Sequence record: NC_024210.1
Source of the DNA: Escherichia phage e4/1c
Strand: one strand, 5' to 3'
Length of the DNA stretch: 47,112 nucleotides
Below are positions 1 through 47,112 of this stretch, piece by piece (within the stretch, counting starts at the first letter, position 1; every line of letters starts with the position of its first letter). The notes under the pieces were generated by a model. It was not told the origin of the DNA and did no database searches. It saw only the letters and a list, made by a program, of their open reading frames with translations. A program made the translations under genes and the position numbers.

Positions 1-2
1 AC

Positions 3-539
3 ATGCCAGAAGAGAAAAAAATTCACCAGAAGATTGGTAACTTCAAGGAGCTTTACAATAAGAAGTATGGCGACATTGCCAATCTTAAGATTAACCACAG
101 ATACACTCCCGAGCAGGTCTTCGACATGGCTGTAAGGTATTTCAGCTGGGCTGAAGAGCAGGCAATTAAAGCTATCGAGACAGCAAGCTTTCAGGGTGTC
201 GTAACGGAAAACCTTGTTCACAAGCCGAGGGTATTTACGATAACTGGATTCCAGCTTTTCTGCGGCGTTGGTCATAATGCTATTAGCAAATGGCGCTCAT
301 CACCAGGATTCGATGAAGTTATGGAGTTCGTCGACTCAGTTATCTTTGAACAGAAGTACCAGTTGGGTGTTAACAACATCGTCAACCCTGGACTTATTGG
401 CAAAGACCTTGGTATTGATAAGCCACAAGAGGTTAACATCAATAACGCTTCAAATGCCGCAGTGAACGATGAAGAGGCGATGAAGGCCGCTCTGGCTTCT
501 GTAATGGATAAACTCGTATCTCTTGCTTCGTCTGCATGA
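3..539 (+). CDS. putative terminase small subunit (178 aa)
   Basis: ORF directly upstream of the large terminase; ATG at position 3 so upstream context is not visible; assignment by position only. Confidence 0.4.
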   Translation: MPEEKKIHQKIGNFKELYNKKYGDIANLKINHRYTPEQVFDMAVRYFSWAEEQAIKAIETASFQGVVTENLVHKPRVFTITGFQLFCGVGHNAISKWRSSPGFDEVMEFVDSVIFEQKYQLGVNNIVNPGLIGKDLGIDKPQEVNINNASNAAVNDEEAMKAALASVMDKLVSLASSA

Positions 540-609
540 TGATTAGATATTACATTTTCTGGTTTGTTGTTCCATCAATTGCCATTGGTGCACTAATGGA
601 GATGATTCA

Positions 610-2178
610 TTGAAGACATTAGTTTGGGAAGAAATGACGCCAGCCGAAAAGCTGGCAGTTAAGGCGCTATCCACTCACAGCTTCGAGGGATTCCTTAGGG
701 TGTGGTTCCAGCTATCTCAATCAGAACGATACATTCCTAACTGGCACCATAAATACCTATGCAGAATCATTGATGAGATAGTTTCTGGCGAGAGGAAGGA
801 TACGATTATAAATATTTCGCCGGGAGCCGGAAAAACCGAGATTACATCGATACACTTTCCGGTTTATTCGATGCTTAAGCTGAAGAAAGTAAGGAACCTT
901 AACCTTTCGTTCTCTGATAGCCTTGTAAAGCGCAACTCTAAGCGTGTTCGCGACCTTATCAAGTCAGTGGAGTTTCAAAGTCTTTTCCCATGCAGGTTTG
1001 GGACCTGTAAGGATGATGAAATTCAGGTTCTGGATGATTCTGGAAAGGTTAAATTTGAATCCATATCCAAGGCAATTGGCTCTCAGATTACGGGTAGTCG
1101 TGGTGGTTATATTACAGACACATATAGCGGATGCATCATGCTAGACGATATCGATAAAGCCGATGATATGTTTAGTAAGGTAAAGCGCGAGTCTGTTCAT
1201 ATGCTGCTAAAGAACACCATTCGCTCTCGTAGGGCAAGTAGCTTAAAGGGTAAATCAACTCCAATTATATCAATTCAGCAAAGGCTTCATACGCAGGATT
1301 CAACGTGGTTCATGACTTCTGGCGGCATGGGTATCGACTTTGATGTGGTTAAAATACCAGCACTGGTTACTGAGGACTATGTGAATGAGCTTCCTGACTG
1401 GATTCGCGAGCAGTTCGAAAAGGACGTCCTTTCATCTGAATCAGTTGAGCGTGACGGGGTCAGGTACTATAGCTACTTCCCGCAAAAGGAATCTGTGCAT
1501 GACTTGGTCGCCATGTGGGACTCAGACCCGTATACATTCCTAAGCCAGTACCAGCAAGCGCCAGTAGCCTTAGGTGGAAACCTGATTAACGTAGATTGGT
1601 TTGTTCGTCTTGATGAGAATAACAGGCCGCCAGTCAAGTATGACTACCGATTCATCACGGCTGATACTGCATTAACCACTAAGAGCTATAGTGACTATTC
1701 AGTGTTCATGTTGTGGGGAGTAAAGGACAGGAAGGCCTACGTGCTGGACATGGTTCGAGGTAAGTATGAGAGCCCGGAGCTAGAGAAGACGCTTGTTGAA
1801 TTTGAGGCCAAACACCGAGCAAACAACAAGACTAACGGCATCCTTAGGAAGATTATCATAGAGAAAAAGGCTTCAGGCATAGGTCTAATCCAGTCAGCGA
1901 GCAGGACGATGCGCACACCTATTGAGCCATACATCCCTGATGTCGACAAGCTTACTAGGGTTATGAGTGCACTGCCGCAGGTTAAGGCTGGTAACGTATT
2001 CCTACCGCAAGAAGCACCATGGCTAAATTCTTTCTTGTCTGAGTTTGCCGCCTTCACTGCCGATGGAACTCACAAACATGATGACATCGTGGATACATTC
2101 ACCATGGGCGTAAACCTTGAGTTGAACTTAGCAGATGATCCAAAAGCCAGGTTAATGAGGTTAGCCGGAGTTAAGTAG
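610..2178 (+). CDS. terL: terminase large subunit
   Basis: 522 aa; Walker A-like SPGAGKTE near N-terminus, acidic nuclease-type C-terminal half, position before portal; start may be TTG 610 or ATG 634. Confidence 0.85.
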   Translation: MKTLVWEEMTPAEKLAVKALSTHSFEGFLRVWFQLSQSERYIPNWHHKYLCRIIDEIVSGERKDTIINISPGAGKTEITSIHFPVYSMLKLKKVRNLNLSFSDSLVKRNSKRVRDLIKSVEFQSLFPCRFGTCKDDEIQVLDDSGKVKFESISKAIGSQITGSRGGYITDTYSGCIMLDDIDKADDMFSKVKRESVHMLLKNTIRSRRASSLKGKSTPIISIQQRLHTQDSTWFMTSGGMGIDFDVVKIPALVTEDYVNELPDWIREQFEKDVLSSESVERDGVRYYSYFPQKESVHDLVAMWDSDPYTFLSQYQQAPVALGGNLINVDWFVRLDENNRPPVKYDYRFITADTALTTKSYSDYSVFMLWGVKDRKAYVLDMVRGKYESPELEKTLVEFEAKHRANNKTNGILRKIIIEKKASGIGLIQSASRTMRTPIEPYIPDVDKLTRVMSALPQVKAGNVFLPQEAPWLNSFLSEFAAFTADGTHKHDDIVDTFTMGVNLELNLADDPKARLMRLAGVK

Positions 2179-2218
2179 CACGAATTGCTAAACACAAGGC
2201 TCATGGATGAGCTATTAT
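2176..2218 (+). promoter_or_regulatory. palindrome-type promoter unit (TAGCACGAATTGCTA, 22 bp, TATTAT) upstream of HNH gene
   Basis: palindrome 2176-2190 starts on terL stop codon TAG; -10-like TATTAT 2213-2218. Confidence 0.5.
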
Positions 2219-2241
2219 TAAAAGAAATGGAGGCGATTAAG

Positions 2242-2720
2242 ATGATTGAAAGATTCTTTGTAGATGATGATTTTTTTGTTAGGTGGGCTGACGGCCCAAA
2301 CAAGGGCAAGGTGGCACAAAAGATATCAAGGAATGGTTACGCAACGGTAAGGGCAAATGAAAAGGTAATGATGGCTCACAGAGTTGTCTATGAGTTAATG
2401 GTTGGTAATATACCTGACGGTATGGACATTGATCACATAAACCACAATAAGCTTGATAATAACCCATCGAACTTAAGGTGTGTAACAAGGTCAGAAAACA
2501 TGAGGAATATGAAAAAACCAGCAATAACACTAGCGGATTTACCGGGGTAACATTCAACAAGTCAAAAGGTAAGTGGCAGTGCCAGGCGCAAATAGATGGA
2601 AAGTATAAGTACTTAGGTTTGTTCGATGATTTAGATCAGGCTATATCAGCAAGGAAGAGATTTAATATTGATAATGGATTTCATGAAAATCATGGCAAGA
2701 CACTAAAAGCCAATGCGTGA
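2242..2720 (+). CDS. HNH-AP2 homing endonuclease, reading frame interrupted by -1 shift at A6 tract (2512-2517)
   Basis: HNH motif region HRVVYELMVGNIPDGMDIDHINHNKLDNNPSNLR in frame of 2185..2550; AP2-like part NTSGFTGVTFNKSKGKWQ continues in ORF 2478..2720; intact paralog at 26791..27294 shows the two parts are contiguous. Confidence 0.6.
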
Positions 2721-2726
2721 TACAAT

Positions 2727-2750
2727 GCCCCTTACTCAGGGGCTTTTTTA
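2727..2750 (+). terminator. rho-independent terminator
   Basis: GC stem gcccc/ggggc followed by T6. Confidence 0.7.
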
Positions 2751-2763
2751 TTGGAGAAATTAC

Positions 2764-3930
2764 ATGGTAAAAGCAGATAGCTACGCAAACATCTTTCTTA
2801 ATGGGAGTGATGGTAGCGAGATTTACGGAAAGCTTGGTGGGCTTGGGCTAACAGCTCCAGCGCAGCTTGAGCAGCTTTACGTCAACAGCGCACTGGTTCG
2901 CCGAATCATTGATATCGTGCCGGAGGTTGCACTTGGTGCTGGCTTTAACATCGAAGGCATCGGCGATGAAGGTGCTTTCTGGTCTCGATGGGATGATTTA
3001 GACCTTTCAGATAGCGTAATTGACGCCTTGGCGTGGGCAAGGTTATACGGTGGCGCAGCTGTAGTAGCAATCGTTAAGGATGGTAGGGCACTAACTAGCC
3101 CAGCTCGTGAAGGTGCGGAGCTCGAAACCGTTCGCGTATACGACCGGCAGCAAGTAAAAGTGCAGACTCGCGAGGAGAATCCACGAAACGCTCGATTTGG
3201 TAAGCCATTAACTTACCGCATCACGCCAAATGGTTCAGCTACGTTCTATGATGTACACTACACACGTTGCCATATCATTGATGGCGAGCGAGTGCCTAAC
3301 AATTTACGTCGTAATAACGATGGTTGGGGCGCAAGCGTGCTAACTAGTGACTTAATCGACGCGATTGACGACTATCAGAACTGCGAGAGACTGGCTACTC
3401 AGTTACTGCGTCGTAAACAGCAGGCTGTATGGAAAGCTAAGGGCCTTGCTGACTTGTGCGATGATTCGGATGGATTTGGCGCGGCTCGTTTACGTCTGGC
3501 TCAGGTAGATAATAACAGTGGCGTTGGTCAGGCTATCGGGATTGACGCGGAGAGTGAAGAGTACAACGTTCTCAACTCAGATATTGGCGGGATTGATACA
3601 TTTCTGAGTCAGAAGTTCGATCGAATCGTTGCTCTGAGCGGCATCCATGAAATTATTCTCAAGGCTAAGAATACTGGCGGTGTATCAGCTAGCCAAAATA
3701 CGGCTCTGGAAACTTTCTATGGTTACGTTGACCGCAAGCGCAAGGCTGAATTACTGCCCCTTCTTGAGTTCCTGCTTCCATTCATTGTAACTGAGCAGGA
3801 ATGGTCAGTAGAATTTAACCCTCTATCGCAGATTAGCGACAAGGATAAATCTGAGATTCTTGAGAAGAACGTCAATTCAGTTGCCGCATTGATTGCAGCT
3901 GGAATCATTGTTGCGCGCAATTTCAACTGA
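2764..3930 (+). CDS. portal protein
   Basis: 389 aa from ATG 2764 with RBS GGAGAAA; position after terL; size and acidic/aromatic content typical; ORF-track start 2713 would span the terminator. Confidence 0.7.
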   Translation: MVKADSYANIFLNGSDGSEIYGKLGGLGLTAPAQLEQLYVNSALVRRIIDIVPEVALGAGFNIEGIGDEGAFWSRWDDLDLSDSVIDALAWARLYGGAAVVAIVKDGRALTSPAREGAELETVRVYDRQQVKVQTREENPRNARFGKPLTYRITPNGSATFYDVHYTRCHIIDGERVPNNLRRNNDGWGASVLTSDLIDAIDDYQNCERLATQLLRRKQQAVWKAKGLADLCDDSDGFGAARLRLAQVDNNSGVGQAIGIDAESEEYNVLNSDIGGIDTFLSQKFDRIVALSGIHEIILKAKNTGGVSASQNTALETFYGYVDRKRKAELLPLLEFLLPFIVTEQEWSVEFNPLSQISDKDKSEILEKNVNSVAALIAAGIIVARNFN

Positions 3931-3974
3931 GGTTAAGATTGGCGAAGGCTCAATTCAAACGGAGGTTGTAATTA

Positions 3975-4739
3975 ATGAATCAGAAGACCCGCTGGATGTA
4001 TCCGCAAACAATTGAGAGCCAGATTAACCGCAGCCTTTTGGTTGCGGTATCTGAACTTATTGAGCAAATGAAGTTATCTGCAAAGAGGCTAAAAATTGAC
4101 ACAGCGCAGGAGATTGAAGAGGAAGATTCAGACCTTTCAGATGTAATCTCAGCGCTGCTATCTGGTTTTGTTTCCACTCTGCCTGCGCTGGCACTAGCAA
4201 TATATCGTTATAACTCGGCGCAATTCCTTAAGGTGGCCAACAACTCCGGAGGTAAGAATAATCCTGTAGTTCTTGCGCTAGGATTGTATGGTATTAACGC
4301 GGATGAACCATGGTGGCTCGACACCAGGAGCTCCTGGATTGTTGGCACGCAGTTAAGTGCATCAAAGCTGCTAAACAACATCAAGGATGATTTCATAAAC
4401 AACGCCATTACTGCGCAGGCTGGTAACACTGTTGACCTTGATGATAGATACCGAATCTACAGAAAGAGAACGGCAAATATCGCTGCTGGAATTACAGGGT
4501 CTCTAAACTCAAACCTTATGCGGAGAAGGCTTGAAGATGCCGGTGTATCTCAGTATGTTTGGCGTGGTAGACTTGACGACAAAGAGCGACCATCTCACGC
4601 TTTGCGTGAGGGGGTTAGCTTTAAATCAGATGGTTCGGACGCTGGAAAACTTGACGGCCTTGCGACATTCCCCGGTCAGCAATACGGGTGTCGTTGCTGG
4701 GCTGTTCCTAAATGGGAGAATTTAATTAATGAAGAGTAA
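3975..4739 (+). CDS. head morphogenesis protein (SPP1 gp7 / Mu F-like)
   Basis: 254 aa; C-terminal motif LREGVSFKSDGSDAGKLDGLATFPGQQYGCRCWAV typical of this family; follows portal. Confidence 0.7.
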   Translation: MNQKTRWMYPQTIESQINRSLLVAVSELIEQMKLSAKRLKIDTAQEIEEEDSDLSDVISALLSGFVSTLPALALAIYRYNSAQFLKVANNSGGKNNPVVLALGLYGINADEPWWLDTRSSWIVGTQLSASKLLNNIKDDFINNAITAQAGNTVDLDDRYRIYRKRTANIAAGITGSLNSNLMRRRLEDAGVSQYVWRGRLDDKERPSHALREGVSFKSDGSDAGKLDGLATFPGQQYGCRCWAVPKWENLINEE

Positions 4740-5838
4740 AATGCGTTATGATAGCGCCAAGGTAAAAGCCCATTTCGATGAGAACGGGTTTCTCGTGGAC
4801 ACTCCAGTGGTTGCTCGCGTAGGTGTACAAACCTACTATATGCCAGATGGTTCAGAGCGCCGAGAGTTCCGTCCGGCTTCAGAGGTTTTTAAAGCTGACT
4901 CCTTGCAAAGCTACCAGGGTAAGCCACTTACTCTGGGGCACGTTGTGGTTAACTCTGAAAATGCTAAAGAGGTTGTCGTTGGTTCTGTATCTGGATCAGC
5001 CATGCGTCAGGATTCGGCAGTGGTTGTTCCTCTTACCGTTTACGACAAGGAGGCAATTGAGAAGGCAAAGTCTGGCGTTGCTGGTGAGCTCTCGGTTGGA
5101 TATAACACCATTGATGTTGAATCTCCTGGTTGGGGCAGCAATGAAACAGGTGAGTATAAGCTGGACGGAGAATACGCAAGTCAGGATGAGATTCCTGCTG
5201 ATTGGGTACGCTTTGATGCACTGCAAACAAATATCGTTGTGAACCATGTCGCTCTTGTATATAAAGGTCGCGCAGGTATTGCTAAACTCAATCTGGACGC
5301 GGAACAGGAAAACCCGTATACTGATACCGTTCAATCAAATAAAGAGGATAAATTGATGATTAAGATTAAACTGGATGGCGAGAAGGAGTTCGAAATCGCC
5401 CCGGAAGTTGCTAAGCACATCGAGGCTGTTAAGGCTGATGCAGAGCAAGCAAAAGCCAAAGCTGACACCCTCGAAGCCGAGCGTGATGCACTGAAAGCTA
5501 AAGTTGATGGCATCCCAGCCGAAATCGAAGCTGCTGTAGCCAAAGCTAAAGCTGACGCTGACGAACTGGCCGCTCTGGTTGCTACCGCCGCAGAAGCTGG
5601 CGTTAAATGTGATGGTCTGGATGCTAAAGCAATCAAAGTTGCTTACGTTAAAGAAGTATCTGGCATTGAAGTTGCTGAGAAATCCGATGCGTACATCGAT
5701 GCGGCCTTTGATATCGCCAAATCTTCTGATAAAATGGCTGAAGCCCGTGTAGCAGTTGCTGGCGCGGAAAAATCTGATGCAGCACCGGAAGTTAAGACTC
5801 TTAACCCGCGTGCTCGCCTCGCTAAATTGAAAAAATAA
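4729..5838 (+). CDS. capsid scaffolding protein (globular N-domain plus Ala/Lys/Glu-rich coiled coil)
   Basis: C-terminal half is low-complexity AKA/EAE-rich heptad-like sequence; position between head morphogenesis gene and capsid genes. Confidence 0.55.
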   Translation: MKSKMRYDSAKVKAHFDENGFLVDTPVVARVGVQTYYMPDGSERREFRPASEVFKADSLQSYQGKPLTLGHVVVNSENAKEVVVGSVSGSAMRQDSAVVVPLTVYDKEAIEKAKSGVAGELSVGYNTIDVESPGWGSNETGEYKLDGEYASQDEIPADWVRFDALQTNIVVNHVALVYKGRAGIAKLNLDAEQENPYTDTVQSNKEDKLMIKIKLDGEKEFEIAPEVAKHIEAVKADAEQAKAKADTLEAERDALKAKVDGIPAEIEAAVAKAKADADELAALVATAAEAGVKCDGLDAKAIKVAYVKEVSGIEVAEKSDAYIDAAFDIAKSSDKMAEARVAVAGAEKSDAAPEVKTLNPRARLAKLKK

Positions 5839-5849
5839 GGAGTCTTAAT

Positions 5850-6374
5850 ATGGCAATTCGTTCCGTAGCACTGGCTGGTATGGTTTCTGACACTTCTCTG
5901 TATAACATCGACGGCGCCTGTGTAGTTGGCGGCGCAGCGGCAATTCCGGTTGGCACTGTCGTTGGTGTTACATCCGCTCAGCCTGTAGATGGTCACAAGG
6001 TTGTTGGCCTTCCCGCCGTAACTGGTACGCCAGTTAAACCTTATGGTGTTGTTGTTAAATCTCATTACGAGACCCCAGATGGTACGGCTCGCTTAAATGA
6101 AGCAGTTAACGTAATGACTCATGGTCGTATCTGGGTCCGCACCACCCTAGCATCTGCGCCAGTTTTTGGTAGCAAGGTTTTCGTAAACGCGAGTGGCGTT
6201 GTTGTTGCTGAGACGGCAGGCACTACTTGGGAGACCGGCTTTACATTTGCTGGCGGTTACGCTTCTGCTTATGCTAATAACGGCACTGACCCAATCAAGC
6301 AAGGTGAAAGCTACGATGGTGCAATCGTTGAGGTTCAGCTGATTCAATCCGCTGACTCAGCTGTCGCAGCTTAA
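5850..6374 (+). CDS. putative head structural/decoration protein
   Basis: 174 aa Gly/Val/Ala/Thr-rich beta-type sequence, strong RBS AAGGAG, in head module; function not resolvable from sequence. Confidence 0.35.
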   Translation: MAIRSVALAGMVSDTSLYNIDGACVVGGAAAIPVGTVVGVTSAQPVDGHKVVGLPAVTGTPVKPYGVVVKSHYETPDGTARLNEAVNVMTHGRIWVRTTLASAPVFGSKVFVNASGVVVAETAGTTWETGFTFAGGYASAYANNGTDPIKQGESYDGAIVEVQLIQSADSAVAA

Positions 6375-6380
6375 TTACAT

Positions 6381-6400
6381 GGCCCTTCGGGGCCTTTTTT
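6381..6400 (+). terminator. rho-independent terminator
   Basis: ggccc-ttcg-gggcc hairpin plus T6. Confidence 0.7.
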
Positions 6401-6413
6401 AATGGAGGCTTTT

Positions 6414-6560
6414 ATGATTTATTCATTCGATAAAATTTCAATCTCATACTACGACTCACCAGAATCTCTTATTGAAGAATTCAATCTCGAGGTTAAGGGT
6501 GTTCTTGATTCTGGTTTCAGGTATTTATATTCAGAACTCGCAGATGTTTTTTACTCATAA
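6414..6560 (+). CDS. hypothetical small protein (48 aa)
   Basis: ATG 6414 right after terminator; not in ORF track (below size cut-off); AT-rich. Confidence 0.25.
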   Translation: MIYSFDKISISYYDSPESLIEEFNLEVKGVLDSGFRYLYSELADVFYS

Positions 6561-6593
6561 CAAGAGTTAGGGCATGAAAAATCCCCAGACATA

Positions 6594-6983
6594 ATGGAGT
6601 CAAGATTCTTTGTGAGAACACTCCCACTCTCGGATAAGTCATCATCTGGAAGGGAAATTGAATCCATAGTTGCCAAGATATATGTTAAAGATATTGATTA
6701 CGGTTATGATGGTGGCCCATCCTTGCAAGAGTTAATTGATTCATTTTGCGTTGAAAATGGTTACGGCTACGTTCCGGCATCCGCAGGATCAAATGCAAGC
6801 GTCATAAATAAGGAAGAGAGTGAACCATTCGCTGTTCTTGAGAACGGGAAGTGGGTAACCTACCATAGAGCAAAGAAAAGACAAGCGACATTTGTGACTT
6901 ACATTAAATACTCAAAAGATTCATTGCAGAAAAAGTCTGGCTGGGCTTTAGTTAAGTACGAAGAAGTTGACGCTCCAGAGTAA
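6594..6983 (+). CDS. hypothetical protein (129 aa), possible moron
   Basis: ORF bracketed by two terminators inside head module; AT-rich relative to neighbours. Confidence 0.4.
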   Translation: MESRFFVRTLPLSDKSSSGREIESIVAKIYVKDIDYGYDGGPSLQELIDSFCVENGYGYVPASAGSNASVINKEESEPFAVLENGKWVTYHRAKKRQATFVTYIKYSKDSLQKKSGWALVKYEEVDAPE

Positions 6984-6988
6984 ATTTA

Positions 6989-7011
6989 AACCTCCTTCGG
7001 GAGGTTTTTTT
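6989..7011 (+). terminator. rho-independent terminator
   Basis: cctcc-ttcg-ggagg hairpin plus T7. Confidence 0.7.
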
Positions 7012-7064
7012 ACACCTATAATCTGTTAGACTTATCAGGTCTATTAACTAATCAGGAGATTAAG

Positions 7065-8582
7065 ATGGCTTTAGAATTTAAGCAAATCCTTGCCGGTAAC
7101 ACAGCTTCACTTAGCCACAAGGTGCTAGAGGCAATTGCGGAAGGTTGGCAGCCGTTCGATAGAGTCTTGACCGGAACTGGATCTAACACTATTGGCATGG
7201 TTGTAGCTAAGGGAACTAACGCAGACATTACCGACTTCATGGTTCTGAGTGCAACCAGTCGCCAAAAGCTAATTGATAGAGTAAATGAAATCACTCACGA
7301 AGGTTGGGAGGTGTTTGGCGAACCTTCATCTGAGTCAAATCAGTTTGCAGTTTCTTTAACTAAGGGTTTTCAGGGTACATCTGGTAGGGATGGAATGGCA
7401 GGACCACAAGGCCCACAAGGTCCACGTGGCGAGGTTGGCCCTGAAGGTCCGCAGGGTCCAAAAGGCGACGATGGTACGCCTGGTGAAAAGGGTGAGCGTG
7501 GAGCGGTAGGGCCACAAGGCACGGTTGGGCCTCAAGGCATTCAGGGACCTCAAGGTATTCAAGGACCAGCCGGATTGAAGGGTGACAAAGGTGATAGGGG
7601 TGATACTGGCCCACAGGGACCGCAAGGCTTGAAGGGTGACACTGGAGAGAAAGGTGATCCTGGCGAAGTCGGGCCTGCTGGTTTAACATTCCGTGGGCAA
7701 TGGGTTCCCGCCACTGATTATACAAAAGATGACACTGTAGTTTACGGTGGATCAACCTACTTCGCAGTTAGCAACATTGCAGCAGATGAGGAGCCTGGAG
7801 TATCACCTTTGTGGGTTGTTCTTGCCGCTCAGGGAACTAAGGGTGATAAGGGTGAAAAAGGTGATCCTGGCGATACTGGGCCTCAAGGCGAGAAAGGTGA
7901 TACAGGACCGCAGGGGCCAAGAGGAATTCAGGGTCAGCAAGGCATTCAAGGCTTGCCTGGTGATCAAGGACCAAAAGGTGATCAAGGATTGCAAGGTATC
8001 GCCGGACCAACCGGACCACAAGGCCCTAAAGGTGATACCGGACCGCAGGGCATTCAAGGTCAGCAGGGTATTCGTGGGTTAACTGGCCCAGCCGGTCCAC
8101 AAGGTCCTCAGGGTGGAAGGGGTGACGATGGCCCTCAGGGTGTAAAAGGTGATAAAGGTGATAAAGGTGATAAAGGTGATGCTCCTTACACATTATTTAA
8201 CTCAAGTAACGTGACGACGACATATATTGAAATACCCATCCCACAAGTAACAAACACTGTCCTAAGGGTTAGGCTTTCTGGTGCCAACTTTGAATACAGC
8301 GTTTTGAGCAAAGGTGGAGCGAATAGATATGTTGACTTTTACACATTCATTCCGTCATTAACCAGTTCAACTGGTAACATCTATACAGGAACGACTACCC
8401 TGACGCCAACTGGTAGCCTTTTTTTGGGTAACTCTCCTGTAGCTCTTGGGTTGAGGGAATTGACAATAACACTCAAGGAGTGGGGTGATAGGACTCTAAC
8501 CACAATAAAGGCTATACATCACGGAAGAACAGGTGATAACACAAGGCCTTTGCAGATAACTATGTTTAGTAATAAGTATTAA
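7065..8582 (+). CDS. collagen-like repeat protein (two Gly-X-Y blocks), putative head/virion fibre
   Basis: 505 aa; long runs GPQGPQGPRGEVGPEGPQGPKGDDG... (approx aa 106-205 and 258-365) separated by a non-collagenous insert; 130-aa C-terminal non-repeat domain. Confidence 0.8.
   Translation: MALEFKQILAGNTASLSHKVLEAIAEGWQPFDRVLTGTGSNTIGMVVAKGTNADITDFMVLSATSRQKLIDRVNEITHEGWEVFGEPSSESNQFAVSLTKGFQGTSGRDGMAGPQGPQGPRGEVGPEGPQGPKGDDGTPGEKGERGAVGPQGTVGPQGIQGPQGIQGPAGLKGDKGDRGDTGPQGPQGLKGDTGEKGDPGEVGPAGLTFRGQWVPATDYTKDDTVVYGGSTYFAVSNIAADEEPGVSPLWVVLAAQGTKGDKGEKGDPGDTGPQGEKGDTGPQGPRGIQGQQGIQGLPGDQGPKGDQGLQGIAGPTGPQGPKGDTGPQGIQGQQGIRGLTGPAGPQGPQGGRGDDGPQGVKGDKGDKGDKGDAPYTLFNSSNVTTTYIEIPIPQVTNTVLRVRLSGANFEYSVLSKGGANRYVDFYTFIPSLTSSTGNIYTGTTTLTPTGSLFLGNSPVALGLRELTITLKEWGDRTLTTIKAIHHGRTGDNTRPLQITMFSNKY
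8148..8179 (+). repeat. tandem 9-bp repeat (GGTGATAAA)x3.5 inside collagen-like gene
   Basis: encodes GDKGDKGDKGD; slippage-prone. Confidence 0.8.
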
Positions 8583-8595
8583 CAAAAAGCCCACC

Positions 8596-8624
8596 ATTGC
8601 GTGGGCTAAAAACTCGTGTATAAT
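8596..8624 (+). promoter_or_regulatory. candidate promoter for capsid gene (perfect -10 TATAAT at 8619-8624)
   Basis: TATAAT 39 bp upstream of MCP start; -35 region weak and overlaps hairpin 8588-8607. Confidence 0.35.
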
Positions 8625-8662
8625 GAATCCGTAGACACCTAACTGAAAAGGAACAATAAAGA

Positions 8663-9610
8663 ATGGCCATTAAATTTGATGCAGAACAAGCAAAAATCAC
8701 CGCTCACCTCGAGCAAATGGGCGTAGAGAAAGCAGACGCAGCTGGTATCTGGACCGTCAAGCAGCTTACAGAAACCCTAAAACGTAACTACGAGAAGGAA
8801 TACCCGGATAACTCCGTTGTTAATATCTTTCCTGTAAGTAACGAAATTCCAAGTCACGCAAAGTATTTCGAATATCCAGAATTTGATGGCGTTGGTATCG
8901 CTCAGATTATCGCTGATTACTCTGATGACCTGCCGCTGGTTGATGCCTTCATGACTGAGAAGCAGGGTAAAGTGTTCCGTTTCGGTAACGCATTCCTGGT
9001 TTCCGTTGACGAAATCAAAGCTGGTGCGGCAACTGGTCAGCCTTTGCAAACTCGCAAACAGGCTCTGGCATTTGAAGCACACGACAACCTGTTGGATAAA
9101 CTTGTTTGGCAAGGTTCTGCACCTCATGGTATTACCAGCGTATTCAACGCGCCTAACGTCAACCAGATTACTGCTAACGCAAGTGGTTGGACTGATGCGA
9201 AGAACGCGGTTGATGACATTACCTCAATGATTGATGCGGTTGAAATTGCTACCCAGGGCATTCACCATGTAACTGACATCATTCTTCCGGCATCCGCTCG
9301 TCGAGTAATGCAGGGTCTGGTTGCTGGTACTACCATTAGTTACGGTGAACTGTTTACTCGTAACAACCCTGGTCTTACCATTCGTTACCTTCAGTTCCTG
9401 GACAACTACGATGGTGCAGGCGGCAAAGCGGCTCTGGCATTTGAGAAGGACCCGCTGAACCTCAGCGTTGAGATTCCGGAGGCGACCAATGTGTTGCCAG
9501 CACAACCGCGAGACTTGCATTTCCGTTATCCTGTTACCTCCAAGTCTACTGGTCTGGTTATCTACCGACCGCTGACTGTATCTGTACTAAAAGGTATTAC
9601 CTATCCTTAA
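8663..9610 (+). CDS. major capsid protein
   Basis: 315 aa; strong RBS AAGGAAC; followed by strong terminator; position and size; preceded by perfect -10. Confidence 0.65.
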   Translation: MAIKFDAEQAKITAHLEQMGVEKADAAGIWTVKQLTETLKRNYEKEYPDNSVVNIFPVSNEIPSHAKYFEYPEFDGVGIAQIIADYSDDLPLVDAFMTEKQGKVFRFGNAFLVSVDEIKAGAATGQPLQTRKQALAFEAHDNLLDKLVWQGSAPHGITSVFNAPNVNQITANASGWTDAKNAVDDITSMIDAVEIATQGIHHVTDIILPASARRVMQGLVAGTTISYGELFTRNNPGLTIRYLQFLDNYDGAGGKAALAFEKDPLNLSVEIPEATNVLPAQPRDLHFRYPVTSKSTGLVIYRPLTVSVLKGITYP

Positions 9611-9616
9611 TAAATC

Positions 9617-9638
9617 GCCCTCTTCGGAGGGCTTTTTT
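9617..9638 (+). terminator. rho-independent terminator
   Basis: gccctc-ttcg-gagggc hairpin plus T6. Confidence 0.75.
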
Positions 9639-9702
9639 ACGCCTGTACGAAACCAAAACGATAGGTTATAATCACCACTAACAGATAACAAAGGAGATTA
9701 AA

Positions 9703-9948
9703 ATGATTCGTTTAGAACACACTGGCGCTTGCTTTATCATGATTGATGGTAAGGGTTATGTTCCAGGTGATTTTATTGAAACCAAAGTGCTTAGCGCTGG
9801 AATTAAACAGCTAATTGCAGAAGGCCGCCTCACTCTGGCTGATGACCCTAAGGAATCAAAAAAGATTGCTGAGGAGATTGCAAGTAAGCGCAAGCGCAAA
9901 GAACCGAAAACCATCTCCGAAGCTGAGACTGGTAACGAGTACAAATAA
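9703..9948 (+). CDS. hypothetical head/neck protein (81 aa)
   Basis: RBS AAGGAG; lysine-rich C-terminus; between MCP and connector genes. Confidence 0.45.
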   Translation: MIRLEHTGACFIMIDGKGYVPGDFIETKVLSAGIKQLIAEGRLTLADDPKESKKIAEEIASKRKRKEPKTISEAETGNEYK

Positions 9949-9991
9949 CAAACAGGGCGCTTCGGCGTCCTTTATTGTATGGAGATATCAA

Positions 9992-10393
9992 ATGAATGAA
10001 GAAGTAATTGCGTACATGCGCACGCTTTACCCTCCCCTTAAGAGTCAGCCAGATGATGTTCTTAACGCATGGATTGAGGTGGCTAAGCTTTTTATCTGTC
10101 TGGATAAGTTTGGCGACAAGCAGGTTCAGGCATTGGCATTCTACACGCTTCACTTGCTTAGCCAGGATATCGCACTTAATACTGAGAGCGATTCAAGCCA
10201 GACATCCTCTGAGCGGGTTAAGTCCTACTCACTTTCAGGCGAGTACACGATTAGCTATGATACCAGTACTGCTGCTGCGAGCTCATCTAACCTTGAAGCA
10301 TCCTCGTGGGGTAAGCTTTACATTGATTTGATGCGTCGCAAGGTTGGCCGCTGGGGTTTGATTACCTCTGGTGGGTCGAGGTGCTACCGATGA
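9992..10393 (+). CDS. putative head-tail connector (gp6-like adaptor)
   Basis: 133 aa from ATG 9992 (RBS GGAGAT); motif ALAFYTLHLL as in phage gp6-type head-tail connectors; gene order. Confidence 0.45.
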   Translation: MNEEVIAYMRTLYPPLKSQPDDVLNAWIEVAKLFICLDKFGDKQVQALAFYTLHLLSQDIALNTESDSSQTSSERVKSYSLSGEYTISYDTSTAAASSSNLEASSWGKLYIDLMRRKVGRWGLITSGGSRCYR

Positions 10394-10761
10394 ATCATGC
10401 ACTTTTGCAGCAGCAAATTAAGGCTGGTATTAATCTCCTGTCAGATGGTGATGGCGTTTTCGAAGCTACGACTCAACCAACCATCTCGATAGTAAATGGC
10501 TACGAAGTGCGCACGCCTGGCACTTCATACACAGTGCGAGGTGTTGTCCGTGAATTCAAGGCGCGAGACATTGACGGTGACATCATAAAATTCGGTGACC
10601 GTCGCGGAATTTTTACTGCTGATTCAGTTGTATCGGAAGGCGACCGCATCTACATTGACCAAGAAGCCTATACAGTCATCGACCCGCGACCAGTGAAGCC
10701 TACTGGAACTGTAATCGCATACAGGCCAGTATTGCGGAGGGCTGCAACTTATGGCCAATGA
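10390..10761 (+). CDS. putative head closure / head-tail joining protein
   Basis: ATGA overlap with upstream gene; gene order in neck module. Confidence 0.35.
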   Translation: MNHALLQQQIKAGINLLSDGDGVFEATTQPTISIVNGYEVRTPGTSYTVRGVVREFKARDIDGDIIKFGDRRGIFTADSVVSEGDRIYIDQEAYTVIDPRPVKPTGTVIAYRPVLRRAATYGQ

Positions 10762-11179
10762 CGTTGTTAGTTTCAGGAACTCAATTAACGCATGGATTGA
10801 TGGCGTCACTAATGGCGTAGAATTGATTGTGGAAGGTACATTAACTAAAGCAGCCAACGATATAGTTAAGCTATCTCCCGTTGATACGGGTCGATTCAGG
10901 GGCAACTGGCAGGCTACTGGCAATTCACCAGCCGCGCAGTCGCTGAATAGTTACGACACTGACGGCAGTGGGACCAGGAACTCTCTTCGCAGGCAAATCT
11001 ACGCACTAGCCAGGGATAACAATACGAACGTAATTTACATTACCAACCGTCTTGATTATGCGCAAGTTCTTGAGTTTGGTTCATCCAGTCAGGCACCTTC
11101 TGGTGTTCTTGGCGTTGTCCAGAAAAGGCTTGGTCGATATTTCGCCGAGGCGGTACAGGAGGCTAAACGTGCACTATGA
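10751..11179 (+). CDS. putative neck / tail completion protein
   Basis: 142 aa, overlaps previous gene; gene order. Confidence 0.35.
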   Translation: MANDVVSFRNSINAWIDGVTNGVELIVEGTLTKAANDIVKLSPVDTGRFRGNWQATGNSPAAQSLNSYDTDGSGTRNSLRRQIYALARDNNTNVIYITNRLDYAQVLEFGSSSQAPSGVLGVVQKRLGRYFAEAVQEAKRAL

Positions 11180-11180
11180 A

Positions 11181-11567
11181 ATGATGGTTGCAGCAAGAAA
11201 GCTTGTTAGCGATGCAGCAGTTGATATTGCTGGCAGTATACCCGTGGCTTACGAGAACTGCGGATTCACACCGCCTAAAAACGGAAGTTCATGGCTTAAG
11301 TTTGATTACACGGAGGTTGATAGTGTGACATGGGGATTGCAGCGAACATGCAGGTATTACGTAGGCATGGTTCAGGTCTCTATATTCTTTTCACCAGGTG
11401 AGGGGACTGATAGGCCTCGCCAATTGGCTGGGCGATTGTCAGAAGCTTTCGCCGATGGTACAATGCTTGACAGCGGATACATTTATGAAGGCGGATCCGT
11501 ATTTCCTCCAGTGAAATCGCAATCCGGCTGGTTCATTCCTGTCCGATTCTACGTACGTATGGATTAA
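11181..11567 (+). CDS. putative tail terminator protein
   Basis: 128 aa from ATG 11181, 1 nt after upstream stop; immediately precedes major tail protein. Confidence 0.3.
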   Translation: MMVAARKLVSDAAVDIAGSIPVAYENCGFTPPKNGSSWLKFDYTEVDSVTWGLQRTCRYYVGMVQVSIFFSPGEGTDRPRQLAGRLSEAFADGTMLDSGYIYEGGSVFPPVKSQSGWFIPVRFYVRMD

Positions 11568-11581
11568 TTAAGGAGATTTAC

Positions 11582-12232
11582 ATGGCCCATCTCAGCAATG
11601 GCACACAAATTTTTTTGCAAGGCTCTAAATCTGAATCGGTAGCCGTAACGGCTATCACTAACGCAGCTCAGCCAGTTATGACGGTAGCTGACGCTTCAAC
11701 TTTCGCAGCTGGTGACTTCATTGTTGTTGAGTCATCTTCATGGTCTAAACTTTCAGAGAAACAGTTGCGAGTAGTGACATCAACGGCTACAACAATTACC
11801 GTTGAAGGCATTGACACTACTGACCCGCTTCAGTTCCCAGCTGGCGGAACGGCATCGATCTACAAGGTTCTTACCTGGTATGAAATGCCTTGTGTTCAAG
11901 ACGTTTCAACTGATGGCGGAGAGCAGCAGTTCGTTACTTATCAGTGCCTGGCTGATGACCGTGAGCAGCAGATTCCAACCTATAAGTCAGCGGTAAACAC
12001 GACCTATACGTTTGCTCACGAGTTCACCAACCCGATCTACCCGGTACTCCGTAACTACGACGAGTCTGGCGCGCTGATTGCGATTCGTGCATACGTTCCT
12101 AAAGCTGGCGAAGTTCGCCTTTGGACTGGCACTATCGCGTTTAACGAAACTCCAAACGTTTCCGTTAACGAGATCGAAACTGTATCCGTAGCAATTACGG
12201 TACGTGGACGCTACAGCTTCCTGGCTGCATAA
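11582..12232 (+). CDS. major tail protein
   Basis: 216 aa, RBS AAGGAG, followed by strong terminator then chaperone and tape measure genes. Confidence 0.55.
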   Translation: MAHLSNGTQIFLQGSKSESVAVTAITNAAQPVMTVADASTFAAGDFIVVESSSWSKLSEKQLRVVTSTATTITVEGIDTTDPLQFPAGGTASIYKVLTWYEMPCVQDVSTDGGEQQFVTYQCLADDREQQIPTYKSAVNTTYTFAHEFTNPIYPVLRNYDESGALIAIRAYVPKAGEVRLWTGTIAFNETPNVSVNEIETVSVAITVRGRYSFLAA

Positions 12233-12239
12233 CAATCAA

Positions 12240-12262
12240 GCCCCTTCACAGGGGCTTTTTTT
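12240..12262 (+). terminator. rho-independent terminator
   Basis: gcccc-ttcaca-ggggc plus T7; followed by TGnTATAAT at 12264-12272. Confidence 0.7.
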
Positions 12263-12305
12263 ATGTTATAATTTCAACTCAAACAAACACGAGAGGATTA
12301 TTTAA

Positions 12306-12620
12306 ATGGCGAAATTCAAATTAAAATTAGGCGCGCTCCCTGATTTCAAGCTTCCGGTTAAGTTCCAGATGATCAACGGCGAGGAAGCTGAGGTTATCTT
12401 CAATGCCAAGCACCGTAAGGCTAAGGAGATTCAGGAAGTATTCCAGACCGAAGGCCTTAAGGATTTTGACTTTGTTAAAGAGATTTGCAGCGGCTGGAAC
12501 CTTGAAGAAGAATTTAACGACGAGAACATCGAAGAGCTGGTATCTCTGTTCCCCGCATCCGTTCTGGCACTGACTAATGCTTACATGCAAGCTCTGGCGG
12601 GCCAGCGCGCAAAGGTCTAA
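12306..12620 (+). CDS. tail assembly chaperone (lambda G-like)
   Basis: 104 aa acidic protein directly upstream of tape measure gene. Confidence 0.5.
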   Translation: MAKFKLKLGALPDFKLPVKFQMINGEEAEVIFNAKHRKAKEIQEVFQTEGLKDFDFVKEICSGWNLEEEFNDENIEELVSLFPASVLALTNAYMQALAGQRAKV

Positions 12621-12682
12621 AGCGCGCAGTATATCTACAGTATCAAAGAGAGCCAACGGACGCCGAACTTGAAGCTATTGGA

Positions 12683-12937
12683 ATGCGGCGTTCCGATTAC
12701 GAAGATGAGGAGCCAGAGGAGTTACACTTCGATGATGACATGATGCTGGCATGGACTGTTTATCAGGCAGCTTCAACTCAATGGCGTGTAGGTATGAACG
12801 GCGCTACCGGAATAGATTATTCAGTACTCCCTTTCCTCTTTGATGTGTATAATGTCAAGGACAAAGAGATGACTTTAAATGACTTGCGAATACTGGAGTG
12901 CAAAGCACTTGAGATGATGCAAGTAAGGCAAAAATAA
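12683..12937 (+). CDS. tail assembly chaperone T-like segment (-1 frame relative to G-like ORF)
   Basis: frame is open from 12578 (overlapping end of G-like ORF) to 12937 in the -1 frame, as in lambda G/GT; no canonical slippery heptamer identified. Confidence 0.35.
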   Translation: MRRSDYEDEEPEELHFDDDMMLAWTVYQAASTQWRVGMNGATGIDYSVLPFLFDVYNVKDKEMTLNDLRILECKALEMMQVRQK

Positions 12938-12960
12938 CCTCCCTTTGTGGAGGTTTTTTT
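12938..12960 (+). terminator. hairpin plus T-run (attenuator-like) before tape measure gene
   Basis: cctcc-ctttgt-ggagg plus T7. Confidence 0.5.
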
Positions 12961-12971
12961 ATGGAGGTTAC

Positions 12972-15900
12972 ATGGCAGAATTTGCAGGTATCACACTTGG
13001 CGTTGACGTTCGCCAGGTTGACCAGGGCATAAAGTCCCTGCAAGAATTTAAACGTGCCAATGAACAGGCGGCAGCTGGAGTTAGCGAGTTCGTTAACGCT
13101 GAGCTGGTTGCGAAGAATCAGGCTCGCGACACTGCAAGGTATCTTTCTGAGCAGAGAAGTGCTTTTCAGTCGCTTCAGTCGGCAATTGATCCAACAGCTT
13201 CGAAATTGCGAAAACTTCAAGATGCAGCAAGTTCTCTTGATAGGGCCTTCTCCGCAGGGGTTGTTCCAGAGGCTGAGTTTTACAGGCTTGGTGAAGCATT
13301 AGAAACGCAAACAAATAGGTTAATAAGGTCTAGGTCAGCATTAACTGAGGAGGGTAGGGCGGCTATAGAAGCTGCAAAAAATAAAGAGTCCGCTGAGAGG
13401 CAAGCGCAATCATTTATTAGGTCGCTTCAAGCGCAGGCTGACGCAGCGACATTAAGTAGGGATGAGTTCTTAAAGTTAAGGGCGGCACAGCTTGGAGTTA
13501 GCGATCAGGCAGCACCAATAATAGATAGAATAACACAGGCATCAAGTAACAATACTAACGCTATAGCCAATCAAAGTAGGGCGTTTCAGGCGGCTGGGAT
13601 ATCGGCAGGTCAGTACAATCAGGCTTTAAGGTTCCTTCCTGTACAGATCAATGATATCACCAGCTCGATTGCTAACGGTATGCCTTTATTTATGGTGCTT
13701 ACCCAGCAAATACCGCAGATTACAGATTCATTTGGTGGATTTTCAAATACATTATCAGCTGCGCAAGGTGCAGTTATAGATTATGTATCATCAATAGGCG
13801 AGCTGAGAAGTTCATTTGCTGATGTTAGGACTCTTGGTAATGATGCTATCTTAAGGTTTGGTCGTGCTGCAACTATATTTGGTGGCGCGATAGTTGCTTC
13901 ATTAGCTGTTCTTGGTAAAGCCGCTTACGACTCATTTATTGAGGTTAGGCAACTTAATAACGCAATAATTGAAACTGGAAGGTCGTCGACTTTATCAGTT
14001 GCCGCTATCAAGGATTACGCTGATCAGCTAAATGAAACATCAAGGGCAACAAAAGGTTCTATTGGTGACATTTACCAGTCGCTAGTATCAAACGGAAGGC
14101 TTACTGTTAGTCAGATTAACTTAATCGCTAAGTCTGTTGCTAACCTTTCAGCTGTTAGTTCAAGGTCTGCGGAATCAATAATATCTGACTTTGATAAGAT
14201 AGCAAAAGATCCAGTTAAGGGGCTGATAGAGTTAGATAAGCAATTTAACTTTCTTAGCGAAGGGCAGTTGACCCTAGTTAACAACCTAAAAGAAACGGAA
14301 GGGCAAACAGCAGCAGTAACAGCAGCTTTAGAAATATTTGCAGCTAGAAATGAGTCAGTTACAAAGCAGATTGAAGGCTCGCTTACACCTCTTGAATTGG
14401 CTTGGGGCGATTTCCGTAAGTTCGTTTCAGACACATGGGATGCTATAGGTGACAGGACTATAGGAGCTCTAAACCTATTTACTGACGTCATAGCTGCGAC
14501 TATTGAGCAAATAAGACTGATAATTGGCACTGGCGACAAGCTAATAAATGATTTCGTAATACGCGGGATAGAGGCTTTACAAAAGATACCAGGAGCATCT
14601 GGCGTTGGTAATGGAATAGCCGAACAACTAAGGAAGGATAATGACGCAATAGAAAAGGAAAACATAAGGCTAGCTAAATCTATCGCTGATAGGGATGCAA
14701 GGGTTCGCAGGGGTGAGACTGGTTACTTGAGTGTTGGAGAGGGTTCAGAAAGTCAAACTGGAACTTCTGATAGAGATTCAGAATCAAGAAGAAAGGCTTT
14801 GGCCGATGAGATTAAAGCAATTGAGGAGAGAAGTAAAAAGACAAAATCTGGAGCAAAAGAAGAGAGGGATTTGACTATAAGTTATGAGTCTGGCGTTCTA
14901 GCTCTGCAGGCTCAGCTTAAGGTTCTTCAGGAACACCGCCAGATTATTGATGTTATCAGTAACGAACGCAAGCAGCTTTTTGCGGAGGAAGCTAAGTTTG
15001 CAATCCTTAATGAAAGGCTTGCAGACGGAACCATCACAAAGCAACAGCGATCATTACTGTTGCAGCAGGATAAAATCTTAGGACTTGCTCGCGAGAAGGC
15101 TGAGATTGGCGACCAGATTGTGCTGCAAGAAAGGGCCAATAAACTGCTTGATGACAACATCAAGAAGACTCGCCAGATCAACGCTGAAGCGGCATCAATT
15201 AGTGTTGGAGCAGGATTATCTCAGCGCGAAGCGGAAAGGCGGCGTGAGTTGGCGGCGCTAGAAGCCCAGCAAATTTCTAAAGGTGGCTCCGTAGATGACA
15301 CTGACTTCCAGGCTTTACTTCAGGCTCGTCAGAATTTCTACAATCAGGAAGATGCATTGCGTGGTAACTGGCTGGCTGGCGTTAAATCTGCGTTTGCTGA
15401 GACGGCTGATGAATTGGCAAAATTCAATCAGATTGGTTCCGAGCTAGCCATGAGTGCCTTTAACGGATTGACTGACCAGATAACAAACCTGGTAACTACT
15501 GGAGAGGCTAGCTTCCGTGAGTTTACCGCATCGATTCTGAAGCAGATTGCACGCATTGCAACGCAGCTACTTTTAATTAAGGCGATTGAATCAACCATCT
15601 CCAGTTTTGGCGGTAGTGGTGGTGCAATTGGCTCTATTGGTAGCGCATTTGGTTTCGCTTCTGGCGGTTATACTGGAAACGGTGGTAAGTACGAGCCAGC
15701 TGGCACGGTGCATAAAGGTGAATTCGTCTTTACGAAGGAGGCAACCTCAAGGATTGGCGTTGATAACCTTTATAAGTTAATGCGCGGGTACGCAAACGGC
15801 GGCGTGGTTGGTTCCGGTCCTGGCTATGCAACTGGTGGGCTTGTTGGTGGGAGTAACGTTAACGTTGGTGGTGTGAATGTTACCGTTCAGACGGGTCTTG

Positions 15901-16025
15901 GCGGCGGTGGCGGTAATGACGCTAAACAGTTAGAATCAGGCATCAGGGTTATCATTGCGGAAGAGATTACTCAATCCTTCCAGCAGGGCGGAACGGCTTA
16001 CCAGTTCTTGCGCGGTTACAGTTAA
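12972..16025 (+). CDS. tail tape measure protein
   Basis: about 1017 aa from ATG 12972 (RBS GGAGG); long alpha-helical coiled-coil content, Gly-rich C-terminus; position before minor tail genes. Confidence 0.85.
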   Translation: MAEFAGITLGVDVRQVDQGIKSLQEFKRANEQAAAGVSEFVNAELVAKNQARDTARYLSEQRSAFQSLQSAIDPTASKLRKLQDAASSLDRAFSAGVVPEAEFYRLGEALETQTNRLIRSRSALTEEGRAAIEAAKNKESAERQAQSFIRSLQAQADAATLSRDEFLKLRAAQLGVSDQAAPIIDRITQASSNNTNAIANQSRAFQAAGISAGQYNQALRFLPVQINDITSSIANGMPLFMVLTQQIPQITDSFGGFSNTLSAAQGAVIDYVSSIGELRSSFADVRTLGNDAILRFGRAATIFGGAIVASLAVLGKAAYDSFIEVRQLNNAIIETGRSSTLSVAAIKDYADQLNETSRATKGSIGDIYQSLVSNGRLTVSQINLIAKSVANLSAVSSRSAESIISDFDKIAKDPVKGLIELDKQFNFLSEGQLTLVNNLKETEGQTAAVTAALEIFAARNESVTKQIEGSLTPLELAWGDFRKFVSDTWDAIGDRTIGALNLFTDVIAATIEQIRLIIGTGDKLINDFVIRGIEALQKIPGASGVGNGIAEQLRKDNDAIEKENIRLAKSIADRDARVRRGETGYLSVGEGSESQTGTSDRDSESRRKALADEIKAIEERSKKTKSGAKEERDLTISYESGVLALQAQLKVLQEHRQIIDVISNERKQLFAEEAKFAILNERLADGTITKQQRSLLLQQDKILGLAREKAEIGDQIVLQERANKLLDDNIKKTRQINAEAASISVGAGLSQREAERRRELAALEAQQISKGGSVDDTDFQALLQARQNFYNQEDALRGNWLAGVKSAFAETADELAKFNQIGSELAMSAFNGLTDQITNLVTTGEASFREFTASILKQIARIATQLLLIKAIESTISSFGGSGGAIGSIGSAFGFASGGYTGNGGKYEPAGTVHKGEFVFTKEATSRIGVDNLYKLMRGYANGGVVGSGPGYATGGLVGGSNVNVGGVNVTVQTGLGGGGGNDAKQLESGIRVIIAEEITQSFQQGGTAYQFLRGYS

Positions 16026-16056
16026 TAAATGGGGCTTCGGCCCCTAAGGATTTTAA

Positions 16057-16407
16057 ATGGCATTAGATACTTTTACTTTTTGTACGCAGGTTCAGAATGG
16101 TGGCGGCTCATTTACCAACGCAAGCAATGTAAGGAGTGTTTCATTCGGTAATGGCTACACCCAAATTGGTACCGGAGGCTACAGAACCAACACGCGCACT
16201 TACAACATGACCTACACCAACACTAACTGGAAGGAAGTGTTAGATTTCTGTTTTGCACATATCATTACCCCTTTTGCCTGGACAACTCCACAGGGTGAGC
16301 TCAAGCTGTTTGTTGTAGCTCAAGATAGCATTAGCGTCACACCGAACACTAAAGAGGTACAGACTGTATCAATGCAGTTTACCGAAGTTTTTACTAGCAT
16401 GACATAA
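16057..16407 (+). CDS. minor tail protein (lambda M-like)
   Basis: 116 aa, first gene after tape measure; lambda-like order M-L-K-I-J. Confidence 0.55.
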   Translation: MALDTFTFCTQVQNGGGSFTNASNVRSVSFGNGYTQIGTGGYRTNTRTYNMTYTNTNWKEVLDFCFAHIITPFAWTTPQGELKLFVVAQDSISVTPNTKEVQTVSMQFTEVFTSMT

Positions 16408-16418
16408 AGTGTTAATAT

Positions 16419-16440
16419 GGGCCCTACGGGGCCCTTTTTA
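16419..16440 (+). terminator. rho-independent terminator/attenuator
   Basis: gggccc-tacg-gggccc plus T5. Confidence 0.6.
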
Positions 16441-16453
16441 TTGGAGAAATATC

Positions 16454-17218
16454 ATGGCAACGCCATTAAGCACTAAGTTTGAGAATCAATTACAAAGCTT
16501 GTTCCCTGGTGAGGTCGTTACACTAATTGAAGTTGACGGCAGCAAGTTTTCGGCACCAACATATCGCTTCCACGGAGAGAACATTAGCTACACAACAGAA
16601 GAAATAATGATGTCTCAGTCAACTGGACAGCCGCTACCAGCAAAGACAATCACTTTCCGCGGCGAAGAGTACGGTGCAAGGCCTTTCGGTATTCAGGGAA
16701 TTAACATGACTTCAGACGGTAAGGCAAACAAGGTAACACTGGTTGTATCCAACGTTGACCAAAACATCTCGGCTCTTATCCGCACTTACAACGGTCTTGT
16801 TCAGGCTAAGGTTACTATCTGGATCACCCTTCGCGAGAATATTAACGAAGATGGCACCATTGCTGATGGGGATTACCGCAAGTTGGTTTACTTCATTGAG
16901 CGACCTAAGCAGGTTGACTACAACACGGCCTCATTTGAATTAACCAGCCCAATGGATATGGATGGTATTTATATTCCGGCCAGACTTGTTCAGTCAGTTT
17001 GTTATTGGGCTCAGCGCAATCAGTACCGATCAGGGAATGGATGTAACTATATGGGTGATAGATACTTCGACAAGGACAACAATCCTGTTAGCGACCCATC
17101 CCAAGACTTCTGTGCCGGAACGGTGACGGCCTGCAAGTTAAGGTTTGGCGCTAACAATCAATTAGACTTTGGCGGTTGTGCTGCTGCAAGCCTGCAAGCT
17201 AAAGCCAACCAAAACTAA
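16454..17218 (+). CDS. minor tail protein (lambda L-like)
   Basis: 254 aa from ATG 16454; conserved Cys cluster near C-terminus; gene order. Confidence 0.6.
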   Translation: MATPLSTKFENQLQSLFPGEVVTLIEVDGSKFSAPTYRFHGENISYTTEEIMMSQSTGQPLPAKTITFRGEEYGARPFGIQGINMTSDGKANKVTLVVSNVDQNISALIRTYNGLVQAKVTIWITLRENINEDGTIADGDYRKLVYFIERPKQVDYNTASFELTSPMDMDGIYIPARLVQSVCYWAQRNQYRSGNGCNYMGDRYFDKDNNPVSDPSQDFCAGTVTACKLRFGANNQLDFGGCAAASLQAKANQN

Positions 17219-17228
17219 GGAGAGGCTA

Positions 17229-17975
17229 ATGTTAACGCCTAAAGTTAAGATCGAAATATTTCGCCACGCCAACGAGGTTTACCCGCAAGAATCTTGCGGG
17301 GTTGTAACTCAGAAGGGGATGGCGCAGAAGTATCACAGGATTACAAACGTATCCAAAACACCAGAGCAATCATTCATTCTTAACCCAATGGAATTAATTG
17401 AGATTTCTGACAATGAAAGCATTGTTTATGTTGTACATTCACATACTGGTGATGGTGCTACTACTAGGCCAAGCGCGGCTGATATTTGTAGCTGCAATGA
17501 GTGCGAGCTGCCTTATGTTATTGTTTCTGTACCTGAAGGGGACTTACGGATTATTCAGCCAGAAAAGATGCCGCTTGCTGGTCGCCCATGGGGTCTTGGC
17601 AGCTTCGACTGCTGGGGTTTGGTTATGGAATTTCACAAGCTAAACGGCGTTAAGCTTAACGATTATCGCGTAGATTATCAGTGGTGGACCAATGAATACC
17701 CTGACAATATCTACGATGATAATTGGGAGTTAGAAGGGTTTGAATTAGTCAGAAGCAATGATATTCCAATTGGCTCAATGGTTATGATGCAGATTCAGAG
17801 CGAGAAGACCAACCACGCCGCCATCTACATTGGTAACAATAAAATACTACACCATTTATATGGTAAGATGAGTAAGGTTGATTTGTACGGCGATTACTAT
17901 CGTGAGCGGACTGTACGAATCGTAAGGCATAAAGATTTACCGGAGGATGCGGGTTATGACCCAGAACGTGATTGA
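17229..17975 (+). CDS. tail assembly protein K-like (MPN/JAMM plus NlpC/P60 domains)
   Basis: VVHSHTGDGATTRPSAADI (HxH...S..D metalloprotease-like) and FDCWGLV ... NHAAIYIG (Cys/His papain-like). Confidence 0.7.
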   Translation: MLTPKVKIEIFRHANEVYPQESCGVVTQKGMAQKYHRITNVSKTPEQSFILNPMELIEISDNESIVYVVHSHTGDGATTRPSAADICSCNECELPYVIVSVPEGDLRIIQPEKMPLAGRPWGLGSFDCWGLVMEFHKLNGVKLNDYRVDYQWWTNEYPDNIYDDNWELEGFELVRSNDIPIGSMVMMQIQSEKTNHAAIYIGNNKILHHLYGKMSKVDLYGDYYRERTVRIVRHKDLPEDAGYDPERD

Positions 17976-18522
17976 TGTTAAGTTGGGATTAGGTTTAGGA
18001 AGGAAGTTTGGAAAGCTACATAAACTGTGCGTTAAGACAGTTCCAGAGGCAATGCGAGCTCTCTCTGTAAACATCCCTGAATTTAAGGAATTCATGCGTA
18101 GCCATGTAGGCCAGAACACAAGGTTTGCTGTATTCGTTGACGGCAAGAATGTTAACGAACACAAGATTAATGACCTGGAAACTGTCCGTGAAATTAGGAT
18201 CATGCCAATCCCACAGGGTAGAAAATCAGGTGGATTATTCCAGACAATCCTAGGCGGCGTTCTACTTGTGGCATCTTACTTCTTCCCCGTTCTTTTGCCA
18301 GTGGCTGTAGGCCTTCTTGCTGGTGGCGTAGCTCAGTTATTGGCACCGCAAGCAACAGGATTGAATGACCAGGCATCACAAACAAGCAACCGAGCTTCAT
18401 ACGCATTTGGCTCAGCAGTAAACACCATTGCTGCTGGCAACCCTGTTTGCTTACCATATGGGTATAGAACTGTTGGTGGTGCTGTATTTTCGGCAGGCTC
18501 ATATTCCGAGGACATTAGTTAA
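17956..18522 (+). CDS. tail assembly protein I-like
   Basis: overlaps K-like gene; hydrophobic C-terminal half; gene order. Confidence 0.55.
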   Translation: MTQNVIDVKLGLGLGRKFGKLHKLCVKTVPEAMRALSVNIPEFKEFMRSHVGQNTRFAVFVDGKNVNEHKINDLETVREIRIMPIPQGRKSGGLFQTILGGVLLVASYFFPVLLPVAVGLLAGGVAQLLAPQATGLNDQASQTSNRASYAFGSAVNTIAAGNPVCLPYGYRTVGGAVFSAGSYSEDIS

Positions 18523-18529
18523 AATCACA

Positions 18530-18552
18530 ACCCGCCTAGTGCGGGTTTTTTA
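18530..18552 (+). terminator. rho-independent terminator
   Basis: cccgc-ctagt-gcggg plus T6. Confidence 0.7.
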
Positions 18553-18602
18553 TTTAGTGTAGAATGGCATAAATGGTTAAACAAACAACGAGGTTATATG
18601 AT

Positions 18603-21600
18603 ATGGCCGATTTGCCAAAGATTTATGGAAGCAAGGGTGGCAGCCAAAAGCAGCACACGCCAGTAGAGCAAGAAGATAACCTTATTTCACTTAACAAGAT
18701 TAAGGTTCTGCTTGCGGTTGCTGATGGTGAGGTTGACTCTAGCTTCTCGCTTAAGGATGTTTACCTTGCTGACGTTCCAGTTCAGAACCAGGACAACTCA
18801 TTCAACTATGAAGGTGTGACAGCTGAGTTTCGCCCCGGCACTCAATCCCAAGATTACATCGCAGGACTAGATGGCGCGGCATCAGAGATTCAGGTTAGTC
18901 GTGAAATTAACAACGACACACCTTACATCATCGGAGTTAACAACAGTCAGTTGTCAGCAATCCGTGTAAAGCTGTTCTGGCCTCGTCTCGTTAAGCAAGA
19001 AGAGAATGGAGATTTAAATGGTACAAAATGTGAATATGCAATCGATTTATCAGTTAATGGCTCAGCGTACACTGAATACACCAGAGGCGTGGCTAACGGT
19101 AAAACTACAACAGGTTACGACCGCAGTATCAGGGTTAACTTACCAGCCGAGTTTAGCAGCGCTCTTGTTCGTATTAGGAAGCTAACTCCTGACTCAAAAA
19201 GCAGCACGCTGGTGAACGGAATGCAGATTACAACCTATCAGGAAGTAATCGACGCTAAATTCCGCTACCCTCTTACAGCACTTGTTTATGTGGAGTTCAG
19301 TTCTGACCTGTTCCCTAATGGCATCCCAACGATAGCCATTAAGAAGAAGTGGAAGCTTATCCGCGTGCCGACAAATTACAATCCAGAGACAAGGACTTAT
19401 AGCGGTACATGGGATGGCACTTTTAAAATGGCATGGTCTGACAACCCGGCATGGGTTTTATATGACCTGGTGGTTAGCCAGCGTTACGGTTTAGATCAGC
19501 GAGAACTTGGTGTAGAGATTGATAAATGGGGGCTGTATGAAGCGGCGCAATTCTGTGACCAGATGGTTCCGGATGGTAATGGTGGAATGGAGCCGCGATA
19601 TACTTGTAACGTTGTCATTCAGCAGAAAGTGGAGGCGTATCAGCTTATTCGTGACATCTGTTCTATCTTCCGCGGTTTAACCTTCTACGATGGTGAGCAA
19701 ATCGGTATTGTTGTAGACAGGCCGCGCCAGCCTAGCTATGTGTTTACCAATGATAACGTTGTTGATGGTTTGTTTAACAGGACCTTCTCTAGTGATAAGT
19801 CTCTTTACACTACAGCAAACGTTCAGTTTGATGACGTAGAGAATAACTATCAGCAAGATGTTGAACCAGTGTTCGACCTTGAGGCAACTCGCCGCTTTGG
19901 TTATAACCCTGTAGATCTGACTGCAATTGGATGTGTAAGGCGTAGTGAGGCTAACCGTCGAGGTCGATGGCTGCTTAAAACAAACCTACGCAGTGAAACG
20001 GTAACTTTCACAACTGGCCTCGAAGGCATGATTCCGATGATTGGTGATGTAATTGCTGTCAATGACCAGGCCTGGTCTAGCAACTACACGTTAAACCTTT
20101 CTGGTCGAATCGTTGAGGCTGCAGGTTTGCAGGTTTTTGTACCATTCGCTATTGATGCGGACCCGGGCGACAGGATTTTAATCAACAAGCCAGATGGAAT
20201 CCCAGAGTACAGGACTATCGCTTCCGTATCTGCCGATAAGTTGACGCTTGAACTGAATACAGCATTCAGCTTCACGCCGCAGCCAGATACAGTATTTGCA
20301 ATAGACAAGCAGAATCTGGCTTTACAGAAGTATGTGGTGACCGGGATTCAAAAAGCTAACACGGACGGAGAGGACTCATTCCAGTACAGCATCACAGCCG
20401 TTCAGTATGACCCTAACAAGTACGATGAGATTGACTACGGTGTAAACATCGACGACAGGCCAACAAGCATCGTTGACCCTGACAGGATTTTGCCACCGCA
20501 GAACATCACCGTTACTAGCTACAGCAAGGTAGTTCAGGGTTTAAGCGTTGAGACGATGGTTATTGGTTACGACAAGGTGCAGTATGCGAAAACATACAAC
20601 GTACAATGGCGTAAGAACAATGGTAACTGGATTAACGTACCAGAGACGGCTAACACTGAGGTTGATATTGAAGGCATTTACGCTGGCATTTACGACGTCA
20701 GGGTTCGTGCTGTAACTGACCAGAAATCAGTGTCTGCATGGTCTGATATCACGACAGTCAGCTTGACTGGCAAGATTGGAGAGCCATCAGCGCCTCCTGT
20801 AATTACCGCATCTGATGATGAGGTCTTCGGGATTAGGGTTAGGTGGGGCTTCCCTACTGACTCAGCCGATACTGCGTACACCGAGCTTCAGCAGGTTCCG
20901 GATAATGGTGACGGTACATACAATCCAGAGAATGCATCACTGCTTACGCTGGTTCCTTACCCGCAGTATGAGTACTGGCACACAACTTTACCAGCAGGTA
21001 ACGTGAGGTGGTACAGGGCAAGGATTATTGACAGGATAGGTAACGTATCTCCATGGACTGATTTTGTCAGGGGTATGGCATCTGATGATGTAAGTGCAAT
21101 CATTGGCGACATCAAGGTTGATATAGAAAACTCCGATGGGTACAAGTATCTTCTCCAGAACGCTATTGATGCAAATACTGACATCCAGAACCAGGCCGAA
21201 GCAATAATCGAGAATGCCCTGGCAAACGACACTGATGTTCGCGTTATGAAGCGCGAGAATGGGGCAAGGAAGGCTGAATATCGCCAAGCTGTAAGTTTGA
21301 TTGCTGATGAAACTCAAGCGCGTGTAGACGCTCTCACGGAGCTTAAAGCGCAGATTGATGATGAGATTGTTGGTCAGATTACGACAATTGAGACCGCGCT
21401 AGCTACTGAGACCGAAGCAAGGGCTACAGCTGATACGGCTCTCAGTGCAAGGCTTGGGGATAACGAGGCGGCTTTGAATCAGAAGCTTGACTCTTATGCC
21501 ACAGTCGAAGGCGTTGGTGTTCAGTACGGCGTTAAGCTAGGCCTGAAGTACAATGGAGTTGAGTATGGCGCTGGTATGAGCATGGAGTTAACTGGTAGCG

Positions 21601-21989
21601 GTGGAAATGTTCGTAGTCAGTTCATTTTCGATGCTAACAGGTTCGCAATCAGCAACGGTATTAGTTCTGGTTCCGGTCAGTGGTCGCTGCCTTTCGTTGT
21701 CGAGAGTAACCAGGTATTCATCCAGAGCGCGGTGATTCAGGACGGCTCAATCACTAACGCGAAGATTGGCAACCGCATTCAATCAAACAACTATATACAA
21801 GGAAGTCAGGGGTGGGCGATTGATAAATCAGGAAGTGCTGAGCTAAACAATGCCACTGTTAGAGGAAGCTTATATGCAAGCAATGGTAACTTTGCATTTA
21901 ACGGAACAAATAACACAGTAGTAATCAACAACAATGGCATCACAGTTAACTTACCGGGAGGTGGAAGGGTTGTAGTTGGCGTGTGGTAA
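18603..21989 (+). CDS. tail tip / central fibre protein (lambda J-like)
   Basis: about 1128 aa; N-terminal GSKGGSQKQHTPVEQEDNL resembles J-type N-termini; last gene of lambda-like tail block. Confidence 0.85.
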   Translation: MADLPKIYGSKGGSQKQHTPVEQEDNLISLNKIKVLLAVADGEVDSSFSLKDVYLADVPVQNQDNSFNYEGVTAEFRPGTQSQDYIAGLDGAASEIQVSREINNDTPYIIGVNNSQLSAIRVKLFWPRLVKQEENGDLNGTKCEYAIDLSVNGSAYTEYTRGVANGKTTTGYDRSIRVNLPAEFSSALVRIRKLTPDSKSSTLVNGMQITTYQEVIDAKFRYPLTALVYVEFSSDLFPNGIPTIAIKKKWKLIRVPTNYNPETRTYSGTWDGTFKMAWSDNPAWVLYDLVVSQRYGLDQRELGVEIDKWGLYEAAQFCDQMVPDGNGGMEPRYTCNVVIQQKVEAYQLIRDICSIFRGLTFYDGEQIGIVVDRPRQPSYVFTNDNVVDGLFNRTFSSDKSLYTTANVQFDDVENNYQQDVEPVFDLEATRRFGYNPVDLTAIGCVRRSEANRRGRWLLKTNLRSETVTFTTGLEGMIPMIGDVIAVNDQAWSSNYTLNLSGRIVEAAGLQVFVPFAIDADPGDRILINKPDGIPEYRTIASVSADKLTLELNTAFSFTPQPDTVFAIDKQNLALQKYVVTGIQKANTDGEDSFQYSITAVQYDPNKYDEIDYGVNIDDRPTSIVDPDRILPPQNITVTSYSKVVQGLSVETMVIGYDKVQYAKTYNVQWRKNNGNWINVPETANTEVDIEGIYAGIYDVRVRAVTDQKSVSAWSDITTVSLTGKIGEPSAPPVITASDDEVFGIRVRWGFPTDSADTAYTELQQVPDNGDGTYNPENASLLTLVPYPQYEYWHTTLPAGNVRWYRARIIDRIGNVSPWTDFVRGMASDDVSAIIGDIKVDIENSDGYKYLLQNAIDANTDIQNQAEAIIENALANDTDVRVMKRENGARKAEYRQAVSLIADETQARVDALTELKAQIDDEIVGQITTIETALATETEARATADTALSARLGDNEAALNQKLDSYATVEGVGVQYGVKLGLKYNGVEYGAGMSMELTGSGGNVRSQFIFDANRFAISNGISSGSGQWSLPFVVESNQVFIQSAVIQDGSITNAKIGNRIQSNNYIQGSQGWAIDKSGSAELNNATVRGSLYASNGNFAFNGTNNTVVINNNGITVNLPGGGRVVVGVW

Positions 21990-21996
21990 TTGATTA

Positions 21997-22017
21997 AGCC
22001 CCTTTCGGGGCTTTTTC
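21997..22017 (+). terminator. terminator between convergent J and RBP genes
   Basis: agcccc-tttc-ggggct plus T-run. Confidence 0.7.
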
Positions 22018-22019
22018 TT

Positions 22020-22982
22020 TTAGTAGAAGTTTGGTATGAATGGTAGAGCCATTGATATGTTTGTATCGAATGGGAATTGTGCGCCAGTTTGAGTTGAATA
22101 GTTACCTATAACAGTACCAGGAACGGCTCTAACTGAACCGCCAGACATGCAAACACCCTTGTATCGTAAGTTATTATAGCCACCAGTGACTCTAGTTGTC
22201 GCTCCGCATCTAAGTATTGGGAAGAACCCACCATTAACTGACTGGTAACCATTACTAATCTGCATGAATCCACTTAGAACAAATGGCCTCCTGACGCTAG
22301 AGAAAACTATCTGCCCAGCGCTGTTTGATATCGTTAAACCCGGACCAGCTACTGGAGGTGTATTATTGAAAATAACCAACTGAACGTAAGTACTTGCAGC
22401 AACATCATCAATCCCATTGTACGTTATATCCCTGCACCATATCGTACTACCATCACTTTCAAGGGATACGTTTGGGTTATCCCATTTACCAAAAGGAATG
22501 CCGCCAACTGGCAATGATGCAGAGCCATTAACCTGGATACCACCAACCCAAGCAGCAGTCATTAATCTGGAATTGCTTGATATCGCTGTAAAGTCAGTCG
22601 AGTTCTCAATAAGGACACCAGGGCTTGATTGTGAGGATGCTGGTAAAATCTCAAAGCACTGACCGCCAAACTGTAATATGCGACCATTAGCACCGTTAAA
22701 GTTACTTAATGTAATCCTTCCAACCCCATCGTTAACCTTCGAGAACCCATTCATGTAATAAACTTCTGGTATAACATCATATGCATCAACATAAACAGCC
22801 TGAGTTGGCAGGCAGAATGCTGTTGAGCCAGGAGTCATAGTCAAACCGAAATCCCATGATGATGCTGGTGAGCTTAACCCACTAGTGTTTATTGAACCAG
22901 TCACGGCTGGGACTCTCAAACCCGCCGTTATTTCCATTGGCGGCCTTCCATCATTCAAATCTATCAAGATACCCTGAGGCAT
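22020..22982 (-). CDS. putative receptor-binding protein (RBP)
   Basis: 320 aa from ATG 22982 with RBS AAGGAG; Gly/Ser/Thr/Asn-rich beta-type protein; located downstream of J on the opposite strand and translationally coupled to a lipoprotein gene. Confidence 0.45.
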   Translation of the reverse strand: MPQGILIDLNDGRPPMEITAGLRVPAVTGSINTSGLSSPASSWDFGLTMTPGSTAFCLPTQAVYVDAYDVIPEVYYMNGFSKVNDGVGRITLSNFNGANGRILQFGGQCFEILPASSQSSPGVLIENSTDFTAISSNSRLMTAAWVGGIQVNGSASLPVGGIPFGKWDNPNVSLESDGSTIWCRDITYNGIDDVAASTYVQLVIFNNTPPVAGPGLTISNSAGQIVFSSVRRPFVLSGFMQISNGYQSVNGGFFPILRCGATTRVTGGYNNLRYKGVCMSGGSVRAVPGTVIGNYSTQTGAQFPFDTNISMALPFIPNFY

Positions 22983-23227
22983 TATTTCCACTCCTTAGAT
23001 CCGTGATCTGCAACTGAACCGCCGTAGCCTCCACCAACCTTTGACTCAATACCAGCATAACGAATATCAACCTCTCCAGCTGGAACAATAACGCCACCTT
23101 TCCACTTAGCTACGCATACACCAGAGGCCTGAGTTGCACACCATCCGTCAGGGCGCGGGCCAGAAGAACAACCTACTGTCATTATTACTGCTGTTGCGAT
23201 GATTGCTGATTTGATGAATTTGGTCAT
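22982..23227 (-). CDS. Cor/Llp-like superinfection-exclusion lipoprotein (putative)
   Basis: 81 aa; N-terminal [20 protein letters not shown] signal with lipobox-like VGC, Ser at +2; stop overlaps RBP start. Confidence 0.5.
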
Positions 23228-23267
23228 TTTGTATTCCTTATTAAGTATGTTTCGTTTCGATGGAGTA

Positions 23268-23311
23268 ACTATAGCAAAGGCCGATGCGGGAGTCTTTAGC
23301 AAATCGTGCTA
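23268..23311 (-). promoter_or_regulatory. palindrome-type promoter unit for lipoprotein-RBP operon
   Basis: minus-strand TAGCACGATTTGCTA (23297-23311), 23 bp, TATAGT, then CCATCGAAACGA leader. Confidence 0.5.
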
Positions 23312-23315
23312 TTTG

Positions 23316-23470
23316 ATATACGCGTAACCGATGTAACTCGATGTATACAATCTAATCCGAGGAAAATTGTATACGCTTTTTACGCGAGGATACGCATTAG
23401 TTACATTTATAAATCCTTATATATTAAGGGTTTAGAGTATTATTATTATTATATATATTACTATGTATAT
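23316..23470. repeat. regulatory repeat region A (homologous to 43180-43330)
   Basis: shares TATACGCGTA... and a near-identical 60-bp segment ATCCTTATATAT.AAGG..TTAGA.TATTATTATTATTATATATA with region B. Confidence 0.7.
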
Positions 23471-23760
23471 CTTGTAACTAATCTCTATAGCTATGTTGGT
23501 ATGTTTTTCTAAAAGACTATGTTTGATTTCCTGTTAAGGAGTAGATGCATATAGATATAGATATGGTGCAAAAGTGGTGGATACATTGGTTACAAGAGTT
23601 ACACTCAGCATCCATGCGGCGCACAGAGTTGCAAAGCGTATTCAGGTGCGTTTTACGTAGATATACAGATAGCTTTTTTGGTTTATTAATGAGCATTTAT
23701 TGGCAATTAAAGCGGTAGTTAATATCAATATTGCTACCTTGATTGCTAATGCCTGGCATG

Positions 23761-23804
23761 CGGTCAATAAAAATGTTGACTGTACGGTCAATAAAAATGT
23801 TGAC
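23761..23804 (+). promoter_or_regulatory. tandem 20-bp operator-like repeat (CGGTCAATAAAAATGTTGAC x2)
   Basis: two identical copies separated by 4 bp; each contains inverted arms GTCAA/TTGAC; second copy provides the -35 of the early promoter. Confidence 0.6.
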
Positions 23805-23828
23805 CGATTGAAATTTTTTCAGTAAATT
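23800..23828 (+). promoter_or_regulatory. sigma70-type early promoter (TTGACC, 17 bp, TAAATT)
   Basis: canonical spacing; followed by TCATCGATACGAG leader and gene at 23864. Confidence 0.6.
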
Positions 23829-23863
23829 TAGCTCATCGATACGAGCATGGGGTACGGCAGGAA

Positions 23864-24235
23864 ATGAGATTAACAAAGATTGAGATTATGAAGGTTTTAT
23901 CAGGCCATCCTGATTACGAATTTAAGTTATGGGAGGTTGGGGGCTTACCGATAGAGGCTAGAGATCTTTCTTATATAATGTTTGGTCACGAGGAAGGTGG
24001 AAAGAAGTCAAAAATGACTTGTTGTAAGCAAGCTCTAGATAGGATGGTAAATGATGGTTATCTGGAGTCGTCAAAGGTAACTATAAAACCACATACAGTT
24101 GATAACAGAAGCATGAGGGCGACTGTAAGCAGGTACAGAGTTAAGGGCTCTAACATTAGTTGGTTTAAGAAAACTGACGAATTTGCGAAGTGCAGAGAGA
24201 TAACGCTAACTAAAGAGGATTACAAAAGTGAGTAA
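23864..24235 (+). CDS. hypothetical early protein (123 aa)
   Basis: first gene downstream of early promoter; possible DNA-binding fold not confirmable. Confidence 0.5.
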   Translation: MRLTKIEIMKVLSGHPDYEFKLWEVGGLPIEARDLSYIMFGHEEGGKKSKMTCCKQALDRMVNDGYLESSKVTIKPHTVDNRSMRATVSRYRVKGSNISWFKKTDEFAKCREITLTKEDYKSE

Positions 24236-24806
24236 AGACATGATTTCAATTGTTGATTATTGCAACGCTTTATCATTTAAGCCAGCATTAGTTATTAAGG
24301 CTATAGAAGAAATTATTTGCTTTGATAAAGGAAGCCTCGCTGAGTGGGTTGATGGGATTTGCTTTATGAACAAAAGATTAATGATAGCCGTAACAACAAA
24401 GATCGATACTTCAAAGATTTATCTGGTGCTTGATTATATGGATAGGGTTGAGTCTGAGGTTAAAGATAGATTCAACACAATGGTTCAACTAAAAATTGAG
24501 AATGCAGTGGCGAGAGTTAATAATCAGCTAGCAATTGAAATGGCTCATAGTGAGCGACTTCATAAGCAGGCTGATATCTACTACAAGCAATTATCAAGAC
24601 TTGAGAGCAAGAAAACTACAGCAGAGTGCGTAAAGGAAGCTAACGCATCAGAACGCCAGGCATGGAACGATAGATGCAATGAACGCGAGGATGTCTTAGT
24701 CGCTAGGGCAAACATTCAGTCTCTTGAGCAAAAGGAGAAGATACTTCTTGCTAGTTCTGGTATTTCGTACCAATCAAGAGAATTCCTGGCTATAGGTAAA
24801 AACTAA
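24228..24806 (+). CDS. hypothetical early protein (192 aa), coiled-coil C-terminus
   Basis: overlapping start (GTG 24228 with RBS AAGAGGA, or ATG 24240). Confidence 0.5.
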   Translation: MSKDMISIVDYCNALSFKPALVIKAIEEIICFDKGSLAEWVDGICFMNKRLMIAVTTKIDTSKIYLVLDYMDRVESEVKDRFNTMVQLKIENAVARVNNQLAIEMAHSERLHKQADIYYKQLSRLESKKTTAECVKEANASERQAWNDRCNEREDVLVARANIQSLEQKEKILLASSGISYQSREFLAIGKN

Positions 24807-24879
24807 TAGGCAAAACCAATTGGATAAACTTAGCTACGGATGGCATAGTTAAACCACACAAACAGAGAGAGATATAGAA

Positions 24880-25074
24880 ATGGCATACTTCATTATTCAA
24901 GAGCGCAACAATCCTATTTTCGGCACAGTCTACTATTGCGAGGATGGATCTGGATACTGCGACCACAAAGCTGATGCTAAGCGGTTCGATACGAAAGCTG
25001 AGGCTATGGAGTGGGGTAGCATCAACGATGAAGAGTTGGGTGGCATTGTTAAAGTGATTAAGGTTAAGGAATAA
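24880..25074 (+). CDS. hypothetical protein (64 aa)
   Basis: RBS GAGAGAGA; precedes exonuclease. Confidence 0.5.
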   Translation: MAYFIIQERNNPIFGTVYYCEDGSGYCDHKADAKRFDTKAEAMEWGSINDEELGGIVKVIKVKE

Positions 25075-25077
25075 ATC

Positions 25078-26046
25078 ATGAGCTTCAAGGTTTACACTAA
25101 CGATGAGTTAACCAATGAAGCCTACCATCAGGAGTCAGATCATGTGTCTGGTTCTGGTCTGGCTCACATTTTCTCAACTTGCCCAGCTGCACACAAGTTC
25201 TCTGAGCATGATGACGAGAGTAAGGCACTTAAGTTTGGTACGTTGGCCCACACGGTAATTCTTGAGAACTCTGCGTTCGACGCAACTTATTACCGGCAAC
25301 CAGCGCAGGAAGAGTTTGAAGACCTGATCACCAGCAAGACTGCATTAGCCGCAAGACTTAAGGCGATGGGAATTACAGGCACATCAGGTAAGGATTACCC
25401 TGAATTAATGGAGATGCTGACACTGACCGGTGAATCACTAAACGTATGGTGGGATATCCAGCGATCTAGCGAGGTTAAAGCTGAAGCCCGAGAGATTGTA
25501 TCAGCTAAGGACTTTGACACCGTACAGGCTATGAGAGAGGTTCTATGCGGCATTCCTGCTTACAATGCCATAGTTAACAGTAAAACCGCTCAGCGAGAGT
25601 TATCAATCTTCGGTGAGATTAATGAGTGCGGAGTTAAGGTAAGGCTGGACCATGTTGATGTTGTTGGTGATAAAGTTGTGATCACAGATTACAAGACAAC
25701 ATCAGACGCATCTCCTGAATGTTTTGGTAGGTTGGCGGCTAACTATGGCTACTTGCTTAAGATGAGTTTACAGCGCGATCTATTTGTGCGTGCGTTCAAT
25801 GAGAAGCGCAAGGTTGTTGTCCAGTTACTGGCTCAGGAGAAAAAGGCACCATACCTTCCAATGCTTTACACATTATCAGATGCGCACATTGCTTTAGGTC
25901 GCAGGCAGTATATGGAAGCATTGGCAACATACAAACAGTGCAAGAAGTTTAATGTCTGGCCCGGTTACAACGCAATTGAGGATTCTATGGAGTTGCAGGT
26001 TCCAGAGTTTTATATGAAGAAATACGAAAACAGCACGAATAGCTAA
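25078..26046 (+). CDS. PD-(D/E)xK-type exonuclease (recombination exonuclease)
   Basis: 322 aa; motif VRLDHVDVVGDKVVITDYKTT; directly upstream of Erf. Confidence 0.6.
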   Translation: MSFKVYTNDELTNEAYHQESDHVSGSGLAHIFSTCPAAHKFSEHDDESKALKFGTLAHTVILENSAFDATYYRQPAQEEFEDLITSKTALAARLKAMGITGTSGKDYPELMEMLTLTGESLNVWWDIQRSSEVKAEAREIVSAKDFDTVQAMREVLCGIPAYNAIVNSKTAQRELSIFGEINECGVKVRLDHVDVVGDKVVITDYKTTSDASPECFGRLAANYGYLLKMSLQRDLFVRAFNEKRKVVVQLLAQEKKAPYLPMLYTLSDAHIALGRRQYMEALATYKQCKKFNVWPGYNAIEDSMELQVPEFYMKKYENSTNS

Positions 26047-26073
26047 AACAACATTAAATCGGTGAGGTATATT
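26031..26073 (+). promoter_or_regulatory. degenerate palindrome-type promoter unit upstream of erf
   Basis: CAGCACGAATAGCTA (overlaps exonuclease C-terminus), 22 bp, TATATT, then CCTCATCGACAACGAGAGGA. Confidence 0.4.
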
Positions 26074-26101
26074 TACCTCATCGACAACGAGAGGAAGAAA
26101 T

Positions 26102-26749
26102 ATGAAGACTTCGGAAAGTAATAAGTCAGTTTTACAGGCGCTTTTTAAGGCCCGCACAGGCTTCGCTAAGGCGGCAAGAGACAAGCAAAACAGTCACCTT
26201 AAGAATCGATACGCTACACTTGACTCCATGCTGGAGGCCGTAGTGCCAGCGCTTGATGACAATGACTTAATGATTATGCAGAGTATGTTAGAGACATCAA
26301 CTTCTGATAATCTTAATGTCGAAACAACTCTTTATCACGTTTCTGGTGAGTGGGTTAGCTTCTTTATGATTATGCCGATTGTTAAGAAAGACCCGCAAGG
26401 CGTAGGCTCAGCATTCACATATGCACGACGCTACTCATTGGCCGCAGCGCTTGGAATTAGCCAATCAGACGACGATGCTCAGATGGCGGTTAAGAGTGTA
26501 AAGGACTGGAAGCGAGAAGTAGAGAAGGCAGAGACTCGCGATGAACTTGTAGAGGTTTACAAGGCATGTAAATCACAAGCCGATGCCGCAACATGGGGTA
26601 TCGTTGAGAAAGCTATCATCGAAAAGCTAGCTGAGATAAAAATGGCATCAGCAAGTGGCTTCAACCCAGCAAAGCCTAAAGAAGTAACTAAAGTTGTTGC
26701 AAATGCACCGAGTGAGGCTGTAGAATCACAATCAATAGAAAAGTTCTGA
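26102..26749 (+). CDS. erf: ERF-family single-strand annealing protein
   Basis: 215 aa; motif GSAFTYARRYSLAAALG characteristic of Erf-type recombinases. Confidence 0.75.
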   Translation: MKTSESNKSVLQALFKARTGFAKAARDKQNSHLKNRYATLDSMLEAVVPALDDNDLMIMQSMLETSTSDNLNVETTLYHVSGEWVSFFMIMPIVKKDPQGVGSAFTYARRYSLAAALGISQSDDDAQMAVKSVKDWKREVEKAETRDELVEVYKACKSQADAATWGIVEKAIIEKLAEIKMASASGFNPAKPKEVTKVVANAPSEAVESQSIEKF

Positions 26750-26790
26750 ATTAATCGGGGCTTCGGCCCCAGAATAAAACGATAGTCATT

Positions 26791-27294
26791 ATGGCTGGAT
26801 ATATAAAGTACGATGATTTCTCAAAGTACTTGCATTTAGATAATGATGGTGATTTGTGCTGGAGCGTAAGCGTAAAATCATCTAAAGTTGGTAAGATGAA
26901 AGGCTCACCTGACAATTACGGTTATAAGCATTTTCACCTATTTGGAAAGAGATGGAAATTTCATAGAGTAATATACTGCCTACATAACAAGTGCGACCTA
27001 GATAGCTCAATTGAGGTTGACCATATTGATTTAGATAAAAGCAATAACAAACCATCAAATTTAAGAATTGCATCAAGGCACGATAACCAACAGAATAGAG
27101 GTAAGAATAAAAACAACACTAGCGGATACAAGGGAGTTTGCTTTCATTCAAAAACTGGCTGCTACTTTGGTAGAGTCTTGTTTGATGGCAAGGTTTACTC
27201 AACCAAATACCACAAACTAGAAGTAGATGCACACAAAGAACTTTGCAAAATCAGATCTAAATTTAAATCAACTTATGTAAACAACGGAGAATAA
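26791..27294 (+). CDS. HNH-AP2 homing endonuclease (intact)
   Basis: 167 aa; HRVIYCLHNKCDLDSSIEVDHIDLDKSNNKPSNLR (HNH) followed by NTSGYKGVCFHSKTGCYFGRV (AP2-like). Confidence 0.8.
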   Translation: MAGYIKYDDFSKYLHLDNDGDLCWSVSVKSSKVGKMKGSPDNYGYKHFHLFGKRWKFHRVIYCLHNKCDLDSSIEVDHIDLDKSNNKPSNLRIASRHDNQQNRGKNKNNTSGYKGVCFHSKTGCYFGRVLFDGKVYSTKYHKLEVDAHKELCKIRSKFKSTYVNNGE

Positions 27295-27295
27295 G

Positions 27296-27718
27296 ATGCA
27301 TACTTTAACTGGAAATATCCGCAAAGCGCCTTTCACAAAGACTGGGGAAAACAGTAAAGGCCAGTGGAAGATGTATAAGGTTGAACTTTCAGAGTCATAT
27401 AAAAATAAAGAAGGTGAAAGGAAATACACAAATTACTCAGTAACATTTTTTGCCAGTGAAGCGCAGATTAGTTGGTATGACGAAGCATTTCAGGAAGGTA
27501 AGGTTATCTCTGTGAGCGGTGACTCATTAGCAGTTAACGAGCGGGAACATAATGGTAAGTCATATATTACACTTGAGTTGCAGAATCCGCGATTGATGTT
27601 TAGCCAGCGAGGCGGGGAATTAGCACCACAGCAACAACAACAGCAACCACAGCAACAGCAGCGACAGCAGCCACAGCAACAAAGCCGATTTACTGAAGAA
27701 GATGATATCCCGTTCTGA
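27296..27718 (+). CDS. ssb: single-stranded DNA-binding protein
   Basis: 140 aa; OB-fold-like N-domain, Gln-rich linker, acidic tail EEDDIPF (canonical SSB C-terminus). Confidence 0.85.
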   Translation: MHTLTGNIRKAPFTKTGENSKGQWKMYKVELSESYKNKEGERKYTNYSVTFFASEAQISWYDEAFQEGKVISVSGDSLAVNEREHNGKSYITLELQNPRLMFSQRGGELAPQQQQQQPQQQQRQQPQQQSRFTEEDDIPF

Positions 27719-27728
27719 TGTAAAATAT

Positions 27729-27752
27729 AAAGCCCCTTTCGGGGCTTTTTTT
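27729..27752. terminator. bidirectional terminator between ssb and tail fibre gene
   Basis: agcccc-tttc-ggggct flanked by A-run upstream and T7 downstream. Confidence 0.7.
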
Positions 27753-30468
27753 ATTGCGATGTTACATCACCATTCAAGCTCAAAGATACTGATTGTTTTG
27801 TCAAATCAACACCACCTTTAAGTGAATAGTATCTTGAAGCGCAATAATCAGACTCATCTGAATAGCCGCCAACGTACACACCAAATCCATATCCAGAGCA
27901 AGCTACATCACCACCACCTTGACCTGAGTACATGGTAACATAATTACCAGCTGTTGTTAGTATAGGTCTGACATCAATATCTATATACTGAGAATCAAAT
28001 GACCTTCTAATTCTAAATCCAGTATTCAGGTTTAAGATGCTCCACCAAATCTTGCCGGATACATCAAAACCAAGAGCGATATTATAAATACCACCATTGA
28101 CCATTCTTGATGAGACTGGCAACACACCTGATAAAACTCTTGTTTCACCTGATGCTGATATTAACAATGATACACTGTGTTCTCCTGATGCCATCACGTT
28201 ATACTGCAAGTAAAGAGCATTACTATTAACTCCAAAACCAGTCCCTATAGCCATAAGGTTAAAGTCTTCAGCAACAGTTATGGTCGGCGATATATTGCAT
28301 GTAGCGGTGAAACCTAGTGACGGGTCAAATCCAGTGCATATAATCTTATCTTTATTTGCCTGTGAAAGCCTTAGCCAATATTGCTGCCCAACTGATGATG
28401 CCGCCGCGGCGAATACTGGTGTATTAGAGACCCCATCAAAAGCTGAAGTGTCGTTTGCTGGCTTAATTCTTGTCTTCCTTTTGTCTATTAGTCCGTTTAT
28501 CTTCAGGTTTCCTGAATACTCAGAAACATAGTTAGTGTCCCCTGAGAAATTTGGGCCAAAGTAACCAGATTCAACAACCCCATCGATCACAACATCAGAT
28601 CTTGAGTCAAGGAATCTGAAGTTGCCAGCGGAAGTTGGCCTTCCATCGCCATTGTTAGATACATAGTTAAGCCCAACAAAACCATAGATTCTTACAGAGC
28701 TATTTGAAAACGAAACGTTATAATCTCTGTAGTTTGAGTTTATGCTGTTCCTGTTACTATTTAATCCATTAAATACCACATTTCTAGAGTTTACAATTCT
28801 AACTCCGTCACCACCGCAATCCTGTGCTTCTATAGCTGACATGGTGATGTTTTGGCAGTTATCAACCAGGATGCCATAAGCATCATCAAGCTCATTGTAA
28901 GGCGACCAACCTGACCAAATAAACTTACCGCCAACAATCCTACAGTTTCCGGCATTCCTAAGTATTAGACAATTTCTTCCACAGGTGTTTACCTGTATGT
29001 TATTCCATGTGAAGTCTGTTGTTTCGTTAATCAATCCGTCTTTTTTTATGTGCTGAATAAGAACATCATCAAGAACGGGAGAGTAGTTACCAGCAGCAAC
29101 GAAAATTCCGTAAACATCAAACCCAGCAATGTGAGTGTTTCTTATCGTTAAGTCCCTCCTAGGGTCAGCACCAGCGTTGAATGGGTAATTGGTTGATAAC
29201 CCAGTCGGCGTAGGGATGTAAATCCCAGCAGTACCATCAGTAAACGCCGTGTCTTGCTGGGCTCCAGTGCCGTAAAGAGCAATTCCTTCAATATGAATGA
29301 GCGAGCAAGAATCAGATACCTCAATTAAAGAGCCAATTGATGAACTAAGCTGAGTTATTCTTGATTTGTGCTTGCCAAAACCAATTATAGAGCAAGATTT
29401 ATTTCTCATTACCAGGTTTGATGCCATGTAGTCGCTATTAAGCTTTAATGCCAGCCCAGAGTCTAGGATTTGCTGTATCTGTGTCGTTGAGTCTGATGTC
29501 GATGACTTAATAGCTCCAAGTTCGCAAGGCGACAGCTCCCCGCTACAGATTCTTTCCCAGTAATAACCGGTACTTGATTCAAAAACCAACCCTGAAGATA
29601 ATCCATATGATAACGATGACTCCGGCTTACAAACAAAGAACCCACCACCATAACCAAGACCACCAATGTAAGAATCACAATAGACAACCTCTAAGTCATA
29701 AATTCTGGCAGAGTTGGTCATTGCTGATACTGATTCAAACCTTCTTGTGTAATCCTGTTGAATCCAAAAACCAACTCCAATACCACCTGTAGACTGTGGT
29801 GATGAGTTTTGTGGTATGGATTTTGGAACGCTACCAGACCAGTAATAAACCGAAACATGATTGTCATTAAAGTAAATTGCAGGCTGAGTTCTTGAGTTTA
29901 TTTCTCCACCATTTGAGAAATCAACTACAAGAGCAGATGACACAGAAGCCGCAGCAGAGCTTGCTATTGTAGCTGAAGAGGAAGCCGAGTTAGCGCTACT
30001 TTCAGCTAACTGCCTATCAGAAGATGCCTGATCTTTGTCAGAAGAAACTTGAGCAGCATCAACAGCAACTTGCTGAGATTGCATGTTGACATTATTTACG
30101 CTTTGCTGGAAAGAATCAGAATCAAATTGATTAAAAGCATCAACTGCCGCTGCAACCTCTGTTTCACGGGACTGATAATAACGAAGTGTCTCAGCAACAT
30201 CCTGAGCAAGACCTTGGACAGTAATTCCGTCATGAGCAAGGATTGAGTACTGAGTCCCAGCTGGCGCAGTAAAACCTTTATCATTGAACACACGAATCTC
30301 TGTATCGCTTAAAATCTCAGCGATAGTAACAATGGTTGTCGGGGTGGTGTTAAAAATCATTGTTGCGCCAACTCGGATTAGCGTTAGTGGTTGCCTCCAC
30401 GTGGTGCCAACACCAGTTACAGTTCCGTCAGCCGCAAGCGATGCAGTTCCAGCGTCATAAATTGCCAT
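27751..30468 (-). CDS. lateral tail fibre / tailspike with beta-helix-like central domain
   Basis: about 905 aa from ATG 30468; N-terminus MAIYDAGTASLAADGTVTGVGTTW typical of tail fibre anchors; repeated N/G/I-rich segments consistent with a parallel beta-helix. Confidence 0.65.
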   Translation of the reverse strand: MAIYDAGTASLAADGTVTGVGTTWRQPLTLIRVGATMIFNTTPTTIVTIAEILSDTEIRVFNDKGFTAPAGTQYSILAHDGITVQGLAQDVAETLRYYQSRETEVAAAVDAFNQFDSDSFQQSVNNVNMQSQQVAVDAAQVSSDKDQASSDRQLAESSANSASSSATIASSAAASVSSALVVDFSNGGEINSRTQPAIYFNDNHVSVYYWSGSVPKSIPQNSSPQSTGGIGVGFWIQQDYTRRFESVSAMTNSARIYDLEVVYCDSYIGGLGYGGGFFVCKPESSLSYGLSSGLVFESSTGYYWERICSGELSPCELGAIKSSTSDSTTQIQQILDSGLALKLNSDYMASNLVMRNKSCSIIGFGKHKSRITQLSSSIGSLIEVSDSCSLIHIEGIALYGTGAQQDTAFTDGTAGIYIPTPTGLSTNYPFNAGADPRRDLTIRNTHIAGFDVYGIFVAAGNYSPVLDDVLIQHIKKDGLINETTDFTWNNIQVNTCGRNCLILRNAGNCRIVGGKFIWSGWSPYNELDDAYGILVDNCQNITMSAIEAQDCGGDGVRIVNSRNVVFNGLNSNRNSINSNYRDYNVSFSNSSVRIYGFVGLNYVSNNGDGRPTSAGNFRFLDSRSDVVIDGVVESGYFGPNFSGDTNYVSEYSGNLKINGLIDKRKTRIKPANDTSAFDGVSNTPVFAAAASSVGQQYWLRLSQANKDKIICTGFDPSLGFTATCNISPTITVAEDFNLMAIGTGFGVNSNALYLQYNVMASGEHSVSLLISASGETRVLSGVLPVSSRMVNGGIYNIALGFDVSGKIWWSILNLNTGFRIRRSFDSQYIDIDVRPILTTAGNYVTMYSGQGGGDVACSGYGFGVYVGGYSDESDYCASRYYSLKGGVDLTKQSVSLSLNGDVTSQ

Positions 30469-30492
30469 TATGTAAATTCTCCATTTGTAAAA

Positions 30493-30507
30493 TAGCACGA
30501 ATTGCTA
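30493..30507. promoter_or_regulatory. palindrome TAGCACGAATTGCTA in 5' region of tail fibre gene (atypical placement)
   Basis: perfect copy about 25 bp upstream of tail fibre start codon, downstream of a TACAAT -10-like hexamer on the minus strand. Confidence 0.4.
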
Positions 30508-30532
30508 AAGTGGATTGTAGCATCTTTCAGGC

Positions 30533-30557
30533 ATAAAAAAACCTCCCGAAGGAGGTT
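30533..30557 (-). terminator. rho-independent terminator after primase gene
   Basis: minus strand cctcc-ttcg-ggagg followed by T8. Confidence 0.7.
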
Positions 30558-31482
30558 AGCTATTCAATAAGTCACTCGCTTTGTATATTCGCTTCCTTAC
30601 ACCTGACTTGAATGAGTACTCATCATTAGGGATTACCACATCAATATTACGATCATCAGCAACGGCGAGTAAATCGAGAGAATGAAGAGTGCATGCAATA
30701 CGTAACTTGGAGTCTTTGAGCGCATAAGCAACCATTTCCATGTTGTAACTGGAGTAGCAAACAAGCACACAGCGGTTCCTAGTAGCGAGATGAACACGAT
30801 AGCCGTCAATGAAATTATCGACCAGATAAGCGTACTCATTATCCTTAAAGGAACCAATAACAGCCACAGACTGACGAGTGTAATCTTTTGCAGCATAACT
30901 AACATCCTCCTCTTCATTTATAAACATTACATTGCACATTTCTTCTGATATACCATCACTATAAGCCATGAAGCAAGGTATTGCATGGATTAATTCACCG
31001 GATTTTGTCTTACCAACATCAAATCCAAACTCGCTATAAATACCCTCGTATGTACTGAGCGGTGTTGATTCTACTCTTTCTGTCCTTTCCATTATTTCTA
31101 CGCATCTTTCGTGGTCAATCTGTGCGCCCATCTTGTATGGTGATGTTCTTGATGCTCTGATATTTGCGCTTTTTATTACTTCAACGGGAACCAGGTTTAG
31201 CCAGTCACCAAGAGCATTAATTGATTCACTAAAAGATTCACCTCTCAGCTTTTGAACCCACAAAATTCCATCTCCTGATCCGCATTGGTTGCAAATGATG
31301 CCACCATCACCAGGCTCACTAACCTTATCAGTCCAACGACTCCTGTCATTACCTCCACAATACAAGCAAGGTTGGTGTTTCTTTGTCTTGAAAAAATTGG
31401 GGTCAGCGCCGCAAATCTGAACCATTGCATCAGCCCACAAACCTTTCATCTTCTGCAAAACTTCTTTCTTGTCGTGATTCAT
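30556..31482 (-). CDS. putative DNA primase (zinc-binding plus TOPRIM-like)
   Basis: 308 aa; N-terminal Cys cluster PCLYCGGNDRSRW ... GGIICNQCG; adjacent to helicase region. Confidence 0.5.
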   Translation of the reverse strand: MNHDKKEVLQKMKGLWADAMVQICGADPNFFKTKKHQPCLYCGGNDRSRWTDKVSEPGDGGIICNQCGSGDGILWVQKLRGESFSESINALGDWLNLVPVEVIKSANIRASRTSPYKMGAQIDHERCVEIMERTERVESTPLSTYEGIYSEFGFDVGKTKSGELIHAIPCFMAYSDGISEEMCNVMFINEEEDVSYAAKDYTRQSVAVIGSFKDNEYAYLVDNFIDGYRVHLATRNRCVLVCYSSYNMEMVAYALKDSKLRIACTLHSLDLLAVADDRNIDVVIPNDEYSFKSGVRKRIYKASDLLNS

Positions 31483-31534
31483 TTTCTTTAATCCAATGAA
31501 AAAGGTTGCACCGATTATGGCACAACCTTAATTG

Positions 31535-32008
31535 TTACTCTTTAGCTTTTCGTGCTGCTTCGTTTGCTGCTTTAATTTTTCGCCATGAGCGACACTCTGG
31601 TTTGGTGGCTAATTCAGCATCAGTAACCACGCGTAGCATGTGTCGCTTTTTGCAACGAAGAGTCAGAGGCTTACCGTTGCCGTCAAACTGAAGGTCTGGC
31701 CGGCAGAATGTAGCCCTAAATCCTTCACCAGTTCGCTTATATCGATTATGTGCAAGTTGAGCGCCGCGGGCTGAAATCATTCCTCGAGTGCACCACTCTT
31801 CCACGGTCTGGCGAGTAACCTTTAACTGCTTAGCGAGATTTGCCTTACTGCCATAGAAGTCCAATACAATCTCAAGTCGAGCCCTTAGTCCAGCCCTTAC
31901 TTCATCCTTTAATACATAGTACCCTGAAGGTCGTTTGCGTGGCTTTTTATCTTCCTTTCGGATGGTTCCGTTATTGCCGTTAAGAGTACGTTTATCGACT
32001 TGATTCAT
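31535..32008 (-). CDS. HTH DNA-binding protein, candidate transcriptional regulator
   Basis: 157 aa from ATG 32008 (RBS GAGGTGA); HTH-like SKANLAKQLKVTRQTVEEW; basic; divergent from helicase gene. Confidence 0.5.
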   Translation of the reverse strand: MNQVDKRTLNGNNGTIRKEDKKPRKRPSGYYVLKDEVRAGLRARLEIVLDFYGSKANLAKQLKVTRQTVEEWCTRGMISARGAQLAHNRYKRTGEGFRATFCRPDLQFDGNGKPLTLRCKKRHMLRVVTDAELATKPECRSWRKIKAANEAARKAKE

Positions 32009-32022
32009 TTTTATCACCTCAA

Positions 32023-32065
32023 TAGCACTTTTTGTTAAACATTAGTTTCATTGGTTGTTATTATA
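32023..32065 (+). promoter_or_regulatory. palindrome-type promoter unit upstream of helicase
   Basis: TAGCACTTTTTGTTA 32023-32037, about 21 bp, TATTAT, then AATCGAACGAAC leader; palindrome lies 15 bp upstream of divergent HTH gene start. Confidence 0.5.
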
Positions 32066-32101
32066 ACGTCAATCGAACGAACATGAAAGGCATTTAAAAA
32101 C

Positions 32102-34045
32102 ATGACTATGCGCTTGAAAACAATACAGAAACAGATTGAAGAAATGGGTGAAGACAAGATCAAAGAGATTCAAACTAAATTCACCTCATATAATGGCATG
32201 ATTCCTTATAGCTATCAGTGTGTAATGTATAATGAGATTGCCAAGCGTATTGGTAAATATAAGCACCCGTTCATCGCAATGGCTTCAGTATCAGCTGGTA
32301 AAACTCTAGTTTTTGCCATGGTCGCTAAGCGCTGCTCTGAGATTGGTTTGCCAATGCTTCTACTTGCTCGTCAGGCTGAGCTTGTTAGTCAGAATGCTTC
32401 TGAGATTTCAGATTATGGTGTGCCTAACTCCGTTTACTGCTCAGGTCTTGGAATTAAGTCATCTTATTTTCCTGTAATTGTAGGCTCTGAGGGTACAGTT
32501 GTTGGTGGCCTTGATAAGGCGCTTGGTGACTTCTGTCCTGCTGTTGTGGCAATAGATGAGTGTCATCATCTGGATGATCAAGATATTGCAGAAGCAATAG
32601 ACAATAATGAGACATCACAGCAAGCTAGAGATAAAGGCCGGAGCCAGTACACGATAATTCTCCTCACGTTAATGGAGAGATGCCGCGCTAAGTATGGGCG
32701 TGAACTTAGGATATTTGGCCTGACTGGCTCTCCTTTCCGCGGAACAACACCAATTGTTGTGGAGAACCTTAAGGAGCTTGGGTTCTGGCGTGAAACGGCG
32801 ACTAATATTGATACCAACTATCTGGTTGAGTTCGGCTCTGTTGTACCCACAAATTTCGGGTCTACTGATGGTGTTGGCTATGATCTGTCTGAGTTTGACA
32901 CTTCAGCAGATGATGGTGTGCAGGACTTCACGAAATCTCAGCTAGAGGCAATGGAGAAGAAGATTCAGCAGTCAGGCACAATGACAGCAGAGATAATGAA
33001 GAAGGTATGGTTGGCAGCAAAAGATCGTAACGGCGTTCTTGTAACTTGCGCAGGCGAGCGACACTGCAAGGAGGCCGCAAGCTACCTTCCAGAGGGTGAG
33101 ACTTACTGCATAATTACTGGCAAAACTGGAGAGAAGCAGCGCAAGGAGCTACTGGATAAGTGCTTCTCTGGGGATATTAAATTTTGTTTTCAAGTTCAAG
33201 CTCTGACTACTGGTGTGTCAGTTCCACCATGGGATACTAGTGTAATTCTTCGCAAGATTGGTAGCCTCACGCTCCTGGTTCAGCTACTTGGTCGAGGAAT
33301 GCGTAAGCTTAAGAAGCTCCATGAAGATAAAGGAATGGTCAAGAATGACCACCTTGTATTGGATTTTGCTGGAACTATGGATTCAATGGCATCCCTTTAC
33401 TTCAACCCAATACTTGAACAGGCCCAGTATCAGCTACGCAAAAGTAATGGTAAAGAGATGAAGCAGTGCCCTGTTTGCGGCACTGAAAATAGCTTCTACG
33501 CTCGTCGCTGTATGCGTGTTGATGAGAACAATAAAAGGTGCGAATATTTCTGGGTTAGCCGCACATGTGAAGACCAAAAAGACCCGAGGACAGGAAAGGT
33601 TACCGTGAAAGGCTGTGGAGTTCAGAATGACGTTGCAGCTAAGATTTGTAGAGGTTGTGATTGCACCCTTCTAGATCCGAATCTTAAGTTAAGCGGAAAA
33701 CATTACAGAAAAAATGATTGGTTTGACGTTGTGGATTTCAAGGTTGGACTAACAAAGAACCAATCAGGAATCATCTACAACTACGTCCTTGATGATGGCA
33801 TGGGTGGGACATTCAAAGCTCATGAGGTTTTCTTTGTAGAGTCTGACCATCGAGTATGTAAAACGCTCTGGTTGAACAATGGAATTAAAGGTCACGTAGT
33901 CGACATGAACGCTAAGCGATATATGGCTGCATATCGCAATGCTCGCAAGATTATGGAGTATGCGCAGTACATCCATGCTCCTAAGAGGGTAACTCACCGC
34001 AAGACCGCTAAAGGTGGCGATAATATTGCTAATAAGGAGTTCTAA
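32102..34045 (+). CDS. superfamily II DNA helicase with C-terminal zinc ribbon
   Basis: 647 aa; Walker A SVSAGKTLVF, DECH box VVAIDECHHL, motif VI QLLGRGMRK, C-terminal CPVCG ... CRGCDC. Confidence 0.8.
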   Translation: MTMRLKTIQKQIEEMGEDKIKEIQTKFTSYNGMIPYSYQCVMYNEIAKRIGKYKHPFIAMASVSAGKTLVFAMVAKRCSEIGLPMLLLARQAELVSQNASEISDYGVPNSVYCSGLGIKSSYFPVIVGSEGTVVGGLDKALGDFCPAVVAIDECHHLDDQDIAEAIDNNETSQQARDKGRSQYTIILLTLMERCRAKYGRELRIFGLTGSPFRGTTPIVVENLKELGFWRETATNIDTNYLVEFGSVVPTNFGSTDGVGYDLSEFDTSADDGVQDFTKSQLEAMEKKIQQSGTMTAEIMKKVWLAAKDRNGVLVTCAGERHCKEAASYLPEGETYCIITGKTGEKQRKELLDKCFSGDIKFCFQVQALTTGVSVPPWDTSVILRKIGSLTLLVQLLGRGMRKLKKLHEDKGMVKNDHLVLDFAGTMDSMASLYFNPILEQAQYQLRKSNGKEMKQCPVCGTENSFYARRCMRVDENNKRCEYFWVSRTCEDQKDPRTGKVTVKGCGVQNDVAAKICRGCDCTLLDPNLKLSGKHYRKNDWFDVVDFKVGLTKNQSGIIYNYVLDDGMGGTFKAHEVFFVESDHRVCKTLWLNNGIKGHVVDMNAKRYMAAYRNARKIMEYAQYIHAPKRVTHRKTAKGGDNIANKEF

Positions 34046-34434
34046 TGGTTAAGGTTTTTCACGACAAAACAAGCACGGACAAGGCTAAAGAGGTTGTTCA
34101 CCAAATAAATTCAATAGCTTGGGTTCGCCACAACCATCCAGAGATATTTGCTTTTCACGTGAAGAATGAAGGTCTCAAGTCTATCGGCACAGCAATGAAG
34201 GACAAGCAGGAGGGAGTAATTAAGGGTGTATCAGATATTCTACTGATTGGACCAAATGGCTTTGCCGCAATAGAGCTTAAGCGAGCAATAAAATCAGATA
34301 GCAAGGTTTCAAAGGAGCAAAAGGAGTTCCTGGAAAAGGTATCAGAAACAGGAGGTTACGCGGCAATCTGTTATGGGTTTGAAATGTTTAAGTTGGCAAT
34401 TGCAGATTATCTATCAAATAGCACGAATTGCTAA
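34045..34434 (+). CDS. VRR-NUC domain nuclease
   Basis: 129 aa; GVSDILLIGPNGFAAIELKRA ... KEQKEF pattern typical of VRR-NUC PD-(D/E)xK nucleases. Confidence 0.6.
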   Translation: MVKVFHDKTSTDKAKEVVHQINSIAWVRHNHPEIFAFHVKNEGLKSIGTAMKDKQEGVIKGVSDILLIGPNGFAAIELKRAIKSDSKVSKEQKEFLEKVSETGGYAAICYGFEMFKLAIADYLSNSTNC

Positions 34435-34461
34435 AGAGATTTCGCAAGGATGCGATATAGT
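34419..34461 (+). promoter_or_regulatory. palindrome-type promoter unit
   Basis: TAGCACGAATTGCTA, 22 bp, TATAGT, then TTCATCGAAACGAAGAGAGAG leader. Confidence 0.5.
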
Positions 34462-34492
34462 TACTTCATCGAAACGAAGAGAGAGAAACAAA

Positions 34493-34687
34493 ATGACTAC
34501 TATCTACACTGAAAAGCTGTACAAGTCACGCAAAACTGGTTATGAATATGAATTAGCAATCACCCCTGAGGGTTATATTCTTGATGATGGAGACGGTTAC
34601 TCATTCGAAGTTAGCCCAACATACAAAGATGATTTAGAGACTGTTAAAAACGCATTCGGCGAAAAATTTGATGAGGTATCAGAATGA
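34493..34687 (+). CDS. hypothetical protein (64 aa)
   Basis: ATG 34493 downstream of conserved leader. Confidence 0.45.
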   Translation: MTTIYTEKLYKSRKTGYEYELAITPEGYILDDGDGYSFEVSPTYKDDLETVKNAFGEKFDEVSE

Positions 34688-34911
34688 TGGCTATCTTTAC
34701 TTTTGAGAATCAATGGGAAGTATTCCAGACGATGGTTGTTGAGGAGCTCAGCAAAGCTAAGTATAACAAGGGTGATGCGTGGTATTTGGCTGCATCACTT
34801 GATATGAGTTTCGAGGAAGACTACCTGAACACCGATATAGAAACATGGCGTGAACGAATGATTGCTGATATCGAAGAAATGAAGAAAGATTGCCCGGAGG
34901 ATTTTTCATGA
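34684..34911 (+). CDS. hypothetical acidic protein (75 aa)
   Basis: ATGA start/stop overlap with upstream gene. Confidence 0.45.
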   Translation: MMAIFTFENQWEVFQTMVVEELSKAKYNKGDAWYLAASLDMSFEEDYLNTDIETWRERMIADIEEMKKDCPEDFS

Positions 34912-35108
34912 TTACTGCGACTTGCGTAATGACGAACGGCTCATTCACCCTGCTCAATGAGTATGAATTCAAACTTGACCCGATTAATGACCAGGTTGAA
35001 ATAGTTAGCGATGAAGGATTTGCATGGAAGTTACATAATGAATTTGATGGTTACTACGGGTGTAATGATGCGAAAGGTAAGCATGTAAGTTTTCTTGTTT
35101 ATGAGTAA
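34908..35108 (+). CDS. hypothetical protein (66 aa)
   Basis: ATGA overlap; start inferred at second Met of ORF 34890..35108. Confidence 0.4.
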   Translation: MITATCVMTNGSFTLLNEYEFKLDPINDQVEIVSDEGFAWKLHNEFDGYYGCNDAKGKHVSFLVYE

Positions 35109-35109
35109 A

Positions 35110-35152
35110 TAGCACTTTTTGTTAAAACTAAAATACAAGGATGGATTATATT
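35110..35152 (+). promoter_or_regulatory. palindrome-type promoter unit
   Basis: TAGCACTTTTTGTTA, 22 bp, TATATT. Confidence 0.5.
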
Positions 35153-35182
35153 AATTACATCAGCAAATGAGAGGGTTAAGAG

Positions 35183-35308
35183 ATGAAAATTGTAGACAAA
35201 GAGATGTTAGAGATTGCTCAGTCTTTCGCAAATGACGCAGTTAAGACTGGATCTGAATATTGCTGGATGTGCGCTCGAGAATATTTAAAAATGGCTTACG
35301 GCCTATGA
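35183..35308 (+). CDS. hypothetical small protein (41 aa)
   Basis: RBS GAGGG; below ORF-track cut-off; ATGA-coupled to next gene. Confidence 0.3.
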   Translation: MKIVDKEMLEIAQSFANDAVKTGSEYCWMCAREYLKMAYGL

Positions 35309-35544
35309 TAGTTGAAACCGGACGCGCCGCTGTATGGGCGCATTGTGGAGAGGCGGGATTGCAGGATGACATCAAGATGATAGGTAAATACTTTGATATT
35401 GATGACATATCTGTAGTTTTCAATGGGAAGTTTAGTTATATGAACCAGCGGCCACGCAAGTATGTAAGAGTTCCAGCAACGCCTAGCCTCGCAATGTATC
35501 GTGAGGAAGGTAAGAAGATATTTAAGAAAGGTGCGAAGAAATGA
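35305..35544 (+). CDS. hypothetical protein (79 aa)
   Basis: in-frame part of ORF 35260..35544 starting at coupled ATG. Confidence 0.4.
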   Translation: MIVETGRAAVWAHCGEAGLQDDIKMIGKYFDIDDISVVFNGKFSYMNQRPRKYVRVPATPSLAMYREEGKKIFKKGAKK

Positions 35545-35798
35545 ATTTACCTGGTCTAGATTTTGATGAGAGTAAGTATCAGGTTGTGTTTTTTGGTGAG
35601 AAGCCTTATCGGAAGATTCCTTTCTCTGAGTGGATTCCTCCGGACTACCTCGATGTACTGGTGCAAATTGAGATTGGTAAGGCTGAGTTGATGTACTACT
35701 CACCTGGCTGCAATATGATGATGCCTAGTGAGTATTCTCCAGCAATTGCTGCGCTTGAAACTGAGTTTCTTGATTACTGGCTAAAAGAAGTTAAATAG
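35541..35798 (+). CDS. hypothetical protein (85 aa)
   Basis: ATGA overlap; stop TAG is first triplet of next palindrome. Confidence 0.45.
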   Translation: MNLPGLDFDESKYQVVFFGEKPYRKIPFSEWIPPDYLDVLVQIEIGKAELMYYSPGCNMMMPSEYSPAIAALETEFLDYWLKEVK

Positions 35799-35838
35799 CA
35801 CTTTTTGTTAAAACATATCGCCAGGGATGGCTTATAGT
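35796..35838 (+). promoter_or_regulatory. palindrome-type promoter unit
   Basis: TAGCACTTTTTGTTA, 22 bp, TATAGT, then TCATCGAAACGAGAGG. Confidence 0.5.
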
Positions 35839-35866
35839 GTGTTCATCGAAACGAGAGGCGGCTCAG

Positions 35867-35935
35867 ATGAAAACATTACTACCATTGCTGGCAGTGCCAG
35901 TAACCTTTATAATCATGTACTTCATAACCTGCTAA
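35867..35935 (+). CDS. possible 22-aa hydrophobic leader peptide (uORF)
   Basis: ATG 8 nt after conserved ACGAGAGG RBS; MKTLLPLLAVPVTFIIMYFITC; ends 14 nt before main ORF start. Confidence 0.25.
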   Translation: MKTLLPLLAVPVTFIIMYFITC

Positions 35936-35949
35936 TAGGAAAATATAGA

Positions 35950-37077
35950 ATGGCTATCGCTAAAATCACTAACGAACAACTTAAAGAAGAACTGGCAAAC
36001 GGTATGACTAACAAAGCAATCGCAGAGAAGTACGGCATGAACATTCGTAACGTAGAACTGCGCCGGAGCAAGCTGTCAAAATCTGGCGAAGGCCACGGAA
36101 ACGAAGGCATAAAGAAGCTAGTTCCGGATGGATACATGGTTAAAGGCACTTCAACCATGATTGATGCAGAAGGTAACGAGAAGATTCGTTGGGTTAAGAC
36201 TAGTGTTGATAATGAACGCCTTGAAGAGATTATTACTCAGGCACGCGAAGCATTTTGCTCAGAACTTCCTAAGGCCGAGCTAGTTAAAAATGAAAATGTT
36301 AACTTTGATGAGACATTAACTCTTTACCCTGTATTTGACATTCATATTGGTATGATGGCCCACGCTCACGAAGCTGGCGAGAACTACGACACGGCAACAG
36401 CTGAAAAATTGATGAACTCATACTTTGATTACTCAATCAGCAAGGCTCAAAATTCAGAGAAGGCGGTATTACTGATTGGCGGTGACTTCCTTCACTCTGA
36501 TGGCCTTGACGCTGTTACACCAGCAAGTAATCACGTACTTGATCAGGATAGTCGATTTGCTAAGTTGGTTTACGTTGCAATTCGATCTCTTCGAGCTACA
36601 GTAACTAAAATGCTTATGAAGCATAAAGAGGTTGAGATTCAGGTTATTGAAGGCAACCACGACCAGGCATCAATGATTTGGCTGCGCGCTGCAATGGCTG
36701 CATTCTATGACAATGAGCCACGAGTCCATGTTGATGTAAGTCCTGCAATCATGCACAAGACTCGATATGGATCAACTTTGCTTGGTTATACACATGGCCA
36801 CACCATGAAGAAAGCTGAGGGTCGACTCGCTGCCATGGCTAATGATTATCGCAAGGACTTCGGCGAGTGTGAGTTCGTTTACTGCCACTCAGGTCACTTC
36901 CATCATGCAACAGTAACCGAGTGCACGCTTGGTATTGACGAAGTTCACCCGGCATTAGCAAGCAAAGATGCATACGCAGCACGAGGCGGATGGAGAAGTT
37001 ACCGTCAGGCAGCAGTGATTGTTTACCACAAAGAATTTGGCGAGATTGGTCGATTCATTTACCGTCCGGGGATGTAA
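35950..37077 (+). CDS. HTH-domain plus calcineurin-like metallophosphoesterase
   Basis: N-terminal GMTNKAIAEKYGMNIRNVELRRSKL (HTH-like); phosphoesterase motifs VFDIHIGMMAH, GGDFLHSDG, EGNHDQ, GYTHGH, CHSGHFHH; start at ATG 35950 because ORF-track start 35827 would lie inside the promoter. Confidence 0.65.
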   Translation: MAIAKITNEQLKEELANGMTNKAIAEKYGMNIRNVELRRSKLSKSGEGHGNEGIKKLVPDGYMVKGTSTMIDAEGNEKIRWVKTSVDNERLEEIITQAREAFCSELPKAELVKNENVNFDETLTLYPVFDIHIGMMAHAHEAGENYDTATAEKLMNSYFDYSISKAQNSEKAVLLIGGDFLHSDGLDAVTPASNHVLDQDSRFAKLVYVAIRSLRATVTKMLMKHKEVEIQVIEGNHDQASMIWLRAAMAAFYDNEPRVHVDVSPAIMHKTRYGSTLLGYTHGHTMKKAEGRLAAMANDYRKDFGECEFVYCHSGHFHHATVTECTLGIDEVHPALASKDAYAARGGWRSYRQAAVIVYHKEFGEIGRFIYRPGM

Positions 37078-37081
37078 TGAA

Positions 37082-37267
37082 ATGTTAAAAGAAATACTAA
37101 GAATAATCCTTGGGGACAAGAGAGAATGCAAAAAATGCAGATTCGAGTATATAGATGACACAGACGAAGGTTCATTCTATGAGTGCAAGATTTGCGGAAA
37201 TGAAGTTTTGCTTGGTAAAAGTGGCGTTGTTAAGCAATCTAGAGTAACCGACTGCGATTATGACTAA
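37082..37267 (+). CDS. zinc-ribbon protein (61 aa)
   Basis: CKKC ... CKIC. Confidence 0.45.
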   Translation: MLKEILRIILGDKRECKKCRFEYIDDTDEGSFYECKICGNEVLLGKSGVVKQSRVTDCDYD

Positions 37268-37268
37268 A

Positions 37269-37311
37269 TAGCACTAATTGCCAAAACACAAATCAAAAGA
37301 TGGGGTATATT
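37269..37311 (+). promoter_or_regulatory. palindrome-type promoter unit
   Basis: TAGCACTAATTGCCA, 22 bp, TATATT, then CCATCAAAACAAAACGAGAGGA. Confidence 0.5.
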
Positions 37312-37344
37312 TACTCCATCAAAACAAAACGAGAGGATACAAAG

Positions 37345-37530
37345 ATGGCTAAGTTCACACAATCAGATGCACAGATTGAAGTTAAAGATGTTGGTTTTGG
37401 TAAGACATTTCGGATTGCACAGGCTTACGGAACTAGCGAAGAAGATGTAAAGGTTGACACTATTAACCTTACTGCTAAGAATGCACGTGAGATCGCTTAT
37501 GCAATCCTTGCGGCACTTGGAGGGCGTTAA
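37345..37530 (+). CDS. hypothetical protein (61 aa)
   Basis: ATG 37345 after conserved leader. Confidence 0.45.
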   Translation: MAKFTQSDAQIEVKDVGFGKTFRIAQAYGTSEEDVKVDTINLTAKNAREIAYAILAALGGR

Positions 37531-37718
37531 TGTTGCAAACAATTAAAGCTGATATGGTAAAGGTGGGTGATGAGGTTTTGTTCTCAAATTGCCAACGGCA
37601 AAAAGTTAAGGCCACAAGCCTTGAGTATTACCCTAGCTGTACGTTCGTAATGATTAAGACCATGGGCGGTAACTGCTTCCCAATTAATGTAAACACACTT
37701 ATTTGCGTAAACCGTTAA
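37530..37718 (+). CDS. hypothetical protein (62 aa)
   Basis: TAATG overlap with upstream gene. Confidence 0.4.
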   Translation: MLQTIKADMVKVGDEVLFSNCQRQKVKATSLEYYPSCTFVMIKTMGGNCFPINVNTLICVNR

Positions 37719-37730
37719 GAGATTATCAAA

Positions 37731-37904
37731 ATGACTAAATTATTCTGCGTTAGCAACAAATCAAAATCACTGCCTTTCACTGTAAACAACCCTTACAGTG
37801 GTGAGTACCAGGGGGATGGTAATTACAAGATTTATGGCGATGACATGACTTGGATCTTCGCCCCGATTGATGGAGAATTGGTGGAATTCATTATCGCAGA
37901 CTAA
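37731..37904 (+). CDS. hypothetical protein (57 aa)
   Basis: not in ORF track; ATG 37731, followed by terminator. Confidence 0.3.
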   Translation: MTKLFCVSNKSKSLPFTVNNPYSGEYQGDGNYKIYGDDMTWIFAPIDGELVEFIIAD

Positions 37905-37924
37905 CTTATAAGAAACATCAACTT

Positions 37925-37952
37925 GAAAACAGGCGGCCTTTAAGGCTGCCTT
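37925..37952 (+). terminator. rho-independent terminator
   Basis: ggcggcc-tttaa-ggctgcc plus T8. Confidence 0.65.
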
Positions 37953-38019
37953 TTTTTCGTTTATGTCAAAGTTTAATATCTGGTATTATTTAATCAAATC
38001 AACTTAAAGAGGCCGCAAC

Positions 38020-38235
38020 ATGAAGCATTTCTATGACGCAGCCGCCTTGTCCGGTAGCGGAGTAGCTATGGGCGGCGGCTTATCTGACAATACAATCATC
38101 GGCATTATTGGCTTAATCGTAGCCGTGTGCTTTGGTATCTTTGGAGCATGGCTGCGATGGAGGGACAGTAAGGCGCTACATAAAGCACTTGAGGATGGAG
38201 ATATCCGTGAGGCAATGAGAATCAGGAGTAAGTGA
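38020..38235 (+). CDS. holin
   Basis: 71 aa; hydrophobic segment IIGIIGLIVAVCFGIFGAWL, charged C-terminus; RBS AAAGAGG; first gene of lysis cassette. Confidence 0.7.
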   Translation: MKHFYDAAALSGSGVAMGGGLSDNTIIGIIGLIVAVCFGIFGAWLRWRDSKALHKALEDGDIREAMRIRSK

Positions 38236-38717
38236 TGAGTATAAAGAATAAAGTTATTGGCGGGGCCTTAGGCTCCGCTATTGCTATAGCTGTACCATTC
38301 CTGAACAAGTATGAGGGCGTTGAGTATAGGCCATACAAAGATGTAGCTGGGGTGTGGACTATTTGCGCAGGCATTACTGGCCCTGACGTTATTCGTGGCA
38401 AGGTTTACACTCAGCGAGAGTGTGATGCACTCCTTATGAAGCACCTGTCAATTCATCGCTCCGCTGTTGATAAAGCCCTGAAGGTTGATGTTCCAGTTAG
38501 CACCAGGGCGGCGCTGTACAGTTTTTCATTTAATGTTGGGACCAATGCAATGCGCAACTCAACTGTTATCAGACTCATGAATCGCGGCGATATTCGTGGT
38601 GGATGTGAGGCGCTATCAATGTGGAATAAAATTAGCGTTGGTGGCAAGAAGGTTGTGAGCAAAGGCCTGGTTAACAGGCGAAACGCGGAGATTAGGCTAT
38701 GCGTGTCGGAATTATAA
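38235..38717 (+). CDS. SAR endolysin (GH24 lysozyme-like)
   Basis: N-terminal weakly hydrophobic GGALGSAIAIAVPF (signal-arrest-release type) followed by YEGVEYRPYKDVAGVWTICAGITG with Glu/Asp/Thr catalytic pattern of T4-type lysozymes. Confidence 0.75.
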   Translation: MSIKNKVIGGALGSAIAIAVPFLNKYEGVEYRPYKDVAGVWTICAGITGPDVIRGKVYTQRECDALLMKHLSIHRSAVDKALKVDVPVSTRAALYSFSFNVGTNAMRNSTVIRLMNRGDIRGGCEALSMWNKISVGGKKVVSKGLVNRRNAEIRLCVSEL

Positions 38718-39103
38718 TTATTGCAATCACATTGCTGACCGGTTGCTCTGTTATGTCAGCTATCTCTGATTTATTACCGAGTAAGGATGGCATTGAAGCA
38801 ACAGCGCAGGTTGGTGAGTCTAACCAGAAGACGGGCGTTGGATTATCTAGCCAGATAGATAAATCAAGTTCAGTAGAAAGCGATATGCGCAACTCAACTA
38901 ACAGGGACGTAGATTCATCAAGCCAAAAAAAGACCGCTGCTACTGGTCTCTCAGCAGGCACAATAACAGCTGAAAAGATTGAAATTCACAGCACTGAAAA
39001 CTCTGGGGTTGACTCATTGGTCTGGGGTATTCTTGCAGGGTTAGTTTCAGGCTTGCTAACTTACTTCGCTTTAAGATTTGCAGGGAACAAAAAAGGAGCC
39101 TAA
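38699..39103 (+). CDS. unimolecular spanin (u-spanin, T1 gp11-like)
   Basis: N-terminal lipobox LLTGC plus single C-terminal TMD SLVWGILAGLVSGLLTYFAL. Confidence 0.7.
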   Translation: MRVGIIIIAITLLTGCSVMSAISDLLPSKDGIEATAQVGESNQKTGVGLSSQIDKSSSVESDMRNSTNRDVDSSSQKKTAATGLSAGTITAEKIEIHSTENSGVDSLVWGILAGLVSGLLTYFALRFAGNKKGA

Positions 39104-39118
39104 TGGCTCCTTTCTTTT
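39088..39118. terminator. bidirectional terminator between lysis cassette and minus-strand block
   Basis: aggagcc-taat-ggctcct flanked by A-run and T-run. Confidence 0.65.
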
Positions 39119-39452
39119 ATGCGAACAGTTGGTCGTCTGTCATTTCTTTTATGGTCATCATCTCATTAGTGTACTTATCGCTCTCACCTTCAAGGCATCT
39201 GAAGCTAAATTCGAAAGGTCGCTTCGTGCTTCCTTTGCTCCAGTAACTGCCATTAACTCCATCGATGTAACCTTCAGTCATGCATCTTGCCAGAAACTCC
39301 TTTGACGCAGATGATGCAAAGTAACGCGTATTAACTCCAGCTGCCTTAGCCATTCTTTCACATTCTTTGTGGCGGTAAATGAATGCCGCCAGGTGCTGCC
39401 TGTTAAACCTTTCGTAGCTCTCGCAGAACTTGAACACATCAAGGATGAACAT
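39117..39452 (-). CDS. hypothetical protein (111 aa), last gene of ATPase operon
   Basis: 5 nt downstream of ATPase gene stop on the same strand. Confidence 0.5.
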   Translation of the reverse strand: MFILDVFKFCESYERFNRQHLAAFIYRHKECERMAKAAGVNTRYFASSASKEFLARCMTEGYIDGVNGSYWSKGSTKRPFEFSFRCLEGESDKYTNEMMTIKEMTDDQLFA

Positions 39453-39456
39453 TTAA

Positions 39457-41040
39457 TTACCCCAGCAGCCGTGGATTGATATATACCTTGTCACCAATCA
39501 GGCAGGTATAGTTTTTCTCATCAAGCATCGGCAGTAAGTGGTCTTTAATTTTAGCCATAACACCAGCCTGTGACTCGAAAGGTCGAACCTTACGCGCAGC
39601 TTCATAAAGTGAACGCAAACCCACAACTCCTTTACTGTTCTTGCCTTGCTTGATAAGGATATCAATTAACTTGTTCATCTCAGCGTTATCGCCAGCATGA
39701 CCAGCTGCGTTAGCTGAAGATAAGTAAGTCTTACTAAGTTCTTCAAACATCAACAAAGCCTCTTGCATGGTTTCTAGTTCAATCTCCCTGGACTTCTGCG
39801 GACTACCACCATTCTCGTTAAACCAGTTACGGATAGTATGCAGAACCGAAGCGAGGCGAATCACTTGCTTGTCCATTTTACCTAACGCGCCACGAAGCAT
39901 TGTATGTGAATACTTCCCACCATCAGCAAGGTGTGGCTCCATTTCCTGTCGAGCACGGTTAAGGTACTTCATTGCTGAGTTACTAACAGTCAACTTCACA
40001 TCTTGCTCACTCATAATTTCATGAACAAGACGGAAGTAATCAGCCTTCAACGCTCCGTCAATCGGCTCATATGTTGACTCGCCATTATCATCGACGAAAA
40101 CACGCTCACCAAGGAATGACTTTTCACGCACAAGCAAGAAACGTTCGGATACACCAATACCGCGAGCACCAGCATTCATGATTGCGACTATTGTTTCATC
40201 CTGCGCAATTACAGAAATACACCCCATAGCAATAAAGCTCATGTTGTTCTCTGCGTTCGCACGCGCGATAGATACGCTACCAGCATCCCAGGCCTTCAGA
40301 ACAAGCTCGCTGTTAGTTTTCTTCGAGCCATCACCGTAAGTCATACCAAGAAGTGAGTTAACACTTGTCGCTTCATCAGAAATCACGGAGAAGTTACCCT
40401 GGCGGTTGTTGATTCGCGCAAGACCTTCCGGTGTAGTATCAGATACCGGAAACACAATGTCGCACAGCTTTTCTAACTTCTCTTCCAACTCCTCTTTCTC
40501 TTCGAATAATCCAGCCATCTCAGATGGTGACTTCTCTTGCTTCATTTCTTTTGCCAGGGCTGACAATTTAGCCATAATCTTCTTACGGTCACGCTTTCGA
40601 ATCTCATTTAGTCGCTCGGTCTCAGAAATCATTGGTGCGAGTGCAAGTGAGTTAATTGCTGATTTACCAGTTGATGGTGGCTGACTGGTGACTACATACA
40701 GTGATGTTGGTTGTTGAGTTCCGTGATACTCAACCGTAAAGCGACCTAACATAGCTGCCGAGACGCAACCAAGGAAGTGCATATAAGCAGATGATTCAGG
40801 AAACTGAACAGAACGAGCAGTATTGCTTGATAGTTTGCCAACTACATCATAGTCGTTACCCAGCGAGATAACAGGATACTTGTCGCCAGTAGAATCAATC
40901 TCAACCGGAGCTTTCCAGAATGATGCGCTCTGGCGATAACCGTTCGCATTAATAGCAACACGTAAAGGAGTTAATCCATCCTGAGCGGCAACAGCCATTA
41001 CTTGTTCAACAGTCAATTTGTCATCATTAAAATCAAACAT
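39457..41040 (-). CDS. P-loop NTPase with shared N- and C-terminal modules (paralog of 44156..44704)
   Basis: Walker A VTSQPPSTGKSA, Walker B FSVISDEA; N-terminal 42 aa about 70 percent identical to ORF 44156..44704; start ATG 41040 (MFDF) or 41046. Confidence 0.65.
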   Translation of the reverse strand: MFDFNDDKLTVEQVMAVAAQDGLTPLRVAINANGYRQSASFWKAPVEIDSTGDKYPVISLGNDYDVVGKLSSNTARSVQFPESSAYMHFLGCVSAAMLGRFTVEYHGTQQPTSLYVVTSQPPSTGKSAINSLALAPMISETERLNEIRKRDRKKIMAKLSALAKEMKQEKSPSEMAGLFEEKEELEEKLEKLCDIVFPVSDTTPEGLARINNRQGNFSVISDEATSVNSLLGMTYGDGSKKTNSELVLKAWDAGSVSIARANAENNMSFIAMGCISVIAQDETIVAIMNAGARGIGVSERFLLVREKSFLGERVFVDDNGESTYEPIDGALKADYFRLVHEIMSEQDVKLTVSNSAMKYLNRARQEMEPHLADGGKYSHTMLRGALGKMDKQVIRLASVLHTIRNWFNENGGSPQKSREIELETMQEALLMFEELSKTYLSSANAAGHAGDNAEMNKLIDILIKQGKNSKGVVGLRSLYEAARKVRPFESQAGVMAKIKDHLLPMLDEKNYTCLIGDKVYINPRLLG

Positions 41041-41079
41041 TATCATCTCTCTCTAAATGCCCCGAAGGGGCTTGATTAT

Positions 41080-41259
41080 TTACTTGATACGAACTTCAAT
41101 CATCTGACCTTTATGAGGAAGATACAGCTTTGCGCGACCTCTAATCATTACGGTGATGATATTCTCCTTAAGGTCAACGTGAAGTACTTTGCGGAACAGA
41201 GGCCCCATTTTTACCATCATGCCAGGTTTGATGTTTTCGATAGTAGTCATGATATCCAT
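41080..41259 (-). CDS. hypothetical small protein (59 aa), first gene of ATPase operon
   Basis: not in ORF track; MDIMTTIENIKPGMMVKMGPLFRK...; hairpin separates it from ATPase gene. Confidence 0.35.
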   Translation of the reverse strand: MDIMTTIENIKPGMMVKMGPLFRKVLHVDLKENIITVMIRGRAKLYLPHKGQMIEVRIK

Positions 41260-41297
41260 TTTTTAGCCCTTTTAATGTATTTCGTTTCGATGAAGAG

Positions 41298-41341
41298 AAT
41301 ATATCAATTTTTGTTGTTAAGTTCTTTAGCAAAAAGTGCTA
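41298..41341 (-). promoter_or_regulatory. palindrome-type promoter unit for ATPase operon
   Basis: minus-strand TAGCACTTTTTGCTA, 23 bp, TATATT, TTCATCGAAACGA. Confidence 0.5.
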
Positions 41342-41458
41342 TTAAAGACCAACCAGACATTTGCCAACTACAACAGCGATTGCGCCCATGAAGCCAAAGA
41401 AACCAAACTTAATTACTTGTTCCATTACCGCATCAACTGCTTTAGAGATGTTTTTCAT
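41342..41458 (-). CDS. small membrane protein (38 aa)
   Basis: MKNISKAVDAVMEQVIKFGFFGFMGAIAVVVGKCLVGL; start chosen at ATG 41458 with RBS AAGGTGA. Confidence 0.4.
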   Translation of the reverse strand: MKNISKAVDAVMEQVIKFGFFGFMGAIAVVVGKCLVGL

Positions 41459-41495
41459 TTTGTTCACCTTAGTGTTTGTCTTCTTGATGGAAACA

Positions 41496-41539
41496 AATAT
41501 ACCCGCCGAAGCGGGTAGTGTCATTAGCAAAAAGTGCTA
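41496..41539 (-). promoter_or_regulatory. palindrome-type promoter unit
   Basis: minus-strand TAGCACTTTTTGCTA, 23 bp containing hairpin cccgc-ttcg-gcggg, TATATT. Confidence 0.45.
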
Positions 41540-41540
41540 T

Positions 41541-41894
41541 TTATGAATATGAGCTTTCGAACTTGTAGAGGCCATAACCAACATCAAAGCCAACTTCTTC
41601 ATCACGCGTCAACTGCCAGCCCTCGCCGTCTTCATCATAAATATACCCAGCGTTACGACCAAGTGATGCAGTCATTGATACCTGGTAACGCTTACCCTTA
41701 CTGAAACTCTTCTTGAGTGGTGACTTGTGGTTCACGAAAGTGCAAAGCAAAGTCTTGGTCTTGACGTAACGACCCCGGCCAGTGAGATTTTGCCATTTAC
41801 CATGAATCTTGATTTGCTCAATACCATCTTTAACGCGAGCTTTAAACAGATTGTTATCTGAGCTGATCCAGTTTTTAGTGATAGTGGTAGCCAT
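41541..41894 (-). CDS. hypothetical protein (117 aa)
   Basis: RBS AAGGAAAA; second gene of a two-gene unit. Confidence 0.5.
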   Translation of the reverse strand: MATTITKNWISSDNNLFKARVKDGIEQIKIHGKWQNLTGRGRYVKTKTLLCTFVNHKSPLKKSFSKGKRYQVSMTASLGRNAGYIYDEDGEGWQLTRDEEVGFDVGYGLYKFESSYS

Positions 41895-41919
41895 TACTAT
41901 TTTCCTTTTTGGTTTGTTA

Positions 41920-42222
41920 TTAGTTAGCGTTATGACGTTCGATATAGTCGCGGATTGTTTCGCCTACGCTTTTAGCGGCACCAAAAGTGCCCTTTGCGTG
42001 GCGTGAGTCGCGGTACGTCTGGAAGAATTTACGAGCGATGTTTGCGAACATTGAACCAGTCACGCGAGCATCACCAAAATTTGTTTCGATAGCGTTGCTG
42101 ATGCCATCCTTGAACTCATTTTCAGTCATGAACATCTCTGCCATGCCAGCAGTCTCGAAAAGATTAGCTAATTCATTCATGTTGTTATGGTCGGCGGCTG
42201 TAAACAGGTTCATGTTAATCAT
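41920..42222 (-). CDS. hypothetical protein (100 aa)
   Basis: RBS AAGGAA after conserved leader. Confidence 0.5.
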   Translation of the reverse strand: MINMNLFTAADHNNMNELANLFETAGMAEMFMTENEFKDGISNAIETNFGDARVTGSMFANIARKFFQTYRDSRHAKGTFGAAKSVGETIRDYIERHNAN

Positions 42223-42256
42223 CTTAGTGATTCCTTAGTTTCGTTTCGATGAGATG

Positions 42257-42299
42257 AATATACAGTAAAAGCCCCGAAGGGCTTTAGCGATTCGTGCTA
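42257..42299 (-). promoter_or_regulatory. palindrome-type promoter unit
   Basis: minus-strand TAGCACGAATCGCTA, 22 bp containing hairpin, TATATT, TCATCGAAACGAAAC. Confidence 0.5.
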
Positions 42300-42449
42300 T
42301 TTCTTTGCTGCTTTTGCAATTGCCTTCTGGACGATATTGAAGCTCTCAATCAAATCTTCTTTGAAGTAGTCACCAACAGGCCAACCCTTACCGCTGTACT
42401 TGGCTATGGTTTCTAGATCGTAATAGTTCAAGTCAGATGGCTTTAGCAT
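42297..42449 (-). CDS. hypothetical small protein (50 aa)
   Basis: not in ORF track; start adjacent to upstream stop (TAAATG); stop TAG is first triplet of palindrome. Confidence 0.3.
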   Translation of the reverse strand: MLKPSDLNYYDLETIAKYSGKGWPVGDYFKEDLIESFNIVQKAIAKAAKK

Positions 42450-42689
42450 TTACTTCACCTCATCAAAAGTTGCAACACCAGGGATAAACATTCCAACCTT
42501 CCAGCCAGAGATAGCAATCCATCCAGAATCGTGCTTGTGCGGTCTCTCGGCGCCATTAATTACCCACTCGTTCGGGATTGTCTTACCGTTAATTATTAGA
42601 GGCTCAGCGTCGTATATAGAGCCTTTTACGAATGGTGTTAAAATCTTCTTGTCGGTGCTTTGGATGACGTTAGTGCAGCTAATCTTCAT
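42450..42689 (-). CDS. hypothetical protein (79 aa)
   Basis: ATGA overlap with upstream gene. Confidence 0.45.
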   Translation of the reverse strand: MKISCTNVIQSTDKKILTPFVKGSIYDAEPLIINGKTIPNEWVINGAERPHKHDSGWIAISGWKVGMFIPGVATFDEVK

Positions 42690-42916
42690 ACCAACACCTC
42701 GAACTCTTCATCAGAAATCTCACAAAGTTCATGTTTATAGATTGCAATAATATCATCGAAAACCACATCTTTTTTAGACTGAATCTGATAGGTTCCAGTG
42801 ATCATCTTGAAAGCTACAGCAATCTCACCTTCTTCATAACCCATCTCGCGCAAGCTTGTTGAGTCTTCATCATACTTATAGTCAACGTTAGTTAATTTAA
42901 TTTTTACCTGTTCCAT
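42686..42916 (-). CDS. hypothetical acidic protein (76 aa)
   Basis: first gene of minus-strand block; RBS GAGGAGAT. Confidence 0.5.
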   Translation of the reverse strand: MEQVKIKLTNVDYKYDEDSTSLREMGYEEGEIAVAFKMITGTYQIQSKKDVVFDDIIAIYKHELCEISDEEFEVLV

Positions 42917-42943
42917 GTCTATCTCCTCGCTGTTGATGTAATT

Positions 42944-42987
42944 AATATACCCAATCAGGACTGAATGTTCATTAGCAAAAAGTGCTA
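42944..42987 (-). promoter_or_regulatory. palindrome-type promoter unit (first of minus-strand block)
   Basis: minus-strand TAGCACTTTTTGCTA, 23 bp, TATATT. Confidence 0.5.
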
Positions 42988-43011
42988 TTCGTTCGATTTA
43001 TGGATTGTTGC

Positions 43012-43105
43012 GGATATTGCAATGATTAGATTCACCTTTGCGCACATAGCAATATTGCATCTATTGCAATGATTTTCTGTACTGTTGCGAAAATGGCAAT
43101 GATTG
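43012..43105. repeat. cluster of short palindromic iteron-like sites (ATTGCAATGATT family)
   Basis: TATTGCAATGATT at about 43015 and 43063, GCAATATTGC at about 43049, GGCAATGATT at about 43094. Confidence 0.6.
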
Positions 43106-43179
43106 ATGGATTGATGGAATGAAGGAGGACGCATCAACTGGTTGGTTGGTTTTCTCGCTCGCTCGGAGATAATCATTTG

Positions 43180-43330
43180 TATACGCGTAGTCCGCTGTCT
43201 ACCGATTGTCGACCGTATCCAGATTTACATTTGATACGCCTTGATACAATCCATATACATTAAAACATCCTTATATATAAAGGACTTAGACTATTATTAT
43301 TATTATATATAGTATTATGTATATATGGCG
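43180..43330. repeat. regulatory repeat region B (homologous to 23316-23470)
   Basis: TATACGCGTA plus 60-bp near-identical AT-rich segment shared with region A. Confidence 0.7.
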
Positions 43331-43381
43331 TATCCTTTGTACGCCACTATATAGGTGGGTTTGCTTAAATTTCTATTTTTA

Positions 43382-43398
43382 TTCCTACATTGTAGGAA
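43382..43398. promoter_or_regulatory. perfect 17-bp palindrome TTCCTACATTGTAGGAA with adjacent half-site
   Basis: perfect inverted repeat; half-site TTGTAGGAA repeated at about 43409. Confidence 0.5.
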
Positions 43399-43545
43399 TG
43401 GGACTACGTTGTAGGAAAATATAGGGTGTATCGCCAGAAATGCACTAATAATTTGGATACGGCGAGTACGCCATGACTACATCCAGCAATGAAGCGGCCT
43501 ACGGATGAGAAAATGTAATTATTTATCGAATACATAAAAAATACC

Positions 43546-43574
43546 TTGATATACACGTATCTACTTGCTATAGT
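43546..43574 (+). promoter_or_regulatory. sigma70-type early promoter (TTGATA, 17 bp, TATAGT)
   Basis: canonical spacing; followed by CCATCGAAACG leader and gene at 43614. Confidence 0.6.
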
Positions 43575-43613
43575 CACTCCATCGAAACGCGATAAAAAAC
43601 GAGAGGAATTAAA

Positions 43614-44156
43614 ATGAGCAAGTCAACACTTGGTGAAGTAATTCGATTCATGGCTAAAAAAGCACTCCAGTCAGAGAGCAAGGAGTGCAGAGTTCCAGTT
43701 CGTTCTATATTTAAAGAGGTGCGCGGAGAGGATTACCCAGAGGTTGACGTTAATGAGAAGGATGGATTAAAGAAAACAATTAAAAGTCGATCAATGACTG
43801 AGTTAAAAAACTCATACATTTACAATACAGTTTCACGCATGACTGAGCTGAGAGAAGCGAATGTTAGAGCTAGATATAAATTCATCTGGCTTGATGAAGA
43901 CAAAGAGGAGACAACCCCAGCTGCGTATGACGGTGACGGCGCAGATAAATACTTGGTAATCTATATTGAGAATGGCTCAGTCGAACCCAGGGCAAAGCAA
44001 AAGGAGAAGGCAAAGCAGGAGCAGGCCGCAATCGATAGGTTTAAGGCTCGACTTCTCAAGCTATCACCTAACGTGCTGGAGTTTGAAGGCGATGAGCTGA
44101 CTGGCGCAGTTAAGGCTATCCGCATGTATCAAGAGATGATCAAGGAGTTTAACTAA
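43614..44156 (+). CDS. hypothetical early protein (180 aa)
   Basis: RBS GAGAGGA; first gene after promoter. Confidence 0.5.
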   Translation: MSKSTLGEVIRFMAKKALQSESKECRVPVRSIFKEVRGEDYPEVDVNEKDGLKKTIKSRSMTELKNSYIYNTVSRMTELREANVRARYKFIWLDEDKEETTPAAYDGDGADKYLVIYIENGSVEPRAKQKEKAKQEQAAIDRFKARLLKLSPNVLEFEGDELTGAVKAIRMYQEMIKEFN

Positions 44157-44704
44157 TGTTTGATTTCGACGAAGATAAGTTAACTGATGACCAGGTGATG
44201 GAAGTCGCCAGGCAAGATAACCTGCCGCCACTTCGTGTGGCAATCAATGCTAATGGATACCGCCAATCATTCAAGTTCTGGCCGAGCGCCGAAGAGATGC
44301 TGTGCGTCAAGTTGAGCTACAAATACGGCGTCGTAGTGCATAAAATTAAGCACTTATGCGGCAATACAGGAATGCTTTACGTGAGCCAGCTATACCGGCA
44401 GATCAGAGAGGTCCAGCCATTCGTTGGTCGTGATGACATATTCAACGACCTTAGTAATATCATTCTGCCGTCACTCCAGGACGCCGGAATCACATGCCGG
44501 ATTGGCGATCAGGTGTTTGCGCATCCGTACCTGGTGGAAATGGATGAACGAGACGTGTACAGATGGTGCAGTCAGTACCTATCCGACGCACCAAGCTCAC
44601 ACTACGTGCGACCGCAGACAACAATCCATGGCTATGATGCCGATGAGGTGGAGAAGGCCATCCAGTTCTACCGGAAAGCGAAAGCTCTCCTGAATGGTGA
44701 ATAG
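44156..44704 (+). CDS. short paralog of P-loop NTPase gene (N- and C-terminal modules only, no ATPase core)
   Basis: MFDFDEDKLTDDQVMEVARQDNLPPLRVAINANGYRQS matches N-terminus of ORF 39457..41040; C-terminal LY..R.V.PF...LP.L...TC.IGD.V..P also shared. Confidence 0.6.
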   Translation: MFDFDEDKLTDDQVMEVARQDNLPPLRVAINANGYRQSFKFWPSAEEMLCVKLSYKYGVVVHKIKHLCGNTGMLYVSQLYRQIREVQPFVGRDDIFNDLSNIILPSLQDAGITCRIGDQVFAHPYLVEMDERDVYRWCSQYLSDAPSSHYVRPQTTIHGYDADEVEKAIQFYRKAKALLNGE

Positions 44705-44744
44705 CACGAATTGATAAACAAAAAACAGGGTATTCAGCTATGAT
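44702..44744 (+). promoter_or_regulatory. palindrome-type promoter unit
   Basis: TAGCACGAATTGATA starting on stop codon TAG, 22 bp, TATGAT, then CTATCAACCAAACGAGAGGA. Confidence 0.5.
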
Positions 44745-44775
44745 TACCCTATCAACCAAACGAGAGGAATAAAAT

Positions 44776-45009
44776 ATGATCGTAATTAACCTGTCTGAAA
44801 GGCAAGCAAAAGAGATTAAAGCGGTAATGATGCACTGCCTTAACCGAAAGCTATTTAGCTCCTCAGAATCGCTTACAGAGGTCGTAGAGCAGATTCGCAA
44901 TCAAGAGTTTGAAGATGTTCTGCCGTGGGAAGAGGATTTAGCCTGGCTTGAGTACGAGAAGATTTGCACGGTTCTTTCAGGTTGCCAGCTGGCTAGCCAA
45001 TACAAGTGA
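44776..45009 (+). CDS. hypothetical protein (77 aa)
   Basis: ATG after conserved leader. Confidence 0.45.
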   Translation: MIVINLSERQAKEIKAVMMHCLNRKLFSSSESLTEVVEQIRNQEFEDVLPWEEDLAWLEYEKICTVLSGCQLASQYK

Positions 45010-45127
45010 CCATCTACGAACACAAATTTAGTAGCAGCGGCATACCAATGTTGCTGCACTACGTAAGCGAAAAATACGCAATATTGATGCAGAAGACGCA
45101 TGGCGGGACAATAGCGAGGATTGAGAT

Positions 45128-45283
45128 ATGAATGAATTTAAAATTGAAGATATTATTCTTGATGATGCTGTTTATTATCACGAGAATGATGGCTTTGATA
45201 CTGAATGTATGGCTGATGATGGCATTGCTTTGATTATCGAGCGAGATAAGTTCGGCGAGATCGTTCAGTGGAGTGAGCAATAA
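45128..45283 (+). CDS. small highly acidic protein (51 aa)
   Basis: not in ORF track; RBS GAGGA; 15 of 51 residues Asp/Glu. Confidence 0.35.
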   Translation: MNEFKIEDIILDDAVYYHENDGFDTECMADDGIALIIERDKFGEIVQWSEQ

Positions 45284-45603
45284 TGAGCAAATACGACAAA
45301 GAGATTATTGGCTTGGATGGAACCAAGACGACAGTTGATGTATATCGTGTTATCGCAGCATTCGGCGTAACCGACCCAGCGTTACAGCACGCCATCAAAA
45401 AGGTACTGTGCAGCGGCATTCGAACGCGACACAAGGGTTACACCACTGACATCAATGAGGCCATTGTGTCGCTTCAAAAGGCTGTGGAATTTCATGGGCA
45501 AAGAGGCGCGCATGTTCAGGAGATTATTGATAAGTATCGCGATGGCTCTAAGATTCAGAAGGTAGTAAGCAATAGGAATTACCTAGATAGCTGGAGCAAA
45601 TAG
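45283..45603 (+). CDS. hypothetical protein (106 aa)
   Basis: TAATG overlap; stop TAG is first triplet of next palindrome. Confidence 0.45.
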   Translation: MSKYDKEIIGLDGTKTTVDVYRVIAAFGVTDPALQHAIKKVLCSGIRTRHKGYTTDINEAIVSLQKAVEFHGQRGAHVQEIIDKYRDGSKIQKVVSNRNYLDSWSK

Positions 45604-45643
45604 CACGAATTGCTAAACATAAATCGCAAGGATGCGTTACTAT
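45601..45643 (+). promoter_or_regulatory. palindrome-type promoter unit
   Basis: TAGCACGAATTGCTA, 22 bp, TACTAT, then TTATCGAAATGAGACGAGGA. Confidence 0.5.
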
Positions 45644-45675
45644 TAATTTATCGAAATGAGACGAGGAAAGATTAA

Positions 45676-45804
45676 ATGTGTGGATATGATGAGTTGCCAA
45701 TTGAATGGTGCAAAAAGATGATGGATGAGGCTAAAGATGGGGATGAAGTAATGGCGTACTTTGAGTTGATGAACATGTGGCGTGAGCGCGAGGAGAAGAA
45801 ATGA
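45676..45804 (+). CDS. hypothetical small protein (42 aa)
   Basis: not in ORF track; ATGA-coupled to next gene. Confidence 0.3.
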   Translation: MCGYDELPIEWCKKMMDEAKDGDEVMAYFELMNMWREREEKK

Positions 45805-46031
45805 AGATTTACGTATTCACTGGCAACTTATGGGCAGCCAACGATTCGGAGGCTGGTGACGGTAAGCGGGCAAATTCATATGTGGAGCAAGAAATCATGA
45901 TCTGGATTCATACGTACTACACTGGCAAGTTTAACAGCGTTATGCATAAGCGCGTGCACGATAGCTACGAATCAGCAAAGGCACAGCACGAAGTTCTCGG
46001 TGGCGACATTCAATCTTACAAGAAGGCTTAA
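45801..46031 (+). CDS. hypothetical protein (76 aa)
   Basis: ORF track; coupled start. Confidence 0.45.
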   Translation: MKIYVFTGNLWAANDSEAGDGKRANSYVEQEIMIWIHTYYTGKFNSVMHKRVHDSYESAKAQHEVLGGDIQSYKKA

Positions 46032-46033
46032 CC

Positions 46034-46273
46034 ATGTTCGGACTTACTCAACCACAATTCAACGCAGTACGCGCTCAGGCTAAGAAACTTAACGAGGCAG
46101 TGGATAAAATGACTGCAAAGCAGAAACAGGACAACGAGGTAATGAAGTATGTTATCTGCGAGTTTCACAGTCCGGTAAGCACAATCATCGAGAAGATACG
46201 CTTTGTTTGGGTGGCAGGATATCTTGCTGGTCGCGTGGGTAAGCGTGAGGATGGGGAACAAATATATGACTAA
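46034..46273 (+). CDS. hypothetical protein (79 aa)
   Basis: ORF track; 2 nt after upstream stop. Confidence 0.45.
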   Translation: MFGLTQPQFNAVRAQAKKLNEAVDKMTAKQKQDNEVMKYVICEFHSPVSTIIEKIRFVWVAGYLAGRVGKREDGEQIYD

Positions 46274-46460
46274 ATCACTAGGGCAAGTCGAATGCATTGA
46301 GTCTTACAATGATAATAAGTTCAAGGCTGGTAAGTCTTACAGCATTTTGTCATCACCCGCATATAACTGGGTTAAGTGTGAGTCAGAGGATGGATGTATA
46401 GAGATGGTTAAAGATGGCAATGACATTGAATTTGGTTACTTTCAGATAAATTATGACTGA
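46266..46460 (+). CDS. hypothetical protein (64 aa)
   Basis: start taken at ATG 46266 overlapping upstream stop (ATGACTAA). Confidence 0.4.
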   Translation: MTKSLGQVECIESYNDNKFKAGKSYSILSSPAYNWVKCESEDGCIEMVKDGNDIEFGYFQINYD

Positions 46461-46657
46461 GCTATCAATATGGTTACTTGCCGCTATGCTGACATGGATT
46501 TATTTCGTAGTCATGGCTTGACGAAAATGTTAAAGGTGGGTAGTATTAACCACGTAGACGTCAATTACCGTAACGCGCATCGCGGAGATGCAAGCCGATA
46601 GCCGGGCTGGATAAAGATACGAGGCAAATACCACTACACCAGCGCAAATGGTGTATG

Positions 46658-46697
46658 CCGGACCTTTCCGAGGATTGGCCGGACCTTCCGAGGATTG
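46658..46697 (+). repeat. tandem direct repeat 2 x 20 bp (CCGGACCTT(T)CCGAGGATTG)
   Basis: two adjacent copies differing by one T, about 40 bp upstream of the tRNA. Confidence 0.7.
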
Positions 46698-46735
46698 TGA
46701 AACCTCCCCGCATTCGGTAAGCGGGACTCATTCTA

Positions 46736-46811
46736 GTTCTGCTGGCGTAACAGGATAACGCAGAGACCTCCTAAGTCTCAGTTACTGGTTCGAGTCCAGT
46801 GCGGAACGCCA
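46736..46811 (+). tRNA. tRNA-Arg (anticodon CCT), CCA encoded
   Basis: manual cloverleaf: acceptor GTTCTGC/GCGGAAC (one G-U), D-arm GCGT-AACAGGATA-ACGC, anticodon stem GAGAC/GTCTC with loop CTCCTAA, T-arm ACTGG-TTCGAGT-CCAGT, discriminator G then CCA. Confidence 0.7.
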
Positions 46812-47041
46812 ATCATGGAGCATCCTAGTGAATAACTACGAAGTCCGTTTAACTTCCCGCCTAATGGGTCGGCAATGTAAATCTTGCCAGCAATCCTACG
46901 AAGGTAGGTTCCTTGCTAACAGCCCTGAAGAAGCAGTTGCAGCCGCAAAGGCAGCATTTAATATTGACCTGACAGTTCACAAGTTAAGCGTTGATAAAGT
47001 ATCCCTCGTTTGAGATTGATAATCTCGCAATGTATTACTTC

Positions 47042-47066
47042 GCCCTCCTAGTGAGGGCTTTTTTTC
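47042..47066 (+). terminator. rho-independent terminator
   Basis: gccctc-ctagt-gagggc plus T7; followed by TACAAT and AGGAGG that would serve the gene at position 3 if the ends are joined. Confidence 0.7.
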
Positions 47067-47112
47067 GTCTCCAGTCATGGTACAATGACTTTTAAAACAG
47101 GAGGAATATCAC

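Follow-up and report, generated by a model that had tools for sequence, protein, structure and literature searches.

A core-less paralog of the DUF3987 replicative helicase in Escherichia phage e4/1c retains both end domains of the enzyme and carries an added tail

T1-like phages often contaminate laboratories and industrial settings and are candidates for phage therapy, and to our knowledge the initiation of their replication is poorly understood. Escherichia phage e4/1c (Rogunavirus, Drexlerviridae) belongs to this group. The window analysed here, 47,112 bp, is its entire genome, and the nearest records are those of the Rogunavirus phages AHP42, JK06, AHS24, C119, phiKP26 and Rogue1. The replication gene set was compiled by comparison with AHP42 and by direct profile scans. 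It includes a primase, whose AHP42 orthologue is annotated as DNA primase, a DEAD/ResIII helicase, and Erf, SSB and an exonuclease, the last three assigned from the AHP42 annotation. The features relevant to this report are the following:

30556..31482, minus strand: primase gene, 308 aa, DnaG-type, with a Zn-ribbon of the primase-helicase type (Pfam Zn_Ribbon_Prim, E 8e-10); its product may be a partner for the N module of the helicase
31535-32017: Cro-like regulator gene (Pfam matches under the gathering score)
32102-34045: DEAD/ResIII helicase gene of the replication set
39117..39452, minus strand: 111-aa gene, PHROG 2794, directly downstream of the DUF3987 helicase gene
39457..41040, minus strand: predicted replicative helicase gene, 527 aa, DUF3987/SF6/MCM-like; stop codon at 39457-39459
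39460..39690, minus strand: C-terminal winged helix (WH) of the helicase, residues 451-527, from the predicted structure and hhalign
40369..40386, minus strand: Walker B VISDEA, residues 219-224
40657..40680, minus strand: Walker A PPSTGKSA, residues 121-128
40897..41040, minus strand: N module of the helicase, residues 1-48, a three-helix bundle (11-21, 25-33 and 36-41) with the motif PLRVAINANGYR
42917..43613: divergent intergenic region of 700 bp between the leftward (helicase-side) and rightward (paralog-side) operons
43614..44156, plus strand: DUF7174 gene, 180 aa, PHROG 4841 (Pfam DUF7174, E 2e-46)
44156..44704, plus strand: core-less paralog gene, 182 aa, PHROG 7327, entered at NCBI as 'hypothetical protein [Escherichia phage e4/1c]'
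44156..44299, plus strand: N module of the short protein, residues 1-48, with three helices as in the helicase N module
44318..44536, plus strand: winged helix of the short protein, residues 55-127
44537..44701, plus strand: tail specific to the short protein, residues 128-182 (55 aa), a linker followed by a conserved amphipathic helix at 162-179

The leftward operon consists of small genes, with the helicase gene close to its end and the 111-aa gene as its last member ahead of a bidirectional terminator-like hairpin at 39092-39113. The paralog gene is the second of a rightward operon that opens with the DUF7174 gene. The two paralogs are divergently oriented, as the initial annotation had it, with 3.1 kb between them. 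The intergenic region that separates the operons holds four TTGC-N4-AT-N-GCAAT palindromes at 43008-43100 and an AT-rich stretch at about 43258-43330. Its strongest predicted sigma-70-like promoter (43546-43574, plus strand) sits just 5′ of the DUF7174 gene, and from this promoter-proximal layout early expression of the rightward operon is likely. The operon has the look of an early one and is rich in small genes without known function.

The long gene is predicted to encode the replicative helicase of the phage, a DUF3987 protein of the SF6 class with an MCM-like AAA+ fold, which settles the family left unassigned in the initial annotation. This helicase is already known and annotated, and is ordinary in itself. 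Pfam PF13148 (DUF3987) matches residues 81-433 with 145.9 bits against a gathering cutoff of 27 (E 2e-42), and the profile match among PHROGs is to PHROG 2373, 'DNA helicase'. The ATG at 41040 proposed initially is the preferred start, being preceded by GAGAG about 7 nt upstream and giving a product of the same length, 527 aa, as its homologues. Both Walker motifs read in the initial annotation are confirmed by translation and contain invariant columns of the family. Among 32 homologues, P121, P122, G125, K126 and S127 of Walker A are invariant, as are S221 and E223 of Walker B; I220 and A224 are conserved in at least 90%, and D222 is replaced in three. The signature residues proper are GKS at 125-127 and DE at 222-223. 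The gene evolves under strong purifying selection (dN/dS 0.03-0.06).

The AF2 monomer model of the helicase is confident (pLDDT 89, pTM 0.87) and orders the chain as an N bundle (11-41), a linker, the AAA+ core, lid helices and a C-terminal winged helix (451-521). A long helical hairpin follows the P-loop in the AAA+ core. In fold comparison this core is nearest to MCM, at a sequence identity that, for this match and for the ORC/Cdc6 match of the short protein alike, is only 7-19%. DSSP on the model assigns the winged helix an H-E-H-H-E-E order (H451-468, E472-474, H475-482, H494-508, E512-515, E518-521), and the domain is basic (pI 9.4). The N module hardly varies between Rogunavirus helicases, and its W42 is invariant over the full helicase alignment. 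It has neither a Pfam match nor a PriCT domain; it is a 45-aa bundle specific to Drexlerviridae.

In these respects the protein resembles other DUF3987/SF6 helicases. It has their Pfam domain, both Walker motifs, an MCM-like AAA+ fold and a winged helix at the C terminus and, like them, a small domain of helices N-terminal to the core and a primase gene in its genome. According to Kazlauskas et al. 2016 (PMC4889955), DUF3987 proteins are SF6 replicative helicases distantly related to MCM, carry a C-terminal wHTH and are usually paired with a primase. In e4/1c the DnaG-type primase has a gene of its own, which is not fused to that of the helicase or next to it but lies at a distance of about 8 kb. 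PMC11724360 describes AgaPH, a PriCT-DUF3987 protein, as a 5′-3′ helicase that binds its primase-polymerase; ATP-dependent unwinding of DNA by a ring oligomer is known only from this distant relative. Unlike AgaPH, the e4/1c helicase bears the Drexlerviridae-specific bundle at its N terminus in place of PriCT. Neither source, in the parts consulted, mentions a core-less DUF3987 paralog.

The short protein is such a paralog. It matches PHROG 7327 end to end (E 1.7e-86, residues 1-182 to profile positions 1-179 of 179), and BLASTP, hhalign and the structural models agree that it shares two modules with the helicase and is without the whole ATPase core. The N modules are identical at 33 of 48 positions over residues 1-48 (69%, E 1e-19), close to the figure of about 70% over the first 42 residues given initially. 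Winged-helix residues 463-526 of the helicase align without gaps to 64-127 of the short protein, with 20 of 64 identical (31%, E 9e-10). The earlier description of a gapless match of about 30% between the last 50 residues of both proteins therefore stands as to identity and absence of gaps, but not as to position, for in the short protein the module is internal (about 55-127). When the two family alignments are compared by hhalign, 74 columns align with 99.3% probability (E 2e-20), pairing short residues 57-129 with helicase residues 455-527. The significance of the similarity, which had been set beforehand as the test of the relationship, is thus borne out by each comparison. The families also recognize one another at the level of PHROG profiles (helicase to phrog_7327, E 4e-52; short protein to phrog_2373, E 1e-16), so that profile searches place the long protein in DUF3987 (SF6, MCM-like) and the short one in PHROG 7327 while linking the two. 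PHROG 7327 itself is without annotation, and its helicase link is visible solely as this cross-match. In related phages the winged helices of the short protein and of the helicase encoded by the same phage share 46-73% identity, which places homology beyond doubt; of the full-length pairs compared, none is as diverged as that of e4/1c, with its 31%.

What the short protein is missing corresponds to helicase residues of about 49-450, that is the linker, the AAA+ core and the lid, or about 400 residues rather than the 390 first estimated. A P-loop ATPase core is absent both by Pfam, which returns no DUF3987 match, and in the model, which contains no alpha/beta core. The AF2 monomer model (pLDDT 85, pTM 0.70) has its N-module helices at positions identical to those of the helicase model and the same H-E-H-H-E-E winged helix at 55-122. 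In this model the N bundle seems to pack next to the winged helix. The protein is a helicase paralog, not a helicase: a core-deleted copy that keeps both peripheral domains and has an added tail. As a whole it is acidic, with a pI of 5.4; within its winged helix the net charge is -2 on the third, 'recognition' helix and 0 on the wing. No match to the short protein was found among PDB sequences or in NCBIfam, and PADLOC models match neither it nor the helicase, the DUF7174 protein or the downstream 111-aa protein. Searched as isolated pieces, the N module, winged helix and tail have no Pfam match above threshold; the sole match below it is to WH_PARP12 (E 4e-4, 20.6 bits against a cutoff of 27).

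The tail, a third module of the short protein, was overlooked in the initial annotation. Its linker is modelled with low confidence (pLDDT below 50 at 145-154). Its helix holds YDADEVEKAIxFYRKAKxLLNGE, which is better conserved than any other motif of the short family. BLASTP and hhalign found no counterpart of the tail in the helicase, and a regex scan of all ORFs of the genome matched this motif in the paralog alone. A likeness between the tail helix and the C-terminal helix of the DUF7174 protein is one residue out of register and is attributed to chance.

At the nucleotide level the two shared modules have diverged differently. Of the 48 N-module codons, 13 are identical, 20 differ synonymously and 15 non-synonymously; 34 of the 56 nucleotide differences fall at third positions, nucleotide identity is 61% and dS is saturated. 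In the winged helix, 44 of the 56 differing codons are non-synonymous. The initial statement that divergence is mostly synonymous accordingly holds for the N module but not for the winged helix. Gene conversion or concerted evolution between the two N modules was considered and rejected, given the 61% nucleotide identity and the saturated synonymous sites; it is further contradicted by other genomes, in which the N module of the short protein is identical to that of its own helicase at only 16-18 of 45 positions. As to repeated independent origins of the paralog, a neighbour-joining tree of winged helices groups all short copies in a single clade, apart from all helicases. This tree, crude and midpoint-rooted, weakly suggests a single origin.

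The paralog is predicted to be translationally coupled to the DUF7174 gene. Its ATG overlaps the DUF7174 stop codon by one base (TAATG), and a perfect AAGGAG Shine-Dalgarno (SD) sequence lies 8 nt upstream. The DUF7174 gene is found directly 5′ of the paralog, or of a paralog remnant, in every related locus checked, and wherever the paralog is intact in these loci the two genes overlap or abut without a gap. The short family comprises more than 200 clusters of intact ORFs of 175-190 aa that are 40-76% identical to the query, with three conserved modules and 15 invariant columns. Its dN/dS of 0.2-0.5 denotes purifying selection about ten times weaker than that on the helicase, and never clearly exceeds 1 except in short tail segments. 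Together, the intact ORFs, this dN/dS range, the strong SD and the one-base overlap argue that the short gene is real and under selection, and the earlier claim of selection on both copies is upheld with this difference in strength.

The distribution of the modules is narrow. A profile search of 1.84 billion representative proteins returned only 49 matches, nearly all of them members of the short family, T1-like helicases or fragments of either, along with a few odd or garbled ORFs; none of the 49 represents an independent architecture with these modules. A BFVD fold search gave the same set. As the modules are confined to T1-like phages in this set, their partners are probably specific to that phage group. 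Within it the gene is patchily kept: 744 phage records match the query, mostly through the helicase N module, and about 105 of these contain a full-length short gene. In Rogue1 it is reduced to a 28-codon in-frame remnant, MFDFSEDKLTDEQIEKLKRKKKYLLTGK, in which a common DEQI links the first part of the N module with the last part of an alternative tail. Several lineages have 140-aa forms without the tail or a 111-aa form without the N module, and metagenomes contain fusions of 51-82 aa that combine N module and tail. These counts, the collapse in Rogue1 and the variant forms mark the gene as accessory and dispensable.

The short gene is also a mosaic of exchanged modules, because dS differs sharply from one module to the next. 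Between e4/1c and AHP42 it is 0.04 in the N module, 0.76 in the winged helix and 0.22 in the tail; between AHP42 and GCA_040351755 the corresponding values are 1.10, 0.055 and 0.13. At least two very different N-module types of the short protein are in circulation, one beginning MFDF and the other MINFE, and the type does not track the helicase of the same genome. In ERZ27269262, for example, short and helicase N modules are identical at 16 of 45 positions, and that of the helicase hardly varies. Literature searches on DUF3987, Drexlerviridae helicase escape mutants, Rogunavirus replication and T1-like primases yielded no account of the paralog. The short family is uncharacterised and its link to the helicase apparently undescribed.

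The reading we favour, with a probability of about 0.45, is that the short protein is an accessory factor, not essential to the phage, which uses the docking modules of the helicase to modulate helicase loading or replisome assembly or to serve there as an adaptor. Lacking the ATPase core, it should be unable to hydrolyse ATP or to enter the helicase ring. In helicases of this class the peripheral domains would serve as docking modules, the N-terminal one contacting the primase and the C-terminal winged helix regulating or recruiting. The short protein would be an early product of the first operon on the rightward side, expressed along with the DUF7174 protein, and would occupy partner surfaces normally used by the N bundle and winged helix of the helicase. 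Candidate partners are the phage primase (30556-31482), a host replisome component or the helicase itself, and the C-terminal helix of the tail may bind a further partner. The short protein could then act either as a competitor, in a dominant-negative manner, or as a bridge. Its winged helix looks unsuited to DNA on account of the pI of 5.4 of the whole protein and the net charge of -2 on the third helix, and is more likely to bind protein. A modulator role is opposed by the finding that the N module of the short protein does not co-vary with that of the helicase in the same genome, which fits a single co-evolving partner poorly unless only the core PL[RK]VAI[NS]ANGYR matters. Rapid evolution, shuffling and frequent loss are, moreover, commoner traits in genes for host interaction or anti-defence than in parts of a replisome.

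These last traits suit a mimic of the helicase better than a modulator. The short protein could be a decoy for a host defence sensor or effector, or a poison for the helicase of co-infecting related phages, readings that we regard as unlikely on balance. They draw on an accessory gene that lies at the head of an early-looking operon of small unknown genes, evolves at a dN/dS about ten times the helicase value, has its modules swapped independently between phages (as the dS values for e4/1c, AHP42 and GCA_040351755 indicate), is repeatedly lost or shortened and encodes an acidic protein. Against them, the protein has no PADLOC match and no annotated relative, no literature was found that ties T1-like helicases to a defence trigger, dN/dS is not clearly above 1 outside short tail segments, and the near-invariant helicase N module does not look like a surface caught in an arms race. 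In its most specific form, an early-deployed mimic of the helicase end domains would act as a decoy against an immune sensor of T1-like helicases or as an anti-competitor weapon; this would explain a gene that is accessory, mosaic, fast-evolving and repeatedly lost, and we hold it to be rather improbable.

The charge of the winged helix also bears on a DNA-binding role, in which the short protein would recognize the same DNA as the helicase winged helix and control divergent promoters or origin firing, for instance at the four palindromes 0.5-1.1 kb upstream. The paralog operon does begin beside the palindrome cluster and the AT-rich stretch, and the helicase winged helix is basic. The third helix of the short winged helix is acidic, however, as is the whole protein, although charge alone is not decisive. 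The palindromes are also kept in relatives, among them Sd1, which has no paralog; their motif is constant while the identity of the short winged helix to that of the helicase ranges from 31% to 73%, and a Cro-like regulator is encoded elsewhere, by the gene at 31535-32017 with its Pfam matches under the gathering score. We consider such a regulator or origin factor improbable. Lower still is the probability that the gene is a decaying, functionless remnant of a duplicated helicase gene. The shortened forms of several lineages, at 140, 111, 51-82 and, in Rogue1, 28 aa, would suit decay, and are set against the intact ORFs of more than 200 clusters at 40-76% identity, the three conserved modules with their invariant columns, a dN/dS well under 1 with dS saturated between distant copies, conservation of the SD and of the upstream coupling, and the confident AF2 model. 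Decay is very unlikely on this evidence.

The paralog presents precisely the two peripheral domains of an MCM-like phage helicase on their own, which makes it a natural tool for finding the partners of those domains, be they the primase, the host replisome or the origin. Should it modulate helicase loading, it would give a lytic phage a novel means of tuning its replication; as a decoy, it would be a novel type of protein for anti-defence or for competition between phages.

Truncated relatives of replication proteins are familiar from other viruses. Polyomavirus small t and 17kT accompany large T, and papillomavirus E8^E2 accompanies E2. Further truncated or modulating forms are T7 gp4B, beside gp4A, and Cnr of P4, which acts on the alpha primase-helicase. 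The truncated forms are products of splicing or of internal starts in a single gene, and Cnr is an unrelated small protein. As with small t, E8^E2 and gp4B, e4/1c has a full-length replication protein and a smaller one that has its interaction or DNA-binding module in common with it and is without a catalytic part. Unlike these, the short form of e4/1c is a separate, diverged gene in another operon, its protein retains the two termini without the middle part and has acquired a tail, and its regulatory effect is hypothetical. The idea of a truncated, module-sharing relative of a replication enzyme is therefore familiar, and the form it takes here is unusual.

The nearest fold to the helical bundle and winged helix of the short protein is the lid and winged helix of ORC/Cdc6, at 7-13% identity. 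The C-terminal winged helices of archaeal and eukaryotic MCM and those of ORC/Cdc6 serve in regulation, recruitment or origin contact. Unlike ORC/Cdc6, the short protein has no AAA+ module ahead of its winged helix and is not a member of that family. The bundle beside its winged helix derives from the N terminus of the helicase, whereas the counterpart in ORC/Cdc6 is the AAA+ lid.

The divergent intergenic region separating the leftward and rightward operons of phage e4/1c (42917-43613) carries a cluster of short palindromes followed by two further elements, listed here with the other non-protein-coding features of interest.

43008-43100: palindromic motif TTGC-N4-AT-N-GCAAT, four exact copies (at 43008, 43038, 43055 and 43085) laid out as a 47-nt tandem pair
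about 43258-43330: AT-rich stretch with TTA and TATA runs, flanked by the palindromes on one side and the rightward promoter on the other
43382-43395 / 43404-43417: arms of a near-perfect 14-nt hairpin, after the AT-rich stretch and before the rightward promoter
41059-41071: GC-rich hairpin GCCCCGAAGGGGC, in the gap that separates the helicase start (41040) from the stop of the 59-aa upstream gene (41080)
46736-46811: single tRNA-Arg, anticodon CCT, in the early region

All exact matches to the palindromic motif in the e4/1c genome fall within the 43008-43100 cluster. When up to one mismatch is allowed, nine matches are observed, a number reached by none of 100 shuffles. Related phages keep the cluster in the equivalent place, even Sd1, where the short paralog is missing; it is a candidate operator or set of origin iterons. 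Taken together, the palindromes, the AT-rich stretch and the 14-nt hairpin resemble, at the level of sequence, a replication origin with its unwinding element.

The DUF7174 protein encoded at the head of the rightward operon (43614-44156, + strand) shares 96.7% identity with its Rogue1 counterpart and only 68% with its JK06 counterpart, whereas the nearest records to the wider 39-45 kb region of e4/1c are AHP42 and JK06. This discordance is a further sign of dense recombination in the early region. The tRNA-Arg is also present in AHP42 and Rogue1.

The short paralog, directly downstream of the DUF7174 gene, varies in its modules among related phages. Its tail motif is doubled in tandem (...EVEKAIEFYRKYDEDEVEEAMQFYRSYS) in the related proteins P0015, P0030, P0103 and P0280, and a different tail, ending ...KKKYLLTGK, is found in the paralogs of Sf12 and phiEB49 and in P0243 and P0244. 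The tail behaves like an exchangeable peptide motif. Natural truncations (loci L008 8671-9093, L012 10001-10423 and L011 1079-1414; proteins P0255, P0264 and P0266) comprise tail-less forms of 140 aa, a form of 111 aa lacking the N module, and forms of 51-82 aa in which the start of the N module is fused straight to the tail. In Rogue1 the paralog survives as an in-frame remnant of 28 aa, Rogue1_004 (L031 1103-1189), annotated as similar to rtp2 of Rtp. It joins N-module residues 1-14 to the final 14 residues of an alternative tail at a common DEQI, and has kept its overlap with the DUF7174 stop codon.

Within the leftward operon, the GC-rich hairpin upstream of the helicase gene could serve as an attenuator or RNA-stability element. 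In the JK06 record (L002 3458-5049), the helicase is represented by three annotated ORFs (JK_55, JK_54 and JK_52), a split that probably reflects a frameshift or a sequencing error in an old record. The annotation 'DNA helicase (x2)' arises because the JK06 helicase is divided into several annotated ORFs.

Follow-up and report, generated by a model that had tools for sequence, protein, structure and literature searches.

T1-like siphoviruses of the family Drexlerviridae are described as pac-type headful packagers whose virion DNA is terminally redundant and circularly permuted (PMC4070988, PMC11447400, PMC10838988, PMC7718038). The pac site of TLS was located by restriction mapping, and position 1 of its record, which begins AGATTT, was assigned as pac (PMC11447400). 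The record of UDF157lw was reorganised according to PhageTerm, which indicated headful packaging with a preferred pac site (PMC10838988). By a published convention, Niu et al. (2014) opened these genomes at the initiation codon of terS (PMC4070988). As regards transcription, the late region of T1 has been described in terms of "transcriptons", in which rho-independent terminators flank RpoD promoters (Roberts et al. 2004, as cited in PMC11447400).

Here we analysed the complete record of Escherichia phage e4/1c (NC_024210.1), a stretch of 47,112 nucleotides that we refer to as the window. A preliminary description had proposed that its two ends join, so that a terminator, a TACAAT and an AGGAGG at the 3′ end would feed the gene that starts at position 3, as expected of a complete, circularly permuted or terminally redundant genome.

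Relatedness and completeness of the genome

Megablast identified the Rogunavirus coliphages Rogue1, JK06, AKS96, AHP42, C119, phiKP26 and UDF157lw as the closest records. About 79-84% of the window could be aligned to Rogunavirus genomes at ~89-92% identity. Each half of the window aligned over ~83% to AKS96/AHP42 (identity 89-92%), and the window spanned the full length of both. Local blastn showed the whole 45.8-kb Rogue1 genome to be collinear with the window as a rotation, 40.0 of the 47.1 kb being aligned: the window from position 3 onward corresponds to Rogue1 3764 to 45805, and window 43054 to 47111 to Rogue1 1 to 3762. The ends of the Rogue1 record thereby adjoin each other inside the window, between 43053 and 43054. 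The claim that the genome is complete is supported by this rotation of the whole Rogue1 map.

Gene order is collinear with the Rogunavirus genomes, tRNA-Arg(CCT) is shared, and the terS DNA is 93-98% identical. The window differs from them in replaced segments (including 6.0-8.6 kb, 23.7-24.8 kb and 44.2-44.7 kb), in 2 extra nucleotides at the junction, and in the C-terminal end of terS, which is followed by a 25-aa mini-ORF. The T1-like hallmarks TerS, TerL and portal are present together with one tRNA-Arg, and the size fits the expected 43-48 kb or so (PMC4070988). On both its similarity and collinearity and its hallmark genes, size and tRNA, the sequence places the phage in Drexlerviridae, Rogunavirinae, genus Rogunavirus. 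Overall similarity to the nearest records is ~75% by our own estimate, which is not a VIRIDIC value, against a genus criterion of roughly 70% or more; at this similarity, the phage probably represents a species of its own among those collected. The exact TerS protein occurs in no record of the assembly collection, and no copy of the window sequence turned up among plasmid records or among 5,426 complete E. coli genomes, which is what one would expect of a virulent phage.

An ORF of 505 aa at 7065-8582 carries collagen-like Gly-X-Y repeats (repeat family D3) and lies within the ~6.0-8.6 kb segment that does not align with Rogue1. At this spot Rogue1 has a "tail fiber protein" amid head genes, and the segment is probably a swapped decoration or fibre module.

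Junction of the record ends

At its 3′ end the window has the sequence ...CGCCCTCCTAGTGAGGGCTTTTTTTCGTCTCCAGTCATGGTACAATGACTTTTAAAACAGGAGGAATATCAC and at its 5′ end ACATGCCAGAAG..., with the following features on the two sides of the break.

47042 to 47065, + strand: intrinsic (rho-independent) terminator with a 6-bp GC stem, 5-nt loop and T7, supported by scan, fold and conservation
47078 to 47086, + strand: putative extended -10 sigma70-type promoter TGGTACAAT, conserved in 6 Drexlerviridae genera
47099 to 47104, + strand: Shine-Dalgarno sequence AGGAGG of terS, invariant in 10 relatives, 8 nt from the ATG
47111 to 47112, no strand: AC, the same as bases 1-2, with a 2-nt gap in 10 relatives, in a metagenome contig and at the AKS96 record ends
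3 to 539, + strand: terS, small terminase subunit (P22 gp3 family), 178 aa (PF16677, phrog_606, 3P9A)

All three elements of the preliminary description are present; the one quibble is that TACAAT lies 27-32 nt from the end, just outside the "last 30 nt" to which it had been assigned. To examine the adjacency of the ends, we aligned the joined window ends with 130 nt upstream and 30 nt downstream of the terS start in ten relatives with records that begin at other points (Rogue1, JK06, Sf12, phiEB49, C119, phiKP26, Sd1, BECP10, UDF157lw and phiJLA23). In 10/10 the homologue of the window 3′ end leads straight into terS, so that the two record ends lie side by side in genomes that were linearised independently. 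Searches with degenerate junction patterns returned, apart from contigs matching Sd1, phiEB49, Sf12 and phiKP26 in length, one metagenome contig in which the 3′-end block likewise directly adjoins terS, with 8 nt between Shine-Dalgarno sequence and ATG. Additional unique sequence between end and start, named beforehand as the observation that would speak against closure, was found in none of these eleven sequences. The ATG at 3-5, assigned to AGGAGG upon joining, opens the 178-aa terS, and in the relatives the block runs into this same gene. By sequence and by context in relatives, the last 71 nt form an unremarkable control region between genes, cut off from its own gene by the record break.

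The same layout is seen in AKS96, whose record ends ...AACAGGAGGAATATCAA and begins ATGTCAGAAG; AHP24, AHS24 and AHP42 are opened at this point as well. Because AKS96 ends alike and because Niu et al. state that such genomes were opened at terS (PMC4070988), we regard the layout as a known annotation convention. The window is thus very probably the complete genome of a virulent T1-like siphovirus, assembled as a closed circle and written as a linear record opened just before terS. This closure, like the 2-nt duplication and the pac position discussed below, rests on relatives that are 79-95% identical.

The manner in which the ends join needed correction. Bases 1-2 of the window (AC) are identical to its last two, an exact terminal overlap of k=2. 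A plain join of the window ends places AGGAGG 10 nt from the ATG, versus 8 nt in all 10 relatives and the metagenome contig, and in all 10 relatives the 2-nt gap falls precisely at the break point. The AC at 47111-47112 is therefore probably a 2-nt duplication that arose when a circular assembly was rotated or linearised, and the true circle probably measures 47,110 bp with a Shine-Dalgarno to ATG spacing of 8 nt. The proposed adjacency of the ends stands, with a 2-nt overlap in place of simple abutment.

Packaging genes and virion ends

The terS product matches PF16677 (GP3_package; 3e-8), phrog_606 (1.6e-60) and the P22 gp3 structure 3P9A (1.4e-12), and is 98.8% identical in amino acids to Rogue1 TerS. 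It belongs to the P22 gp3 family and so to a headful lineage, whereas TerL is recognised only as a generic large terminase. TerL gave no sequence match in the PDB, and we therefore drew no conclusion on packaging type from it.

536 to 613, + strand: 25-aa hydrophobic mini-ORF MMIRYYIFWFVVPSIAIGALMEMIH, starting in the terS stop (ATGA) and ending in the terL TTG start (TTGA)
610 to 2178, + strand: terL, large terminase subunit (phrog_38 at 7e-109; PF17289)
42917 to 43613, no strand: largest noncoding region, AT-rich, repeat-filled and divergent; putative pac-proximal virion end, from the record starts of relatives

The mini-ORF is possibly a translational-coupling bridge, and Sd1 has an annotated 37-aa ORF at the same spot. 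Elsewhere among the relatives, terS and terL overlap directly or are separated by an HNH endonuclease gene (phiEB49, BECP10); these varied contents mark the joint as a variable insertion point. Further downstream, the mechanical start of the portal ORF is at 2713, and its first 50 nt include a GGAG as well as a terminator hairpin, CCCCT-TACTC-AGGGG, with its T run (2728-2750). Translation of portal most likely begins instead from an in-frame ATG at ~2764, in agreement with Rogue1 gp17. A block of terminator, TTGGAGAAAT and ATG like that of the portal recurs at 16429-16460.

By analogy with the family, pac-initiated headful packaging would be expected to yield linear virion DNA with terminal redundancy and partial circular permutation; this part of the preliminary description agrees with what is documented for the relatives. 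Their record starts point to the noncoding region listed above. The first base of the UDF157lw record maps to window ~43130 and the Rogue1 start to 43054. Position 1 of the TLS record, its pac, lies 8.8 kb upstream of terS in the equivalent region, and the T1 record is also broken in the equivalent divergent noncoding region. The first packaging cut would accordingly be expected, on the basis of these relatives, near 43.0-43.3 kb, roughly 4 kb upstream of terS. An ORF at 42985-43176 on the minus strand, within this region, had no PHROG match.

With T1 and TLS the window shares homologous TerS, TerL and portal proteins and the order noncoding region, small-ORF cluster, terS, and members of the family are terminally redundant and partly permuted. 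The cluster between presumed pac and terS measures ~4 kb in the window compared with 8.8 kb in TLS. As for P22, TerS is a gp3 homologue with about 30% identity to P22-like gp3, and both phages are headful packagers (in our case by expectation), but the P22 pac lies inside gene 3, whereas the first cut of T1-like phages was mapped or predicted kilobases upstream of terS.

Several repeats occur in the regions concerned. A 99-nt direct repeat with 77% identity, AT-rich and containing TATTATTATTATTATATATA, is found at 23372-23470 and 43226-43324, in two large noncoding regions of diverging transcription. Within the presumed pac region there are also a 47-nt tandem pair carrying ATTGCAATGAT motifs (43008-43101) and, at 43382-43417, the near-perfect inverted repeat TTCCTACATTGTAG / CTACGTTGTAGGAA. 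All of these may represent early promoters, an origin or sites bound by TerS. AGATTT also occurs in the presumed pac region, at 43221; being a 6-mer, it was not accepted as evidence for a pac motif.

Three other readings of the record ends were weighed against the one given above. That unique sequence is missing between the window end and start is barely credible, since 11 independent relatives have no intervening sequence and keep the spacing from promoter and Shine-Dalgarno sequence to ATG constant at 8 nt, every alignable part of the Rogue1 map has a counterpart in the window in the same circular order, and the 47.1 kb falls inside the genus range of 43.0-47.9 kb. Only slightly better placed is the reading of the ends as real virion DNA ends, produced by pac or cos cleavage directly before terS. 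Many phages do carry the packaging site in or next to terS, and the homologous P22 gp3 is encoded by the gene that contains pac (P22 pac as cited in PMC11447400). The break is, however, situated 2 nt before the start codon, exactly where the published convention opens such genomes, and the ends show neither a terminal repeat nor a cohesive-end signature. The PhageTerm start of UDF157lw and the mapped pac of TLS lie 4-9 kb upstream of terS in noncoding DNA, the restriction patterns of relatives are circular or permuted (PMC7718038), and the sole P22-pac-like string in terS is the 7-mer GAAGATT at position 29, which has 9 copies in the genome. We consider this reading highly improbable, and on the sequence and the published convention the window was cut open by annotation, its ends being neither physical ends nor those made at pac. 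Apart from the 2-nt overlap, the record has no terminal repeat, no cohesive ends and no long direct repeat linking its ends; because assemblers collapse redundancy, this counts as weak evidence for a permuted genome.

A more serious competitor is that the ends abut without overlap, so that CACAC would be genuine, the circle 47,112 bp and the Shine-Dalgarno spacing 10 nt. A dinucleotide slip from CAC to CACAC is a common mutation, translation would still be workable at 10 nt, and an accidental 2-nt match of the ends has a chance of 1 in 16. Against this, the spacing is 8 nt in 11/11 relatives, and the two additional bases coincide with the record break, the very place where an error of rotation or slicing would produce them. 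The resulting junction string AACAGGAGGAATATCACACATG is carried by no database sequence, the exact string having been searched for in IMG/VR. We give genuine CACAC a real but clearly smaller chance than the duplication of AC, which we retain as the probable explanation.

Predicted control elements upstream of terS

The genes that precede the junction are as follows.

46736 to 46811, + strand: tRNA-Arg (anticodon CCT), found by ARAGORN and as an Rfam tRNA with 56.3 bits; annotated at the same place in relatives
46828 to 47013, + strand: last small ORF before the junction, 61 aa with a GTG start, matching phrog_2919 end to end (2e-28); homologue of Rogue1 gp14

The terminator begins 29 nt past the stop of this ORF, on the transcribed strand. 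It consists of GCCCTC (47042-47047), the loop CTAGT, GAGGGC (47053-47058) and seven T (47059-47065), and was called by the terminator scan. Its predicted fold has -11.0 kcal/mol (z = -3.3), and 0/200 shuffles folded as well. The stem is unchanged in the 10 relatives, which vary in the loop only, and 15 relatives have either this terminator or an equivalent hairpin in its place. Hairpins with a T run and other stem sequences are present in SU57 (Braunvirinae), JMPW2 (Tunavirus), tonn (Warwickvirus), Skenny (Webervirus) and Ec_L1 (Eclunavirus), among them CCCGC-TTCG-GCGGG, CCCGCCG-CAC-GGCGGG and AGCCCTC-GCTT-GAGGGCT; in Skenny a terminator is annotated at this position. Close relatives showed no compensatory changes in the stem, so that the support for the stem comes from the replacement hairpins of the distant genera. 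The element at 47042-47065 would thus act as the terminator of the upstream cluster and end the transcript of ORF 46828-47013.

The tRNA-Arg(CCT), 230 nt ahead of the terminator, is a conserved feature of the genus, and some relatives have an additional tRNA-Val or tRNA-Trp alongside. An Rfam search of the window returned tRNA only.

Downstream of the terminator, the TACAAT at 47081-47086 is preceded by TGG, forming the extended -10 motif TGGTACAAT 12 nt before the Shine-Dalgarno sequence. The TG is located one base upstream of the hexamer, T-12, A-11 and T-7 are kept, and the site is intergenic and faces terS. A recognisable -35 is absent: CTTTTT stands at 17-nt spacing, and because of this poor -35 a two-hexamer sigma70 scan did not call the site. 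Promoters of the extended -10 class dispense with a -35. In view of the TG extension and the conservation we kept the promoter reading, and we infer that TGGTACAAT is the extended -10 promoter of terS, with transcription starting near 47093. The + strand of the 47 kb contains AGGAGG just 10 times, which corresponds to a ~0.1% chance of a usable placement before a given ATG.

In the Rogunavirus relatives the block of terminator, TGGTACAAT and AGGAGG is nearly unchanged, the part from the -10 to the Shine-Dalgarno sequence being identical, with few substitutions elsewhere. Six Drexlerviridae genera keep TGnTAnAAT/TGATATACT at the same place although the surrounding sequence has diverged; the n position varies between G and A, while T-12, A-11, T-7 and the upstream TG are retained. 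In the five distant lineages (SU57, JMPW2, tonn, Skenny and Ec_L1) TerS is only 50-65% identical, and the order of elements before terS is nevertheless the same: hairpin and T run, then TGGTATAAT / TGGTAAAAT / TGATATACT, then AGGAG or AAGAGG, then ATG. In SU57 a promoter is annotated in the short stretch that separates the ribosome-binding site of terS from the ORF before it. Within the window, the composite of a terminator followed by an extended -10 recurs twice, at 12264(+) and 30522(-), the former corresponding to an annotated extended -10 promoter in Rogue1. Half of the strict TGNTAYAAT sites (4/8) lie in noncoding DNA, which makes up roughly 8-9% of the genome (P about 0.003); genome-wide enrichment of this motif was not significant (8 found vs 4.4 expected, with 8/100 shuffles reaching 8).

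Could TACAAT have been kept for another reason, with terS transcribed from promoters farther upstream through a leaky terminator? The poor -35, the silence of the promoter scan and the lack of genome-wide enrichment would fit such a situation, as would the report of German et al. (2024) that TLS has few convincing sigma70 promoters (PMC11447400). Yet the position of TGnTAnAAT is kept in six genera amid diverged surroundings, and it is the free base n that varies (G or A) and not T-12, A-11, T-7 or the TG. The pairing of terminator and extended -10 is found twice more in the window, and the T1 late region has itself been described, as summarised in PMC11447400, as RpoD promoters flanked by terminators. 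We therefore regard the absence of a working promoter as unlikely. The junction resembles the T1 transcriptons in that a terminator is followed by a sigma70-type promoter heading the packaging and head block, with two further composites in the window. It differs in that its predicted promoter is of the extended -10 kind without a -35.

With TGGTACAAT as the terS promoter, the intrinsic terminator would stop transcription of the upstream small ORFs and tRNA-Arg, and host sigma70 would restart it near 47093 at the extended -10, without a usable -35. Ribosomes would then be guided to the terS ATG by AGGAGG, and terS would be followed by the mini-ORF, terL, portal and head genes. It is conceivable, albeit a long shot, that the composite of terminator, T run and extended -10, kept in at least six Drexlerviridae genera and present twice more in the window, does not simply pair a stop with an always active start but serves as a timed late-gene switch, for example with read-through or a phage factor controlling when the packaging and head operon is expressed. 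T1-like phages are not known to encode an RNA polymerase or a late sigma factor. If true, a switch of this kind would be their as yet unexplained means of late-gene timing.

A repeat in the intergenic regions

The Drexlerviridae intergenic repeat ATAGCACnnnTTGnTAAA, whose function was left as an open question by German et al. (2024; PMC11447400), has 15 copies in the window vs 0.66 expected, a number reached by 0/100 shuffles. The 18-nt cores are positioned as follows.

2175, 26030, 30492, 32022, 34418, 35109, 35795, 37268, 44701 and 45600, + strand: copies of ATAGCACnnnTTGnTAAA
23312, 41342, 41540, 42300 and 42988, - strand: copies of ATAGCACnnnTTGnTAAA

All but one of the copies (14/15) point along local transcription. 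In the window, Rogue1, TLS and T1, a -10-like TATAnT is located at a fixed 22-23 nt after the TTGnTA of the repeat, a distance 5-6 nt longer than a sigma70 -35 would allow. Repeat and TATAnT are followed by a semi-conserved leader (CATCGAAACGA), a Shine-Dalgarno sequence and an ATG. The palindrome of the repeat core, TAGCA-N5-TGCTA, would be centred about -41/-42 from the predicted start, a geometry like that of class-II activators. In many cases a small GC hairpin is found in the spacer, where three of the T1 copies have an annotated rho-independent terminator. From these sequence features, repeat and TATAnT may form a promoter class that depends on a phage factor.

The exception in orientation is 30492+, which lies between minus-strand genes. 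Its palindromic core has a minus-strand extended -10 promoter, TGCTACAAT (30522-30514), on one side and the beginning of the tail-fibre gene on the other (region 30483-30560), i.e. it is in the position of an operator or roadblock and not upstream. The promoter TGCTACAAT is preceded by a terminator hairpin, CCTCC-TTCG-GGAGG, with a T run.

The junction promoter lacks the ATAGCACnnnTTGnTAAA repeat. We had considered it as a decayed copy of the family's 21-nt repeat and dropped this idea, as the alignment was unconvincing. In JMPW2 the terS promoter overlaps a copy of the 21-nt repeat.

Implications for the phage and its record

The biology of the junction is already known: it is a routine property of a deposited phage genome, and the junction itself yields no new biology. 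The window can be used as a complete circular map, probably of 47,110 bp, in which the predicted promoter and the ribosome-binding site of terS are found at the opposite end of the record from their gene. Because the pac-proximal end is likely to lie near 43.1 kb, the record ends should not be taken as virion termini. For annotating, comparing or engineering the phage, the record is best rotated or joined with the duplicated AC omitted.
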